Positions 1 to 64,000 of a stretch of 64,000 nucleotides of DNA are shown piece after piece. Numbering within the stretch: position 1 is the first letter of the stretch; the number at the start of each line of letters is the position of its first letter. Below the pieces are notes generated by a model, which searched no databases, was not told the DNA's origin, and was given only the letters and a program-made list of their open reading frames with translations. The position numbers were made by a program, and so were the translations under genes. The stretch comes from Anaeromyxobacter sp. (GTDB lineage Bacteria > Myxococcota > Myxococcia > Myxococcales > Anaeromyxobacteraceae): NCBI GenBank assembly GCA_049840735.1, contig JASGJN010000012.1, positions 1-64,000 on the forward strand, in the 5' to 3' direction.

Positions 1-165
1 AACCGCCAGGGGACCACCGTGCTGCTGGTCGAGCAGAACGTCCGCCAGTCGCTGCAGATCGCGAACCGCGGCTACGTGCTCGAGCGCGGCCGGGTGGTCC
101 TGCAGGGCACCGGCGCGGCGCTGCTGGACGACACCCACGTCAGGAAGGCATTCCTGGGGATTTGA
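1..165 (+). CDS. livF: Branched-chain amino acid ABC transporter ATP-binding protein (LivF-like), 3' end only
   Basis: Frame 1 reads GTTVLLVEQNVRQSLQIANRGYVLERGRVVLQGTGAALLDDTHVRKAFLGI, TGA at 163-165; typical LivF C-terminus; truncated by window edge. Confidence 0.85.
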   Translation, partial: NRQGTTVLLVEQNVRQSLQIANRGYVLERGRVVLQGTGAALLDDTHVRKAFLGI

Positions 166-167
166 CC

Positions 168-596
168 ATGTCCGACAAGAACACCGTGGGCGACTGGATG
201 ACGCCCAACCCCATCACCATCGAGGAGGACGCCACCGTCCTCGAGGCCATCCACCTGCTCAAGGAGCGGAGCATCCGGCGCCTGCCGGTCATGCGCGGCG
301 GCCGGCTCACCGGGCTGGTGACGGAGAAGATGCTGCTCGGCTACATGCCGGCCAAGGCCACCTCGCTCGACCAGTGGGAGCTGCACTACCTGCTCTCGCG
401 CACGGCGGTGCGCGCGGCCATGAACCCGGCGCCGCACACCGTGCTGCCCACCACCCCGCTGGCGGACGCGGCGCGCCTGCTGCACGACCGGAAGCTGAAC
501 GGCGTGCTGGTGGTGAACGAGCGCGGCGACCTGGTGGGTCTGCTCACCACCACCAACGCCCTCGAGGCGCTGATCCACTTCAGCGCCCAGGGCTGA
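168..596 (+). CDS. CBS-domain pair protein (AcuB-like)
   Basis: VGDWMTPNPITIEEDATVLEAIHLLKERSIRRLPV and AMNPAPHTV...LVGLLTTTN are two CBS motifs; ATG 2 nt after livF stop. Confidence 0.85.
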   Translation: MSDKNTVGDWMTPNPITIEEDATVLEAIHLLKERSIRRLPVMRGGRLTGLVTEKMLLGYMPAKATSLDQWELHYLLSRTAVRAAMNPAPHTVLPTTPLADAARLLHDRKLNGVLVVNERGDLVGLLTTTNALEALIHFSAQG

Positions 597-712
597 GGCC
601 GCCGCCCCACACGCACGCACAGCCGCGCAGGCTGCGGCACATCGTCCCAGGCGCACGCGACGGGGGTTCACGGGGAAGCCTCGGACGCTCCGTGGGAGTA
701 GCATCCCATCGC

Positions 713-1771
713 ATGTCCGACGCCATCGTCAACCCGCGGCGTGTCCACCGCGCGACGGCCCGCTGCCGGACCGCCATCAGCTCGACTGAGGGTGAATTCG
801 TCACGGAGACGGAGGACATCGGCGCGCGCGGCTGCCAGGTGGTCTCGCCGCGGAGCCTCTCCCGCGGGCGGCCGGTCACGCTCCTCATCTCGAGCCCCAA
901 GGTGCGCGCCGACCTCAAGGTGCAGGGGCGCGTGGCCTGGGTGAGCCCCCAGCCGCCCTGGCGGCTGGGGATCGCCTTCGACGGCGGCGACGTGCCCCGC
1001 GCGGCGCAGTTCATGGAGTCGCTGATGGCCGCCTACCCGGCCATCGCCGCGGCCCGCCGCATCCCGGAGCGGATCGCGACCGACGCCACCGTCTACCTGG
1101 GCGCGGCGCCCTCGCTGCTGGTGGACTTCACCGACGACGAGCTGCGGCTCCTGCGGGCGGTGGGCGTCGGCACCTCGGTGGGCGAGCTGCGCGCCGGCCA
1201 GGGCGACGGCTGGCCGCGGCTGCAGCGCGCCTTCTTCTCGCTGCTCGGCAGCCAGCACCTGACGCTCTCGCGCCCCTCCTCCAGCCACCCCACCGCCTGG
1301 CGCCACGTGCTGGGCGACGCCTGCGCGCCCGGGCCGGCCCGCGGCCCCACGCCGGCGCCGCGCGCCGCGCCGGAGGCGGCCACGGCCTCGCGCTTCGCGG
1401 CGGCCGAGGTGGCCGCGCCGCCGCGCCCGTCGCCCCTGCCGCCGCCGCTCCCGCCCGCCGCGGTGGGCTGCCCGCACCCGCAGGCGCGCGCCGCCGCCGC
1501 CCAGGGCGCGGGCGCGGTGGCCCGCGCGCTCGACCCCTCCGCCCCGCGCGGCCACGCGCCGGACCACTCCGGCGCGGGCGTGGGCTGGCGCGCCCGCGGC
1601 GGAGCGCGGCCGGCCGAGGCCCAGGAGTGCTACGACCGCGCCGCGGCCGAGCTGGACGCCGGGCGGGCCATCACCGCCCTGGCCCTGCTGCGGCGCGCGC
1701 TGGCGCTCGCCCCGGGCGACGCCGAGATCGCCGCCGCCATCGGCGCGGCGATGTTCAGGCACAGGCACTGA
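713..1771 (+). CDS. PilZ-domain protein with Pro/Ala linker and C-terminal TPR-like helix pair
   Basis: NPRRVHR and EDIGARGC match PilZ RxxxR and D/NxSxxG-like motifs; GRVAWV; C-terminal ALALLRRALALAPGDAEIA. Confidence 0.7.
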   Translation: MSDAIVNPRRVHRATARCRTAISSTEGEFVTETEDIGARGCQVVSPRSLSRGRPVTLLISSPKVRADLKVQGRVAWVSPQPPWRLGIAFDGGDVPRAAQFMESLMAAYPAIAAARRIPERIATDATVYLGAAPSLLVDFTDDELRLLRAVGVGTSVGELRAGQGDGWPRLQRAFFSLLGSQHLTLSRPSSSHPTAWRHVLGDACAPGPARGPTPAPRAAPEAATASRFAAAEVAAPPRPSPLPPPLPPAAVGCPHPQARAAAAQGAGAVARALDPSAPRGHAPDHSGAGVGWRARGGARPAEAQECYDRAAAELDAGRAITALALLRRALALAPGDAEIAAAIGAAMFRHRH

Positions 1772-1874
1772 GGCGGAACCCAGGAGCTCGTGATCACCCG
1801 ACGGTGTCGGTCCCGGAACGCAGCGGGGCGGCCCGGAGGCCGCCCCGCGCATGCTCGAGGCCTCGAGGCGCCGG

Positions 1875-2834
1875 CTACATCGGCGTCACGGGGGCGTGGC
1901 AGGCGCCCTCGACGCAGAACATGCCGGTCTCGCAATCCAGGTCGCCGGAGCAGGTGGTGCCCTCGCCGCCGGGGGCGCAGGAGCCCTCCACGCACATGTT
2001 CGAGAGGCACTCCTCGTTGGCGCCGCAGGGATCGCCGGCGGGCCCGGGGCCGCTGCTGGTGCAGGTCCCGTCGGTGCCGCAGGCGCCCGCGGCGCAGTCG
2101 GTGTCGGCGCGGCAGGGCTCGCCCGGATCGCTGGAGGTGCAGGTGCCCTCCACGCAGTCGGCCGAGAGGCACTCGCTCCCCTCGACGCAGGTGGTGCCCG
2201 GGCCGCCCGGCGCGCAGGTCCCGCCGGCGTCGCAGAGGCCGGAGGCGCAGCTGGTGGGCTCACAGCTCCCGCCCTCGCCGCCGCAGTCGGTGCCGGTGGT
2301 GTCCACCGCCTTCACCTTGATGACGGGGCGGAGGATCCACTCGTCGCCCTGGCCGGTCGGGTGGTACCAAATCGACCTGTTGCCGTCGAAGTCGAGCGTG
2401 ATGGCGGTCTGGGTGCAGTCGGCGATGGTCCAGGGGCCGTTGATCTTGATGCCCGACTGGTAGCCGCTCGGCACCTTCAGCGGCACGCCCTCCACGCCGT
2501 CCACGGTGACCGTGTTGCCCTCCTCGGCCACCACCAGGCGCAGCTGGGTGATGGTCCCGGGGGGCAGCGACACCAGGCCCAGCGGCTCGACCGCGGCCTG
2601 GAGCTGCAGCAGGTCGACGCGCACGGGCGTCTCGCTGACGGTGATCCAGCCCTCGCCCGCGTGGTGGGCGCGGACCTGCGTCACGTTCACCCATATCTCG
2701 GAGACGGACGGGTTCGGCGCGTCGGTCAGCAGGACGGACAGCTTGCCCGGGCCGCTCTTCTCCGAGCTGTTGCAGGCGAGCGCCAGGGCCGCGACGGCGC
2801 TGGCGAGGACGGCGGGGATGCGGTGCGCGATCAT
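1875..2834 (-). CDS. DUF4382-like lipoprotein with Cys-rich repeat C-terminus
   Basis: Lipobox LALAC; LSVLLTDAP, LKVPSG and ITLDFD motifs; repeated GxxCxxxxxCxSxxCxxGxC units. Confidence 0.7.
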   Translation of the reverse strand: MIAHRIPAVLASAVAALALACNSSEKSGPGKLSVLLTDAPNPSVSEIWVNVTQVRAHHAGEGWITVSETPVRVDLLQLQAAVEPLGLVSLPPGTITQLRLVVAEEGNTVTVDGVEGVPLKVPSGYQSGIKINGPWTIADCTQTAITLDFDGNRSIWYHPTGQGDEWILRPVIKVKAVDTTGTDCGGEGGSCEPTSCASGLCDAGGTCAPGGPGTTCVEGSECLSADCVEGTCTSSDPGEPCRADTDCAAGACGTDGTCTSSGPGPAGDPCGANEECLSNMCVEGSCAPGGEGTTCSGDLDCETGMFCVEGACHAPVTPM

Positions 2835-3065
2835 GAGAGAGCTTCCTCCAGGTGGGACCCAGGGCCGGGAAGCGGCCGAGAGGTCACACGGACAAGGGAC
2901 GGACGCCGTCCTGGGAGGTTTCAGGCATTCTCACTTCGCGTGTAGAACACATGGGGCCAGGGACGAGGCGAACCCACCCCGCCGCACGCGCCCCCCTGCG
3001 CCCCCACCCGCGCCGAGCCACTTCGCCGCAGCGCCGGGGCGTCCTGCCCCGGCGCCGCTCCGGCG

Positions 3066-5493
3066 CTAGCGGCGGCCGCCGCGCTTGCCGCCCTTGCCCT
3101 TGGGTGGCGGCCGCTGCCCGCCGCGCTGGCCGCTGCGCCCGGCGCGCTGGCCGCCCGCCTTGCCGGCGCGGCCGGGCTGCGCGGCGCCGCGCTTCTGCTG
3201 CCCGGCCCGCTCGCGCACGGCGTCCGCCAGCCGGCGCGGGCGGTGCTTCATGACCAGCCCCTCGCGCTCCGCGCCAGGCGCCGCCGGCGCGGCGGCGCCC
3301 AGCCCCTCGCCCGCCAGCTGCAGCGTGATCTGCCGGCGCACCGGGCTGGCCGCCGCGACCAGCACGCGGACCGGATCGCCCACCCGGAAGGACCGGCCGG
3401 TGCGCGCGTCCACCAGCGCGTGGTGCACCGGGTCCAGCTCGAACGCGCCCGGCAGCTCCTCGGCCTTCACCAGCCCCTCCACGAAGAAGGGCTTGAGCTC
3501 CACGAACAGGCCGAACTCCACCACCGCCGAGACCACGCCGTCGCAGGTCTCGCCCACCTTGTCCTGCATGAAGAGCGCGGCGTAGTAGGCGTCGATCTCG
3601 CGCTCGCCCTCCATGGACGCGCGCTCGCGCTCGCTGCAGAGCGCGGCCAGCTCCTCCAGCGCGGGCGCCGGGGTCTGCTTGACCGGCTTGCCCAGCCGGC
3701 GCGCCCACTCCTCCTTCAGCAGCCGGTGCACCATCAGGTCCGGGTAGCGGCGGATGGGCGAGGTGAAGTGCAGGTAGTGCTCGGCGGCCAGGCCGTAGTG
3801 GCCGATGTTCTCGGGCGTGTAGATGGCCTGCATCATGGCCCGCAGCAGCAGCTGGTTCAGCGCCCGCTGCTGGGCGTGGCCGGCCAGCTTCTCCAGCAGC
3901 GCGTTGAGCGCGCGCGGGTCGCGCGGCTCGACCGGCGCGGCGAAGCCGTGGGTGGCGGCGAGGTCGAGGAAGGCCTGCAGCTTCTCCTCGTCCGGCGCCC
4001 CGTGCACCCGGTAGATGGTGGGCAGCTCGCGCGTCCCGAACCAGCGGGCCACCGCCTCGTTGGCGGCCAGCATGAACTCCTCGACGATGCGGTGGGCGCG
4101 GTTGCGGGGCCGCTTCTCGATGGCCGAGACCCGGCCGTCCTCGCCCAGGACGATCTTGGCCTCGGGCAGGTCGAAGTCGATGGCGCCGCGCCGCCGCCGC
4201 ATGGCGGTGAGCTTGCCCTGCAGCTCGGCCATGAGCTCGAAGGCCTCGCGGAACCGCTCCCGCCCCGGCACCCGCTCGCCGGCCAGCACCCGCGCCACCT
4301 CGTTGTAGGTGCAGCGGGCGGCGCTCCGCATCACCGCCTCGTAGACCTCGGCCTCCTTCACGTCACCGTGGCCGTCCACCACCAGGTCGGCCACCATGCA
4401 GAGCCGGTCCACCTCCGGGTTGAGCGAGCAGATCCCGTTGGAGAGCCGCTCCGGGAGCATGGGCAGCACCTGCATCGGGAAGTAGACGCTGGTCCCCCGC
4501 CGCTGCGCCTCGCCGTCGAGCGCCGTCCCGGGCCGCACGTAGTGGGCCACGTCGGCGATGGCCACCACCAGCCGGTACAGGGGCTTCCCCTTGCGCGCCG
4601 GCAGCCGCTCCACGTGGACGGCGTCGTCGAAGTCGCGCGCGTCCTCGCCGTCGATGGTCACCAGCGGCAGGCCGGTCAGGTCCTTGCGGCCGCGCCAGTC
4701 CTCCGCCCGGACGTGGTCCGGGGTCTCCTCGGCCTCGGCCTGGACGGTCTCCGGGAAGACGTCGGCGAACCCCTTGGCGTACGCCACCTTGAGGACCTCG
4801 ACCCTGGGCTCCCCGGGCCGGCCGATGGCCTCGATGACGTGCCCCACCAGCTTGGCGCTGCCGGGGTCCAGCGCCACCTTGACCACCTCGCCGTCGGAGG
4901 CCCGCTCCGTCTCGGGGACGGGCACGTAGGCGGCCAGCTGCGGATTCCGCCGGGACGACGAACGAGCTCTTGCCGCGCGCGTGATAGGTGCCGATGAGGA
5001 GCCTGCGGCGGCGCTCCACCACCTCGACCACCTCCCCGGCGGTGCGCCCCCCGCGCGCCGGCACGATGGCCACGCGGATCAGGTCGCCGTCCAGCGCCTT
5101 GGCCGCCTCGTCCGGCGGCACGAAGACGTCGTCTCCCTGCCGGTCGAGCCGCGCCACGAAGCCGAAGCCGTCGCGGTGCTTCTTGAGCGTCCCCACCACC
5201 TCGTTGCGCCGCCCCCCCGAGAGCGCGCCGCGGCGGGCGCGGGGCGCCTGCAGGCCGCCCGGCGCAGCCCGGGGCGCCTCGGCCGCCAGGCCGGCCAGCG
5301 CGTAGCGCTTGCCGTCGCGCCGCAGCATGCCGTCGCGGGCCAGGTCGCGGAGCGCCCGCTTCACCTCCGTCCGCTCCCCGGGGTGGATGCGGGCGCGGGC
5401 CATCAGCTCCTGGACGGACGCCGGCTTCCCGCCGGCGCGGCGGAGCTCGGCGAGCAACGCGGCGCGGCGGCTGTCATTCGTGTCTTGGGCCAT
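3066..5493 (-). CDS. rnr: Ribonuclease R, one apparent frameshift at about 4945
   Basis: N-terminal GTLKKHRDGFGFV cold-shock domain (ORF 4363..5550) joins RNB domain TIDGEDARDFDDAV, HFTSPIRRYPDL and S1 domain (ORF 3066..4925); break at GATTC 4943-4947. Confidence 0.92.
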
Positions 5494-6082
5494 CGGATCT
5501 CCCTGGCCGGCGGCGCGGACTCGATGGGTCCGGCACGCCGCGCGGGCCACTGGGGGCGGAGTCTACACGCCGTCCGGCGCTGGCGCCCCGCTTTCGACCG
5601 GGCCGCCCACCCGCGACCGGGGGTGGATCCGCGCAACCGCTGCCCTGGCTCCGGTCACGCGCTGCCAGTGGACCGTACCGCGGGTGAGCCCGCACCGCGA
5701 GCGCAGGGTCCGCCCGGCGGCGCGCGCCACGGCCCCGGGGTGAAGGGCCGGACCCCGGCGGATCGAAGCGCTTGCGCGTGGAGGCTTGATCTCGCCCCTC
5801 GCAACCGTTTGCCAGACGGGTGCGAGCGGACCCCATACCTGGGGCCAACCCGTACGCAAGGTGTCATGCCCTTCCCGCCGTGGAGCGGCGCAGCACCCGC
5901 GGTGCGGTTCGCGCGAAGTACGACCTCCGCCTCCTCCTGCGCGCCCCACGTTCACGCGGTCGCAGGAACGCGGGACAGGGCGTGAAACGGGGAAGGTGTT
6001 AATCCTGCCATCAACAACGCGGAACGCTCGGTGAATGGCGCTGCCGCGAAGAACCCCCCGTCGCAGCACGCAGGAGCACCAC

Positions 6083-6290
6083 ATGCCCGGTCTCCGCCGA
6101 CAAGTTCGCCGTCAACCTCAAGAGCGAGCGGCTCCGCCGCAAGCTGTCCCAGGAGGCGCTCGCCGCGAAGGCGGGCCTCTCCGTGTCGTACATCTCGATG
6201 CTCGAGCGCGGGCAGCGCACGCCGCCGCTCGACACCCTCGAGTCGCTGGCCAAGGCGCTCGCCGTCTCGCCCACCTCGCTGCTCTCGTAG
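6083..6290 (+). CDS. XRE-family helix-turn-helix regulator, not in ORF track, 1-nt frameshift just after ATG
   Basis: Hand translation [67 protein letters not shown] 6288-6290; AGGAG RBS before ATG 6083. Confidence 0.8.
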
Positions 6291-6507
6291 CACCCGGCGA
6301 CAGCAGGCCGCGCGGCGCCCTCCGGGGCGCCGCGCGCGCTTCAGGGGGCTGCGCCCCTCCCCCCGGCTGCGCCCCCCTCCCTGCCGCCCGCGATCCCCAC
6401 CGCCCACCGCGCACCCGAGACCCCCGCCCGCGTGGCGCGCTGGCGCGAGATTGCTTATGTTCCCGGCCCTTGGCCCCCACAGCCGCCGGCCGGGAAAGGA
6501 CCGCTGG

Positions 6508-6786
6508 ATGTCGCGCATGGTGCAGTGTGTGAAGCTCGGGCGTGAGCTGCCAGGCCTCGGGTTCAAGCCGTTCCCGAACGAGCTGGGGCAGCGGATCTAC
6601 GACCACGTGTCGGCCGACGCGTGGAAGCTGTGGCTCGAGCACTTCAAGATGATCCTGAACGAGTACCGGCTCTCCCCCGGCGACCCGCGGACCAAGGAGA
6701 TCCTCTACCAGCAGGCCGAGGTGTTCTTCTTCGGCGAGGGCGCGCAGGTGCCCCCCGACTACCGGCCCCCTCCCGCCAAGGGGTAG
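6508..6786 (+). CDS. yggX: Oxidative damage protection / Fe(II)-trafficking protein YggX
   Basis: [17 protein letters not shown]...[33 protein letters not shown] matches the YggX pattern. Confidence 0.88.
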
Positions 6787-6790
6787 CGCC

Positions 6791-8243
6791 GTGCGAGGGC
6801 CAGGCGAGCTGCTGCTGGTCTCGACCTACGAGCTCGGCCACACGCCCCACGGGCTCGCCCTCCCCCTCGCCTTCCTCGAGCGAGCCGGCTTCCGCCCGGC
6901 CACGCTCGACCTCGCCGTCGAGCCGCTCGACCCCGCGCGCGTGCGCGCGGCGCGGCTGGTGGCCTTCTCGGTCCCCATGCACACGGCGCTGCGCCTGGCC
7001 CTCCAGGCGGCGGACCAGGTGCGGGCGCTGCAGCCCGCCGCGCGCCTGGCCTTCCACGGCCTCTCGGCGCCGCTGCACGCCGCGGCGCTGCTGGAGGCCG
7101 GGGCCGACGCGGTGCTGGGCGGCGAGTGCGAGCCGGCCCTGGTGGCGCTGGCCGAGGCGCTGGAACGCGGCGAGCCCGATCTCTCCCGGTTCGTGCAGCG
7201 CGGCGGGGCGGCGGCCGCCCTGCGGCGCGCGATCGAGCCCGTCCCCAGCCGGCGCGCCCTGCCCGCGCTGGAGCGGTACGCCAGGCTGGACGCCGGGGAC
7301 GGCCGGCTGCGGGTGGCCGGCTACGCCGAGGCGAGCCGCGGCTGCAAGCACCGCTGCCGGCACTGCGCCATCCCCGCGGTGTACCGCGGGCGGTTCGTGG
7401 CGGTGGAGGTCGGGACGGTCCTGGCGGACGTGGCGCAGCAGGTGGCGCTGGGGGCCGAGCACCTCACCTTCGGCGACCCCGACTTCCTGAACGGCCCGAC
7501 CCACGCGCTGCGCGTGGCCAGGGCGGTGCACGCGCGCTTCCCGCAGCTCACCTTCGACTTCACCGCCAAGGTCGAGCACCTGGTGGCCCACCCCGACCTG
7601 GTGGCGGAGCTGGGGCAGCTGGGGGCGGTCTTCGTTACCTCCGCCGTCGAGTCGCTCTCCGACGAGGTCCTGCGCCGGCTCGACAAGGGGCACGACCGCG
7701 CCGCGGCCCTGCGCGCGTTCGAGGTCTGCGCCCGGGCCGGCGTCCCGCTGCGCCCGTCGCTGGTCCCCTTCACGCCCTGGGAGACCCTGGACGGCCTGGT
7801 CGACCTGCTGGAGACGCTCGACGCCCGCGGGCTGCTGGGCCAGGTCGATCCCATCCAGCTCTCGATCCGGCTGCTGGTGCCGCCCGGCTCGCTGCTGGAG
7901 GGCGACCCGGGCATCCCGTTCGACGCGCTCGATCCCCGCCGCGCTCACCTGGCGCTGGCGCCACCCCGATCCGCGCATGGACGCGCTCCAGGCGCGCGTC
8001 GCCGCCGAGGTGGAGGCGGCGACCGCGGCCGGCGTCCCGCCGCTGGAGCTGGCGCACGCGATCAAGGCGCTGGTCCTGGGCGTCGCCGGGGTGGCGCACC
8101 GCCACGTGCGCGTGCTCGCGCCGGACCAGCGCCGCGTGCCCCGGCTGACCGAGAGCTGGTTCTGTTGAGCGGAGCCGACCGCGCGGCAGACCGGTCTGGT
8201 CTGCGGAGAAGACCGGAAGGACGGCGGAGCGGGCGGGGCGTGA
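6791..8243 (+). CDS. CUAEP/CCAEP-tail radical SAM protein, predicted selenoprotein; apparent frameshift at about 7935; UGA(Sec) at 8166-8168
   Basis: B12-binding-like N-terminus, CxxxCxxC (GCKHRCRHC); shifted frame gives LTWRWRHPDPRMD...PRLTESWFC-TGA-AEPT; next in-frame stop 8241-8243. Confidence 0.85.
8186..8204 (+). promoter_or_regulatory. Putative bacterial SECIS hairpin
   Basis: GCAGACC-GGTCT-GGTCTGC perfect 7-bp stem with GGUCU loop, starting 17 nt after the in-frame TGA. Confidence 0.7.
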
Positions 8244-8250
8244 GCGGTCC

Positions 8251-9531
8251 TCAGGCGGTGGTGGGCAGCGCCGGCCGGATGTCGAAGCCCAGCCTGGCGT
8301 GCCCCTCGCGCAGGGCCCGCTCCACGTCCGCGGGGCCGGCGGCGGACCGGGCGAAGAGGAAGCCCAGGTAGGCGTCCCCCTCCGGCAGCGGCACCACCTC
8401 GCGCCCGGTGGGCGCGGTGATGACCACGTCGGCCACGCCGGGGACGGCGCGCGCGGCCTCCAGGCCCTCCACCGCGTGCAGGACACCCCGGCGCGGGATG
8501 GGGAGCATCATCACGCCGGCCGCGCCCGGCTCGCGGCGCAGCTCGTCCAGGGGCAGCCGCATGGCGTGCGCCACCAGCACCTCCTCCAGCGTCAGCCCGG
8601 CGCCGAAGCGGAGCGTGCGCGAGCAGAGCCCGCCGATGGAGCGGGCGGCGACCTCCAGCACCACCGGCCCGGACGGCGGGAGCCGCAGCTCGGCGTGGAC
8701 CGGCCCCTCGGTCAGCCCCAGCGCGCGGGCCGCCGCCGCGGCCACGCGCGCCACCTCGGCCTGCAGCGCCTCGGGGTGGCGCGACGGGGTCACGTAGAGC
8801 GTCTCCTCGAAGTAGGGCCCGTCCAGCGGGTCCGGCTTGTCGAACAGCGCCAGGACCTCCAGCCGCCCGCCGCGGAGCAACCCCTCCAGCGCCACCTCCG
8901 CGCCGGGCACGAACCGCTCCACCAGCAGCCGCCGCGCCGCGTCCCCCTCCCGCGCGCGGCGCTCGGCGGCTGTGTCGTGCAGCAGCCGCGCGATGCGCCG
9001 CCAGGCGGCCACGAACGCGGCCGGGTCGTCGGCGCGGATCACGCCCCGGCTGGCGGAGAAGATGAGCGGCTTGAGGACGCACGGGTACGCCACCGCCCCG
9101 GCCACCGCGGCCGGGTCCTCGTCCAGCCCGTGCACCGCGAAGCCCGGCACCGGCACACCCGCCGCCGCCAGCGCCTCGCGCATGGCGCGCTTGTCGCCGG
9201 CGCGCCGGGCCGCCTCCGGCGGGTTGAACGGGAGCCCCAGCCGCTCCGCCGCCAGCGCCGCGATCACCGCGGTGGCGTCGCTCGAGGCCACCACCCCGCC
9301 GATGGGCCGGGCGCGCGCCGCGGCGGCGATTTGCTGCGCCGCCGCCGCAGGCCGCCGGTAGTCGATGGAGAGCTGGTCCGGCCGCTCGGGAAAGAGCTCC
9401 TCGACGCGGTGGCACAGGTCGCTGCCCACCAGGAGCGGCACGCCCAGGCGCGCCGCTGCGGCGCTGAAGTCGTCCAGCCTGTAGCTGGTGGTCGGGACCA
9501 GAAGGAGCAGCGCACCGGAGGCCACGGGCAT
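8251..9531 (-). CDS. ATP-grasp domain protein
   Basis: DKRAMREAL, YPCVLKPLIFSASRGVIRAD, LLVERFVPGAEVALEG, HAELR, VLEVAARSIGG. Confidence 0.85.
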   Translation of the reverse strand: MPVASGALLLLVPTTSYRLDDFSAAAARLGVPLLVGSDLCHRVEELFPERPDQLSIDYRRPAAAAQQIAAAARARPIGGVVASSDATAVIAALAAERLGLPFNPPEAARRAGDKRAMREALAAAGVPVPGFAVHGLDEDPAAVAGAVAYPCVLKPLIFSASRGVIRADDPAAFVAAWRRIARLLHDTAAERRAREGDAARRLLVERFVPGAEVALEGLLRGGRLEVLALFDKPDPLDGPYFEETLYVTPSRHPEALQAEVARVAAAAARALGLTEGPVHAELRLPPSGPVVLEVAARSIGGLCSRTLRFGAGLTLEEVLVAHAMRLPLDELRREPGAAGVMMLPIPRRGVLHAVEGLEAARAVPGVADVVITAPTGREVVPLPEGDAYLGFLFARSAAGPADVERALREGHARLGFDIRPALPTTA

Positions 9532-9807
9532 GCCCACCGTATGGCCCAGCCCCGGCCCGCAGGCAAGCCGGCCGCCCCGCCGCTCGGCGCGGGTCTGCGC
9601 AAGGCCGCCGGCGCCAGCGCGCGCCCCGCGCGGACGGAGCCCGCACGGAGCCGGACGCGCGCCGCTTCCGCGAGGCAGCCCGGACAGGGAAGCGGCCGGC
9701 CAGGGAGGCGGAGTGGCGCAGGCCCCGAGGAGCACCGGCTCCTCGCCCACCCAGGGCGCTGGCTGCGGGTGAAGCCCTGGTTACCCTCCTCGCGCCCGGG
9801 AGGAGAC

Positions 9808-12644
9808 GTGCTGGGGACCGCGGGGAGCGACGAGGGGTTGGGGTCGGGCCTGCCGGAAGGGCTGGCGGCGGCGCTGGAGGGCGCGCCGAGCGCCGTGGAG
9901 CTGGCGCGGCGGGTGGTGCGCGCCCTGCGGCTGGCCGCCGGCGCGGACAGCGCGGTGTTCGGCGTCCCCACCGACGACGGCCGTCACCTGGTGCTGACCA
10001 CCGACGGGGCGACCAGCGCCGCCGTGCGCGGGCGGACCACGCTGCCGCTCTCCGGCCCCTACCCCATCGTCCGTGCCATCCGGCGTGGCCAGCCGGTGTT
10101 CGCCGAGAGCCGCGCCGAGGTGCGCGCGGCGCTGCCGGACGGGGCCGACGGCATCGCCGCGCTGGCCTGCCTGCCGGTCGCGACCGCCTCCGGCGTGGCG
10201 GCGGGCTTCGCGCTCGGCTTCTCCGGCGAGCGCGCCTTCGACGGCGCCACCCGCGCCGCGCTGGGCGCGCTGGCCCGCGACATCGGGCGGGCCTTCGACC
10301 GCGCCCGGCTCCACGACGCCGCCGTGCTGGCCCGCACCCGGCTGGTCACGCTCGCCGAGGCCAGCGCGCGCTTCCTCGAGGCTGGCCAGGACGTGGGCCG
10401 ACTGCTGGCCCTGGCCTCGCGGCTGGTCTCCGGCGCCACCGGCGATCCCTGCGCGGTGGGGCTGGCCGCCGGCGGTGGCGCCGCGGCCCGCACCGCCTTC
10501 TTCCACCCCGACCCGGACGCCGCCGTGCTGCTCCGCGCCGCCCTGCGCAACGGCCCACCCCGGGTGCGCTGGGACGCGTGCACGGAGGGCTGCGAGGTGG
10601 GGCCGCGCGGCTGCGGGCTGGGCGCGCTGCGGGAGGGCTCGGACACGCTCTTCGTCCCGGTGGCCGAGCCGGACGCGCTCCGGGCCCACCTCGACCCGGC
10701 GCTGCACCCGCTGCTGGAGCGCTACCCCGTGCACGGGCTGGTGGTGGCGCCGCTGCGCACCGGCGGCCCGGCCTTCGGCGCGCTGGTGGTCTTCCGTCAC
10801 CGGGCCCACGCCCCCATCAGCATGGACGACCGGCTGCTGGTGGAGGGGCTGGCGGACCGCGTCGCGGTGGCGCTGGCCCATGCGCGCCTCACCGCCTCGC
10901 ACGCCGCGGCCCGCGCCCGCGCCGAGCAGGCCGCGGAGCGCACCGCCGAGCTGGCCCGCCGGCAGGCGCTGGTCTCCCGCGCCTCGCGGGCCTTCTCCGA
11001 GGCGCAGGGCGATTCTCGCGCGTGGCGGCGGCGGTGGCGGAGCGGGCCGCCGACGGCCTCGGCGGCGCCGCCGCGGTGCTGCTCCTGTCCCAGGACGGGC
11101 GCCAGCTGGAGCCCCGCGCCCTGCACCACGCCGACCCGGATCGGCTCCGGCGGCTGCGGGCGCTGCTGGCGTGGCCGCTCGCGCCTGGCGAGGGGATTGT
11201 CGGCCGCGCCGTGGCCGAGGGACGCGCGGTGCTGCTCCGCGCGCTGACTCCGGAGGAGTGGCCGGTCGACCCCGATCGGCGGGCGCTGCTGGCCGCCGAT
11301 CCGCCGACCTCGGCCGCGGCCGTCCCCCTGCGCGTGGACGGCCGGGTCCAGGGCGCGCTGGTGGTGGCGCGCCACGAGCCGGCCGGGCCGCTGGGCGACG
11401 ACGACCTGGGCTTCCTGGAGGAGCTGGCCGCCCACGCCAGCCTGGCCATCGCGCACGCGCGCGAGCGCCAGGAGCTGCTGGCCGAGCGGCTGCGGCTCTC
11501 GACCGTGCTGGAGAGCGCCCAGGTGGCCAGCCGCGCCAAGGACGAGTTCCTGGCCATGCTCTCCCACGAGCTGCGCAACCCGCTCTCCCCCATCGTCACC
11601 GCGCTCCACCTGATGCGCCTGCACGCCCCCGAGGCCGCCCCCCACGAGCGGGCCGTGATCGAGCGCCAGGTGACGCACCTGGTGCGGCTGGTGGACGACC
11701 TGCTGGACGTCTCGCGCGTGGTGCGCGGCAAGGTCCGGCTGGTCCGCCGCCCGGTGGCGCTGGCCGACGTGGTGGCCCGGGCGGTGGAGCAGGCCAGCCC
11801 GCTGCTGGAGGAGCGGCGCCACGCGCTCCAGCTGGAGATGGACGAGGGGCTGTGGATGGAGGTGGACGACCACCGCATCGCGCAGGTGATCGCCAACCTC
11901 CTCACCAACGCCGCCAAGTACACCGACCCGGGCGGCCGCATCGTGCTGCGGGCGCGGGCCGAGGGGAGCGAGGTCCGCGTCGCGGTCTCCGACACGGGGA
12001 TCGGCATCTCCCCGGCGCTGCTCCCGCATGTCTTCGATTTGTTCGTGCAGGGTGAGCGGACCCTTGACCGCGCGCCGGGCGGGCTCGGGATCGGGCTCAC
12101 CATCGTGCGCAGCCTGGTGGATCTCCACGGCGGGCGCGTGGCGGTCGAGAGCAACGGCAACGCGCGCGGCAGCACCTTCACCGTCTGGCTGCCCCTGGCC
12201 GGCCGCGCCCCCGCCCCGCCACCGGCGCCGGAGCCCCGCGCGGCCGCGCCGGCCGACAGCGTGAGCGTGCTGGTGGTGGACGACAACGAGGACGCGGCCG
12301 AGCTGCTGGCGGAGGCGCTGCGGGCGCGCGGGCACCGGGCGCAGGTGGCCTACGACGGCCCCTCCGCGCTGGCGCTGTTGGACGAGGTGCAGCCGCGGGT
12401 GGCGCTGCTGGACCTGGGGCTGCCGGTGATGGACGGCTACGAGCTGGCCCGCCGGGTGCGGGGCTGGGCGGGCGATCGCGCCGTGGGGCTGGTGGCGGTG
12501 ACCGGCTACGGGCAGGAGCCCGACCGGCGCGCCTCCGCCCAGGCCGGCTTCGACGTCCACCTGGTGAAGCCGGTGGAGCTGGACACCGTCTGCGCGGCGG
12601 TGGAGCGGCTGGCCCGGACCGGCGCCGGCGAGGAGGCCCGATGA
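9808..12644 (+). CDS. GAF-domain hybrid sensor histidine kinase / response regulator, frameshift at about 11013
   Basis: GAF domains, H-box DEFLAMLSHELRNPL, N/G boxes NLLTNAAKYT, DTGIGI, GGLGIGL, receiver VLVVDDNED...LLDLGLPVMDG; start GTG after AGGAG is approximate. Confidence 0.88.
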
Positions 12645-13657
12645 GGCTCGACCTGGAGGCGCTGCGGCCCCGGCTGCGCGGGGCGGCGCGGAACGTGGTG
12701 GCGCGCCTGCCGCAGCTGGGCGAGCTGCTGCGGGAGCGCGACGCGCTGCGGCTGGAGCGCGACGCGCTGCAGGCGGAGCTGGGCCAGCTGCGCGCCCGCC
12801 CCGGCGACGGCCTGCAGTTCGTCCCGGCCGGCCACTTCTACTCGGCGCTCCCCTCCCTGGCCTGGGTCCGCGAGCACGCCGAGGCGCTCTACGGCCCGCC
12901 GCCGCGCACGCTCCCGGGCGTGGAGCTCCGCGAGGAGGCGCAGCTGGGCCTGCTGGAGCAGCTCCTGCCCTTCTACGCCGACCAGCCCTTCCCGGCCGCC
13001 CGCCACCCCGGGTTCCGGTACTGGTTCGACAACCCGGCCTACGCCTGGAGCGACGGCCTGTTCCTGCAGGCCATGCTCCGCCACCTGCGGCCGCGGCGGG
13101 TGGTCGAGGTCGGCTCCGGGTACTCCTCCTGCCTGACGCTGGACGTGCGGGAGCGGTACCTGGGGGGCGCGGCCGCCGTCGGCTGCACCTTCGTCGAGCC
13201 CTACCCGGCGCTGCTGCAGGAGCTGCTCCGCCCCGGCGACGCGGCGGAGATCACCGTGCTGCCGGTGCCGGTGCAGGAGGCGCCGCTCGCGGTCTTCGAG
13301 GCGCTGGAGCCGAACGACGTGCTGTTCATCGACTCCACCCACGTGGTGAAGCTCGGCAGCGACGTGAACCACCTGGTGTTCGAGGTCCTGCCGCGGCTGC
13401 GGCCGGGGGTGCACGTGCACGTGCACGACATCTTCTTCCCCTTCGAGTACCCGCTGCAGTGGGTGCTGGAGGGGCGGACCTGGACCGAGGGCTACCTGCT
13501 GCGCGCGTTCCTGCAGTTCAACCGCGGCTTCGAGGTGGTGCTCTGCAACACGTTCCTGCAGCACTTTCACCACCCCTGGTTCCAGGCGCACATGCCGCTC
13601 GCGCTGCGCAACCGCGGCGGGCACCTGTGGCTGCGCAGGACCGGGTCGGGCGGCTGA
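12641..13657 (+). CDS. Class I SAM-dependent methyltransferase (Methyltransf_24-like)
   Basis: VVEVGSGYSS motif I, LFIDSTHVVKLGSDV, VHVHDIFFPFEYP; ATGA overlap with kinase. Confidence 0.8.
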   Translation: MRLDLEALRPRLRGAARNVVARLPQLGELLRERDALRLERDALQAELGQLRARPGDGLQFVPAGHFYSALPSLAWVREHAEALYGPPPRTLPGVELREEAQLGLLEQLLPFYADQPFPAARHPGFRYWFDNPAYAWSDGLFLQAMLRHLRPRRVVEVGSGYSSCLTLDVRERYLGGAAAVGCTFVEPYPALLQELLRPGDAAEITVLPVPVQEAPLAVFEALEPNDVLFIDSTHVVKLGSDVNHLVFEVLPRLRPGVHVHVHDIFFPFEYPLQWVLEGRTWTEGYLLRAFLQFNRGFEVVLCNTFLQHFHHPWFQAHMPLALRNRGGHLWLRRTGSGG

Positions 13658-13837
13658 CGGCTCGCGCGTTCACCTCATGTGAACATCCCGCCAGGTGCGG
13701 CGGAGCGCAACGCGGAGATCCGCCCGGGGAGATCGTGTCCCTGGAGTTCACGTCCCCGGAACCTCCGACTGAGCGCTCGCCCACCCGGCGTTACCCTGGA
13801 CTCCACCGCACGACAGTGTGCGTCCTGGGGAGAACAC

Positions 13838-14476
13838 ATGAACGCGATCAAGAGGGGGCTGCTCGCAGCGCTGACGATGGCCGTGCTGGGAGCGGCCCAG
13901 ACGGCCGAGGCCTGCGCCGTGGACGGCCGGATGGTGTGCGCCACCGACGCCAGCATCGGCATTCCGGACGTGCAGGTCTCGGCCACCCTGGTCCAGACCG
14001 GCACCGTGGAAGGCACGGCCACCACCGACGGCGCCGGCGCCTTCTCGTTCCACGTCGGCTTCGCCGGCCATGACTACGTGCTGGCTCCCACAGGCACGCC
14101 GTTCCTCTGCCCGGCGGACGGCAGCGCCGTCCACCTCGGCGACCTCGAGGCCGACGCCGAGGTCTGCACGCCTCCTCCGCCGCCGCCGGTCTGCGAGGTC
14201 ACCTATCCCGCCGGCTACGCGGTCCCGTACTGCCCGGCCCGGCCGCTGGGGAACCCCAAGGCCGAGTGCGAGAAGTTCGGCCTGGTGGTGCTCGACAAGG
14301 ATGACGGGACCACGGGCCGGACCTGGATCGCGTCCCAGACGGCCGCGCTGGCCATCGTGAAGGCCGGCGGCTGCTACCGCGCGGTGGAGGGCGTGACGAA
14401 GGGTGACATCCTGTCCTCGCCCACCACCCAGGGCATCTCGCACGTCACCTACTGCACCTGCCCGCCGGTGGACTGA
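13838..14476 (+). CDS. Secreted Cys-containing hypothetical protein
   Basis: GGAG RBS, signal peptide MNAIKRGLLAALTMAVLGAAQTAEA, ATTDGAGAFSF beta-sandwich-like motif, C-terminal ISHVTYC. Confidence 0.65.
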   Translation: MNAIKRGLLAALTMAVLGAAQTAEACAVDGRMVCATDASIGIPDVQVSATLVQTGTVEGTATTDGAGAFSFHVGFAGHDYVLAPTGTPFLCPADGSAVHLGDLEADAEVCTPPPPPPVCEVTYPAGYAVPYCPARPLGNPKAECEKFGLVVLDKDDGTTGRTWIASQTAALAIVKAGGCYRAVEGVTKGDILSSPTTQGISHVTYCTCPPVD

Positions 14477-14517
14477 ACCCGTCGCGTGGCCTGACGGCAG
14501 CACCCGCAAAAATGAGA

Positions 14518-14545
14518 CGGGCGGTCAGGTTTCCCTGACCGCCCG
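14518..14545 (-). terminator. Rho-independent terminator after tRNA-Ala, possibly bidirectional
   Basis: 12-bp stem CGGGCGGTCAGG / CCTGACCGCCCG with 4-nt loop, followed on the minus strand by TCTCATTTTT. Confidence 0.7.
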
Positions 14546-14553
14546 CTTCACTG

Positions 14554-14626
<73 letters not shown>

Positions 14627-14892
14627 GAACGTGCTGCTTGCTGTCTCCCGCGACCCCTGAGGGCGCCGCGAGGAGGGCAGCTTTTACCCGGGCGGCCGAG
14701 GCGAGTCAAGCGCGTTGTCGCCGGGCCGCCAGCCGGGGTGACACAGGGAGCGGGCGGTCCTCCCGTTCACGCCCCCTGTACTCGGCTGGCGTCACCGCGC
14801 GGCGCTTCTGCCGGGGTCCCGCGGCAGCGGCGGAACGCGGAAAACCCCGCAAGCCTCGGCATTTCCCACGCTGGGCGGGGTGGCGCTCCAGC

Positions 14893-14908
14893 TGGCACCC
14901 GCGTTGCT
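14893..14908 (+). promoter_or_regulatory. Sigma-54 (-24/-12) promoter
   Basis: TGGCAC-CCGCG-TTGCT matches TGGCAC-N5-TTGC, 30 nt upstream of ATG 14939. Confidence 0.7.
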
Positions 14909-14938
14909 ATTGGAGGTCCGCCAGGAAGGGAGTCATCC

Positions 14939-16303
14939 ATGCGCCTCAGCGCCCGCCTGCTGGTCGTCGCCTCGCTCGCCCTACCCATCGCCACCCACGC
15001 CCAGGAGGCGCAGCCGGTGCCGGCGCCGGAGGCGTCCGCGGTCCCTGCGCCGGCGGCGCCTGCTCCCGCAGCTGCGCCGGCCCAGCCTGCGCCGCAACCC
15101 CAGTACGCGGCTCCGGCACCCCAGCAGGCCGCGCCCCAGCCTCAGCCTCAGCCGCAGCCGCAGTACGCCGCTCCGGCCGCCCAGCAGCCCGCGCCGCAGC
15201 AGCAGTACGCCCCGCCGCCACAGCAGCAGTACGCGCCCCCGCCGCAGCAGCCTCAGCCCCAGTACGCCGCTCCGGCCGCCCAGCAGCCCGCGCCGCAGCA
15301 GCAGTATGCCCCGCCGCCGCAGCAGTATGCCCCGCCGCCGCAGCAGCAGTACGCGCCCCCGCCGCAGCAGCCCCAGTACGCCGCTCCGGCTCCTCAGCAA
15401 GCCGCGCCTCCGCAGCAGTACCCGCCACAGCAGTACCCGCAGCAGCAGCAGTACGCGCCGCCGCAGCAGCAGTACGCGGACCCGTCGCGGCCGGCGCCCG
15501 GCCCGTATCCAGCCTCGCCGCCCGAGACCTACCGCCGCCCCACCGGCCAGTACCCGCCGCCTCCCCCGCCGCCGCCGCCGGGCTACGTGCTCAAGCAGGG
15601 CAAGTACGGCTGGTACGCCGTGCCCGCCCCGGGCGCCTCCATCCCGCCGCCCACCACCTACCCGACGCCGGTCTACGTCCCGCCGCCGCCGCCCCCGGCT
15701 CCGATGACGCAGGCCGCGCCGCCCCCGCCGCCGAAGGAGCCCGAGCTCTCCACCCGCCTCGCCTTGACCGGCGCCGGCACCTCCGACCGCTTCATCGGCG
15801 GCCTGGCCCTGTCCCTCGACTCCGACGTCGTCGGCCTGGACGCCAGCATCGACGCGGTGGGCAACGACCTGGTGACCGGGCCCAGCGACGCGGACCACGC
15901 CGATCCGGCCGCCTGGGGCACGCTCCACCTCACCTTCTCCGCCCTCGATCGCGACCGCTCGCGGCTGCGCTTCGAGGTCGGCGGCTCGATGCTCTACCTG
16001 CCCGACACGCCCTTCACGGCCATGCACCCCTGGGCCGGCGACACGCTCTTCGGCCCCGACTTCGGCGTCTCCGGCGAGTTCAAGCTGATCGGCCCGTTCG
16101 GCGTGGAGGGGCACGCCCGCATCACGCCGTACCCGGTGATGGTGACCGACACCGCGGCGTCGCTGTTCCTGCGCACCGGGCCGCTCAGCTTCTCGGCCGG
16201 CTACCGCGACTTCCGGGTCTACGGTGAGAAGACCAACGACGGGAAGGATGCGCCGGCGCTGGCGGCGTACGGGCCGCAGCTGGGCCTGACGCTGGTGTTC
16301 TGA
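14939..16303 (+). CDS. Secreted protein with Pro/Gln/Tyr-rich repeats and probable C-terminal outer-membrane beta-barrel
   Basis: Signal peptide; many QQYAPPP / QPQYAAPA repeats; amphipathic C-terminal strands ending YGPQLGLTLVF. Confidence 0.7.
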   Translation: MRLSARLLVVASLALPIATHAQEAQPVPAPEASAVPAPAAPAPAAAPAQPAPQPQYAAPAPQQAAPQPQPQPQPQYAAPAAQQPAPQQQYAPPPQQQYAPPPQQPQPQYAAPAAQQPAPQQQYAPPPQQYAPPPQQQYAPPPQQPQYAAPAPQQAAPPQQYPPQQYPQQQQYAPPQQQYADPSRPAPGPYPASPPETYRRPTGQYPPPPPPPPPGYVLKQGKYGWYAVPAPGASIPPPTTYPTPVYVPPPPPPAPMTQAAPPPPPKEPELSTRLALTGAGTSDRFIGGLALSLDSDVVGLDASIDAVGNDLVTGPSDADHADPAAWGTLHLTFSALDRDRSRLRFEVGGSMLYLPDTPFTAMHPWAGDTLFGPDFGVSGEFKLIGPFGVEGHARITPYPVMVTDTAASLFLRTGPLSFSAGYRDFRVYGEKTNDGKDAPALAAYGPQLGLTLVF

Positions 16304-16315
16304 GGCCGGTGGTGC

Positions 16316-16491
16316 GGGTGGGGGCCCCGCGCCGTGCGCGGGGGGGACGCTAGCCCCTCCTCGCCGGGTGCCGCGCAAGGGCCCCTTCCTCTGTCTGGCA
16401 GATCTGGGCCCGCAGCGCGGCGGGACCCGGCGCGGCAGGGGTGGGGCCCCAGGAGCTTTGCTCCTGGGGCGGGGACGCCAGTCCCCGTTAC
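16316..16491. repeat. Dispersed about 175-bp palindromic intergenic element, copy 1
   Basis: Reverse complement aligns by eye with 57527-57703; contains hairpin CCCCAGGAGC-TTT-GCTCCTGGGG. Confidence 0.8.
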
Positions 16492-16573
16492 ACCACCGGG
16501 CGGCCCTCAGGGGCCGACCCGCCGTCCGCATTTTCAGGGGCACGCGCGCCCGATCCACCGGGGCGCGACGCCG

Positions 16574-16681
16574 CTACTTCTTCGACGACTTCGAGGCCGC
16601 CTTCTGGCGCTTCTTGCGCGCCTTCCACTGCTGGCGGCGGCGGCTCTTCATGCGGGTGTGCTTGCTCTTCGAGTTGGCCAT
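16574..16681 (-). CDS. 35-aa small basic protein
   Basis: MANSKSKHTRMKSRRRQQWKARKKRQKAASKSSKK; GGAGG RBS; GC3-biased codons; below ORF-track cutoff. Confidence 0.65.
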   Translation of the reverse strand: MANSKSKHTRMKSRRRQQWKARKKRQKAASKSSKK

Positions 16682-16757
16682 CGATTCCTCCGTGTGGGGA
16701 AAGGTCCCCCCGGCAGGCCGGGGGCGGGTCTGTATAGCACGGCCGCCCCTCCTGCCG

Positions 16758-18205
16758 TCACCCCTGCGACGTTCCCTCTCCGGGATCCTCCGGGCGGGCG
16801 ATCGCGGGGCTCGCCGGGGCCGGCAGGAGGCGCACCCTCGGCCGGCCGGGGCGCTGCGCCGTCGTGGCGCGCCTCCACCGAGTCGCTGCGCCCGTCGCTC
16901 CGCTCCACCCGCGTCGTGCCGGGCACCCCTGGCGGGCGGACCGGCACCGCCATCCCCTCGGCCCCCCGGACCGCGGTGGGCCGGGCGCCAGGGCCCGCGG
17001 CGCGAACGCGCGACGGGCCGTCGGGCGGCGGCGGGCGCGGCACCTGGGGCGGCGGCAGCGCCGCCTGCCGGTTGCGCTCGGCCTGCCAGGTGGTGACCAG
17101 GTCCTTCACGTCGGCCAGCGGCAGCGCCTTGCAGACGTTGCCGTTCGCGCCCTCCATGTCCCGCGCCATGCAGAGCGCGTTCAGGATGGCCTCCTCGGTG
17201 GCCTCGATGACCGCCTCGTAGAGCGGGTCCAGGCGCGGGTCGAGGAGGATCTTCATCCGGTAGACCATCTTCCTCGTCTCGCGCGGCACCTGGTTGGCGG
17301 TGGAGAAGGCCAGCATGATCTCACCCGAGCCGTGCATGGCCGAGGAGCCGACCCGCCCCACCCCCAGCGCGGCCCGCTTGGCGAGCCGGTTCGAGCTGGT
17401 GCGTGGCCAGCGGCGCGTCGGTGGCGATGACCGCGATGATGGAGCCGTAGTCCTTGGTGCGCCGCTGCACCTTCCCGTAGCGCGCGTCCAGCACCTCGCC
17501 CACCGGCAGCCCGCCCACCCGCAGCTGGCGCATGACGCCGAAGTTGGACATCACCAGCACGCCCACGGTGTAGCCGCCCATGGCCTCGGGCAGCTTGCGG
17601 CTGGAGGTGCCGATCCCGCCCTTGAAGTCGCAGGTGATCATGCCGGTGCCGCCGCCCACCGCCCCCTCGGCCACCGGCCCGTCGCTGGCGGTCCGCAGCG
17701 CCTCGGCCACGTGCTCGTCCTTCACGTGGCGGCCGGCGATGTCGTTGAGCCAGGAGTCGTCGCACTCGCCCACCAGCGGGATGATGACGTCGTGCTCGTC
17801 GCCGATGCCCGGGTACCGGTCCACCATCCACTTCACCGCGGCGTCGGAGACCGCGCCCACCGAGAGCGTGTTGGTGAGGAAGATGGGCGTCTCCACCAGC
17901 CCCCACTCCAAGAGCTGGGTCATGCCCGAGACCTCGCCGGCCCCGTTGAGCACGAAGCCGCCCCCCACCACCCGCTCCGCGAAGATGTTGGTGGTGTTGG
18001 GCAGGATGGCGGTCACCCCGGTGCGCACCGGCCCCTTGCCCACGCGGAGCGGTCCGGCGGCGCCGCGGATGATGGTCGAGTGGCCCACGCGCACGCCGGC
18101 CACGTCGGTGATGGCGTTCCAGCGGCCCGGCTTGAACCGGCCCAGCGAGATGCCCAGGTCGCGGGCGCGGCAGCGCGCTCCGGCGGCGGTCCCCGTCTCT
18201 GGCAT
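16758..18205 (-). CDS. DmpA / peptidase S58 (P1) family aminopeptidase, frameshift at about 17390; 3' end uncertain
   Basis: NAITDVAGVRVGH, RTGVTAILP, VGECDDSWLNDI, GAVGGGTGM, FKGGIGTSSR; second frame HGSGEIMLAFSTAN...EATEEAILNAL; stop at 16758 assumes a second indel, otherwise 16648. Confidence 0.85.
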
Positions 18206-18310
18206 GGCACAGACTTAGTCCACCGCGGCGGCCGCGCGAAGCACAAACCGGCCCGCCCGGGCGGTTCTGCGCGCGGCGCGCTCGCGCCCCCCGAGCGGGG
18301 CCCGGGTCGC

Positions 18311-20453
18311 TCAGGCGGCGCCCGGCTCGTCGCGGCGCCCGCTCACGGCGGCGTCGCCCGGCTCGCGCCCGCGCTCGCCGTCGCGCTCCCGCTCCGCGGC
18401 GGCCTGCGCCCGGCGGGCCCGCTCGCGCTCGCGCTCCCGCTCCTGGTAGCGCCGGATGGCGAAGGAGAAGGATCTCGCCGATCAGCCCCCGGTACTCGAT
18501 CCCGGCGGCCTGGGCGATCAGCACCAGGTCCGACCACCCCGGCGCCAGCCCTGGGAGCGGGTTGCACTCGATGAAGAAGATCCGCCCCTCGGCGTCCATG
18601 CGGAAGTCGAGCCGGGCCACGTCGCGGCAGCCCAGGGCCGTGAAGCACTCGCGCGCCGCCCGCTCCAGCCGGTCCAGCTCGCGGGGCGCCAGCCGGGCCG
18701 GCACCTCGTAGCGGATCTTGTCGTTCCAGTCCTGCTTCATCTCGAACGAGTAGATGGGCGTGGGATCGCTCGCGTCCAGGAAGACGATTCCCATGGGCGG
18801 AAGGACCCGCGGCCGGCGCTCGCCCAGCAGCCCCACCGTGAACTCGCGGCCGGCCACGTAGCTCTCCGCCAGCGCCGGCTGGCGGTACTTGGAGACGAGC
18901 TCGCGCGCCACCTCGCGCAGCTCGGCCTCGTCGTTCACCACCGACTTGCGGGTGACGCCCTTGGACGTGCCCTCCGCCACCGGCTTCACCATCAGCGGGA
19001 AGGTCAGCTCGCGCGGGAGCCGCTCCTTGCCGGTGTTGAGCACCAGGTAGTCCGGCGTGAGGATGCCGTGGGTGCGGACCATGCGCTTGGCCAGCGCCTT
19101 GTCGAGCGAGACCGAGAGCGCGGCCGGGTCCGAGCCGGTGTAGGGGATGTCGAGCAGCTCCAGCAGCGAGGGGACCTGCGACTCGCGGTTCCGCCCCTTG
19201 AACCCCTCGGCGATGTTGAAGACCACGTCCACCGGCGTGGAGGCCAGCACCAGCGGCAGGTCGGCGGTGGCCTCGAGATCCACCACCTCGTGCCCCCAGC
19301 TGGCGATGGCCTCGCGGATGGCCTGCAGCGTCTTGGGCGAGTCGTACTCCGCCTCGTCGTCCTGCTCGCCGGCGAGGTCGGGCGCGACCCGCTTCACGTT
19401 GAAGGAGAACCCCACCTTGAGCCGCTCGGTCCGGCGCGGGCGGCCCCGGCGGGCGCTCTTGTCCACGATGCCGTGGCGGGCCACCGCGCTCTGGATCACC
19501 GCCGCCAGCACCCCGTCCGCGTGCAGCCCCTCCAGCGCCGCGGCGGCGTAGATGCCGGCGCCGGGCTCGAGCGAGGGGAGCGCGTTGATCTCCAGGAAGT
19601 GGATGGCCCCGTCGTCGCCCAGGCGCAGGTCGATGCGCCCCAGGTCGCGCACGTCGAGGACGCGGTAGACCGTCTCGCAGATGGCCTGGATCCGCTCGGC
19701 CTGCGCCCGCTTCACGCGCGCCGGCGCCCGGACCGAGACGTACCGGTCGAGCTTGGTCTTGAGCTCGTAGTCGTAGATGGCGAAGCGGCGCCCGGCCGCG
19801 GCGGCCTCGTCGATGACGTACTCGACCGGCTGGAGCACGCCGCGCCGGTCCGGGGCGGCTGCCTCCAGGAACGGCACGGTGACGTCGCGCCCCACCACGA
19901 ACTCCTCCACCAGCACGCCGGCCGGGTAGCGGGCGCAGCCGTCGCGCACCACCTCGTGCAGCCGCAGCGGATCCTCCACCACCGAGTCCTGGGTGATGCC
20001 CTTGGACGAGCCCTCGAAGTTGGGCTTCACGATCACCGGGTAGCGGAGCGCGTTGACCTGCAGCTGGGCCGGGTCCTGGACGTACTGCCAGCGCGGCGTG
20101 GGGACCCCGTGCTGCGCCAGGACCAGCTTGGTCAGCTGCTTGTCCAGCGTGAGCGCCAGCGCGTAGGCGTCCGAGCCGGTGTAGGGCATCCCCAGCTCGT
20201 CGAAGAGCGCCGGGAAGAACGCCTCGCGGAAGCGCCCCCGCCGCCCCTCGGCGGTGTTGAAGATCAGGTCCGGCCCGAAGGCCTCCAGCCGCGTGACGGT
20301 GCGGGAGGCCGGCCCGGAGACCTCGATCCGCTCCACCCGGTGCCCGAGCCGCTCGATGGCGCCGGCCAGCGCGTCCACCGTCTCGCGGGTGTCGAACTCG
20401 GCCTCCTCCTCGGAGTCGCTGAGCCGCAGGTTGTGCGTGAGCGCGATGCGCAT
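18311..20453 (-). CDS. Tandem double D-Ala-D-Ala-ligase-like ATP-grasp protein, frameshift at about 18470
   Basis: Two repeats of FNxAEG...PYTGSD...LDK...VKPxxEGSSKG...R.DxR...ExNxLPxL; shifted frame ends ILSFAIRRYQERERE...PGAA. Confidence 0.85.
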
Positions 20454-20498
20454 GTGGACCTCAGCCGGCCGGCGGGGCCGGGTGCGGGGCGGGGAGCG

Positions 20499-21023
20499 TC
20501 ATGCGGCGCGGGCGGAGGAGCCCGGGGGCGCCGGCGCGGCCGGGGCCAGCGGCTCGACCGCGTCGGTCTTGGCCAGCACCTTGCCGTCCACCACCTGCGT
20601 GTCGGCGAAGATGTCTCCCACCCGGATGCCCAGCCGGTCGGTCAGGACGAACCACGTCTCCAGCCCGAGGATGGGCATCCCGGCGAAGAGCAGCACCGGC
20701 CAGAGGACCGGGACCGAGAGGAAGACCACCACCAGCGCGAAGGGGGCGTTGCGTAGCCAGGAGTCGTGCCAGGTGGCCGGCGCGCGGCGCGGGACCACCA
20801 CCGCGCGGACCCCCAGCAGCCGCTTGCCCAGCGACTGGCCGTTCATCAGGCCGTCGGCCGAAAGCAGGTAGAGGGCGGCCAGCAGCGGCCCCACCTGCAC
20901 CGAGGACTTCATGAGGGCGAAGGCCAGGGCGAAGTCCACCGCCCGCGCCAGGCCGCGCAAGGTCAGATTGGCCTTGGGGTAGGGGCTCTCCTCCCGCTTC
21001 GGCTCGCGCGTCCCGTTGCGCAT
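20499..21023 (-). CDS. RDD-family membrane protein
   Basis: RGLARAVD, GQSLGKRLLGVRAV, LRN, RVGDIFADTQVV. Confidence 0.8.
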   Translation of the reverse strand: MRNGTREPKREESPYPKANLTLRGLARAVDFALAFALMKSSVQVGPLLAALYLLSADGLMNGQSLGKRLLGVRAVVVPRRAPATWHDSWLRNAPFALVVVFLSVPVLWPVLLFAGMPILGLETWFVLTDRLGIRVGDIFADTQVVDGKVLAKTDAVEPLAPAAPAPPGSSARAA

Positions 21024-21052
21024 CCGGCTCGCTCCCCTCCCCCGCGCCGGCG

Positions 21053-21256
21053 CTAGGCCGGCCCCCTGCGAACGAAGAAGAGATAGGCCAGCGCGGGCCG
21101 GTGCGAGCCCTCGCGCATGACGAAGTGGAGCGACTCGAAGCTCCAGCCGTCCGCCGTCCGCTCGTTCAGCGCCGCCTCCAGGGTCTCGTCGGAGACCGGC
21201 GAGACCTCCACCACCTTGTAGGTGCCCGGCGGGCCCTGGACGGCGCGGAGGTTCAC
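21053..21256 (-). CDS. DUF4177-like small protein
   Basis: [35 protein letters not shown] overlap with hemB stop. Confidence 0.7.
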
Positions 21257-22275
21257 TTGCTCCCCGTGAGCAACCGCGCGGCGTGGGCGGCGTAGTAGGT
21301 CAGCACCAGGTCGGCGCCGGCGCGGCGGCAGCAGAGCAGCGTCTCCAGCACCACCCGGTCCTCGTCGATCCAGCCCCGCTCGGCGGCGGCCTTGATCATC
21401 GCGTACTCGCCGCTCACGTGGTAGGCGGCCACCGGCAGCGGGAACTGCTCGCGGACGGCGCGGACGATGTCCAGGTAGGGGACGGCCGGCTTCACCATCA
21501 CCATGTCCGCGCCCTCGGCCACGTCCAGCGCCACCTCGCGCAGCGCCTCCCGGGCGTTGGCCGGATCCATCTGGTAGCCCTTGCGGTCCCTGGGGATGCC
21601 CGGGCCCTCGCGCGGCGCGCTCTCGGCGGCGTCGCGGAACGGGCCGTAGAACGCCCCGGCGAACTTGGCCGCGTAGGAGAGCACCGGCACGTCCTGCCAG
21701 CCGTCGGCGTCCAGGGCGGCGCGGATGGCGGCCACGCGGCCGTCCATCATGTCCGAGGGGGCCACGATGTCGGCGCCGGCGCGGGCGTGCGCCACCGCCT
21801 CCCTGGCCAGCAGCGGCAGGGTGAGGTCGTTGTCCACGCCCATGTCCTGGCCGGGCCCGCCGGCCCGCGGCGCCTTGAGGATGCCGCAGTGGCCGTGGTC
21901 GGTGTACTCGCACATGCAGACGTCGGTCATCACCACCAGGCCGGGCACCTGCGCCTTCAGCGCCCGGACGGCGCGCGGGACGATCCCGTCCTCGGCCCAG
22001 GCCCCGGAGCCCTGCGCGTCCTTGTGCTCGGGGATGCCGAACAGGATCACCGACCGCACGCCGGCGGCGTAGCCGGCCTGCGCCTCGGCCACCAGCTCGT
22101 CCACCGAGAGCTGGAAGACGCCCGGCATGCTCTTGACCGGGTTGCGGACCTTCTCGCCCGGGACCACGAAGAGCGGCCACACCAGGTCGTCCGGCGCCAG
22201 GTGGGTCTCCCGCACCAGGCGGCGGAGGGCCTCGGTTCGACGCAGGCGGCGGGGGCGGTCCTGGGGGAAAGGCAT
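21253..22275 (-). CDS. hemB: Porphobilinogen synthase
   Basis: [63 protein letters not shown]. Confidence 0.97.
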
Positions 22276-22343
22276 GTGCGCTTTCTAGCGCAGTCGGGCC
22301 CGCCGGGAAAGCGGCGGGCCGGGCCGGGCGGGCGGGCCCGCGC

Positions 22344-23688
22344 TCACGGCCGCTCCCGGGGGTTCACGTCGCGCATCACCAGGCCGGCCCACAGCCGCGG
22401 GGCGAAGAGCGTGCTCTTCTGCGGCATGGTCTGCCCCGCCTCCCCCACCGCCTGCACCTGCCACATGGGCGTGGGGTTGAGCAGGAAGCCCAGCTGCTGC
22501 TGGCCGGCGAGCACGCGGTCGACCGCCTCCCCGGCGTCGCGCACGTAGGTGACGTGCTCCTCCCGCGCCTGCCCCTCCGGCGTGATGCCCAGCAGGTGCT
22601 GCAGCACCACCGCGTGGAGCACGGTGACGTCCAGCGCGCGCAGCGTCTCGTCCGGCGGGGCCTGCGCCTCGTCCAGATCGGCGTCGTCCCGCAGCGTCAG
22701 CACGTGGGCCCGCTGGTCCTCGGCCGAGACCATCAGCAGCGTGCTGGCCTTGCCGGCGTGCTCCGCCAGCCGGGCCACCGCCCAGGCGCGGCCGGCCGGA
22801 CGCCGCAGGTCCTCGGGGAGCGTCTCCACCGTGAAGTAGCGGGCCAGCTGCTCCAGCAGCCGGGGCACCGAGAGCCCCTGGATCCCGTTCACCAGCCGGT
22901 GCGTGGCGTAGAGCACCAGCCCCGGGTCGCTCATGGGGCAGAGGAACATCATGGCATAGCGGTGGCCGCCGTCCGCCGGGAGGCCGGGCGTCCCGGCGTC
23001 GAGCAGCCGCTGGTAGGCCATGTAGGTCTCGTACCGGTGGTGCCCGTCGGCGATGAAGATGCGGTGGTCGCGCACCAGCCCCTGCAGCGCCGCGATGGCC
23101 TGCGGGTCCTCCACGCGCCAGAGCCGGTGGTGGACGCCGTCCTCGGTGTCGGTCTCGGCCACCGGATCGGGGGGGAGGAGGGCGTCCAGCGTCCGGGCGG
23201 TGGCGCCCGCCGGGTCGCGGTAGAGGCCGAAGAGGACGGAGAGGTTGGCCCGGACCGCCTTGATGAGCTCGAGCTGCTCGGCGCGCGGGGCCACCAGCGT
23301 CTTCTCGTGCGGGACGATGATCCCCTCGGAGAACTCGTGCAGCCGCACGGCGGCGATGAAGCCGCGCCGGCGCACCTCGCGGCCGTCCTGGGACCAGAAG
23401 GTTTGCTCCAGCGGGTAGATGGCCGGGGCCGGGTCGGACCGCAGCACGCCCGACGCGCGCCACTCGTCCCACCACCCCGCCGCGCGCGTGTGGCGGTTCC
23501 AGCCCTTGCCGTCGCCGGGGCGATCCTCGCCGGCCGTCAGGTGGCAGACGTTCTGCGGGTCCCTGCGGAGCAGCAGCGCCCGCTCCTCGGGCGCGATTCT
23601 GATCGTAGGGGGGCGCCAGGAGCACGCCGAGCGCGCGCCCGCGCGAGGCGGCGTACCGGATGCCGCGGAAGGGCGCGATCTCGGCCAT
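22344..23688 (-). CDS. DUF1015-family protein, frameshift at about 23597
   Basis: MAEIAPFRGIRY...APPYD, then IVPHEKT, IADGHHRYET, MPQKSTLFAP. Confidence 0.88.
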
Positions 23689-23761
23689 CGGGGCTGGGAC
23701 CGTAGATCAGCGCCTGCGGGGGTGCAAGGCGCGCGCGGCGCTTCCGGTGGGGCGCCGACCG

Positions 23762-25171
23762 TCACCTGGCCCCCCGGCCGAGCAGCACGGCCGGGATGGT
23801 CCGGAGCACGATCCGGACGTCCTGCCACAGCGACCATCTGTCGATGTAGGCCAGGTCCAGCTCCATCCAGCGCCGGAACCCCACCTCGCTGCGCCCGGAG
23901 ACCTGCCAGGTGCAGGTGAGCCCCGGCTTGACCGAGAGCCGGCGGCGCTGCCAGGGCTCGTACCGCCGCACCTCATCCGGCAGCGGGGGGCGCGGCCCGA
24001 CCAGGCTCATCTCCCCCCGGAGCACGTTCCAGAGCTGGGGCAGCTCGTCGAGCGAGGTGCGGCGCAGCAGCCGTCCGACGCGGGTGACCCGCGGGTCGCT
24101 CCGCAGCTTGAAGACCGGGCCGTCCATCTCGTTGCGGTGCTCCAGGGCGGCGCGCTCGGCCTCCGCCCCGCAGCGCATGGAGCGGAACTTGTACAGGGTG
24201 AAGCGGCGGCCGTGCAGCCCGACCCGCTGCTGGCGGAAGAGGATGGGGCCGCGGGAGTCGAGCGCCACCGCCGCCGCCGCCACCGCCAGCACCGGCGCGA
24301 GCAGCACCAGGCCGGCCACGCTGCCCACGACGTCGAAGGCGCGCTTGGCCAGCAGCGGGAGCAGCGCCTCGGGCGCGGTCGAGAAGGAGAGCAGCGGCTG
24401 CCCGGAGAGATCCTCCACCGCCAGCCGCGAGCGGCGGGAGGGGAAGAGGTCGAGGCCGATCTTGACCGGGATGCCCTGCTCCTCGCAGGCCTCCAGCGCC
24501 CGCTCCGCCGCGGCCAGCCGCTCCCGCGGCACCGCCACCACCACGAAGTCGAGCACCTGCCGCTGCAGGATCTCGCGCAGCTCCGCCAGCTCCCCCAGCA
24601 CCGGGCCGGCGACGCCGCGCCCGGAGCCGCGCTCGAGCACGAAGCCGGCGAAGGTGAAGCCCCACTCCTGCCGGGCCAGCAGCTCGCGCCGGAGGCGGTG
24701 CGCGAGGGGCCCGCTCCCCACCACCGCGAACGTCCGCGAGTTGTAGCCGCGCCGCCGCAGCGCCCGCGCCAGCGTGCGCAGCGCCACCCGGCTCCCCGCC
24801 AGCCCCGTCACCGCCACCGCGCTCCAGACGCCCAGCAGGAGGCGCGAGCGCTCGGGATCGCGCCCCGCCAGCGCCACCCCGGCCAGCACGGCCGCGGCGG
24901 TGCACCCGGCCAGCGCGATCCGCCCCACCTCGTCCACCAGCCGGCGCGTGCGGTAGACGCCGTAGACCCCGCTGGCCTCGGAGACGGCGGTCCACACGAT
25001 CAGGGCCAGCGCCACCCAGGGGGCGTCGAGGCCGGCCGGGGCGCTCCAGGCGGAGCCACCCGGCTCCACCGCCGGCTGGAGGGCTCGGGCGCCGGCGAAC
25101 GCCGCCGCGACCAGCCCCAGGTCCAGGATGCGCAACCCCGCCGCGACCGCCCGCGCCCGCTGCCTCAGCAT
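23762..25171 (-). CDS. Polyprenyl-phosphate sugar phosphotransferase (WcaJ/CpsE-type priming enzyme)
   Basis: N-terminal TM helices; KRAFDVV, YKFRSM, DPRVTRVGRLLRRTSLDELPQLWNVLRGEMSLVGPRP. Confidence 0.92.
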   Translation of the reverse strand: MLRQRARAVAAGLRILDLGLVAAAFAGARALQPAVEPGGSAWSAPAGLDAPWVALALIVWTAVSEASGVYGVYRTRRLVDEVGRIALAGCTAAAVLAGVALAGRDPERSRLLLGVWSAVAVTGLAGSRVALRTLARALRRRGYNSRTFAVVGSGPLAHRLRRELLARQEWGFTFAGFVLERGSGRGVAGPVLGELAELREILQRQVLDFVVVAVPRERLAAAERALEACEEQGIPVKIGLDLFPSRRSRLAVEDLSGQPLLSFSTAPEALLPLLAKRAFDVVGSVAGLVLLAPVLAVAAAAVALDSRGPILFRQQRVGLHGRRFTLYKFRSMRCGAEAERAALEHRNEMDGPVFKLRSDPRVTRVGRLLRRTSLDELPQLWNVLRGEMSLVGPRPPLPDEVRRYEPWQRRRLSVKPGLTCTWQVSGRSEVGFRRWMELDLAYIDRWSLWQDVRIVLRTIPAVLLGRGAR

Positions 25172-25255
25172 GCGCCCCCGCCGCGCCCCGAGGGACCGGC
25201 GGAGGGTGTTCCGCCTGCCCGGTGGCGTCCCCAAGGTCGAGACGGCGGAGCGCAC

Positions 25256-26170
25256 ATGGAAGACACCTTCATCGTGGTGGTGAACTGGAACGGCGGGGGG
25301 TTGCTCCCGGCCTGCCTCGACGCCCTGCGGGCGCAGGTCCCGCCCGGCGCGATCCTGGTGGTGGACAACGGCTCCAGCGACGACTCGGCGGCGGTGGTGG
25401 CCGCCCGCCCCGGCGTCCGCTGGCTCCCGCTGGGCGCCAACACCGGCTTCTCCCCGGCCGCCAACGCGGGGCTGCGGCAGGCGCTGCTGGCCGGCGCGCG
25501 CTTCGTGGCCCTGGTCAACACCGACGTGGTGCTCGCGCCGGGCTGGCTGGCCGCGCTGCGCGCCGACGCCGACCGCCACCCCCGCGCCGGGCTCTGGAAC
25601 GGGCTGCTCACCTTCGAGGACGATCCGCTCACCGTGAACTCCACCGGGCTGGTCTTCGACCGCTGGCTGCGCGCGCGCGACCGCGACTTCGGCCGCCCGC
25701 TCGCGGCGCTGGACCGGCCGGCCGGGACGGTCCCGGGGGTGACGCTGGGCGCGGCGCTGCTGCGCGCCTCGGCGCTGCGCCGCACCGGGCTGCTCGACCC
25801 GGCCTTCTTCGCCTACTGCGAGGACGCCGACCTGTCGCTCCGGGCGGCCCGGGCCGGCGTGGGCTGCCGCTACGTGCCGGCGGCCCGGGCCCGCCACGGC
25901 TACGCCCGCACCAGCGGCGCCGGCTCGCCGCTGCAGCGCTACCTGCTGGCGCGCAACCACCTGCGGGTGGCGGCCCGCCACCTGCCGCTCGCGTGGGCCG
26001 CCGCGGCGGTGCCGGGGCTGGCGCTGCTGCGGGCGGCGGTGGCCGCGCCGCGGGCCGCCCTGCGCGGCGGCCGGGCCCACGGCCTGGCCCAGCTGCGCGC
26101 CGCCCGCGACGGGCTGGCCCTGGGCGGAGAGGCCCTGCGCCTGCGGCTGGCGGCCGCCATCCGCCCCTGA
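25256..26170 (+). CDS. Glycosyltransferase family 2
   Basis: IVVVNWNG, VVDNGSSDDS, NTGFSPAAN, LVNTD, FFAYCEDADLSLR. Confidence 0.88.
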   Translation: MEDTFIVVVNWNGGGLLPACLDALRAQVPPGAILVVDNGSSDDSAAVVAARPGVRWLPLGANTGFSPAANAGLRQALLAGARFVALVNTDVVLAPGWLAALRADADRHPRAGLWNGLLTFEDDPLTVNSTGLVFDRWLRARDRDFGRPLAALDRPAGTVPGVTLGAALLRASALRRTGLLDPAFFAYCEDADLSLRAARAGVGCRYVPAARARHGYARTSGAGSPLQRYLLARNHLRVAARHLPLAWAAAAVPGLALLRAAVAAPRAALRGGRAHGLAQLRAARDGLALGGEALRLRLAAAIRP

Positions 26171-26197
26171 GCGGCAGGTGGCGAGCGTCGCCCGCCC

Positions 26198-26969
26198 TCA
26201 CACCGCCCGCACCGCCTCGGCCCCGGGCATGCCCTGCAGGGCGCGGTAGCGCGCCACCGCCTGCGCCGTCGGACCGTCGAAGGCCAGCGCGCCCCGGTGC
26301 AGCACCACGCCCCGGTCGCAGAGCGCGGCCACCTGGTCGGAGGAGTGCGTGACCAGCAGGATGGTGCAGCCCGCGCGGCGCAGCGCCCGGATCCGCTCCA
26401 GGCACTTGGCCTGGAACCGCTCGTCCCCCACCGCCAGCACCTCGTCCACCAGCAGCAGGTCGGCGTCCACGTCGGAGGCGATGGCGAACCCCAGCCGCGC
26501 GTACATGCCGGAGGAGTAGCTCTTCACCGGCACGTCGATGAACCGCTCCAGCTCGGCGAAGGCCACGATCCGCTCCAGCCGCGCGGCCATGTCGCGGCGG
26601 GAGCGGCCCAGCAGCGCGCCGTTCAGGAAGACGTTGTCGCGCCCGGAGAGCTCCGGGTCGAACCCGGCCCCCAGCTCGATCAGCGGCGCCACCCGCCCGC
26701 CCACCCGCACCGTCCCCTCGGTGGGCCGCAGCACGCCGGCGGCCAGCTGCAGCAGCGTCGACTTGCCCGAGCCGTTGTGGCCCACCACCCCCACCGCCTC
26801 CCCCGGGGCGACGCGCAGCGAGACGTCGCGCAGCGCCCAGAGCGGCTCGGCCTTGTTCAGGTGGCGGAACCGCCCCAGCACGGCCTCCTTGAGCGTGTCC
26901 ACCCGCTCGTGACGCAGCCAGTAGCGCATGGACGCGTGATTCGAAGCTGAGCAAGCCGGTCGGGGACAT
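26198..26969 (-). CDS. wzt: Polysaccharide ABC exporter ATP-binding subunit (Wzt-like), frameshift at about 26940
   Basis: Walker A GHNGSGKST, ELGAGFDPELSGRDN, VKSYSSGMYARLGF, VDEVLAVGD. Confidence 0.88.
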
Positions 26970-26976
26970 GGTGATC

Positions 26977-27780
26977 TCAGAACCAATGCAGGTGCTGACC
27001 TTCGCTGCGGTGGAAGGCCCAAAGCCCCAGCACGAGCGCGGCGGCCGCCACGGCCGTGGCCGCCGCCAGCTCCCCGGGCGGCGGGAAGCGGCCGGCGTGG
27101 ACCGCCTCCTGGAACAGCGCCACGATGGGCGTGGCGGGGTTGGCGGCCAGCAGGCGGCGCAGCCACCCCGACCCCAGCGCCTCGACGTACGAGGCCGGGT
27201 AGAGCACCGGCGTGAGGTAGAACCAGACCTGGAACAGCACCTCGACCAGGTGGCGCAGGTCGCGGAAGAAGACCGTGAGCGAGCTGACCAGCAGCGCCAG
27301 CCCGGTGGTGAAGGCGAAGGCCAGCAGCAGCGCCACCGGCAGCGCCAGCCAGCTCGCGCCGGGCGGGCGGCCCTGCAGGGCGGCCACCACCGCCAGCGGC
27401 GCCAGCGAGAGCGCCACGTCCACCAGCTTCCCGCCCACCACCGCCAGCGGGTAGACCGCCTGCGGCACCGCCACCTTCCGGATCAGCCCCTGGTTGGCGA
27501 GCAGGGCGTGCGAGGCGCTCACCGTGCCCACCGAGATGAGGCTCCAGGGGAGCAGGCCGGCCAGCACGTAGAGCGCGTAGGCCGGGGTGTCGATGCGGAC
27601 CACCCGCGAGAAGACCACCGTGTAGACCGCCATCTGCAGGAGCGGGTTGAGCAGCGTCCAGGCCATCCCCAGCGCGCTGCGCTTGTAGCGGGCCTTGAGA
27701 TTGCGCGCGACCAGCAGCGCCACGAGCTCACGCACGCGGTAGAGGTCGGCCACGGGGCGGGTCAGCGAGGCGGCGAGCAC
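26977..27780 (-). CDS. wzm: Polysaccharide ABC exporter permease (Wzm-like), start approximate
   Basis: RNLKARYKRSALGMAWTLLNPLL, FFRDLRHLVEV...WFYLTPVLYP. Confidence 0.88.
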   Translation of the reverse strand: MLAASLTRPVADLYRVRELVALLVARNLKARYKRSALGMAWTLLNPLLQMAVYTVVFSRVVRIDTPAYALYVLAGLLPWSLISVGTVSASHALLANQGLIRKVAVPQAVYPLAVVGGKLVDVALSLAPLAVVAALQGRPPGASWLALPVALLLAFAFTTGLALLVSSLTVFFRDLRHLVEVLFQVWFYLTPVLYPASYVEALGSGWLRRLLAANPATPIVALFQEAVHAGRFPPPGELAAATAVAAAALVLGLWAFHRSEGQHLHWF

Positions 27781-27860
27781 CCCAGGCAACCTCGTGACGC
27801 CCGACGGGCCGCGCCACGGCCCCCCAGGGCGCGTGAACGTGCCCCCAGGGGCGCGGCCGT

Positions 27861-28659
27861 TCACGCCGGCCTGCGCGCGTGGACCACCAGCCCGTTCGAG
27901 CCCAGGATGCCCAGGAGCGGCGAGCGCACCCGGACCAGCCGCGGCTCGAACCCCACCCGCTCCAGCTCGCAGAGGGACTCGATCCCGAAGATGGTGTAGA
28001 CCAGCGCGCCCTCCGGGCGGACCGGGTCCTCGTGGTAGACGGGCGGCGCAAGGTGGCGGACGGTCCCGTCCGGCCCGGGCTCGGCCCGCACCTCGGCGCA
28101 GAAGCGGTGGCCGTGGAACGGCACGGTGAAGATGGCGTGGCCGCCGGGCGCCAGCACCCGGTACAGCTCGGCCAGCGCCGCGGCGGGCCGCGGCACGTGC
28201 TCCAGCACGTCGGAGGAGAGCACCGCCTCGAAGGCGCCGTCCGGGAAGTGGGTCCGCTGCGCGTCCACGTGCAGCACGCCGTCGCGCACGGCGCCGCTGG
28301 GCAGCGCCGCATCGAGGAACTCGCTGGCCACGTGGTTCTGCCCCAGCCGCGCCGCCAGCGCCTGGTGCAGCGCGCGGCGCGCCTCCAGGTTCCAGACGCG
28401 CCAGCGCCGGGGCAGGCGCGCCACCCCCGCCCCGGCGCCCAGCCCGGCCACCTCCAGCAGGACCGCCGCCAGCTGACGCTGCCGGTTGAAGCTGCCGCAG
28501 CGACGGCAGGCCAGCGTCTCGCGCAGGTTGTCCGACTCGAGCTCGAAGACCGTGGCCTGCGAGCAGACGTTGCAGAACCCCGGCCAGCGGCGGGCGCGCA
28601 GTGCGGCCCGCTCCCAGAATCCCGTCCCGCGCCGCGCGCGGCCAGTCCACCTGCAGCAT
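27861..28659 (-). CDS. Methyltransferase type 11-like protein with CxxC pairs, frameshift at about 28618
   Basis: FCNVC...LRETLACRRCGSFNRQR, FPDGAFEAVLSSDVLEHVP, ELYRVLAPGG. Confidence 0.8.
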
Positions 28660-28669
28660 CGCTGCCTCC

Positions 28670-29980
28670 TCACCCGGCCGCGCGGGCCGCGGCCGCCGCC
28701 GCGGCGGAGCCGGCGTAGGGCCGGCGCGGGAGGTCCAGCGGCCCGCCGCCCTCCCCGCGCAGCCGGTCGACGAGCACCGCCGGGAGCGCGCTCAAGGCCC
28801 GCAGCGAGCCGCGCGTGCCGGGCGCCCGCCATACCGCGTCCAGGCCGCCCGGGGCCGCCGCCCGGCACTCGTGGACCACGTCGCGGGCGCGGCGGGCGAA
28901 GGTGCGGACCGCCAGCGCCGGCGCGCCGTGGCGGGCGGCGAAGAGCAGGGTGCTGCGCGCCACGTGCTCCACGAAGGCCGGGGAGCCCTCACGGCTGGTG
29001 CCGGTGTGGTAGTGGCGGACCCGCGAGCCCGGGCAGAAGACCAGCAGCCCCAGCCGCCGCAGCCGGAGCGAGAGGTCGGTGTCCTCGTAGTACATGGTGT
29101 AGTAGGGCGGGAACCAGCCGGCGCGATCGAGCGCGGTCCGCCGCGCCAGCAGCGCGGCGCCGCAGAGCGCCGGCACCACCTCCTCGCGCGACCAGCGCGG
29201 CCCGTCCGGCTCCCCGGCCCCGGCGTCGCTCCCCTCCCCGTGGGCGGTGAGCGCCGTCCCGGCGTTCTGGATCAGGTCCATTGTGACCGCCCCCTCCAGC
29301 TCCAGGGGCGCGATCCCCGGGCGCTCGCCCAGCCGCAGCGGCGCCCGCCCTGGGACCTCCAGCGCCACCGGCCCGCCGCGCCCGGCCAGCCGCAGCACCG
29401 GCCGCCGCGCCGGCGCGTCCAGGCCGGGCAGCGGGATGGGCAGGTGCACCGCCGCGCCGGGCGGAAGCTCCCGCAGCAGCGCCCCGCCGGCGCGCCGCCG
29501 CGCGGCCCCGGCCGGCCAGCGCACCTTGCCGTCGAGCGGGCCGCCGTGCACCGCCTCACCCACCAGGACCGGCGCGCCGTCCGTGGCCCGGATCGTCACC
29601 GGCACGAAGCGGTGCATGAAGAGGAGCTTCGCGCCCACCGCCGCCACGCCCGGATCCCCCGCCAGCAGCGCCAGCGGGCGCACCAGCCACTCCGGCTCCG
29701 GGGCGGTGTCGTTGTTGAGGAAGGCGATCACCTCGCCGCGCGCCGCGCCCCGGGCGGCGTTGTTGGCCGCGGCGAACCCCAGGGGGCGGTCGAAGGCCAG
29801 CACCCGCACCCGCGGGAAGCGGGCGGCCCAGGCGGCCGTGCCGTCGCGCGAGCCGTTGTCCACCAGCAGCACCTCCAGCGCCCAGCCCGGCGGCAGGCGC
29901 GAGCCCTCCAGGGCCGGCAGGCACCGCTCCAGGAACCGGCGCCCGTCGCGGGTGGGGACGATCACGCTCACCGTGCTCAC
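28670..29980 (-). CDS. Glycosyltransferase family 2
   Basis: VSVIVPTRDG, VDNGSRDGT, GFAAANN, FLNNDT, MYYEDTDLSLR. Confidence 0.85.
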   Translation of the reverse strand: MSTVSVIVPTRDGRRFLERCLPALEGSRLPPGWALEVLLVDNGSRDGTAAWAARFPRVRVLAFDRPLGFAAANNAARGAARGEVIAFLNNDTAPEPEWLVRPLALLAGDPGVAAVGAKLLFMHRFVPVTIRATDGAPVLVGEAVHGGPLDGKVRWPAGAARRRAGGALLRELPPGAAVHLPIPLPGLDAPARRPVLRLAGRGGPVALEVPGRAPLRLGERPGIAPLELEGAVTMDLIQNAGTALTAHGEGSDAGAGEPDGPRWSREEVVPALCGAALLARRTALDRAGWFPPYYTMYYEDTDLSLRLRRLGLLVFCPGSRVRHYHTGTSREGSPAFVEHVARSTLLFAARHGAPALAVRTFARRARDVVHECRAAAPGGLDAVWRAPGTRGSLRALSALPAVLVDRLRGEGGGPLDLPRRPYAGSAAAAAAARAAG

Positions 29981-31047
29981 GACGCGATCACCCCCGCGAA
30001 GAGGGCCTGCACCTCGGCGTCGAAGCGGGGCCTTCCGAACCGCTCCGCCCGCTCCCGCGCGCGCCGGCCCATGGCCTCGCGCCGCGCCTCGTCCCGCAGC
30101 AGCGCGGCGGTGGCGCGCGCCAGCCCGTCCTGGTCCTGGTAGAGCAGGCCGCTCCACCCATGCTCCACGATCTCGCGGGGGCCGCCGCCGTCGAAGCAGA
30201 CCGGGACCGCCCCGGCGCTCATGGCCTCCACCACCGCGATGCCGAAGTGCTCCTGCCGCTCGGGCAGGTGGGGCGGGGCCAGCGCGCCGGTGGCGTGCCA
30301 GCACACGGCGGCCCGGTCCAGCGCCGCCCGCCGGTCGGCCTCCGGCGCGTCCAGCAGCAGGTCCACGGGGAGGTCGGCGCAGCGGGCGGCCAGGTCGCCC
30401 AGCTCCTCCAGCGTGGGCCGGTCGGCGTTGACGCGCCCCACCAGCACCAGCCGCCACCCGGACGGCGCCCGCGGCAGCAGGCGCGCGAACGCCTCCACCA
30501 GCCAGGGCTGGTTCTTGTGGTGGCCGGTGGCGGCGAAGCGGCCCACGGCGACGATCTCGCGCGCCTTGGGGCCGGGCGCGGGCAGCAGCTCGGCGGCCGG
30601 GTAGAGGACGCGGGTGGGCACGGCGCCGCCCCAGCGCCGGCGGGTGTGCCGCTCGGTGAAGAGGGAGTTGCAGAGCAGGTGCTGGTAGGTCTCCACCCAG
30701 GGCCCGCCCGGCTGGAAGGGGAACATCACCGCGTAGACGCCCAGCGGGCACGGGTTGGGCAGGCTGGAGCCGGCGCTGTGGTTGACCAGCACGTCGTAGG
30801 GGCGGAGCAGCTCGCCCAGCGCGCCGTCACCCTGCCCGCGCGCCTCCGGGACGGCGCGGATGGTGAACCCGTCGTGGCCGGGGCCGAAGGCCGCCGCCAC
30901 CGCCGCGGGGCCGGGCGGGCCCGGCTCGGTGGTGACGACCTCCACCTCGTGGCCGGCCGCGGCCAGCGCGCTGGCCAGCGCGAAGCAGGCCCGCTCGCCG
31001 CCGCCCAGCGTGCCCAGGTGCTCATTCAGGATCGCGACGCGCGCCAT
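29977..31047 (-). CDS. Glycosyltransferase family 4
   Basis: LGGGER, VGRF, KNQ, EHFGIAVVEAMSAG, GGPREIV. Confidence 0.88.
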   Translation of the reverse strand: MARVAILNEHLGTLGGGERACFALASALAAAGHEVEVVTTEPGPPGPAAVAAAFGPGHDGFTIRAVPEARGQGDGALGELLRPYDVLVNHSAGSSLPNPCPLGVYAVMFPFQPGGPWVETYQHLLCNSLFTERHTRRRWGGAVPTRVLYPAAELLPAPGPKAREIVAVGRFAATGHHKNQPWLVEAFARLLPRAPSGWRLVLVGRVNADRPTLEELGDLAARCADLPVDLLLDAPEADRRAALDRAAVCWHATGALAPPHLPERQEHFGIAVVEAMSAGAVPVCFDGGGPREIVEHGWSGLLYQDQDGLARATAALLRDEARREAMGRRARERAERFGRPRFDAEVQALFAGVIAS

Positions 31048-31117
31048 GGAGGGCCCCGCGCGCCGGTCGGGGCTTCGACTCCCGCCCCCCGGACGCGCGC
31101 CATAACGTTCGGCGACC

Positions 31118-31465
31118 GTGAGCCTCCGACCAGCCGATTGCCCCACCCAGGAACTGCCCGCCGCCGGCGGGTGCACCCGCTGCGCAGCCCTCTCCGGAGC
31201 GCTGGCGGAGGCCCGCGCGGCGCTGGCCGAGGCGCGCGCCGAGGCCGAGCGCGCCCGCCGGCGCGCCGAGCTGATCCTCCGCTACGTGCCAGAGCAGCTG
31301 GGCATCCCGGCCGAGCCGCCGCTGCGGTACCGGCTGGTGGACGCGCTCAACCGGGAGCTGCAGCGCTTCCCCGGGGTACACCGGCGGTTGAAGCGCACGC
31401 TCTCCCGCGCCCGCGCCGCGGCGGCGCGCGTGCGCGGCGTCGCAGGCGGGGCGGACGGACGGTGA
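31118..31465 (+). CDS. Hypothetical coiled-coil protein
   Basis: ALAEARAEAERARR coil and EPPLRYRLVDALN; GC3 bias. Confidence 0.5.
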   Translation: MSLRPADCPTQELPAAGGCTRCAALSGALAEARAALAEARAEAERARRRAELILRYVPEQLGIPAEPPLRYRLVDALNRELQRFPGVHRRLKRTLSRARAAAARVRGVAGGADGR

Positions 31466-31530
31466 GCCCCTCATGGCGCGAGGCCCGAGCGGCTGCTCCC
31501 TCACGCCGGGGCGTGCTTAACGTCTCACCA

Positions 31531-32715
31531 GTGCGGATTGGCATCGACGCCACCCTCGTTCGCCCCGATCGCCTCACCGGCGTCGAGCGGTACGCGCTCT
31601 CGCTGCTGGGCGCGCTGGCCAGGCTGGCCCCGCCGCGGCTGGAGCTGGTCCTGTTCGTGCGGTCGGACGCGCCCCCGGCGGTCACCACCCTCCCCTTCGA
31701 GCGCTGCGTGGCCCCCCGCGGCTCGCGGGTGCGGGTGGATCAGCTGTGGATGCCCGCCGCCGCGCGCCGCGCCGGGGTGGCGCTGCTCCACTCGCTGGCC
31801 TTCCCCACCCCGCTGCTCTGGCGCGGCCCCAGCGTGCTCACGGTGCACGACGCGACCCCCTGGCTCCACCCCGGCACGGTCAGCACCGGGATGCGCTACT
31901 ACTACGCGCCGCTCTTCCCGCAGGCGATGGCCCGGGCCGCCGCCGTGCTCACGGTGTCCGAGGCCTCCCGCCGGGACCTGGCCCGCACGGTGGGGGTGGC
32001 GCCGGAGCGGATCCACGTCACCCCCAACGGCGTCGAGCCGCGCTTCTTCGAGGCGCGCCGCGCGCCGTCCTCGCCGCGCTATCTGCTGGCGGTGGGCACG
32101 ATCGAGCCGCGCAAGAACTTCCCTGCCCTGCTCCAGGCCCTGCGGCACCTGCGGGCCCAGGGACGGGACCTGCGGCTGGTGCTGGCCGGGCGGCGCGCCT
32201 GGGGGCCGCCGCTGACCATCGACCGGGACCTGGCCCCGCACGTGGAGCTGCTCGGGCCGGTGCCGGACGAGGAGCTGCCGGGGCTGTACGCCGGGGCCTC
32301 CTGCTACGTGCTGCCCTCGCTCTACGAGGGGTTCGGGATCACGCTGGCCGAGGCCATGGCGGTCGGCGTCCCGGCGGTGGCGAGCGACATCCCGGCGCTG
32401 CGCGAGGTGGGCGGCGACACGGTCCGCTACGCCGACCCCCGCGCGCCGGCCTCGCTGGCCGCGGCCATCGGGGCCGCGCTGGACGACCGGACGGGCAGCG
32501 CCGTGCGGGCGCTGGCGGCCCGGGAGCGGGCGCGGCGCTTCCGCTGGGAGGCGGCCGCGGAGACCACGCTGCGCGTGTACGAGCAGGCCCTGGCCACGGC
32601 GCCGCGCCGCCAGCCGCGCCGGGCCCAGGTGCTGCCGCTGCAGCGGCGCGAGGTGGCGCTGGCCGCGCCGCTGGTGGAGTCGCGGGCGCCGGCCGCCGGC
32701 GAGGGCGGCGGGTAG
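31531..32715 (+). CDS. Glycosyltransferase family 4
   Basis: IGIDA...TGVERY, TVHD, VGTIEPRKN, PSLYEGFGITLAEAMAVG. Confidence 0.9.
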   Translation: MRIGIDATLVRPDRLTGVERYALSLLGALARLAPPRLELVLFVRSDAPPAVTTLPFERCVAPRGSRVRVDQLWMPAAARRAGVALLHSLAFPTPLLWRGPSVLTVHDATPWLHPGTVSTGMRYYYAPLFPQAMARAAAVLTVSEASRRDLARTVGVAPERIHVTPNGVEPRFFEARRAPSSPRYLLAVGTIEPRKNFPALLQALRHLRAQGRDLRLVLAGRRAWGPPLTIDRDLAPHVELLGPVPDEELPGLYAGASCYVLPSLYEGFGITLAEAMAVGVPAVASDIPALREVGGDTVRYADPRAPASLAAAIGAALDDRTGSAVRALAARERARRFRWEAAAETTLRVYEQALATAPRRQPRRAQVLPLQRREVALAAPLVESRAPAAGEGGG

Positions 32716-32734
32716 CGGCCGCGCGCCGGGCGGC

Positions 32735-33817
32735 TCAGCGCGCCCGCTGCACGGCCCACAGCCCGGCCGCCACGAAGACCAGGTTGGGCAGCCAGGCGGC
32801 GATCCAGGGGTGCACGGTGCCGGAGAGCCCCAGCGCCCAGGTCACGCCCTGCATGGCCCAGAACAGCAGCGACACGCCCACCCCCTCCACCAGCGCCGCC
32901 GCCATGTGCCCCTTGCGCGCGGCCCGCAGCGCCAGCGCGATGGCCAGCAGCGCGCCGGGCACGCCGGAGAACGGGTAGGCCAGCCGGTTGTAGCGCTCGA
33001 GCTCGAACGCGGCGACCTCCAGCCCCAGCCGGCGGCGCAGCTTGATCTGCGCCAGCAGCGTGTTCCAGGGCATCTGCGAGGGGCGGCCGGGGATGACGGC
33101 GAAGGCCTCGGGGGCCTCGTCGAACCGGTAGCGCGCCTCCGCCGCCTGCCGGTACCGGAGCGTCCCGTCGGGCAGGAAGGTCCAATCCTCCACGTCGGAC
33201 AGGACCCAGTCCTTGCCCTCCGGGCGCATGTGGCCGGCGTCGATGCGCCGGACCAGGTGCAGCTCCGGGTCGAGCTCCAGCACGGTGATGTGCTCGAAGC
33301 CGCCGCCCGGCAGCGCGCCGCGCAGGTGGTAGACGTGGCGGCCGTCGCGGCCGCGGAACCAGCGCTTGGGCTCGCGGGCCGCCTCGTAGCGGCGCCGGTC
33401 GCCGCCGCGCCCGAAGCGGAGGGCGCGGATGGTCTCGGCCCGGTCCTCGGCCCGCACCCCCACCACCTCGTGCAGCACCACCAGCACGCCGCCGCAGAGC
33501 AGCACCACCGCGATGGCCGGGACGGCCAGGCGCCAGGGGCCGAGCCCGAGCGCGCGCATGGCCACGTACTCGCGGGTCTGGCGGAAGCTGGAGGCGGCCA
33601 GGCCGGCCCCCAGCAGCATGGCGGCGGGGGCCACCTGCCGGCTCACCACCAGCGCGAAGTTGGCGTAGAGCTCCAGCACCGCCGGGACCCAGCCCGGGCC
33701 CTTGAAGCTGCCGGCGTTGTCGACGTAGTCGACGGCCACGAAGATGGCCACCACGCCCAGCAGCGCGGCCAGGGTGGCCCAGAGCGTCCGCATGGCCACG
33801 TAGCGCCCGAGGATCAC
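32735..33817 (-). CDS. lptG: LPS export permease LptG (YjgP/YjgQ family)
   Basis: ILGRYV, REYVAMRALG, RLAYPFS, IAAWLPNLVF; follows lptF. Confidence 0.8.
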   Translation of the reverse strand: MILGRYVAMRTLWATLAALLGVVAIFVAVDYVDNAGSFKGPGWVPAVLELYANFALVVSRQVAPAAMLLGAGLAASSFRQTREYVAMRALGLGPWRLAVPAIAVVLLCGGVLVVLHEVVGVRAEDRAETIRALRFGRGGDRRRYEAAREPKRWFRGRDGRHVYHLRGALPGGGFEHITVLELDPELHLVRRIDAGHMRPEGKDWVLSDVEDWTFLPDGTLRYRQAAEARYRFDEAPEAFAVIPGRPSQMPWNTLLAQIKLRRRLGLEVAAFELERYNRLAYPFSGVPGALLAIALALRAARKGHMAAALVEGVGVSLLFWAMQGVTWALGLSGTVHPWIAAWLPNLVFVAAGLWAVQRAR

Positions 33818-34930
33818 CGGACCGCCCCCACGCCGCGCCTGGCCAGGAGGGCCAGCAGCACCAGCCCGGCCCCGCCCAGCACCAGGTTGGACAGCTCCAG
33901 GCCGATCCAGCCCGGCAGCCGGCCGGCCTGCACCAGGGTCTCGCCGCTGCGGAGCAGCAGGTAGTGGAGCAGCATCACCACGAAGGTGCTCCCCACGCCG
34001 AAGGCCCGTCCGGCGAAGCGCGAGGCGCCCAGCGGGACGGCCAGCAGGGCGAAGGCGATCACGGCCAGCGCCGAGGCGATCTTGCGGTGCAGGTAGCCGT
34101 CGAGCCGCCAGGCCTGCTTCTCGTCGTTGCGCGCCCGCGCCTCGGCCATGGCGGCGCGGAGCTGGCCGACGGTCTGCTCGCGCGAGGAGCGACCCAGGCC
34201 GTCCTGCGGGCCGATGGACACCACCAGGCTGGCGCGCTCGAACTCGGGAACCGCGTAGTCGTCGGCCTCCCCCTCGCCGCGGTGGACCTCGCCGTCCACC
34301 AGCTCCAGCCGCATCTCCTGGCCGGCGCCGATGGGGGCCAGCCCGCCGTGGCGGGACAGCGCCAGCACCGGCGCGTCGGGGTTGGAGCGGTCGTGGATGA
34401 GGACGTTCTCCCAGCGCCCCGCGTCGGTGACGCGCTCGGCGAAGAGCGTGTACCCCGGGATGTCGTCGTAGAAGACGCCGGGGCGCACGCCGCGGGCCAC
34501 GTTCTGCTTCACGATGTCGTTCATGCGCAGCCGCGAGGCCCGCAGCCCCCACGGCTCCAGCTGGAGCGACATCCAGACGCCGAGCGCCCCGGCCAGCAGG
34601 GCCAGGATCAGCGGGACCCGCACCAGCCGCGCCGGGGACAGGCCCGCCGCGCCCATGGCCACAATCTCGCGGTCCTCGGCCAGGCGCCCCACCCCCAGCA
34701 CCGCGCCCAGCAGGAAGGCGATGGGGAGCACCTGCACGATGAAGGCCGGCAGGAGCGTGACGATGGCCATGCCCACGTCACCGAGCGACACGCCCGAGCC
34801 GAAGAGCAGCTGCGCGCGCCCCAGGATGGCGGTGGCCAGCATGAGCTGCGTCAGGAAGAGCAGCCCCGCGCCCAGGGGCTGGAGGATCTCCTTCGCCAGG
34901 TAGCGATCGAGACCCCCACCGGCCGGTCAC
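33814..34930 (-). CDS. lptF: LPS export permease LptF (YjgP/YjgQ family), probable frameshift near the start
   Basis: [34 protein letters not shown]. Confidence 0.8.
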
Positions 34931-35441
34931 CCCGCGGCGTCGAGCTTGGCCTGGAGCGCCTGGTCCTTGGCCTCGACCTCGCGGGCCATCTTCTGGCGCT
35001 GCGCGCGGACCGCCTCGGCCACCCGCGCGTCGGAGCGGGCGATGATGCGCGCCGCCAGCAGCCCGGCGTTGCGCGCGCCGGCCTTGCCGATGGCCAGGGT
35101 GCCCACCGGCACGCCGGCGGGCATCTGCGCCGTGGCGAGGAGCGCGTCCATGCCCTTCAGGTCGCTGCCTGCCAGCGGGACGCCCAGCACCGGCAGCTCG
35201 GTCTCGGCCGCGCAGACGCCGGCCAGGTGGGCCGCCGCGCCGGCGCCGCAGAATCAGCACCTGGATGCCGCGGCCGGCTGCCTCGCGGGCCAGCTTGCCG
35301 GTCCGCTCCGGGGTGCGGTGCGCCGACGAGACGTGCACCTCGCTGGCGATGCCCAGCTCCTCCAGCGCCTTCCTGGCCTCGGCCATCACGTCCCAGTCCG
35401 AGTCCGAGGCCCATGAGGATCAGCACCTGCGGGTTGCTCAC
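34927..35441 (-). CDS. purE: N5-carboxyaminoimidazole ribonucleotide mutase, two apparent frameshifts
   Basis: Pieces VLILMG / SDSDWDVM...SAHRTPE / [10 protein letters not shown]...[19 protein letters not shown]. Confidence 0.9.
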
Positions 35442-35456
35442 GGCTTCCTCCCGATG

Positions 35457-36702
35457 TCACGGCGGTGCTGGGCACCGCGGGAAGTGGACGCGCGCCACCG
35501 CGCGGTAGGCGCGGTCGGCGGCGTCGTCCAGCCCCTGGCCGAGCGCGCAGACGGTGAGCACGCGCCCCCCGCTCGTCACCACGCGGCCGTCCGGCCCGCC
35601 GGCGGTGCCGGCGTGGAACACCTGCGTGTCGGGCTCGAACGGCCCGGCCAGCCCGTCGATGGCGTCGCCCTTCGCGACGTCGCCCGGGTAGCCGCCGGCC
35701 GCCAGCACCACGCCCACCGCGGCGCGGGGGTCGAAGTCGATGGCCACGCCGGAGAGGTCGCCGCGGGCCGAGGCCACCAGCGCCGGCACCACGTCGCTGG
35801 CCATGCGGAGCAGGATGGGCTGGGTCTCGGGATCGCCCAGCCGCGCGTTGAACTCCAGCACGCGGGGGCCGCGCGGCGTGAGCATCAGGCCGGCGTAGAG
35901 CGCGCCGCGGAAGGGCCGGCCGCGCCGGGCCAGCTCGCGCACGGCCGGGAGCAGCACGTTCCGCTCCACCATGGCCGCCACCTCGGGGGTGACGTTGGGC
36001 GTGGGCGAGAAGGCGCCCATGCCGCCGGTGTTGGGGCCCTGGTCGCCGTCGAAGATGCGCTTGTGATCCTGCGCGGCGGCCAGCAGCCGGACCCGCTCAC
36101 CGTCGGTGAAGCAGATGCAGCTCGCCTCGGGCCCCTCCAGCCGCTCCTCCACCACCACCCGGGCGCCGGCGCCGCCGAAGGCGCGCGCCTCCAGGATGGA
36201 GCGGAGCGCCGCCTCGACCTCGGCCAGGTCCCCGCAGACCACCACGCCCTTGCCGGCGGCCAGGCCGTCGGCCTTGACCACCACCCGCCCGCCCCGCTCG
36301 CGGGCCCAGGCCAGCGCCGGGGCCACCTCGGAGAAGGTGCCGTACTCGGCGGTGGGGATGCCGGCGGCGGCCATGACGTCCTTGGCGAACGCCTTGGAGC
36401 CCTCGAATCTCGGCCGCGGCCGCGGTGGGGCCGAAGGCCAGGATGCCGGCGGCGGTGAGCCGGTCCACCAGGCCCGCCACCAGCGGGGCCTCCGGGCCGA
36501 CCACCACCAGGTCGATGGCGTTCTCCCGGGCCCAGGCGGTCAGGCCGTCCACGTCGTCCGCGCGCAGCGCGACCAGCGTGGCCACCTGCCCGATGCCGGG
36601 GTTGCCGGGGGCAGCGTAGAGGGCGCGGACCAGCGGGCTCCGCGAGATCTTCCAGGCGAGGGCGTGCTCGCGACCGCCCGATCCGACGACGAGGACTCGC
36701 AT
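35457..36702 (-). CDS. purD: Phosphoribosylamine--glycine ligase, frameshift at about 36407 and possibly near the 3' end
   Basis: [35 protein letters not shown]...[18 protein letters not shown]. Confidence 0.95.
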
Positions 36703-36774
36703 GAGAGCCAGGGCTTATAGCACGCCCCGGGCCGGGCTGGCTGGGCTCGCGGGGCCTGCGGTGACCGGCCACCC

Positions 36775-38871
36775 TCAGGGCGGCGCCGGTGCGTCCTGGA
36801 GCGCCGCCAGGGCGGCCCGGGCCGCAGGGATCTCGGGCTCTTCCCTCACCAGGGCGGCCAGGGTGTCGCGGGCCTCGCCCCGGGCCCCCCGGGCCTCCAG
36901 GAGCCGGGCCAGGTCCAGGCGCGCGGTGGCCAGGTCTGGCGCGGCGGCCAGGGCGGCGCGCAGGAGCCGCTCGGCCTCGTCCGGCTGCCCCGTCGCGGCC
37001 AGCGCCCGGGCGCCCACCACCAGCACCAGCGGCTCGCCCGGCCCGGCCTGCAGCGCGGCCTGGGCCAGCCGCGCGGCGGCGGCGCGCTCCCCCGTGTCGA
37101 GCGCCACCTGCGCCCGGATGGCCAGGGGCAGCGCCGACTGGGGCGAGGCCTGCTGCGCCCCCCGCGCCAGCCGCTCGGCCTCGCGGGTGTGGCCGAGCAC
37201 CAGCTCGGCGCAGGCGGCGGCGGCCAGCGCGCGGCGCGCGGTGGGCGGCTCCGCGGCGGCCAGCGCGGCCAGGCGGGAGGAGGCCTCGGCCACCGGCGCG
37301 GGCCCCTCCCAGAAGTCGGTGGGCATGCGGCGCAGGCGGCCGTCGAGCGGATCGCGGCGGAGCGCCTCGTCGGCCAGCTGCAGGGCCAGCCCGGAGGCGC
37401 GGAGGCGCAGCAGCCCGCCGGCCACCGCGAGGAGCGCGGCCGGGTCGCGGGCCGCCGGCCGGGCCAGGGCGCGGTAGGCCCGCTCCGCCTCGTCCAGATC
37501 GCCCAGCTCGGCCACCCGCGCGGCCAGCAGCAGCTGCACGCGCGGCCCGCCGCCCTCGGCCACCACGCCGGCCGCCAGGCGCAGCGCCGGCAGGTCCCCC
37601 GCCGCGTGGGCCAGCAGCGCCTCCTGGAACCGGGCCGGACCGTTTCCCGGCACCCTGCGCAGCGCCTCGCCCACCGCCGCGCGGGCGCCCGCGGGATCGC
37701 CGCTGGCGCGGGCCACGGCCGCCCGGTGCGCGAGGATCCGGGCCGCCTCGAAGTCGTCCGGGTGGCGCGCCAGGGCCTGGTCGAGCAGGCGGGCGGCGGC
37801 GGGGAGATCGCCCTCGAGCTGGTAGGCGTTGCGGGCGGCCAGCAGCAGCGGCGTGGCGGCACGCGGATCGGCGACCGCCCAGCGGTCCAGCGCCGCCCGC
37901 GCCGCGTGCGGCCGATCGAGGGCCAGCTCGGTCTCGGCCAGCAGCTCCAGCGCGCCGCCGTGGTCGGGGTCCAGGGCCAGCCGCTCGCGGGCCAGCGCGC
38001 GCGCGCCGGGCGCGTCGCCGGATGCCCAGCGGCTGCGGCACGCCGCGGTGAGGAGGCGCCGGTCCCCCGGGTGGGCGCGGGCCGCGGCGGTGAGCGCGGC
38101 GGCGGCCGCCGCGGGGTGGCGCTGCAGCTCGCAGAGCCCGGCGGCGAGCTGCACGCCCGCATCGCCAGGAGCGGCCGCCAGCGCACCCTCCGCCACGCGC
38201 GCGGCCTCGGCGCGGTTGGAGGGGCTGGGAACGGCGAGCAGCAGCCGGGCGTAGGCGGCCTGCAGCCGAGCGTCGCCGGGGACCCGGGCAGTGACCTCGC
38301 GCAGCACCGCGTGGGCGCGCAGCAGCTCCGCGCCGTCGAGCAGCTCGGTGCGGGCCTCGACCAGCGCCGTCGCGTAGCCTGCGACCGCCTCGACGCGGGC
38401 GGGATCGGCCGCCAGCGCGGCGCGGAAGTCGCCCAGGGCGGCGCGAGCGCGGGCCGGCGTGTCCGCGGCCAGCCCGGCCTCACCGGATTGCAGCAGGGCG
38501 GCGGCGTCGGACGAGGCTCCCGAGGCGGGGAGCTTGCCGGCGGCGCGCCAGGCGGCCACGGCCTGGGCGACCGCCTGCGGATCCTGCTCGGCGGGAGGGG
38601 CGCGCCAGGCCTGGAAGCGCCTCCAGGCAGCGGGGAGGCCAACCCAGCAGGCGCCGCCGAGGGCGGCGGCGAGGAGCAGGGCCAGGGTCGCGAGGCCGAG
38701 GCGGCGGAGCACGGCGCCGGAGGCGCGGGCAGGAGGGACCGCGGGGTCGCCGGCAAGCACGGCGGTGGTGCCGACGATGGTCCGGCAGGCTGGGCACCCT
38801 GGCACCGAGCCCGGGCGCGCGTCGTCCGAGTCGTGGACGGCGAAGCAGCGGGCGCAGGTGGTGGCGGGCAT
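36775..38871 (-). CDS. TPR-repeat membrane protein with N-terminal CxxC...CxxC motif
   Basis: TCARC...GCPAC, TM segment, repeated ALALDPD / ALARHPDD helical TPR-like units. Confidence 0.7.
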   Translation of the reverse strand: MPATTCARCFAVHDSDDARPGSVPGCPACRTIVGTTAVLAGDPAVPPARASGAVLRRLGLATLALLLAAALGGACWVGLPAAWRRFQAWRAPPAEQDPQAVAQAVAAWRAAGKLPASGASSDAAALLQSGEAGLAADTPARARAALGDFRAALAADPARVEAVAGYATALVEARTELLDGAELLRAHAVLREVTARVPGDARLQAAYARLLLAVPSPSNRAEAARVAEGALAAAPGDAGVQLAAGLCELQRHPAAAAAALTAAARAHPGDRRLLTAACRSRWASGDAPGARALARERLALDPDHGGALELLAETELALDRPHAARAALDRWAVADPRAATPLLLAARNAYQLEGDLPAAARLLDQALARHPDDFEAARILAHRAAVARASGDPAGARAAVGEALRRVPGNGPARFQEALLAHAAGDLPALRLAAGVVAEGGGPRVQLLLAARVAELGDLDEAERAYRALARPAARDPAALLAVAGGLLRLRASGLALQLADEALRRDPLDGRLRRMPTDFWEGPAPVAEASSRLAALAAAEPPTARRALAAAACAELVLGHTREAERLARGAQQASPQSALPLAIRAQVALDTGERAAAARLAQAALQAGPGEPLVLVVGARALAATGQPDEAERLLRAALAAAPDLATARLDLARLLEARGARGEARDTLAALVREEPEIPAARAALAALQDAPAPP

Positions 38872-38994
38872 GGCGCGAGAGGAGGCTACAGGGATCGAGG
38901 GGTGGGGGGGAAGGCGTGGGGGGCTGGCTGGAGGGACTGGGTGTGGCGGGTGGCGGGGCGGGGGTGCGGGGGGGGGCTTGGGGTGAGGGGGGGT

Positions 38995-39420
38995 GGCGGT
39001 GAGGGGGGCTGGCGGTGAGGGAGGGTGGCGGTGAGGGGGGCTGGTGGCGAGGGGGGCTGGCGGTGAGGGGGGCTGGTGGTGAGGGGGGCTGGTGGTGAGG
39101 GGGGCTGGTGGTGAGGGGGGCTGGTGGTGAGGGGGGCTGGTGGTGAGGGGGGCTGGTGGCGAGGGGGGCTAGTGGCGAGGGGGGCTGGTGGTGAGGGGGG
39201 CTGGTGGTGAGGGGGGCTAGTGGTGAGGGGGGCTGGTGGTGAGGGGGGCTGGTGGTGAGGGGGGCTGGTGGTGAGGGGGGCTGGTGGTGAGGGGGGCTGG
39301 TGGTGAGGGGGGCTGGTGGTGAGGGGGGCTGGTGGTGAGGGGGGCTGGTGGCGGGGCGGGGGGCTGGTGGCGGGGCGGGGGCTGGTGGCGGGGCGGGGGG
39401 CTGGTGGCGGGGCGGGGGGC
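38995..39420. repeat. G-rich satellite: 22 x 16-bp GGTGGTGAGGGGGGCT (38995-39346), then about 4 GGTGGCGGGGCGGGGGGCT variants
   Basis: Read directly; exact 16-nt period. Confidence 0.9.
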
Positions 39421-39592
39421 GATCGGCGCGCGGGGGGCCTGCCGGCGGTGCAGGGCGCAGGGGAACCCCTGCCCCTGCGCCGCGGGCGGTACCGTACTGA
39501 GGGAGAGGGAGGGGGGGCTGGGACGGGGGCGGGGTGGGTAGAGATAGGGTGCGGACGGGGCGGGAACGGGGTCAGGTCGTTCGTGTTTGCGC

Positions 39593-39743
39593 TCACATAC
39601 TCCAGCGCGTGCGCCCTTGGAGTCAACTGAGAGTTACTTACTCCAGCGCGTGCGCCCTTGGGGTTAACTGAGAGTCACTTACTCCAGCGCGTGCGCCCTT
39701 GGGGTCAACTGAGAGTTACTTGCTCCAGCGCGTGCGCCCTTGG
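39593..39743. repeat. Tandem 41-bp repeat array (3 full units plus 1 partial)
   Basis: Units RCTCCAGCGCGTGCGCCCTTGGRGTYAACTGAGAGTYACTT start at 39599, 39640, 39681, 39722. Confidence 0.92.
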
Positions 39744-39789
39744 AGGGGATCCGAAGCGGGGTCACGTCATTGCTGATGACGCTGGGGAT

Positions 39790-39839
39790 CCGTTCGGGCT
39801 GAGCGTAGCGAGCCCGCAGGGCTCGCGGAGTCGAAGCCC
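39790..39839. repeat. REP-like palindrome CCGTTCG-NNN-TGAGCG...GGAGTCGAA-NNN, copy 1
   Basis: Related copy at 61584-61622. Confidence 0.65.
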
Positions 39840-40118
39840 AGGCGCCGTGAGGCCCCGGCGCTGGAGCAAGTGGGGCGTCTCGCGGCCTTTGCCGGATTTC
39901 GCTTGACGTGAATTGGGCGCGGCGCGGTTTCCGCGGCGCGGCTCCGCCGGAAACGCCTCTCCTGCAATGCTCTGCGTGATCTCCCGGACGTGCCGGGAGG
40001 CGCGTGGGGGAGCGGAGATGGGCTCGCGAGATCTCGCCTCCTGGGCGGCGCCAGGGGCCTCGGCGAGCACCTCGAAAACCGGGCTTACGATGGCGTCCTC
40101 TGCTGGAGGTGCACGCCA

Positions 40119-41342
40119 ATGAACGCCCGACTCGATGTGCTCGACAACAGCTCCCTCATCGCCCGGCTGCACGCTCTCGCCTCGGACGAGCGCGGCTTCA
40201 AGGTCGGGTTCCTGCTGGTGCTGGCGGAGGTGGAGCGGCGGAAGCTCTACCTGGAGCAGGGCTACCCGTCGCTCTGGGCCTACTGCCGGGAGGTGCTCCA
40301 CCTCTCCGAGGACGGCGCCTACCGCCGCATCACGGCCATGCGGCTGCTGTCCCGGTTCCCCTCCCTCGAGGCGCCGCTGCGCGAGGGCAGGCTCTCGCTC
40401 TCCACGCTGGGAATGCTGCGCGACGTGCTGACCGAGGAGAACCTGGAGGAGCTGGTCGGGAGCGCCGCCTTCAAGTCCAAGGCCGAGGTGGAGCGGCTGG
40501 TGGTGACCCTCAAGCCCCGCGAGGTGCCCAAGGACGGGGTGCGTCGGCTCCCTTCTACGCCCCCTGCCGCTTCCCAGCCCCGTCCGGTGGATCCAGCGGG
40601 TGTGACTGCACTGGCGCTCGCGCCGGCCGAGGCGGGCCCGTCCCAGCACCAGGAACCGGCCGTCCCCACGGCGCCTTCCCTTTCCCCCAGCCGCCCCGAG
40701 CTTCACCCGGTCAACGCGGAGCAGTGGTCGATGCGCGTCACGCTCGACGAGGCGGCGCACGCTGACCTCGAGACGCTCCGTGAACTCCTTTCCCACAAGG
40801 TGCCGGACGGCAACCTGGCCGACGTGCTCAAGGAGGCGCTCCGTTGCGCCGTGGAGAAGCACACCAAGCGAAAGGGTGCGGTGGAGGTGAACAGGGCGGC
40901 GGCTCCTGCGCCCGAGGTCTCGACGTCGGCTACGGTCTCCGCACCTGTTCCGGCTCCGGCGGCTCCGGCCTCCTCCACTGACCCGCTCCCGCTCTTCGCC
41001 ACCGCCTACCGCTTCGACCCTCGCACCGTCACGGCCGAAGTTCGCCGCGAAGTCTGGGCGCGCGATGGCGGCTGCTGCTCCTACGTCTCCCCGGACGGCC
41101 GCCGCTGCTGCAGCCGCTGGCAGCTGGAGCTGGACCACATCGACCCGGAGGCGATGGGCGGGCCAGCGACGATCTCCAACCTCCGGCTCCGCTGCCGGGG
41201 GCACAACCTCTGGGCGGCGGTGCAGTCCTACGGCCGCGAGAAGATGGCGGCCTTCGTCCCTTCCCTCTCCCTCTCCCCCTCCCTCTCTCCTTCACTTGCT
41301 CCAGCGCGTGCGCCCTTGGGGTGCGACCTGCGGCGCGGGTGA
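40119..41342 (+). CDS. HNH endonuclease with N-terminal DUF222-like helical domain
   Basis: GGAGGT RBS; GYPSLWAYC...LSEDGAYRRI; RREVWARDGGCC...C...LELDHI...GG...SNLRLRCRGHN. Confidence 0.88.
   Translation: MNARLDVLDNSSLIARLHALASDERGFKVGFLLVLAEVERRKLYLEQGYPSLWAYCREVLHLSEDGAYRRITAMRLLSRFPSLEAPLREGRLSLSTLGMLRDVLTEENLEELVGSAAFKSKAEVERLVVTLKPREVPKDGVRRLPSTPPAASQPRPVDPAGVTALALAPAEAGPSQHQEPAVPTAPSLSPSRPELHPVNAEQWSMRVTLDEAAHADLETLRELLSHKVPDGNLADVLKEALRCAVEKHTKRKGAVEVNRAAAPAPEVSTSATVSAPVPAPAAPASSTDPLPLFATAYRFDPRTVTAEVRREVWARDGGCCSYVSPDGRRCCSRWQLELDHIDPEAMGGPATISNLRLRCRGHNLWAAVQSYGREKMAAFVPSLSLSPSLSPSLAPARAPLGCDLRRG
41292..41322. repeat. Single distal copy of the 41-bp array core
   Basis: TCACTTGCTCCAGCGCGTGCGCCCTTGGGGT, same orientation as 39593-39743. 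Confidence 0.9.
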
Positions 41343-41402
41343 GCGAGCGCGGCGCCAACCCTCGGCAACCTTGGTCACCGACGAACCGACGCCCGTGGGC
41401 GC

Positions 41403-42977
41403 TCAGTGCCGGAAGTGGCGCATCCCGGTGGCCACCATGGCGATCCCGGCGGCGTCGGCGGCGGCGATGGTCTCGGCGTCGCGCACCGAACCGCCCGGCT
41501 GGATGATGGCGGTGGCGCCGGCTGCGGCGATGGCGTCCACGCCGTCGCGGAACGGGAAGAAGGCGTCGGACCCGACGGACGAGCCCTTCACCTCGAGCTG
41601 CGCCTTCATCACGGCGGTCTTCACCGACTCGACGCGGCTGGTCTGGCCGCCGCCGATGGCGGTGGTGCGGTCGTCCTTCGCGAAGACGATGGCGTTGGAC
41701 TTGACGTGCTTCACGACCTTCCAGGCGAAGAGGAGGTCGCGCCACTCCTGCTCGGTGGGCGCACGCTTCGTCATCACCTTGCAGTCCTCGCGGCGCACGG
41801 CGCCGAGGTCGCGGTCCATCACCAGCAGGCCGCCGGTGATGGACCGCAACTCGCGGGCCTCCTCCGGCCGGCGGGTCCAGCTGCTGCGCGGCTGGGCCAG
41901 GCGCGGCGCCTCCAGCAGCCGCAGCCCCTTCTTCGCGGCCAGCAGCGCACGCGCGGCGCCGTCGTAGGCCGGGGCGATCACGCACTCCAGGAAGAGGTCG
42001 GTCAGCTCCTTCGCGGCGGCCTCGTCCACCGGCCGGTTCAGGGCCACGATGCCGCCGAAGGCGGAGACGGGATCGCAGGCGCGGGCGCGGGCGAAGGCCT
42101 CGGCCGGCGTCGCGGCCACGGCCACGCCGCAGGGCGTGTTGTGCTTGATGACCACGCAGGCGACGTCGTCGAACTCCTTCACGCCGGCCAGGGCGGCCTC
42201 GAGGTCGAGCAGGTTGTTGTAGCTGAGCTCCTTGCCCTGGAGCACCTGCGCGAAGGCCACCGTGGGCTCCTGCGGCTCGCGGCCGGCCCGGTAGAACGCG
42301 CCCGCCTGGTGCGGGTTCTCGCCGTACCGGAGGTCCTGCGCCTTGGTGTAGACCGCGCCCAGCGTGGCCGGGAAGCGCGCCGGCTCGGCGTCAGGCGCGG
42401 CCCGGGCCGTCAGGTACTCGCTGATGGCGGCGTCGTAGGCCGCGGTGTGCGCGAACGCCTTCTGCATCAGGCGGAACCGGGTGGCCTCGGAGAGCGCGCC
42501 GGTGGCCTCGAGCTCGCCGGCCACCACCTCGTAGTCGGCCGGGTCCACCACCACGCCCACGTGGGCGGCGTTCTTGGCGGCGCTGCGGACCATGGTCGGC
42601 CCGCCGATGTCGATCTCCTCCACGCACTCGGCGAACGGCCTGCCGGCGGCCACCGCCTCGCGGAAGGGGTAGAGGTTCACCACCACCAGGTCGATGGGCG
42701 GGATGTCCCGGGCCTTCACGTCAGCCTCGTCCTGCGCCAGCCCGCGCCGGTAGAGGATTCCGCCGTGGACGCGGGGGTGGAGCGTCTTGACGCGGCCGCC
42801 CAGGATCTCCGGGGCGGCGGTGTAGTCGCCCACCCCGGTCACCGGCACGCCGGCGTCCGCCAGCGTGCGCTGCGTACCGCCGGTGGAGAGGAGCTCGACG
42901 CCGCGGGCGGCGAGACGCTTGGCAAACGGGACGAGGCCGGTCTTGTCGGAGACGGAGACGAGGGCGCGGCGGACCAT
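41403..42977 (-). CDS. purH: Bifunctional AICAR transformylase / IMP cyclohydrolase
   Basis: [60 protein letters not shown]. Confidence 0.97.
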
Positions 42978-43126
42978 GTGGGCACCTCCGGGAAGGGGTG
43001 CCTTGTAGCCAACCGCGCGCACACATGCAACGGGCTGCGGGCCGCGCCCCGGGGGCGCGGCCTCAGGCCTCAGGGGGAAGGGACGGGCGGGGCCCTGGGC
43101 CTGGCCGGTACCGACGCCCGGCCCGG

Positions 43127-43645
<519 letters not shown>

Positions 43646-43725
43646 CGCCGTCCCCTTCCACACCGCGCCGCCCTGGCGCCACTCGCCCGCCATCCACGGA
43701 GCGCCCCGCCGGCGCCCCTGTCGCC

Positions 43726-44233
43726 CTACCCGGTGCCCGGCGACTGCAGCGCCGACACCGTGGCGACCGCTCCGCCCACCTTCTCCATCCGCCGGAGGGC
43801 CGCCCGCGCCTCGCGCTCGGCCCGCCCCAGCTCGTCCTCGAACTGCCTGCGGCGCGGGTGCTCCCGCGCCTTCCGGGCCAGCTCGCCCAGCAGCTCCTGG
43901 AGCCCCTTCTCGACGTCCTCCAGCCGGTTGCGCACCGTGACGAAGCTGCCCCGGATGTCCTCGACCGTGTAGCCCTCCGCCATCATCCGCTTGATGAGCG
44001 CGATCCGCCGGACCACCGAGACCGGGTAGAGCCCGCTCGATCCGGTGTGCTTGCCCTTCCGCCCGACGCGCCGGCTGCGGGGCAGGAGCCCCATCTGCAC
44101 GTACTTCCGGAACGTCGCGGCCGAGAGGCGCGCGCCCTTCGACTCGAACAGCGCCACGACCTCGCCGCTCGAGATCCCCGCCGGGTGTTCCCGCTCGACG
44201 CGGGCGATCTCCATCCGTGCGAAGGAAATCCAT
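43726..44233 (-). CDS. MerR-like HTH regulator; start probably 44233 with an indel near 44210
   Basis: [35 protein letters not shown]...[15 protein letters not shown]. Confidence 0.7.
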
Positions 44234-44374
44234 TGAGAAGATTCGCCTCAAGGTCCGATTCCGAAAACTTGATTTCGACGGTAATCCATTGAATGGCGAA
44301 GGTCAACGCGGAACGGGGGAGACGCGCTGGCGCAGCGCGGTCAGGTGGGGCGAGGGGGACCGGGCGAGGGGGAA

Positions 44375-44480
44375 CCGGAGCCGGAGCCGGAACCGGAAGC
44401 GGACGCCGTAGCCGTACGCCGTAGCCGTAGCCGTAGCCGTAGCCGGGACCGGAGCCGGAGCCCGAACCGGAGCCGGAACC
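44375..44480. repeat. Degenerate hexamer repeat (CCGGAG / CCGTAG / CCGGAA)n
   Basis: Read directly, intergenic. Confidence 0.75.
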
Positions 44481-44506
44481 TCAGCAACTCAAGGCTGTTG
44501 GATGGC

Positions 44507-46060
44507 TCAGCGCTGCGTCAGCGGCGCGTTCCAGGTGGTCCGCGCGCCAGCCGCGATCTCCACCAGGGCCTCGCGGGTCCCGTAGCTGGGGTGCGTGGCC
44601 CGGACCCGGTGGCGGCCCGGGGGCAGGGCCAGCGTCACCGGCGTCTCGCCGATCACGCGCCCGCCGACGCTGACCACCGCCCAGGGCGTGGCGATGACGT
44701 GCAGCTCGCCCGTCCGTGCGGCGGCAGCGCCGGCGGCGGCCGGGATCGGCGGGACGCCCGGGGCGCGCGCGTCGGGGGAGACCTGCTCCGCCCCTGCGGC
44801 CAGCGCGGCGGCGATCTCGCCGGAGCGGGCCGGCGCGTCCTCCGGGGCGGCGTGGGTGGGAGGAGGAGCCACCGGCGGCGTCGCGGCCGCCGGCGGAGCG
44901 GCCTGGGCCGATGCGCCCGGCGGCACCGCCTCCACGGCCGCCCTGGGGCGCGCCCGCCCCCACAGCCCGGCCAGCAGCGCGCAGGCCGCCAGCGCCGCCG
45001 CGGCTGCGGCCAGGGCGCGGCGCGGCCGGCGCGCGCGCGGGATCGGGGCGGCGGTCCGGGTGGCGGAGGTGGGCTCCTGCGGCGGCGGCGTGGGCGCCGG
45101 GGGCGGCGGGCGCACCTTCGTCGGCTCGCGCGGGCCGCTCCCGGCGGTGCCCTCCGGCCAGAGCCGGTGCATGAAGGCGCGCAGGTCCCAGTCGGCGGGC
45201 GAGCCGGCCAGGCGGAGCAGCGCGGCGCCCAGGGCGCCTGCCAGCGCCTCCGAGGTGGGACGGCGCGCCGGATCGCGCTCCAGCGCCCCCAGCACCACCT
45301 CGTCCAGCTCCGCCGGCACCGACTCGTTCCAGGCCGACGGCGGCGAGGGAGGCGGCCCGTCGAGCAGCGCGGTCAGCGTGGCCGCGTCGGTCTCGCGGGC
45401 GAAGAGCCGGCGGCCGGCGCACAGCTCCCAGAGGATCACGCCCAGCGCGAAGACGTCGGCGCGCCCGTCGAGCGGCTCGCCCCGGGCCTGCTCCGGCGCC
45501 ATGTAGGCCACCTTGCCCTTGACGGTGCCCGGGGCCGTGAGGCCGGCGCCGCCCATGGCGCGGGCGATGCCGAAGTCGGCCAGCTTCACCTCGCCCTCGA
45601 ACGAGACCAGCACGTTGTGCGGGGAGACGTCGCGGTGGACCAGCCCCAGCGGCTGGCCGCCCTCCGCCAGCCGGTGCACGTAGGCCAGCGCGGTCGCCAC
45701 CTGCGCCGCCAGGTGGACGGCCCGGGCGACCCCCAGGCGCAGCCCCAGCGAGCGCGCGCGCTCCACCACCCGCGCCAGGTCCCGCCCCTGCACCAGCTCC
45801 ATGGCGAGCGAGTAGCGGCCGTCGATCTGGTCCAGCTCGAACACCTGGACCACGTTGGCGTGGGAGAGGCGGCAGGCCAGCCGCGCCTCCTCCACGAACA
45901 TCCGCGAGAAGTCGCTGTCCGCCTCGTGCTCCCCGCGCACCAGCTTGAGCGCGACCTCCTTCACCACCCCGGCCGCGCCGGTCACCTCGGCGCGCCACAC
46001 GTCGGCCATCCCGCCCGAGGCGAGGGGCTCGAGCAGCCGGTACCTGCCGAACGTGCGCAC
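44507..46060 (-). CDS. Membrane Ser/Thr protein kinase with C-terminal PEGA-like domain
   Basis: LASGGMADV, VALK, VHRDVSPHN, VKLADFGIAR, YMAPEQ, TM helix, IGETPVTLALPPGRHRV. Confidence 0.92.
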   Translation of the reverse strand: MRTFGRYRLLEPLASGGMADVWRAEVTGAAGVVKEVALKLVRGEHEADSDFSRMFVEEARLACRLSHANVVQVFELDQIDGRYSLAMELVQGRDLARVVERARSLGLRLGVARAVHLAAQVATALAYVHRLAEGGQPLGLVHRDVSPHNVLVSFEGEVKLADFGIARAMGGAGLTAPGTVKGKVAYMAPEQARGEPLDGRADVFALGVILWELCAGRRLFARETDAATLTALLDGPPPSPPSAWNESVPAELDEVVLGALERDPARRPTSEALAGALGAALLRLAGSPADWDLRAFMHRLWPEGTAGSGPREPTKVRPPPPAPTPPPQEPTSATRTAAPIPRARRPRRALAAAAAALAACALLAGLWGRARPRAAVEAVPPGASAQAAPPAAATPPVAPPPTHAAPEDAPARSGEIAAALAAGAEQVSPDARAPGVPPIPAAAGAAAARTGELHVIATPWAVVSVGGRVIGETPVTLALPPGRHRVRATHPSYGTREALVEIAAGARTTWNAPLTQR

Positions 46061-46192
46061 GATCCGGGGATTGTAGCCGACGTGTGCGGACCGTGAAGTT
46101 CACGCTGCGGAAGGATGGGGCCCCGACGTGCGACGGGGGGCGCGGCCTGGCTGGCCACGCCCCCCGGGGTTCCAGCGGACCTGCGACGAATG

Positions 46193-48023
46193 CTACCGGC
46201 CGGCGCGGACCACCGCCCGCGCCGCGGTGCGGCGGCGGCGCAGCACCAGCAGGACCGGCACCGCCAGCAGCGCCGCCAGGCCGGCGCCGCCGGTCGAGGC
46301 GCAGCCGCCGCCCGCGGAGGGCTGGCCGGAGGCCCCGGGGCCGGCGCCCACGGTCGGCGCCGACTTGCCCAGCTTCTGCAGCAGCCGGGTGGCCAGCTTC
46401 TCGCGGGCCGCCATCAGCGTGGCGGCGTCCACGTCGGTGGACCAGTTCTGCGGGAAGAGCTCGCGGGCGATCTCCCGGGCGCCCTCGCGGTCGCCCGCGT
46501 CCGCCAGCAGCTTCAGGTACTCGTAGTCCTCCATGCCCTCGCGGATCATCTTCAGGCGGATTCGAGGCGACCGGGATGTCGGTCTTGCCGCCGATGCGCG
46601 CCGGGGTGCCCGGGTAGAAGAGCGTCCCGTCGCCGTTGCCGGAGAAGTCCCACTGGTTGGACCAGGCGTCGTGGGAGAAGGCGTAGCCGGTCTCCCAGTA
46701 CAGCTCGCCGGTCGCGTCCGACAGGAAGGAGAGCCACTCCATGGCGCGGTTGCGGGAGGCGGAGGCGTCGATCATGTAGCTGGGCCAGCCCTCGAAGTAG
46801 CGGTCGCTGTCGGACGGGTTGCCCATGTCCACCGTCCCGCCGCAGCCGTGGCTCATGCAGCTCTGGTAGAGCCACAGCTCCTTGGTCTTCCCGGACTCCA
46901 GGAAGGCGTCGTAGCGCGGGCGCTGGTCGCCGGCGACGGCGCTGCCCGGCTTGTCGTCGGTCCAGTTGATGACCGGCACCATGATGTCGATGTCGTCGGC
47001 CGCGCCGTGGTCCTCGGCGTCCCAGATCTGCGTGGTCACCAGCGTGCGGAACTCGCTGTCGGCGTCGTGGGCGGCCTTGGCGCGCGTCGGGATGTCGCTC
47101 CAGGCGCAGGTGAGGGGCGGCTCGTCGCAGGTGTAGTCGAAGAGCCGGTCGAACCAGCCCTGGCCGCGGGCATGCTCCGCCCACTGCTTGTGCTCCTCCA
47201 CGCTGGTGCGGCTGCCCACGTACTTCACCGCGGTCAGCTTCGCGCCCGGCAGGCGGGTCGGGGCGGTGCCGTCCACCAGCGCGCCGAAGTACTGCTCGAA
47301 GTGGTCCATGCCCCGGATGCCGTCGTCGTTCATGCCGGTGATGGTGACGCGGTGGTCGAGGCCGAGCTGCGCGTACTGCGCGCGGAGCACCGAGCCGCCG
47401 TCGCCGGCCAGCGAGCCGTGGCCTGAGGGCACCGCGCCGTAGGACATGCCGAAGCTGGAGCGCAGGGAGGCGGTCGAGGGGAGCGCGAAGTCCCAGACCA
47501 GCAGCGTCACCGGCACGGTGGCCTCGCCCTCCGCGGAGCGGACCGTCACGCTGCCGGCGTAGGTGCCGGGGGCGGCGTCGGGCGGGACGCGGACGTCCAC
47601 CCAGATGGCGCGGCTCTCGCCGGCCTTCACGTCGAAGGGGAAGGCGTTGCGCTGCTCGCCCACGACGTCGTCCACGTCGGGGACCAGCGCGTCCGGCCAC
47701 GGGCCGGTGCCGCCGTCCACCGCGGACGGCTGGCGCAGCTGGATGAGCTCCTCGCGGTAGAGCTTCACGTCGTCGATCTTGCCGGGGCCGGTCAGGGCGG
47801 TGACGCTGGCGGACACCTTCGTGGCCGGGCCGGTGACCACCACCTGGAACGACTCGAACTCGTTCCGCGCGGCGGAGATGCGGGCCTCGGTGACGTCGGC
47901 CGGCCTGGCGTCGGGCCGGATCTTCTCGGTCGCGGGCGCGACCCAGACGTCGCCCGCGTGGGCGGCGGTGGGGGCGAGCGCCAGGATCGCGAGGGCGGCG
48001 GCGAGCGCATGGTGGAGGTTCAT
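46193..48023 (-). CDS. Secreted DUF4091 / glycoside-hydrolase-like protein with MYXO-CTERM-type tail, frameshift at about 46561
   Basis: AARNEFESFQ, YTCDEP, GELYW, NGDGTLFYPG, RLKMIREGMEDYEYL; tail GGGCASTGGAGLAALLAVPVLLVLRRRR. Confidence 0.8.
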
Positions 48024-48401
48024 CGGTCGGCTCCTTTCCGGGTTGGGTGCAGCGCCCGGACAACGGGAGGCCTACCGACCGAATTTCTCTCCCCCTGGTG
48101 AGGAGACGTGCGTGGAAGAGGGTGCAGCGAGGGCGCGCGCGGGGCGCGTCCGACGTGAGGGGCCGCGCGCCGCGTGCGCCCCCACGGGGCGGCACACGCA
48201 GCTCGCTCGGCTGATTCTTTTGCTGGGGCCCAGCGGCGCGGGCTGCAGCCCGGCTTCTCCTGCGGCGCGGCGGGCAGGGGCCGGCCCGGCGCGCCCGTCA
48301 ACGGGCGCCGCTCAGGCCGTGGACATTTGGGGGCGCAAGCGGGTGATCACCTCGGCGCGGCCGCCGGGGCCCGCGCCGCGCTCACCCGCCTCGAGCTTCG
48401 C

Positions 48402-48980
48402 TCACTCGCCGAGCGGACCGATCACGCTGGCCGGGAGCGGCGGCGGCCGCTGGCCCGAGCGCACCGCGGGCAGCGGCGGCGGGCGCGCCGGCGGCGGCAG
48501 CAGGGGGCGCGACGAGGCGGGCTCGAGCCGGGCGTGGACGGGCGCGATCACCGCCGGTCCGCGCTCCAGCAGGTCGATGCGCAGGCGGACGCGCTCCAGC
48601 CGGTCCAGCGCCGCCGCCAGCGCCTCGTCCAGCCACTCGTCGGCCGCGCGCCGCTCGTCGGCCGAGACGATGCGCCCGCCGCGCCGGAGCGCGTCCCACA
48701 GCGCCCGGTGGAGCAGCTTGAACTCGCGCGCCACCCGCGCCGGCTGGGCGCTGGACCGGACCAGCACCGTGCAGCGCGAGAGCGCGTCGCCGGTCCGCGC
48801 CCGCAGCGCGGGCGCGTCGCCGCGCAGGGCCAGCGCCAGCTCGCGCAGCAGGGGGCCGGCCGCGAAGCCGATGGCAGGCTCGCCGCCCAGCTCCGCCTCC
48901 ACCAGCCGCTTCCACGTCTCCTGGATCTCCGCCCGATGCTCCTCGACCAGGAGCCCCACCGCCACAGCGCCCACCCTCAC
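48402..48980 (-). CDS. Hypothetical helical protein, start approximate
   Basis: LLVEEHRAEIQETWKRLVE...VAREFKLLHRALWDAL; strong GC3 bias in this frame. Confidence 0.55.
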   Translation of the reverse strand: MRVGAVAVGLLVEEHRAEIQETWKRLVEAELGGEPAIGFAAGPLLRELALALRGDAPALRARTGDALSRCTVLVRSSAQPARVAREFKLLHRALWDALRRGGRIVSADERRAADEWLDEALAAALDRLERVRLRIDLLERGPAVIAPVHARLEPASSRPLLPPPARPPPLPAVRSGQRPPPLPASVIGPLGE

Positions 48981-49247
48981 CTCCCCGCGGGATCCCCGCA
49001 CCGTGGGCGTCGGGAGAGCAAGGCGCCTGCCACGGGCCCGCGGGGCGCGCGGGAGGACCTGTACGGCGGCCGCCGGCGGCAACGGTGAAAGGGCTTGCCC
49101 AGGCAGTGGCGCGGGGGACCCCGGCGCGGCCTGCGCGCGGGCCGCCCCGGCGCGGGAGGCGTCCGTCCGGGCACGCGCCGCGCGGCGGGCTTGCGCGCAG
49201 CGTGTGGGCGGGCGTGCAGCGCGCGGGCGGCGCGGGAGCGGGCGGGC

Positions 49248-51351
49248 GTGGGATCGATCACCTACTACGGGTTCCTGGCGCGGCACGTGCCCGCGCGGCG
49301 CATCCTGGCCACCGCCGCGCGGAAGGCGGTGCGCGGCGCCTGGAACCGGCTGGTGCCCCCGCTGGCGCCCGACGCGGCGGGGCTGCTCGCCACGCTGGGC
49401 TGCGACGGCGCGGACGACCTCGCGGCCCTGCTGGCGCGGCCTCGGCCGGGCCGCCCGCCCTGGACGCCCTCCGCCCTGGCGCGAGCGCTGGACCGCCACC
49501 TCCCCGGCGAGCGGGAGCGGGCGCTGGGGCGGGCCCAGGCCGCGGCGGCGGGGCGGTTCCAGCTCTGCGGACGCTGGGTGGACGTGCGCCGGCCGGACGG
49601 CGGGCTCGACTGGCAGCGGGACGCCGTGAACGGCGGCCGCTTCGCCGGGCACGCCCCCTCGGCGAGCCTGCCGCCCGCCCCCGGGCTCGACCCCAAGATG
49701 GCCTGGGCGCTGGGGCGCGGGGAGCACTGGGTGGCGCTGGCCGCCGGCGCGGCGGCGGACCCGGGCGGCGGCGCTGCGCTCGCGGAGGCGCTCTCCGCCT
49801 CGGTGCGCGACTTCGTGGCGGTGAACCCGGTCGGCCAGGGGATCCACTGGACCTGCGCCATGGAGGCGGCGCTGCGCGCCTGGAACCTGGTCCAGGCGCT
49901 CTGGCTGCTGGCCATCCGCCGCCCTCCGGATGCGCCGCTGGCGATGGCCGCGGCGCGCCTGCTGGTGACCACCGGCCGGTTCGTGACCTCGCACCTGGAG
50001 GACGACACCGCCGTCCCCAACAACCACCTGACCACCGACTGGCTGGGGCTCCTGGCCTGCGCGGAGGGGCTGCCGGAGTGGCCGGAGGCGCCCCGCTGGC
50101 GCGCGCAGGCGCTCTCCGGGCTGCGGGCCGCGGCGGTGGCGCAGGTGCTGCCGGACGGGATGAGCTTCGAAGGCTCGGTCCCGTACCACCGCTTCTCGCT
50201 CGAGCTGTTCACCGCCGCGGCGCTGCTGGCGCACGCGGCGCGGCGCGGGCTGGGGCACGCCTACGCCCTGCGCCTGCACCGCATGTTCCGCGCCTCGCGG
50301 GCCCTCACCGCCGCCTCCGGGGACCTGCCGCAGCTGGGCGACAACGACGCCGGCCACGCGCTCACGGTGTGCGATCGCGGCCCCACCGAGGCCGCCTACC
50401 TGCTGCCGCTGGGCGCCGCGCTCTTCCGGGACCCGGCGCTGCGGGTGGTGCGCGGCACGGCCGGGGCCGGCGAGGTGGCCTGGCTGCTGGGGCCGCGCGC
50501 CCTGGAGTGGCTGGCGCGCGCACCGGCCGGCCCCGCCCGGCGCAGCGCCGCGTTCCCGCACGGCGGTTATCACGTGCTGCGCCGCGGCCCGCTGGAGGCC
50601 TTCGTCTCCTGCGGGCCGGCCGGCCAGGCCGGGCTGGGCGGCCACAACCACAACGACCGGCTGGCGCTGGAGCTGCGCGTGGGCGGGACGCTGGCGGTCT
50701 GCGATCCCGGCATGCCGGTGTACGGACGCGATCCCGATGCAGCGGAACCGGTTCCGCGCCACGGCGGCGCACGCCACCGTGCGGCTGGACGGGATGGAGC
50801 AGGTGCCCTTCCCTCCCGGCCGGCTCTTCGCCCTGCCCGACGGGGCGCACGCCCGCCTGCTCGCCTTCACCACCGGGGCCGAGGCCGATCACCTGGCCGG
50901 CGAGCACCACGGCTACGGGGCGCGCGCCGGGGTCGTGCACCGCCGCGACCTGTGGGCCACCGCCTCGGGGCTGGTGGTCGTCGATCGCCTCCTCGGGTCG
51001 GGGACCCACCTCGTCGAGCTGCGCTGGCCGCTGGCCACCACGGCCGCCCAGCTGCGCCGGCTGGAGCCGGCGGAGCAGGCCGCCCTGGCGCGGCTGGCCG
51101 CGGCGGCGCGGCTCCGGCCGGCGCTGGACCGCGCGCGCGCGGTGGAGGTGCCGCTGGGCGGCCAGGGGCGGCTCCTGCTGGCCTTCGCCTGCCCGCCCGG
51201 CCTGGCGGCCACGGTGGCGCCGGTGCCGCGCTCGCCCGGCTACGGCCAGCTGGTGGAGGGCGCGGTGGTGGTCCTCTCCGGGCCGGTGCCCTGCCCGGCC
51301 ACGCTGATCACGCTCTTGCTGCACCTGAACCGAGGGAGCCCGCCCGCATGA
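49248..51351 (+). CDS. Heparinase II/III-family protein, frameshift at about 50735
   Basis: DPKMAWALGRGEHW, NPVGQGIHW, NNHL, EGSVPYHRF, GHNHNDRLALEL, DPG, RNRFRATAAHATV. Confidence 0.85.
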
Positions 51352-52691
51352 TCTCGACCGAAGCCGCCCCCCAAGCGTCGGGGCTCCTGGCCCGCCTGGC
51401 CGACCGCACCGCCCACGTGGGCGTGGTGGGCCTGGGCTACGTGGGGCTGCCGCTGGCCCTCACCTTCGCGCTCCGCGGCGGGCTCCGCGCGCTCGGCATC
51501 GACGTGGACCCGGCCAAGCCCTCGGCCATCCGCGCCGGGCAGAGCTACCTCGAGACGGTCGACGCGCGCGCCGTGGGCGACGCGGTCCGCGCCGGGCGGC
51601 TGGACGCCACCACCGACTTCGCGCTGGCCTCCGGCTGCGACGCGCTCATCATCTGCGTGCCCACGCCGCTCACCCGCGAGCGCGAGCCGGATCTCTCCTA
51701 CGTGATCCGCACCGGCGAGGCCCTCGGCCCGCGGCTCCGGGCCGGGCAGCTGGTGGTGCTCGAGTCCACCTCCTACCCCGGCACCACCGAGGAGGTGCTG
51801 CTGCCGGTCCTGGAGCGGACCAGCGGGCTGCGCGCCGGGCGCGACTTCCTGCTGGCCTTCTCGCCGGAGCGCGAGAACCCCGGCTCCGGCGTGGCGACGC
51901 ACACGGTGCCGAAGGTGGTGGGCGGCTGCACGCCGGCGTGCCTGGAGGCGGCGCTGGCGCTGTACCAGGCCGGCTTCGAGCGGGTGGTGCCCGTCTCCTC
52001 CACCCGCGTGGCCGAGATGACCAAGCTGCTCGAGAACGTGTTCCGCTCGGTGAACATCGCCCTGGTGAACGAGCTCAAGATGCTCTGCCACCGCATGGAC
52101 CTGGACGTGAACGAGGTGATCGACGCGGCCTCGACCAAGCCCTTCGGCTTCATGCCCTTCCAGCCCGGGCCCGGCCTGGGCGGACACTGCATCCCCATCG
52201 ACCCGTTCTACCTGACCTGGAAGGCGCGCCAGTACGAGTTCCAGACCCGGTTCATCGAGCTGGCCGGCGAGGTGAACACCGAGATGCCGCGCTACGTGGT
52301 GCAGCGGGCCATGGAGGCGCTCAACGCCCGCGGCCGCGCGCTGAACGGCGCGCGCGTGCTGGTGCTGGGCATCGCCTACAAGAAGGACGTGGACGACATG
52401 CGCGAGAGCCCGGCCGTCCGGCTGATCGAGCTGCTGCACGAGCGCGGCGCGCAGGTCGTCTACCACGACCCGCACGTGCCCCGGATCCCGCAGATGCGCC
52501 AGCACCGGCTGGACATGGTGAGCGTGCCGCTCACCGACGACGCGCTGGCCTCGGCCGACCTGGTGCTGATCGCCACCGACCACTCCTCGATCGACTACGC
52601 GCGGGTGGTGGAGAAGGCGGCGCTGGTGGTGGACACCCGCAACGCCTGCCGCGGCGTGCGGGTGGGCCGGGAGCGGATCGTCAAGGCCTGA
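51348..52691 (+). CDS. UDP-N-acetyl-hexosamine (nucleotide sugar) 6-dehydrogenase, WbpA/WecC family
   Basis: VGLGYVGLP, ICVPTP, LESTSYPGTT, FSPER, KLLENVFRSVNIALVNE, GPGLGGHCIPIDP, AYKKDVDDMRESP. Confidence 0.93.
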   Translation: MISTEAAPQASGLLARLADRTAHVGVVGLGYVGLPLALTFALRGGLRALGIDVDPAKPSAIRAGQSYLETVDARAVGDAVRAGRLDATTDFALASGCDALIICVPTPLTREREPDLSYVIRTGEALGPRLRAGQLVVLESTSYPGTTEEVLLPVLERTSGLRAGRDFLLAFSPERENPGSGVATHTVPKVVGGCTPACLEAALALYQAGFERVVPVSSTRVAEMTKLLENVFRSVNIALVNELKMLCHRMDLDVNEVIDAASTKPFGFMPFQPGPGLGGHCIPIDPFYLTWKARQYEFQTRFIELAGEVNTEMPRYVVQRAMEALNARGRALNGARVLVLGIAYKKDVDDMRESPAVRLIELLHERGAQVVYHDPHVPRIPQMRQHRLDMVSVPLTDDALASADLVLIATDHSSIDYARVVEKAALVVDTRNACRGVRVGRERIVKA

Positions 52692-52736
52692 GACGACGCC
52701 AGAGCGCCGCGCCGGCCGCCGTGCTAGGTACGGGGC

Positions 52737-53162
52737 GTGACCTCCCGGCTCGCCCTCTTCGCCCTCGCCCTCTGCGCGCTCCCTGCGCGCGCCGACGCGC
52801 CGGATGCGCGCGCCGCCACCCTGCAGGCCATGGAGGCCGAGCTGGGCCGCTCCATGGGCCGGCTCAGGCTGGAGGGGTACGACGCCCCCTACTTTGCCTC
52901 CTACCAGGTGGTGGAGACGACCCGGCACGAGCTGGGCGGCCGCTTCGGCGCGCTCTTCACGGACCGCACCCGGCGCAGCCGGACGCTCAGCGTGGACGTG
53001 CGGGTGGGGAGCTACGAGCTCGACTCCTCCGGTCCGGAGGAGAACGCCATCCTCCTGGGCGCCGACGGCCCGAGCTGGTCGGCGCCGCGCGAGGCCCCGC
53101 TGGACGGGGACGTGGCCGCGCTCCGCAACGCGCTCTGGCTGGTGACCGACGAGCAGTACAAG
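52737..53162 (+). pseudogene. TldD/PmbA-family secreted protein, N-terminal part, interrupted by the CRISPR/IS insert
   Basis: Signal peptide, AMEAELGRS...PYFASY...VRVGSYELDS...LRNALWLVTDEQYK, ending exactly where a degenerate CRISPR repeat begins. Confidence 0.8.
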
Positions 53163-53805
53163 CTTCAGGGGCCGCTCCCGAGACAAGCCCCCAGACCGGC
53201 CCACCCAGGGGGCCCTCGTAGGAGCAGAGCCGCGCACAGGCTTCAACGGGGCCGCTCCTCGTGAGGAGCGGAGAGTCCCACCGACGACCCCGTCCCGGGC
53301 TCGTTCGCTTCAACGGGGCCGCTCCTCGTGAGGAGCGGAGAGCCCCACGGCCGCGACCATGCCTTCGCCTCCGTGCGGCTTCAACGGGGCCGCTCCTCGT
53401 GAGGAGCGGAGAGGCCGACGCCAACACAAGACCGCTGAACGTCTCTTCAACGGGGCCGCTCCTCGTGAGGAGCGGAGAGGTCGAGGCCCGCCGCTCCCGT
53501 CGGGCTTCAACGGGGCCGCTCCTCGTGAGGAGCGGAGAGGCTGCAGCCAGATCCAGATGCGGCCGTCACAAGCTTCAACGGGGCCGCTCCTCGTGAGAAC
53601 AGGGGCCGCCCTCGTGAGGAGCGGAGAGCCGGGGATGAGGCCCACAACGAACGCGGCGCTTCACGGGGCCGCTCCTCGTGAGGAGCGGAGAGGGCGCTGA
53701 GAACACCGAGTCGCGAGGCGCAGCTTCAACGGGGCCGCTCCTCGTGAGGAGCGGAGAGCCTCCTGCGCGCGCCCGGCGACGTCTTGCTTCAACGGGGCCG
53801 CTCCT
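53162..53805 (-). CRISPR. CRISPR array segment 1, repeat GCTTCAACGGGGCCGCTCCTCGTGAGGAGCGGAGAG (36 bp, type I-G/I-U-like)
   Basis: Repeats start at 53240, 53307, 53378, 53444, 53504, 53572 (internally duplicated), 53658, 53723, 53786 (truncated); unique spacers 31, 35, 30, 24, 32, 29, 30, 27 nt; degenerate copies at 53162 and about 53207; strand inferred from the TTGAAGC 3' end. Confidence 0.92.
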
Positions 53806-53996
53806 GTGATCGGCCACACCGATCCGTGTGAAGTGCGGCCAGGAGATCGAGCGCCGGAAACTTCGTGAGCCTGCGGCGGGCAGGTACGACGGAGAGGTCA
53901 CGCGTCGAAAGGACGAAGGCCGGGAGCGGCAACTCCCAGCCTTCCGTGTCGAGCGAGGGCGCGTCGACGTACGCAGCCTCGCCCGAGACGAGCGCC

Positions 53997-54350
53997 ATGG
54001 CAAGAAGTCGGCGCGGGCAAGGGCGTGCCCGATCACCGGCTGGCTACATGCGCGCGCTGTCGCGCGTCGTTCTCGCTCTGTCGCGCGTGTGACCGAGGCC
54101 AGGTCTTCTGCGGGCCGGCGTGTCGGGCAGCGGCGCGCTCGAGGTGATCCGCGCGGCGCGGAGGCGTCATCGTCAGAGCGACGAGGGCAGGCTCGACCAC
54201 CGGGATCGGGAGCGTGCGCGGCGCGCTCGGCGGTCAGCCCGCGTGGGGATCTGGGTTCCGAGAAGTTGCCGTCGTCGCCGATGGTCCGCGCGGACGCTGG
54301 CGCGTGCGACTCCACGGTGGAGCCGGGCGTCGCCGCGCCCGAGGTTCATC
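53997..54350 (+). pseudogene. Cys-rich putative Zn-finger accessory ORF, frameshifted; bounds approximate
   Basis: Hand translation TCARCRASFSLCRACDRGQVFCGPAC followed after an indel by RRRHRQSDEGRLDHRDRERARRARR. Confidence 0.55.
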
Positions 54351-54721
54351 ATGAGCGAAACGATCACGGTCACCATCGCCCCCAGCCGGACCGCGTGATC
54401 CTGGCCACGACGGCGACGCACGACGTTCTCAAGGCTGTCCTCGGACCGTCGCGCCGGTCTCATCCGAGAGCGGCGGCGACGTTGCTCGAGGGGCTCGCCC
54501 TCTGGCATCAGCAGCCCCTCTCCGTTGTGCTGTCTGCGGACGCCTCGGACGATGGTACCGCGCTGGGCCTCTGCGACGCGCTCGGGTTTGGACGCTCGCT
54601 CCACTACGAGGTCGCCCTCGCGTACGCGGATCGCTGGCACGGGCGCCGACGACGTGATCGTCGAGGGCTCGGTGACTTCCGCGACCTGCGCCAGCTCTCG
54701 TTCTGGGAGGCGTCGCGATGA
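54351..54721 (+). pseudogene. Accessory hypothetical ORF upstream of istA, frameshifted
   Basis: MSETITVTIAP / DRVILATTATHDVLKAVLGP...HPRAAATLLEGLALWHQQPLSVVL...GLGDFRDLRQL; stop overlaps the istA ATG. Confidence 0.6.
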
Positions 54722-55070
54722 CGGTGAGCATCGCGACCGCCGCGAGATCCGGCGGCTCTACTTCGCCGAGCATTGGAAGCGCGGGACGATTGCCGCCCAG
54801 CTCGGGGTCCACTTCGACACCGTGGCGCGCGTGCTCGGCAGCTTCGGCCCCAAAGCCGGGACGCCAAGGCCCGAGGCTCGCGTTCTCGAGCCGTACGTCG
54901 CGTTCGTCGATGAGACGCTCGCGCGTCACCCGCGTCTCGTATCCACCCGCATCCACGACATGCTCGTCGAGCGCGGCTACAGCGGCAGCCTCCGCACGCT
55001 CCGTCGTACGTTCGCGCCAGTCGGCCAGCGCCGCGCAACGAGGTCTACGTGCGCGTCGAGTCCCTCAGCA
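54718..55070 (+). pseudogene. istA: IS21 transposase IstA, N-terminal fragment
   Basis: EIRRLYFAEHWKRGTIAAQLGVHFDTVARVL...LEPYVAFVDETLARHPRL...RIHDMLVERGYSGSLRTLRR; lost before the DDE core. Confidence 0.8.
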
Positions 55071-55336
55071 GGCGGTGGCTCACGTGAGCTTGTTGCGCGA
55101 TGTGGGCCGAGCTCGTGGTCAAGAGTAGCAGCGCACGAGAAAGGCAAGGTCAGCGCATCCGCATAGCCTCGGCCTCGCTCTCCATAGCTGGGCCACGTCG
55201 TCACACGTCGTCCCACAATTCGTGCGTCCCAGCCTCAGCGTGGCTCACGCACGTCGCGAGGCGAAGGCGTCCCCGCCAGACATCGAGCAGCTCTCACATA
55301 AATATCAAAAGAGTAATAGGGGCAGAGAGAAAAAAA

Positions 55337-55552
55337 CTTCGGGCGCTCCTCGTAGGAGCGGAGACTTGTCGTTGACTTGCTCCGCTCGCAAGCTTCAACG
55401 GGGCCGCTCCTCGTGAGGAGCGGAGAGGACGACGGCGGCATGACGAGGCGCTGCTGCTTCAACGGGGCCGCTCCTCGTGAGGAGCGGAGAGGCCGCGCTC
55501 CCCACCGCGAAGCGAAGAAGCGATGCTTCAACGGGCCGCTCCGTAGGAGAAG
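55337..55552 (-). CRISPR. CRISPR array segment 2, same repeat
   Basis: Perfect repeats 55392-55427 and 55456-55491; degenerate copies at about 55337-55364 and 55525-55552; spacers about 27, 28, 33 nt. Confidence 0.85.
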
Positions 55553-57022
55553 GCGCTCAAAAAGTCCGACTACTTCAAGAAGAAGTCGAAGGGGGTCTAC
55601 CGGCCCGACGCGGCCGACCGCGCCCCGTCCTTCTCCCGCGAGCCGGCCTCGCGCCACGTGGACGCGCCGCTCCCGTTCACCTTCGACGCCGAGGCCTGGC
55701 GCGGGCGGATCCGCGAGGCCACCGCCCGCTTCCGCGATCACCCGGAGATCTTCGACGCCGAGGTGGAGCTGACGGCGGAGCGGCAGGTGCGCTGGTTCAC
55801 CTCCAGCGAGGGCTCGGCCCTGATCACCGAGCAGGCCGTCTACAACATCCACCTCACCGCCGTGACCCGCGCCCCCGACGGCCAGCTGCTGGAGGACGGA
55901 CGCGACTGGTACGCGCCCACCGAGGCCGGCCTGCCCGCGCCGGCGCAGCTGGGCGCGGCGGTGGATCAGGTCATCCAGGAGCTGGTGGCGCTGCGCCAGG
56001 CCCCGGCCATCGACCCGTACACCGGGCCGGCCATCCTCGAGTCCGAGGCCGCCGGCGTCCTCTTCCACGAGGCGCTCGGCCACCGGCTGGAGGGGGAGCG
56101 GATCGACGACGACCAGGACGGGCAGACCTTCCGGGGCCAGGTGGGCCAGCGGATCCTGCCGCCCTTCCTGACGCTGGTGGACGATCCCACCCTGGCCACC
56201 CTCGGCGGCCAGCCGCTGAACGGCTTCTACCGCTTCGACGACCAGGGCGTGCCGGGGCAGCGCACCGTGCTGGTCCGCGACGGGAAGCTCGAGGCCTACC
56301 TGCTCTCGCGCAAGCCGGTGGCGCCGTTCACCCGCTCCAACGGCCACGGCCGCGCGCAGGGCATCCGCCGCCCGGTGTCGCGCATGTCCAACCTGATCCT
56401 CACCTCCACGCGGCAGGTGCCCGCCGCCAGGCTCAAGCAGCAGCTGATGGAGGAGGCGCGCCGGCAGGGCAAGCCCTTCGGGCTCATCATCCGGGACATC
56501 ACCGGCGGTGACACCAACACCGCCTCCTACGGCTACCAGGCCTTCAAGGGGACGCCGCGGCTGGTCTACCGCGTCGACGCGAAGACCGGCGCCGAGCAGC
56601 TGGTGCGCGGCGTGGAGCTGGTCGGGACGCCCCTCTCCAGCGTCAACCGGGTGCTGGCCACCAGCGACCGGGCCCAGGTGTTCAACGGCTACTGCGGCGC
56701 GGAGAGCGGCTACGTGCCGGTCTCGACCGCGGCGCCCGCCGTGCTGGTGCAGGAGCTCGAGCTGCAGCGGGTGGCCCGCGCCAGCGACCGCAGCCCCATC
56801 CTCCCCGCCCCGTGGACCGACCAGGGCGGCGGGTCACGATCTGAACGGGGGCTGCGCCCCCGCCCCGCCAGCAGAGCTGTCGGGGCCCCACCCCTGCTGC
56901 GGCGGAGCCGAGCGCGCCGCGGCCTGTCGGCCTTGCGCGCCATCCGCCGCCGAGGGGCTGCCGCCCCTCCCCTGGCTTTCGCCGGGGCCCCCACCCCGTT
57001 TCGGACCAGCGAGCGACCGTAG
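55553..57022 (+). pseudogene. TldD/PmbA-family protein, C-terminal part; true stop may be near 56844
   Basis: Frame resumes AL..SDYFKKKSKGVYR; GVLFHEALGHRLEG (HExxxH), DDQGVPGQ, SNGHGR, SRMSNL, LVRGVELVGTP, FNGYCGAESG. Confidence 0.85.
56845..56998. repeat. Diverged third copy of the dispersed palindromic element
   Basis: ACGGGGGCTGCGCCCCCGCCCC...GGGGCCCCACCCCTGCTGCG resembles 57530-57586. Confidence 0.55.
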
Positions 57023-57053
57023 CCCGCGTCCGCCCCTTCCGCCAGGTGACCCC

Positions 57054-57530
57054 GTGAGCACGCCCGTCCCCGTCCCGCCCCTCGACGCCCTGCTCGGCCA
57101 GCCGCGCCGGGCCGCCCTCGACGCCTTCGCGCGCGCCGGCTGGCGGCCCTGGGCCACGCCCATCTCGCTCGACGCCGGGCTGCGGCGGCGGCTCAACATC
57201 GATCTCTCCGAGCCCGAGGTGGCGCTGCTGCGCGACGAGGCGCTGGCGGCGGTGGCGCACCTCGAGACCGATCGCGAGGGGCTGGTGACGCACGTCGAGG
57301 TGGTGGGGGCCGACCCGGCCGACCCCGTGGCCATCGCGCTGGCGCTGCTGGGCGAGATCGGCCCGCCCCGCACCGGCGGCAACGCCCAGGCGCGCGAGTG
57401 GGTCTGGGGCCCGGAGTCGGGGGCCGAGGCGCAGGTGGCCGGCGAGCCGGTGCGACTCTGGATCTGCGCCGAGCGGGCCTACGGCGACCGGCTCTGGCTC
57501 ATCGCCAGCCTGGTGCGGCGGGCATCGTAA
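57054..57530 (+). CDS. Hypothetical protein
   Basis: Strong GC3 bias from GTG 57054; its TAA lies within the adjacent repeat element. Confidence 0.6.
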   Translation: MSTPVPVPPLDALLGQPRRAALDAFARAGWRPWATPISLDAGLRRRLNIDLSEPEVALLRDEALAAVAHLETDREGLVTHVEVVGADPADPVAIALALLGEIGPPRTGGNAQAREWVWGPESGAEAQVAGEPVRLWICAERAYGDRLWLIASLVRRAS

Positions 57531-57703
57531 CGGGGACTGCGTCCCCGCCCCAGGAGCAAAGCTCCTGGGGCCCCACCCCTGCTGCGCTGGGTCCCGCCGC
57601 GCTGCGGCCCCAGAATCATCAAGCCAGGGGAAGGGGGCCTTGCGCGGCACCCAGCGAGGAGGGGCGCTGCCCCTCCCCCGCGCTGCGCGCGGGGCCCCAA
57701 CCC
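57527..57703. repeat. Dispersed about 175-bp palindromic element, copy 2 (inverted relative to copy 1)
   Basis: GTAACGGGGACTG...CCCCAGGAGCAAAGCTCCTGGGGCCCCACCCCTGC... is the reverse complement of 16316-16491 with substitutions. Confidence 0.8.
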
Positions 57704-57705
57704 CC

Positions 57706-58656
57706 TCAACCCGCCCCCGCAACCCCGCCACGCGCCGCCGGCACCCCGCACAGCCTGAGCAGCAGCGGCGCCACCGCGGTCAGGTCGGCCACCGCCGCCA
57801 CCTCCGCCGCCGCCCGGCCGAAGCCCAGCACCGGCACCCGGGCCAGCGTGTGGTTGCGGGTCGAGAGGTCCTCGACGTTGCCGTGGTCGCTGGTGACCAG
57901 CAGGGCGTCGTCGGGCCCGAGGCGGTCGAGCAGCGCGCGCAGGAAGCGGTCCAGCCGCCCCAGCGCCTCCAGCGCCCGCCCCATGGCGCGGGCGTGGCCC
58001 GCCTCGTCGCTCTCGAAGAACTCCAGCAGGACCAGGTCCTGCCCGGCCCCCAGCGCCGCCAGCAGCGCCCCCGCCTCCTCCGGCGTCCGCAACGGCACGC
58101 CGGCGCCGTACCGCCGGGCCCGCTCGCCGGTGAGGTCGTGGGTGAGCCCGTCGCCGGCCCGCGCGTCGGCCCAGGTCCGGAACCGGCCGCCCCCAGCCGC
58201 GTAGGCCACGGTGGTGGCGGAGGCCCGGGCCCTGCGCCGCCCCTCCAGCGCGAACTCCGGCTCCCCCTCCGCCGGCAGCCCCAGCGCGCGCAGGTAGGCC
58301 ACCGGGTAGGCGTTGGCGAAGAGCGCGCGCCGCCCGGCCGCGGCCAGGGCCGCGAAGACCGAGCGCTCGGCCAGGAGCGCCCGCAGCGGCGCGTTGGGGT
58401 AGCCGAGCAGGTGCCGGCCCAGCGCGGCGGGCGCGTTGGCGCCGGTGAGGAGGGTGGCCTGGCCGGTGGCCGACTGCGGCCGGCCGGGCACGCCCAGCGT
58501 GGCGTCTGCCAGCGCCCAGCGCCCGCCGTGAGGCAGCGGCGTCCCGCCCCCGTCTGCGAACCGGGAGAGGAGCAGGTCCTCCCGGGCCAGGGGGTTCACC
58601 TCGGGGTCGGGAGCACCTGCCCCTACCCCGTCCACGAAGACGAAGAACACCGTCAC
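57706..58656 (-). CDS. Alkaline-phosphatase-superfamily metalloenzyme (phosphoglycerate mutase / phosphopentomutase-like)
   Basis: FVFVDGVG, PQSATGQATLLTG, DEAGH, VTSDHGNVED, NHT. Confidence 0.85.
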   Translation of the reverse strand: MTVFFVFVDGVGAGAPDPEVNPLAREDLLLSRFADGGGTPLPHGGRWALADATLGVPGRPQSATGQATLLTGANAPAALGRHLLGYPNAPLRALLAERSVFAALAAAGRRALFANAYPVAYLRALGLPAEGEPEFALEGRRRARASATTVAYAAGGGRFRTWADARAGDGLTHDLTGERARRYGAGVPLRTPEEAGALLAALGAGQDLVLLEFFESDEAGHARAMGRALEALGRLDRFLRALLDRLGPDDALLVTSDHGNVEDLSTRNHTLARVPVLGFGRAAAEVAAVADLTAVAPLLLRLCGVPAARGGVAGAG

Positions 58657-58767
58657 GGCGGGATGATAGGCCAGCCGGGCCGCGGGCGCCCGCCCCCGCG
58701 CGTTCTCGGCGCGACGCCGGACCCGGCCGGCGCTATCCTCCGCGCACCTCTCGTCCGGATCTGCCCC

Positions 58768-60052
58768 ATGCGCCTCCGCGACTTCCCCACCGACGTGACC
58801 ATCACCTTCGACGGGCAGCCGGTGCCGGCGCGGCGCGGCGAGAGCATCGCCTCGGCGCTGCTGGCGGCAGGCAAGCCGCTCGTGTCGCGCAGCGCCAAGT
58901 ACCACCGGCCGCGCGGCCCCTTCTGCCTGGCCGGCACCTGCGGCAGCTGCCTGGTCCGCGTGGACGGGCTCCCGAGCCAGCGCGCCTGCAAGACGCCTTG
59001 CGCCGAGGGGCAGGTGGTGGAGTCGCAGAACGGGCTCCCCGACGCCGGGCACGACGTGCTGGGGGTCATCGACACCGTCTACGCCCACGGCCTCGATCAC
59101 CACCACCTCATGACCTGGAGCGCTCTCGCCAACCGCTTGACGGTCGCCGCCTCCCGCGAGCTGGCCGGGCTGGGCAGGCTCCCCGCCGCGGCCGCCCTGC
59201 CCCCGCGGCCGGCGCCGCCGGAGCGCGAGGAGCGCTGGGACGTGCTGGTGGTGGGCGCCGGCCCCGCCGGCCTGGGCGCCGCGGAGCGGCTGGTCGAGGC
59301 GGGCCGCCGCGTGCTGGTGGCCGAGGCCGAGCCGGCCGCCGGAGGCCGGCTGCGCTGCCGGCTGCCGTGGGACGGCCAGCCCGGGCTGGACTGGGTGGAG
59401 GCGGTGCGGGCGCGGCTGGCCTCGGGAGGCGGCGAGCTGGCGGTCCGCACCGCGGTGCTGGGGCTCTGGCTCGACGGCGGGAGCCCGCTGGCGCTGCTGG
59501 CGCAGGACGGCGCGCCCACGCGCCTGCGGCTGGTGCGGCCGGGGCGGGTGGTGCTCTGCAACGGCGGCCACCCGCTGCCGCCGGCGCTGGAGGACGGCGA
59601 CCGCCCGGGCGTCTTCGGCGGGCGCGGGCTGGCGCTGGCGCTAGCCGAGCACGGGGTGATCCCGGGCCGGCGCGCGGTGGTGCTGGGCGCGGGCCCGGAG
59701 CCCGCCGCGCTGGCGGCGGCGCTGACCGCGGCCGGCGTGGCCGTGGAGCAGGTGGCAGAGGCCGCCGGCCGGATCCGGGGCCGGGCGCGGGTGCGCGGGC
59801 TGCGGCTGCCGGACGGCCGGACCGTGCCGTGCGACGTGGTGGCGGTGGCCACGCCCCCGGCGCCTGCCACGGACCTGGGCCGCGCGCTGGGGGCGGCCCT
59901 CACCTTCGACGGCGGCGCGCAGGCCTTCGCGCTGCAGGCGGACGCCGCCGGGCGCACCACGGCGGAGGCGGTGCTGGCGGCGGGCGAGGTGACCGGGGCG
60001 ATGGACGCGCGGCAGGCGGCCGACTCCGGCCGCCGCGCCGGGGAGGCGGCCC

Positions 60053-60060
<8 letters not shown>
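58768..60060 (+). CDS. 2Fe-2S / FAD oxidoreductase, sarcosine oxidase or proline dehydrogenase alpha-like
   Basis: [12 protein letters not shown]...[22 protein letters not shown]...[24 protein letters not shown]. Confidence 0.85.
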
Positions 60061-61541
<1,481 letters not shown>

Positions 61542-61583
61542 GGGCATGCTGCCCCTCCCCGCGGGTGCCATGCTCGAAGACGG

Positions 61584-61622
61584 CCGTTCGCCCTGAGCGC
61601 AGCCGCGGCGGAGTCGAAGGGC
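61584..61622. repeat. REP-like palindrome, copy 2
   Basis: CCGTTCGCCCTGAGCGCAGCCGCGGCGGAGTCGAAGGGC. Confidence 0.65.
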
Positions 61623-61752
61623 GCCCCTCCCCCGCTGCGCGGGCCCCCTCCCCGCTCTCCACGCTCCCTCCGATCGCTGGGCCCCGCGGCGCCTCGCCGC
61701 GATATCGGACCGGGACCGCGCGCGGGCGGCGGTTTGCGGTGAAGCTCCGGCC

Positions 61753-62583
61753 ATGTCACTCGGAAAGAAGATCGCCTTCCTCGGCTCCGGGAACATGGCC
61801 GAGGCGCTGGTGAAGGGGCTCCTGCGGGCCGGCATGGCCGAGAAGGACGAGGTGCTCTGCGCCGAGCTGCGCAACGAGCGCCGCGACGAGATTGCCAGCC
61901 GCTACGGCGTGCGCGTCACCGACGACAACCGCGCCGCCACCGAGGAGGCCGACATCGTCGTGCTCTCGGTGAAGCCGCAGAGCATGGACGAGCTGCTGGA
62001 GGAGATTGCCCCGGCCATCGACCACCGCAAGCTGGTGATTCCGATCGCCGCCGGCATCCCCATCGCCGCCATCGCCCGCAAGCTGGGCGCCGGCGTGCGC
62101 ATCGTCCGGACCATGCCCAACACCCCCGCCCTGGTGGGCGCCGGCGCCACCGCGCTGGCCCGCGGGGCCCACGCGACCGACGCCGACCTTGAGCAGGCCC
62201 GCGCGCTGTTCCAGGCCGTGGGGATCGCGGTGATCGTGGAGGAGCACCACCTGGACGCGGTGACCGGCCTCTCCGGCTCCGGCCCGGCCTTCCTGTTCCT
62301 GGCCATCGAGGCGCTGGCCGACGGCGGCGTGAAGGTGGGCCTGGCCCGCCCGGTGGCCATGGCGCTGGCCGCCCAGACCGTGCTCGGCTCCGCCAAGCTG
62401 GTGATCGAGAGCGGCGAGCACCCCGGCCGGCTCAAGGACCAGGTCACCAGCCCCGGCGGCACGGCCATCGCCGGCGTGCACGCGCTGGAGGTGGGCGGGC
62501 TGCGCGCCGCGCTGATCGCGGCGGTCGAGGCGGCCACCCGCCGCTCCCACGAGCTGGGCGAGAAGGCCGCGAAGAAGGACTGA
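61753..62583 (+). CDS. proC: Pyrroline-5-carboxylate reductase
   Basis: FLGSGNMA, SVKPQ, RTMPNTPALVG, TGLSGSGPA, VTSPGGT. Confidence 0.96.
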   Translation: MSLGKKIAFLGSGNMAEALVKGLLRAGMAEKDEVLCAELRNERRDEIASRYGVRVTDDNRAATEEADIVVLSVKPQSMDELLEEIAPAIDHRKLVIPIAAGIPIAAIARKLGAGVRIVRTMPNTPALVGAGATALARGAHATDADLEQARALFQAVGIAVIVEEHHLDAVTGLSGSGPAFLFLAIEALADGGVKVGLARPVAMALAAQTVLGSAKLVIESGEHPGRLKDQVTSPGGTAIAGVHALEVGGLRAALIAAVEAATRRSHELGEKAAKKD

Positions 62584-62585
62584 AC

Positions 62586-63020
62586 GTGCGCCTCGCTCCC
62601 GCCCTGTCCGTCGCGCTGGCGCTGGCCGGCTGCGCCTCCACCAAGCCGGTCGGCCGGCTGCGCGTCGATCCGGCGCCCGCGGCCGACGCCGCCGGGCTCA
62701 CCGACGTGGAGCAGCGGCTGGTCCGCGCCGTCTCCAGCGTGGGGGCGGAGCGCGGCCTCTTCTGCCGGCCGTTCGGCGGCTCGGTCCTGCTCTCGTGCAC
62801 CGCCGCGGCGGTCAGCAACCTGAGCGCCACGCTGGAGATCGAGCTGGTGCGCGCCGGCACCGGCTACGAGGTCTCGGTCGACCAGGCCATCCTGCTGGCC
62901 GGCCGCGACTCGCCCATCTGCGCCGTGGAGAAGCGCCTGGCCGACGCCATCGACGCCGAGCTGGGCTCGCCGCGCGCCCACACCGACGTCCACAGCACCT
63001 GCCCGCCGCGCAAGCAGTAG
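62586..63020 (+). CDS. Hypothetical lipoprotein
   Basis: Lipobox LAGC; starts 2 nt after proC stop. Confidence 0.65.
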   Translation: MRLAPALSVALALAGCASTKPVGRLRVDPAPAADAAGLTDVEQRLVRAVSSVGAERGLFCRPFGGSVLLSCTAAAVSNLSATLEIELVRAGTGYEVSVDQAILLAGRDSPICAVEKRLADAIDAELGSPRAHTDVHSTCPPRKQ

Positions 63021-63167
63021 CCGCCTCCCGCCGCCCTCCAGCCGCCCCACCCCCTGCCCGCCCGCGCGCAGGGTGGGCGGGGAGCCCTTGCCGCTCCTCT
63101 GAGGGGCTCGCACATTCGGACGACGACGCGGACGGGATCTTCCGCCCCACTCGAACCGGGAGCGTGC

Positions 63168-63347
63168 ATGGCAGATTGGGGCAAGGCACAGAAGGGCCGG
63201 GACATGACGGTGCGGGAGGCCGGCCGCCTGGGCGGTGAAGCCCGCAAGGAGCAGCTGGGGTCGAAGGGCTACTCGGAGCTGGGGCAGAAGGGCGGGCAGC
63301 GGGTCCGGCAGCTCATCGAGGAGGGCAAGCAGGCCGAGCGGAAGTGA
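63168..63347 (+). CDS. KGG-motif / GsiB-Em-like small stress protein (59 aa, not in ORF track)
   Basis: MADWGKAQKGRDMTVREAGRLGGEARKEQLGSKGYSELGQKGGQRVRQLIEEGKQAERK; GGAG RBS. Confidence 0.8.
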   Translation: MADWGKAQKGRDMTVREAGRLGGEARKEQLGSKGYSELGQKGGQRVRQLIEEGKQAERK

Positions 63348-63427
63348 TGCCTCCCGGGGCGAGGCCCGGCGGCGCGCCAGCGTCGCGAGCCTTGTCCGGC
63401 GGGTGGGGCGGTGCGAGAAAGGGGGCC

Positions 63428-64000
63428 ATGCGCCACCTCCTCGCCTGCACCGCCGCGACCCTCACCCTCCTCGCCTCCGCCTGCACGCCGCGCGCGGTGG
63501 TCCCCACCGCCGAGCAGGAGCGCGTCCAGAAGGAGCTCTCCGGTCAGCAGCGGTACCTGCGCGTGGCCGCGAACGTCGGCCCGCTGTGGGGCGACACGCG
63601 CAAGCTGCTGGTGGCCGACCAGCCGGCCGCGGAGATCGACCTGGTGCTCTCGCCCGGCGGCGACGTGATCGCCCCGCCGCGGTTCGACCGCGTGCTGCGG
63701 CCGGGGACGCCGGTGCGGATCGAGTCGGTCGAGTTCCCCGCCGGCTGGCTGATCGCCGAGCGCGTGGTGACCACGCCCCGCTACCACCCGTGGGTCTACG
63801 TGCGGCTGCCCGGCGAGACGCGGCCAGGCGTGCTGGTGCTCTCCCAGACGGTCGAGACCTTCGACGACGTGCGCGGCGAGCTGGAGCGCATGCTGACGGC
63901 GGACGATCCCTCGGCCGCCTTCAACTCGCTGGCGCCGGAGTACCGCAACGCCATCCTGCGCAAGGAGGCGATCGAGGGGATGAGCCCGGCGGCGCTGGAG
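63428..64000 (+). CDS. Hypothetical lipoprotein, runs off window
   Basis: MRHLLACTAATLTLLASAC lipobox; open frame with GC3 bias to the window end. Confidence 0.65.
   Translation, partial: MRHLLACTAATLTLLASACTPRAVVPTAEQERVQKELSGQQRYLRVAANVGPLWGDTRKLLVADQPAAEIDLVLSPGGDVIAPPRFDRVLRPGTPVRIESVEFPAGWLIAERVVTTPRYHPWVYVRLPGETRPGVLVLSQTVETFDDVRGELERMLTADDPSAAFNSLAPEYRNAILRKEAIEGMSPAALE

Follow-up and report, generated by a model that had tools for sequence, protein, structure and literature searches.

A type I-G-like CRISPR array segment with an IS21-family remnant inside a tldD-family gene of Anaeromyxobacter sp. is probably an assembly artefact

Isolated or orphan CRISPR arrays, which lie far from cas genes or occur without them, have been described as carrying insertion sequences (IS) in or near the array and as having moved horizontally (PMC13142298, in its available portion). 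Errors of long-read assembly have likewise been described, including chimeras, regions drawn from a minority of reads or a single read, and unsupported indels (10.1101/2025.04.22.649783, in its available portion). A literature search that covered listings and the beginnings of abstracts, with most subscription papers outside its scope, returned no repeat-bounded array inserted in a gene. The locus presented here has this layout, and its parts are of known kinds, namely a type I-G-class array and an IS21 element.

The window (the whole 64,000-nt stretch of Anaeromyxobacter sp. DNA that was analysed) carries a TldD/PmbA-family gene that is split in two by a 2.39 kb insert at 53163-55549 and is otherwise intact (Table 1). 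The TldD frame ends at ...LVTDEQYK and picks up again in the right flank, where the C-part matched PF19289 (PmbA/TldD) in a profile search with E 9e-30; scores against the NCBIfam TldD models were below their cut-offs. The coordinates and the C-part match confirm the preliminary description in placing the split after ...LVTDEQYK (53162), and its left limit of 53162/53163 stands, but the right end moves to 55549 because codon 55550-55552 belongs to tldD. A TldD match was present in 38 of the 41 genomes searched; across the entire C-part the best congeners showed 68-73% identity, and the host genome has no second close tldD copy. The identity of the 5' part to nine outgroups was 0.53, within the congeners' range of 0.49-0.55, and that of the short C-part tested, a piece that includes stray residues, was 0.39, slightly under the congeners' 0.40-0.46.

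Table 1. Features of the interrupted gene and its insert, with positions in the window.
Feature	Position	Strand	Description and basis
TldD/PmbA-family gene, 5' part	52737..53162	+	open frame of 142 codons with no frameshift; alignment to the N-part of orthologues
Left edge of the array	53162..53239	-	two eroded repeats (about 53162-53187 and 53199-53229) and very short inter-repeat gaps; alignment to the repeat
Array body left of the IS	53240..53805	-	exact repeats at 53240, 53307, 53378, 53504 and 53723
Imperfect units in the array body left of the IS	53444; 53572-53628; 53658		one substitution; partial duplication; one-base loss
Half repeat cut by the IS	53786-53805	-	in the array body left of the IS
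IS21-family element, left part	53805..55066	+	left end at 53805, non-coding stretch, accessory ORF, 5' part of istA
124-aa accessory ORF	54351-54721	+	frameshifted; intact relative at 96%
istA, 5' part	54718-55066	+	two frameshifts; NF033546
Garbled stretch	55067..55336	+	about 230 nt with six islands collinear with later istA, followed by an A-rich scrap
Array right of the IS	55337..55549	-	exact repeats at 55392 and 55456, flanked by eroded ones at 55337-55364 and 55525-55549
TldD/PmbA-family gene, 3' part	55550..56842	+	open, no stop; six stray bases at 55559-55564; PF19289, orthologue alignment

All 27 orthologue loci examined were uninterrupted at the insert site and had identical residue spacing at the junction. 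The tldD gene fits this spacing exactly if 53163-55549 is taken as the insert and 55559-55564 as extra; these six bases lie 9 nt inside the right flank and are absent from 27 of the 27 loci. Aligning the rejoined protein with intact homologues, as had been proposed, restored the spacing with no tldD base missing, and neither a target duplication nor a loss of tldD bases was found at the site relative to the same loci. The first repeat base is common to the last tldD codon before the insert. No intact mobilising enzyme gene was found in the insert, and insert composition is foreign, at the 5th-15th percentile of genome windows. The window also carries, at 56843-56997 and 57524-57704, a dispersed, REP-like element some 150 nt long; it has dozens of copies on most contigs, and these frequently form short tandem series.

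The array in the insert consists of 16 repeat-like units (a possible garbled half repeat near 55315 is left out of this count): seven exact, one with a substitution, one cut by the IS and seven with indels. Both array ends directly abut tldD, with no leader seen, and alignment to the repeat bears out the earlier claim that degenerate copies of the 36-nt repeat lie at both ends of the insert. The exact copies all fall within 53240-55491, and a search of the rest of the 6.67-Mb host genome, one of the checks suggested at the outset, returned no further exact copy. Spacers in the array body left of the IS measure 24-35 nt, and successive periods of the array are 37, 41, 67, 71, 66, 60, 68, 26, 60, 65, 63, 55, 64 and 69. 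In seven related arrays all 162 periods were 71-78 (with duplicates removed and gaps of at least 100 ignored), and in a congener's type I-G array all 71 periods were 70-75; only one of the 14 insert periods reaches 71, and the other 13 are shorter than any of the 162. The insert array has lost bases throughout. The genome offers an internal control in a native type I-E CRISPR-Cas locus on another contig (C13:463000-474339) with 41 regular 29-nt repeats, none of which has an indel, against 7 of the 16 units in the insert; 37 of the 40 native spacers measure 32 nt. In that native locus cas3 itself is spread across three reading frames, probably as a result of indels made in assembly.

By its length of about 36 nt, its stem and its conserved end, the window repeat appears to belong to the type I-G class, an assignment that is supported by its relatives. 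The stem is 8 bp long, with a folding z of only -1.78. A loosened repeat pattern retrieved 14 metagenome loci, and the two closest related arrays with flanks (L048 and L042, differing from the window repeat by 5 and 7 mismatches) both adjoin complete type I-G operons, in agreement with the initial view of the repeat as I-G-like; the orientation of the window array (- strand) was likewise taken from related arrays beside I-G operons. For cas genes, 60 of 113 candidate ORFs from seven related loci were scanned, and the five other loci gave no cas match among the ORFs scanned. An I-G-like array of eight repeats on an IMG/VR contig (L050/L055:10001-10546) had no cas match among the 11 of 19 ORFs scanned, and another IMG/VR contig carries a single I-G-like repeat near a DnaB gene (L041/L054:4453). 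Two long arrays of this class, L046 with 81 repeats and L051 with 109, lie beside a ProA/Hhe-like anti-phage helicase gene, again with no cas match among the ORFs scanned.

The preliminary description had also called the array cas-less, a claim that was followed up by whole-genome family searches for cas1, csb1, csb2 and cas4g/1g. It held genome-wide for the type I-G genes searched: the host genome, which is 94% complete, gave no match to csb1, csb2 or cas4g/1g, where the Pfam searches for csb1 and csb2 were run without a positive control and a later control search supplied one for csb1 only. Neither csb1 nor csb2, two of the genes singled out beforehand for a search of the rest of the genome, was found. 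Cas genes of type I-E are nevertheless present on another contig; the only cas1 in the host genome is of this type and goes with an unrelated 29-nt repeat. Among 36 congeners csb1 was found in four, indicating type I-G systems there, one of them with a 36-nt repeat that shares the first 10 bases. The repeat at up to 3 mismatches was absent from 400 other genomes of the phylum and its exact form from the genome-contig and metagenome-contig collections (0 loci), and no donor array was identified in these three sets. Spacers gave only chance-level matches, both against phages (E 0.7) and against the host genome, a plasmid search returned only two short istA matches, an Rfam search gave nothing near the gathering score, and no RNA run was found to hold the stretch.

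The IS21-family element sits inside the array, where it interrupts one repeat, and it forms neither insert boundary. Its transposase matched NF033546 with E 2e-12 over codons 1-93, short of the cut-off set for the whole protein. Contigs from four runs of four studies cover 53805-55066 at about 97% identity; these sludge contigs reach 3.2 kb in two runs and are shorter in two more, in three runs they start exactly at 53805, and they carry the IS with no CRISPR repeat beside it. The insert holds only the left ~1.26 kb and scraps of this ~3.2-kb element. Neither istB nor a recognisable right end was found, with the window's match to related elements stopping in istA, and of the two terminal inverted repeats and target duplication expected of an IS only the left end is clear. 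The exact left end had no occurrence in the genome-contig collection, and long matches to the IS DNA in 400 genomes of the phylum were only 66-68% identical. A native IS21-family element on another contig (C14:68645-70100) is 68% identical to the insert's IS and has a frameshifted istA itself. The 124-aa ORF lies directly upstream of istA in the IS21 group (L019, L021, L060, L061) and has 606 homologues with no Pfam or NCBIfam name; it appears to define an unnamed accessory gene family. Because the sludge runs share the IS and not the flanks, they are uninformative on habitat or on an empty site, and missing cover over the array in these runs is not evidence; the flanks have no long close pieces there, and no sequencing run was found with half of the stretch's words.

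Against the short-read sludge contigs, all seven listed indels in the IS are losses in the window. Substitutions numbered 33, of which 27 were listed and six not shown. All 12 coding substitutions tested (54398-55066) fall at third codon positions, and of two further upstream substitutions, assessed by hand, one is third-position and the other a first-position change beside an indel; an IS protein relative (P0001) differs at four residues. The IS has 3 frameshifts in 716 coding nt, compared with at most 0.62 per kb in the flank genes, where the 14 sites in 22.6 kb are an upper bound (P about 0.01), an excess that is modest because the flank genes are frameshifted too. Natural divergence of the IS thus appears to have kept the protein while the indels break its frames. 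Elsewhere in the window, single-base frameshifts at 36406, 46562, 50737, 60610 and 61185 lie in genes that are whole in one or other of two comparison genomes (G006 or G021) and are probably assembly errors.

Beyond 55066, all that is left of about 700 nt of istA is a set of six islands within about 230 nt, arranged in the order of IstA residues 160, 177, 252, 292, 376 and 393 (the relative's residues 160-398). This order was reached by 1 of 300 and 4 of 300 shuffles in the chain test, and sludge contigs that join 55151 to 55238 and match 55238-55274 independently support the places of two islands. Single 7-residue matches in the garbled stretch did no better than shuffles; only the island order did. 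The sequence after 55066 is not one clean deletion.

Flank and insert bases also appeared to be mixed near the right junction. The last spacer opens (55492-55509) with a sequence that agrees with tldD 53115-53132 in 15 of 18 bases, the two lying about equally far from their junctions; the match was spotted after the fact and is the best of 11 spacers, and 4 of 3000 windows taken at random from the genome scored equally well. The mirror test, left edge against right flank, gave no match beyond chance (P 0.1-0.3). A single crossover through the 15/18 match was considered and ruled out, since tldD 53133-53162 stays on the left side, and a resemblance to a restriction site at the left junction was likewise discounted, being a product of how the repeat begins and having no counterpart on the right side. 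The 15/18 copy and the six stray bases are what we would expect if reads with the insert and reads with the empty site had been forced into one consensus. Two expected signs of assembly error, a local excess of indels and mixing of flank and insert bases, were thus found, with the mixing at the left edge not significant.

The inserted DNA most likely looks like a mangled consensus rather than a decayed element, and we put at roughly 65% the probability that the insert is no real chromosome feature, the assembler having merged foreign or non-representative sequence into an intact tldD. Of the two readings in the preliminary description, mobile unit or chimeric assembly, the latter is the better supported by the repeat indels, the short periods, the losses in the IS and the mixing at the junction. 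The chromosome of the main population would carry intact tldD, and a long-read assembly would have merged into the contig a fragment of the type I-G array of a different, co-occurring organism or strain, an array that already held an IS21 element in one repeat; the frameshifts in flank genes and the three-frame cas3 suggest that the source assembly was made from long reads. Empty-site reads would then have voted for deletion, wearing away both edges and most of the IS unevenly, and consensus steps may have leaked tldD bases into the insert end and insert-like bases into the flank. Repeats would have stayed cleaner than spacers, probably because out-of-register array reads agree on repeats only. 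Behind the damage pattern, the foreign repeat and the intact gene, which are directly observed, we infer this long-read origin, polishing mechanism and donor. Against the artefact, one chimeric read gives one junction rather than a clean A-B-A' layout with no base loss, both ends fall on repeat edges, the algorithmic route to an A-B-A' layout is hypothetical, and seven exact repeats persist despite short spacers, unlike uniform read error.

That layout, with tldD complete on both sides, would be explained together with all the signs of erosion if a minority of cells carried a true insertion in tldD that was worn down in assembly by the majority of empty-site reads. The true insert would then probably be longer, with the whole IS, longer spacers and perhaps more DNA, and one or a few reads would have served as backbone. 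The type I-G systems of congeners, including the repeat with the shared first 10 bases, count in favour of this reading, and the available portion of 10.1101/2025.04.22.649783 describes assemblies in which a contig represents only a minor subpopulation. We nevertheless consider this unlikely: the site shows no target duplication, and the insert no integrase or intact transposase; its composition is foreign, and no second copy was found in the host genome or 400 genomes of the phylum. To our knowledge, no mechanism is known by which an internal stretch of an array would be carried into a gene. The specific proposal that an inner segment of a type I-G array, running from repeat edge to repeat edge with the IS21 element as passenger, was bluntly integrated into this housekeeping gene and survives in the contig as a worn-down version is distinctly unlikely; it would have taken place in a cell with no I-G cas genes, and spacer memory would have moved in a unit whose ends are the repeats themselves.

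The coincidence of both ends with repeat edges would also follow if a decayed array-plus-IS fragment from another organism had become fixed by illegitimate recombination there. The intact tldD halves would fit a recent knockout, and isolated arrays move between genomes and take IS insertions (PMC13142298, available portion). This is very unlikely given decay by deletions only with substitutions at third positions, an istA cut into six islands, the shortening of every spacer, an effect that immunity-related decay does not have in seven related arrays, the flank bases in the last spacer and stray bases in the flank, and the 27 uninterrupted orthologue loci. Highly improbable, and largely refuted by anatomy, is an origin as an IS21-driven mobile unit or as a neo-CRISPR, an array formed on the spot through off-target integration of spacers, a process that can create arrays in E. 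coli (summarised in 10.1101/148544, as far as available). An IS21 element is indeed present, but the array-plus-IS21 unit first envisaged fails because the IS lies inside the array with no boundary role, istB and the greater part of istA are missing, no target duplication accompanies the element, and in sludge it is found with no flanking repeat. As for neo-CRISPR, the repeat is not duplicated tldD sequence and matches I-G arrays elsewhere, and the only host cas1 is type I-E with its unrelated repeat.

If the insert is an artefact, a 94%-complete reference genome (6.67 Mb, 26 contigs, 71-76% GC) holds a false orphan array and a false tldD pseudogene, and the insert's spacers are unfit for host prediction. 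Such cases can be flagged without reads by a native array control, the period of related arrays, indels set against third-position substitutions, and flank bases in the insert. If instead the insertion is real, CRISPR repeats would have formed the ends of a mobile segment, which would give isolated arrays a testable origin.

Compared with the assembly errors described in 10.1101/2025.04.22.649783, the window is alike in that a conserved locus contains sequence from a foreign or minority source; indels in that study had few or no supporting reads. That study used PacBio HiFi read mapping, and no CRISPR-bounded case was seen in its available portion, whereas the window was judged from the assembled sequence alone. 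The IS shares its left end and the order of accessory ORF and istA with IS21 relatives in four loci of other genomes; unlike the 3.2-kb sludge element, it is frameshifted, has most of istA reduced to scraps, and lacks istB and a recognisable right end. The window array has the same 36-nt repeat ends and 8-bp stem as the two I-G arrays closest to it, but those adjoin cas3g, csb1, csb2, cas4g/1g and csx17 or a Cas3-extension gene, whereas it has no cas genes, and I-G spacers are about 35-42 nt, in contrast to 24-35 nt in a leaderless array inside a gene. Finally, the isolated arrays in the available portion of PMC13142298 are, like this one, away from cas genes and associated with IS; they have leaders, regular repeats and neighbourhoods conserved across many genomes, whereas the window array was seen once, lies in a gene and is eroded.
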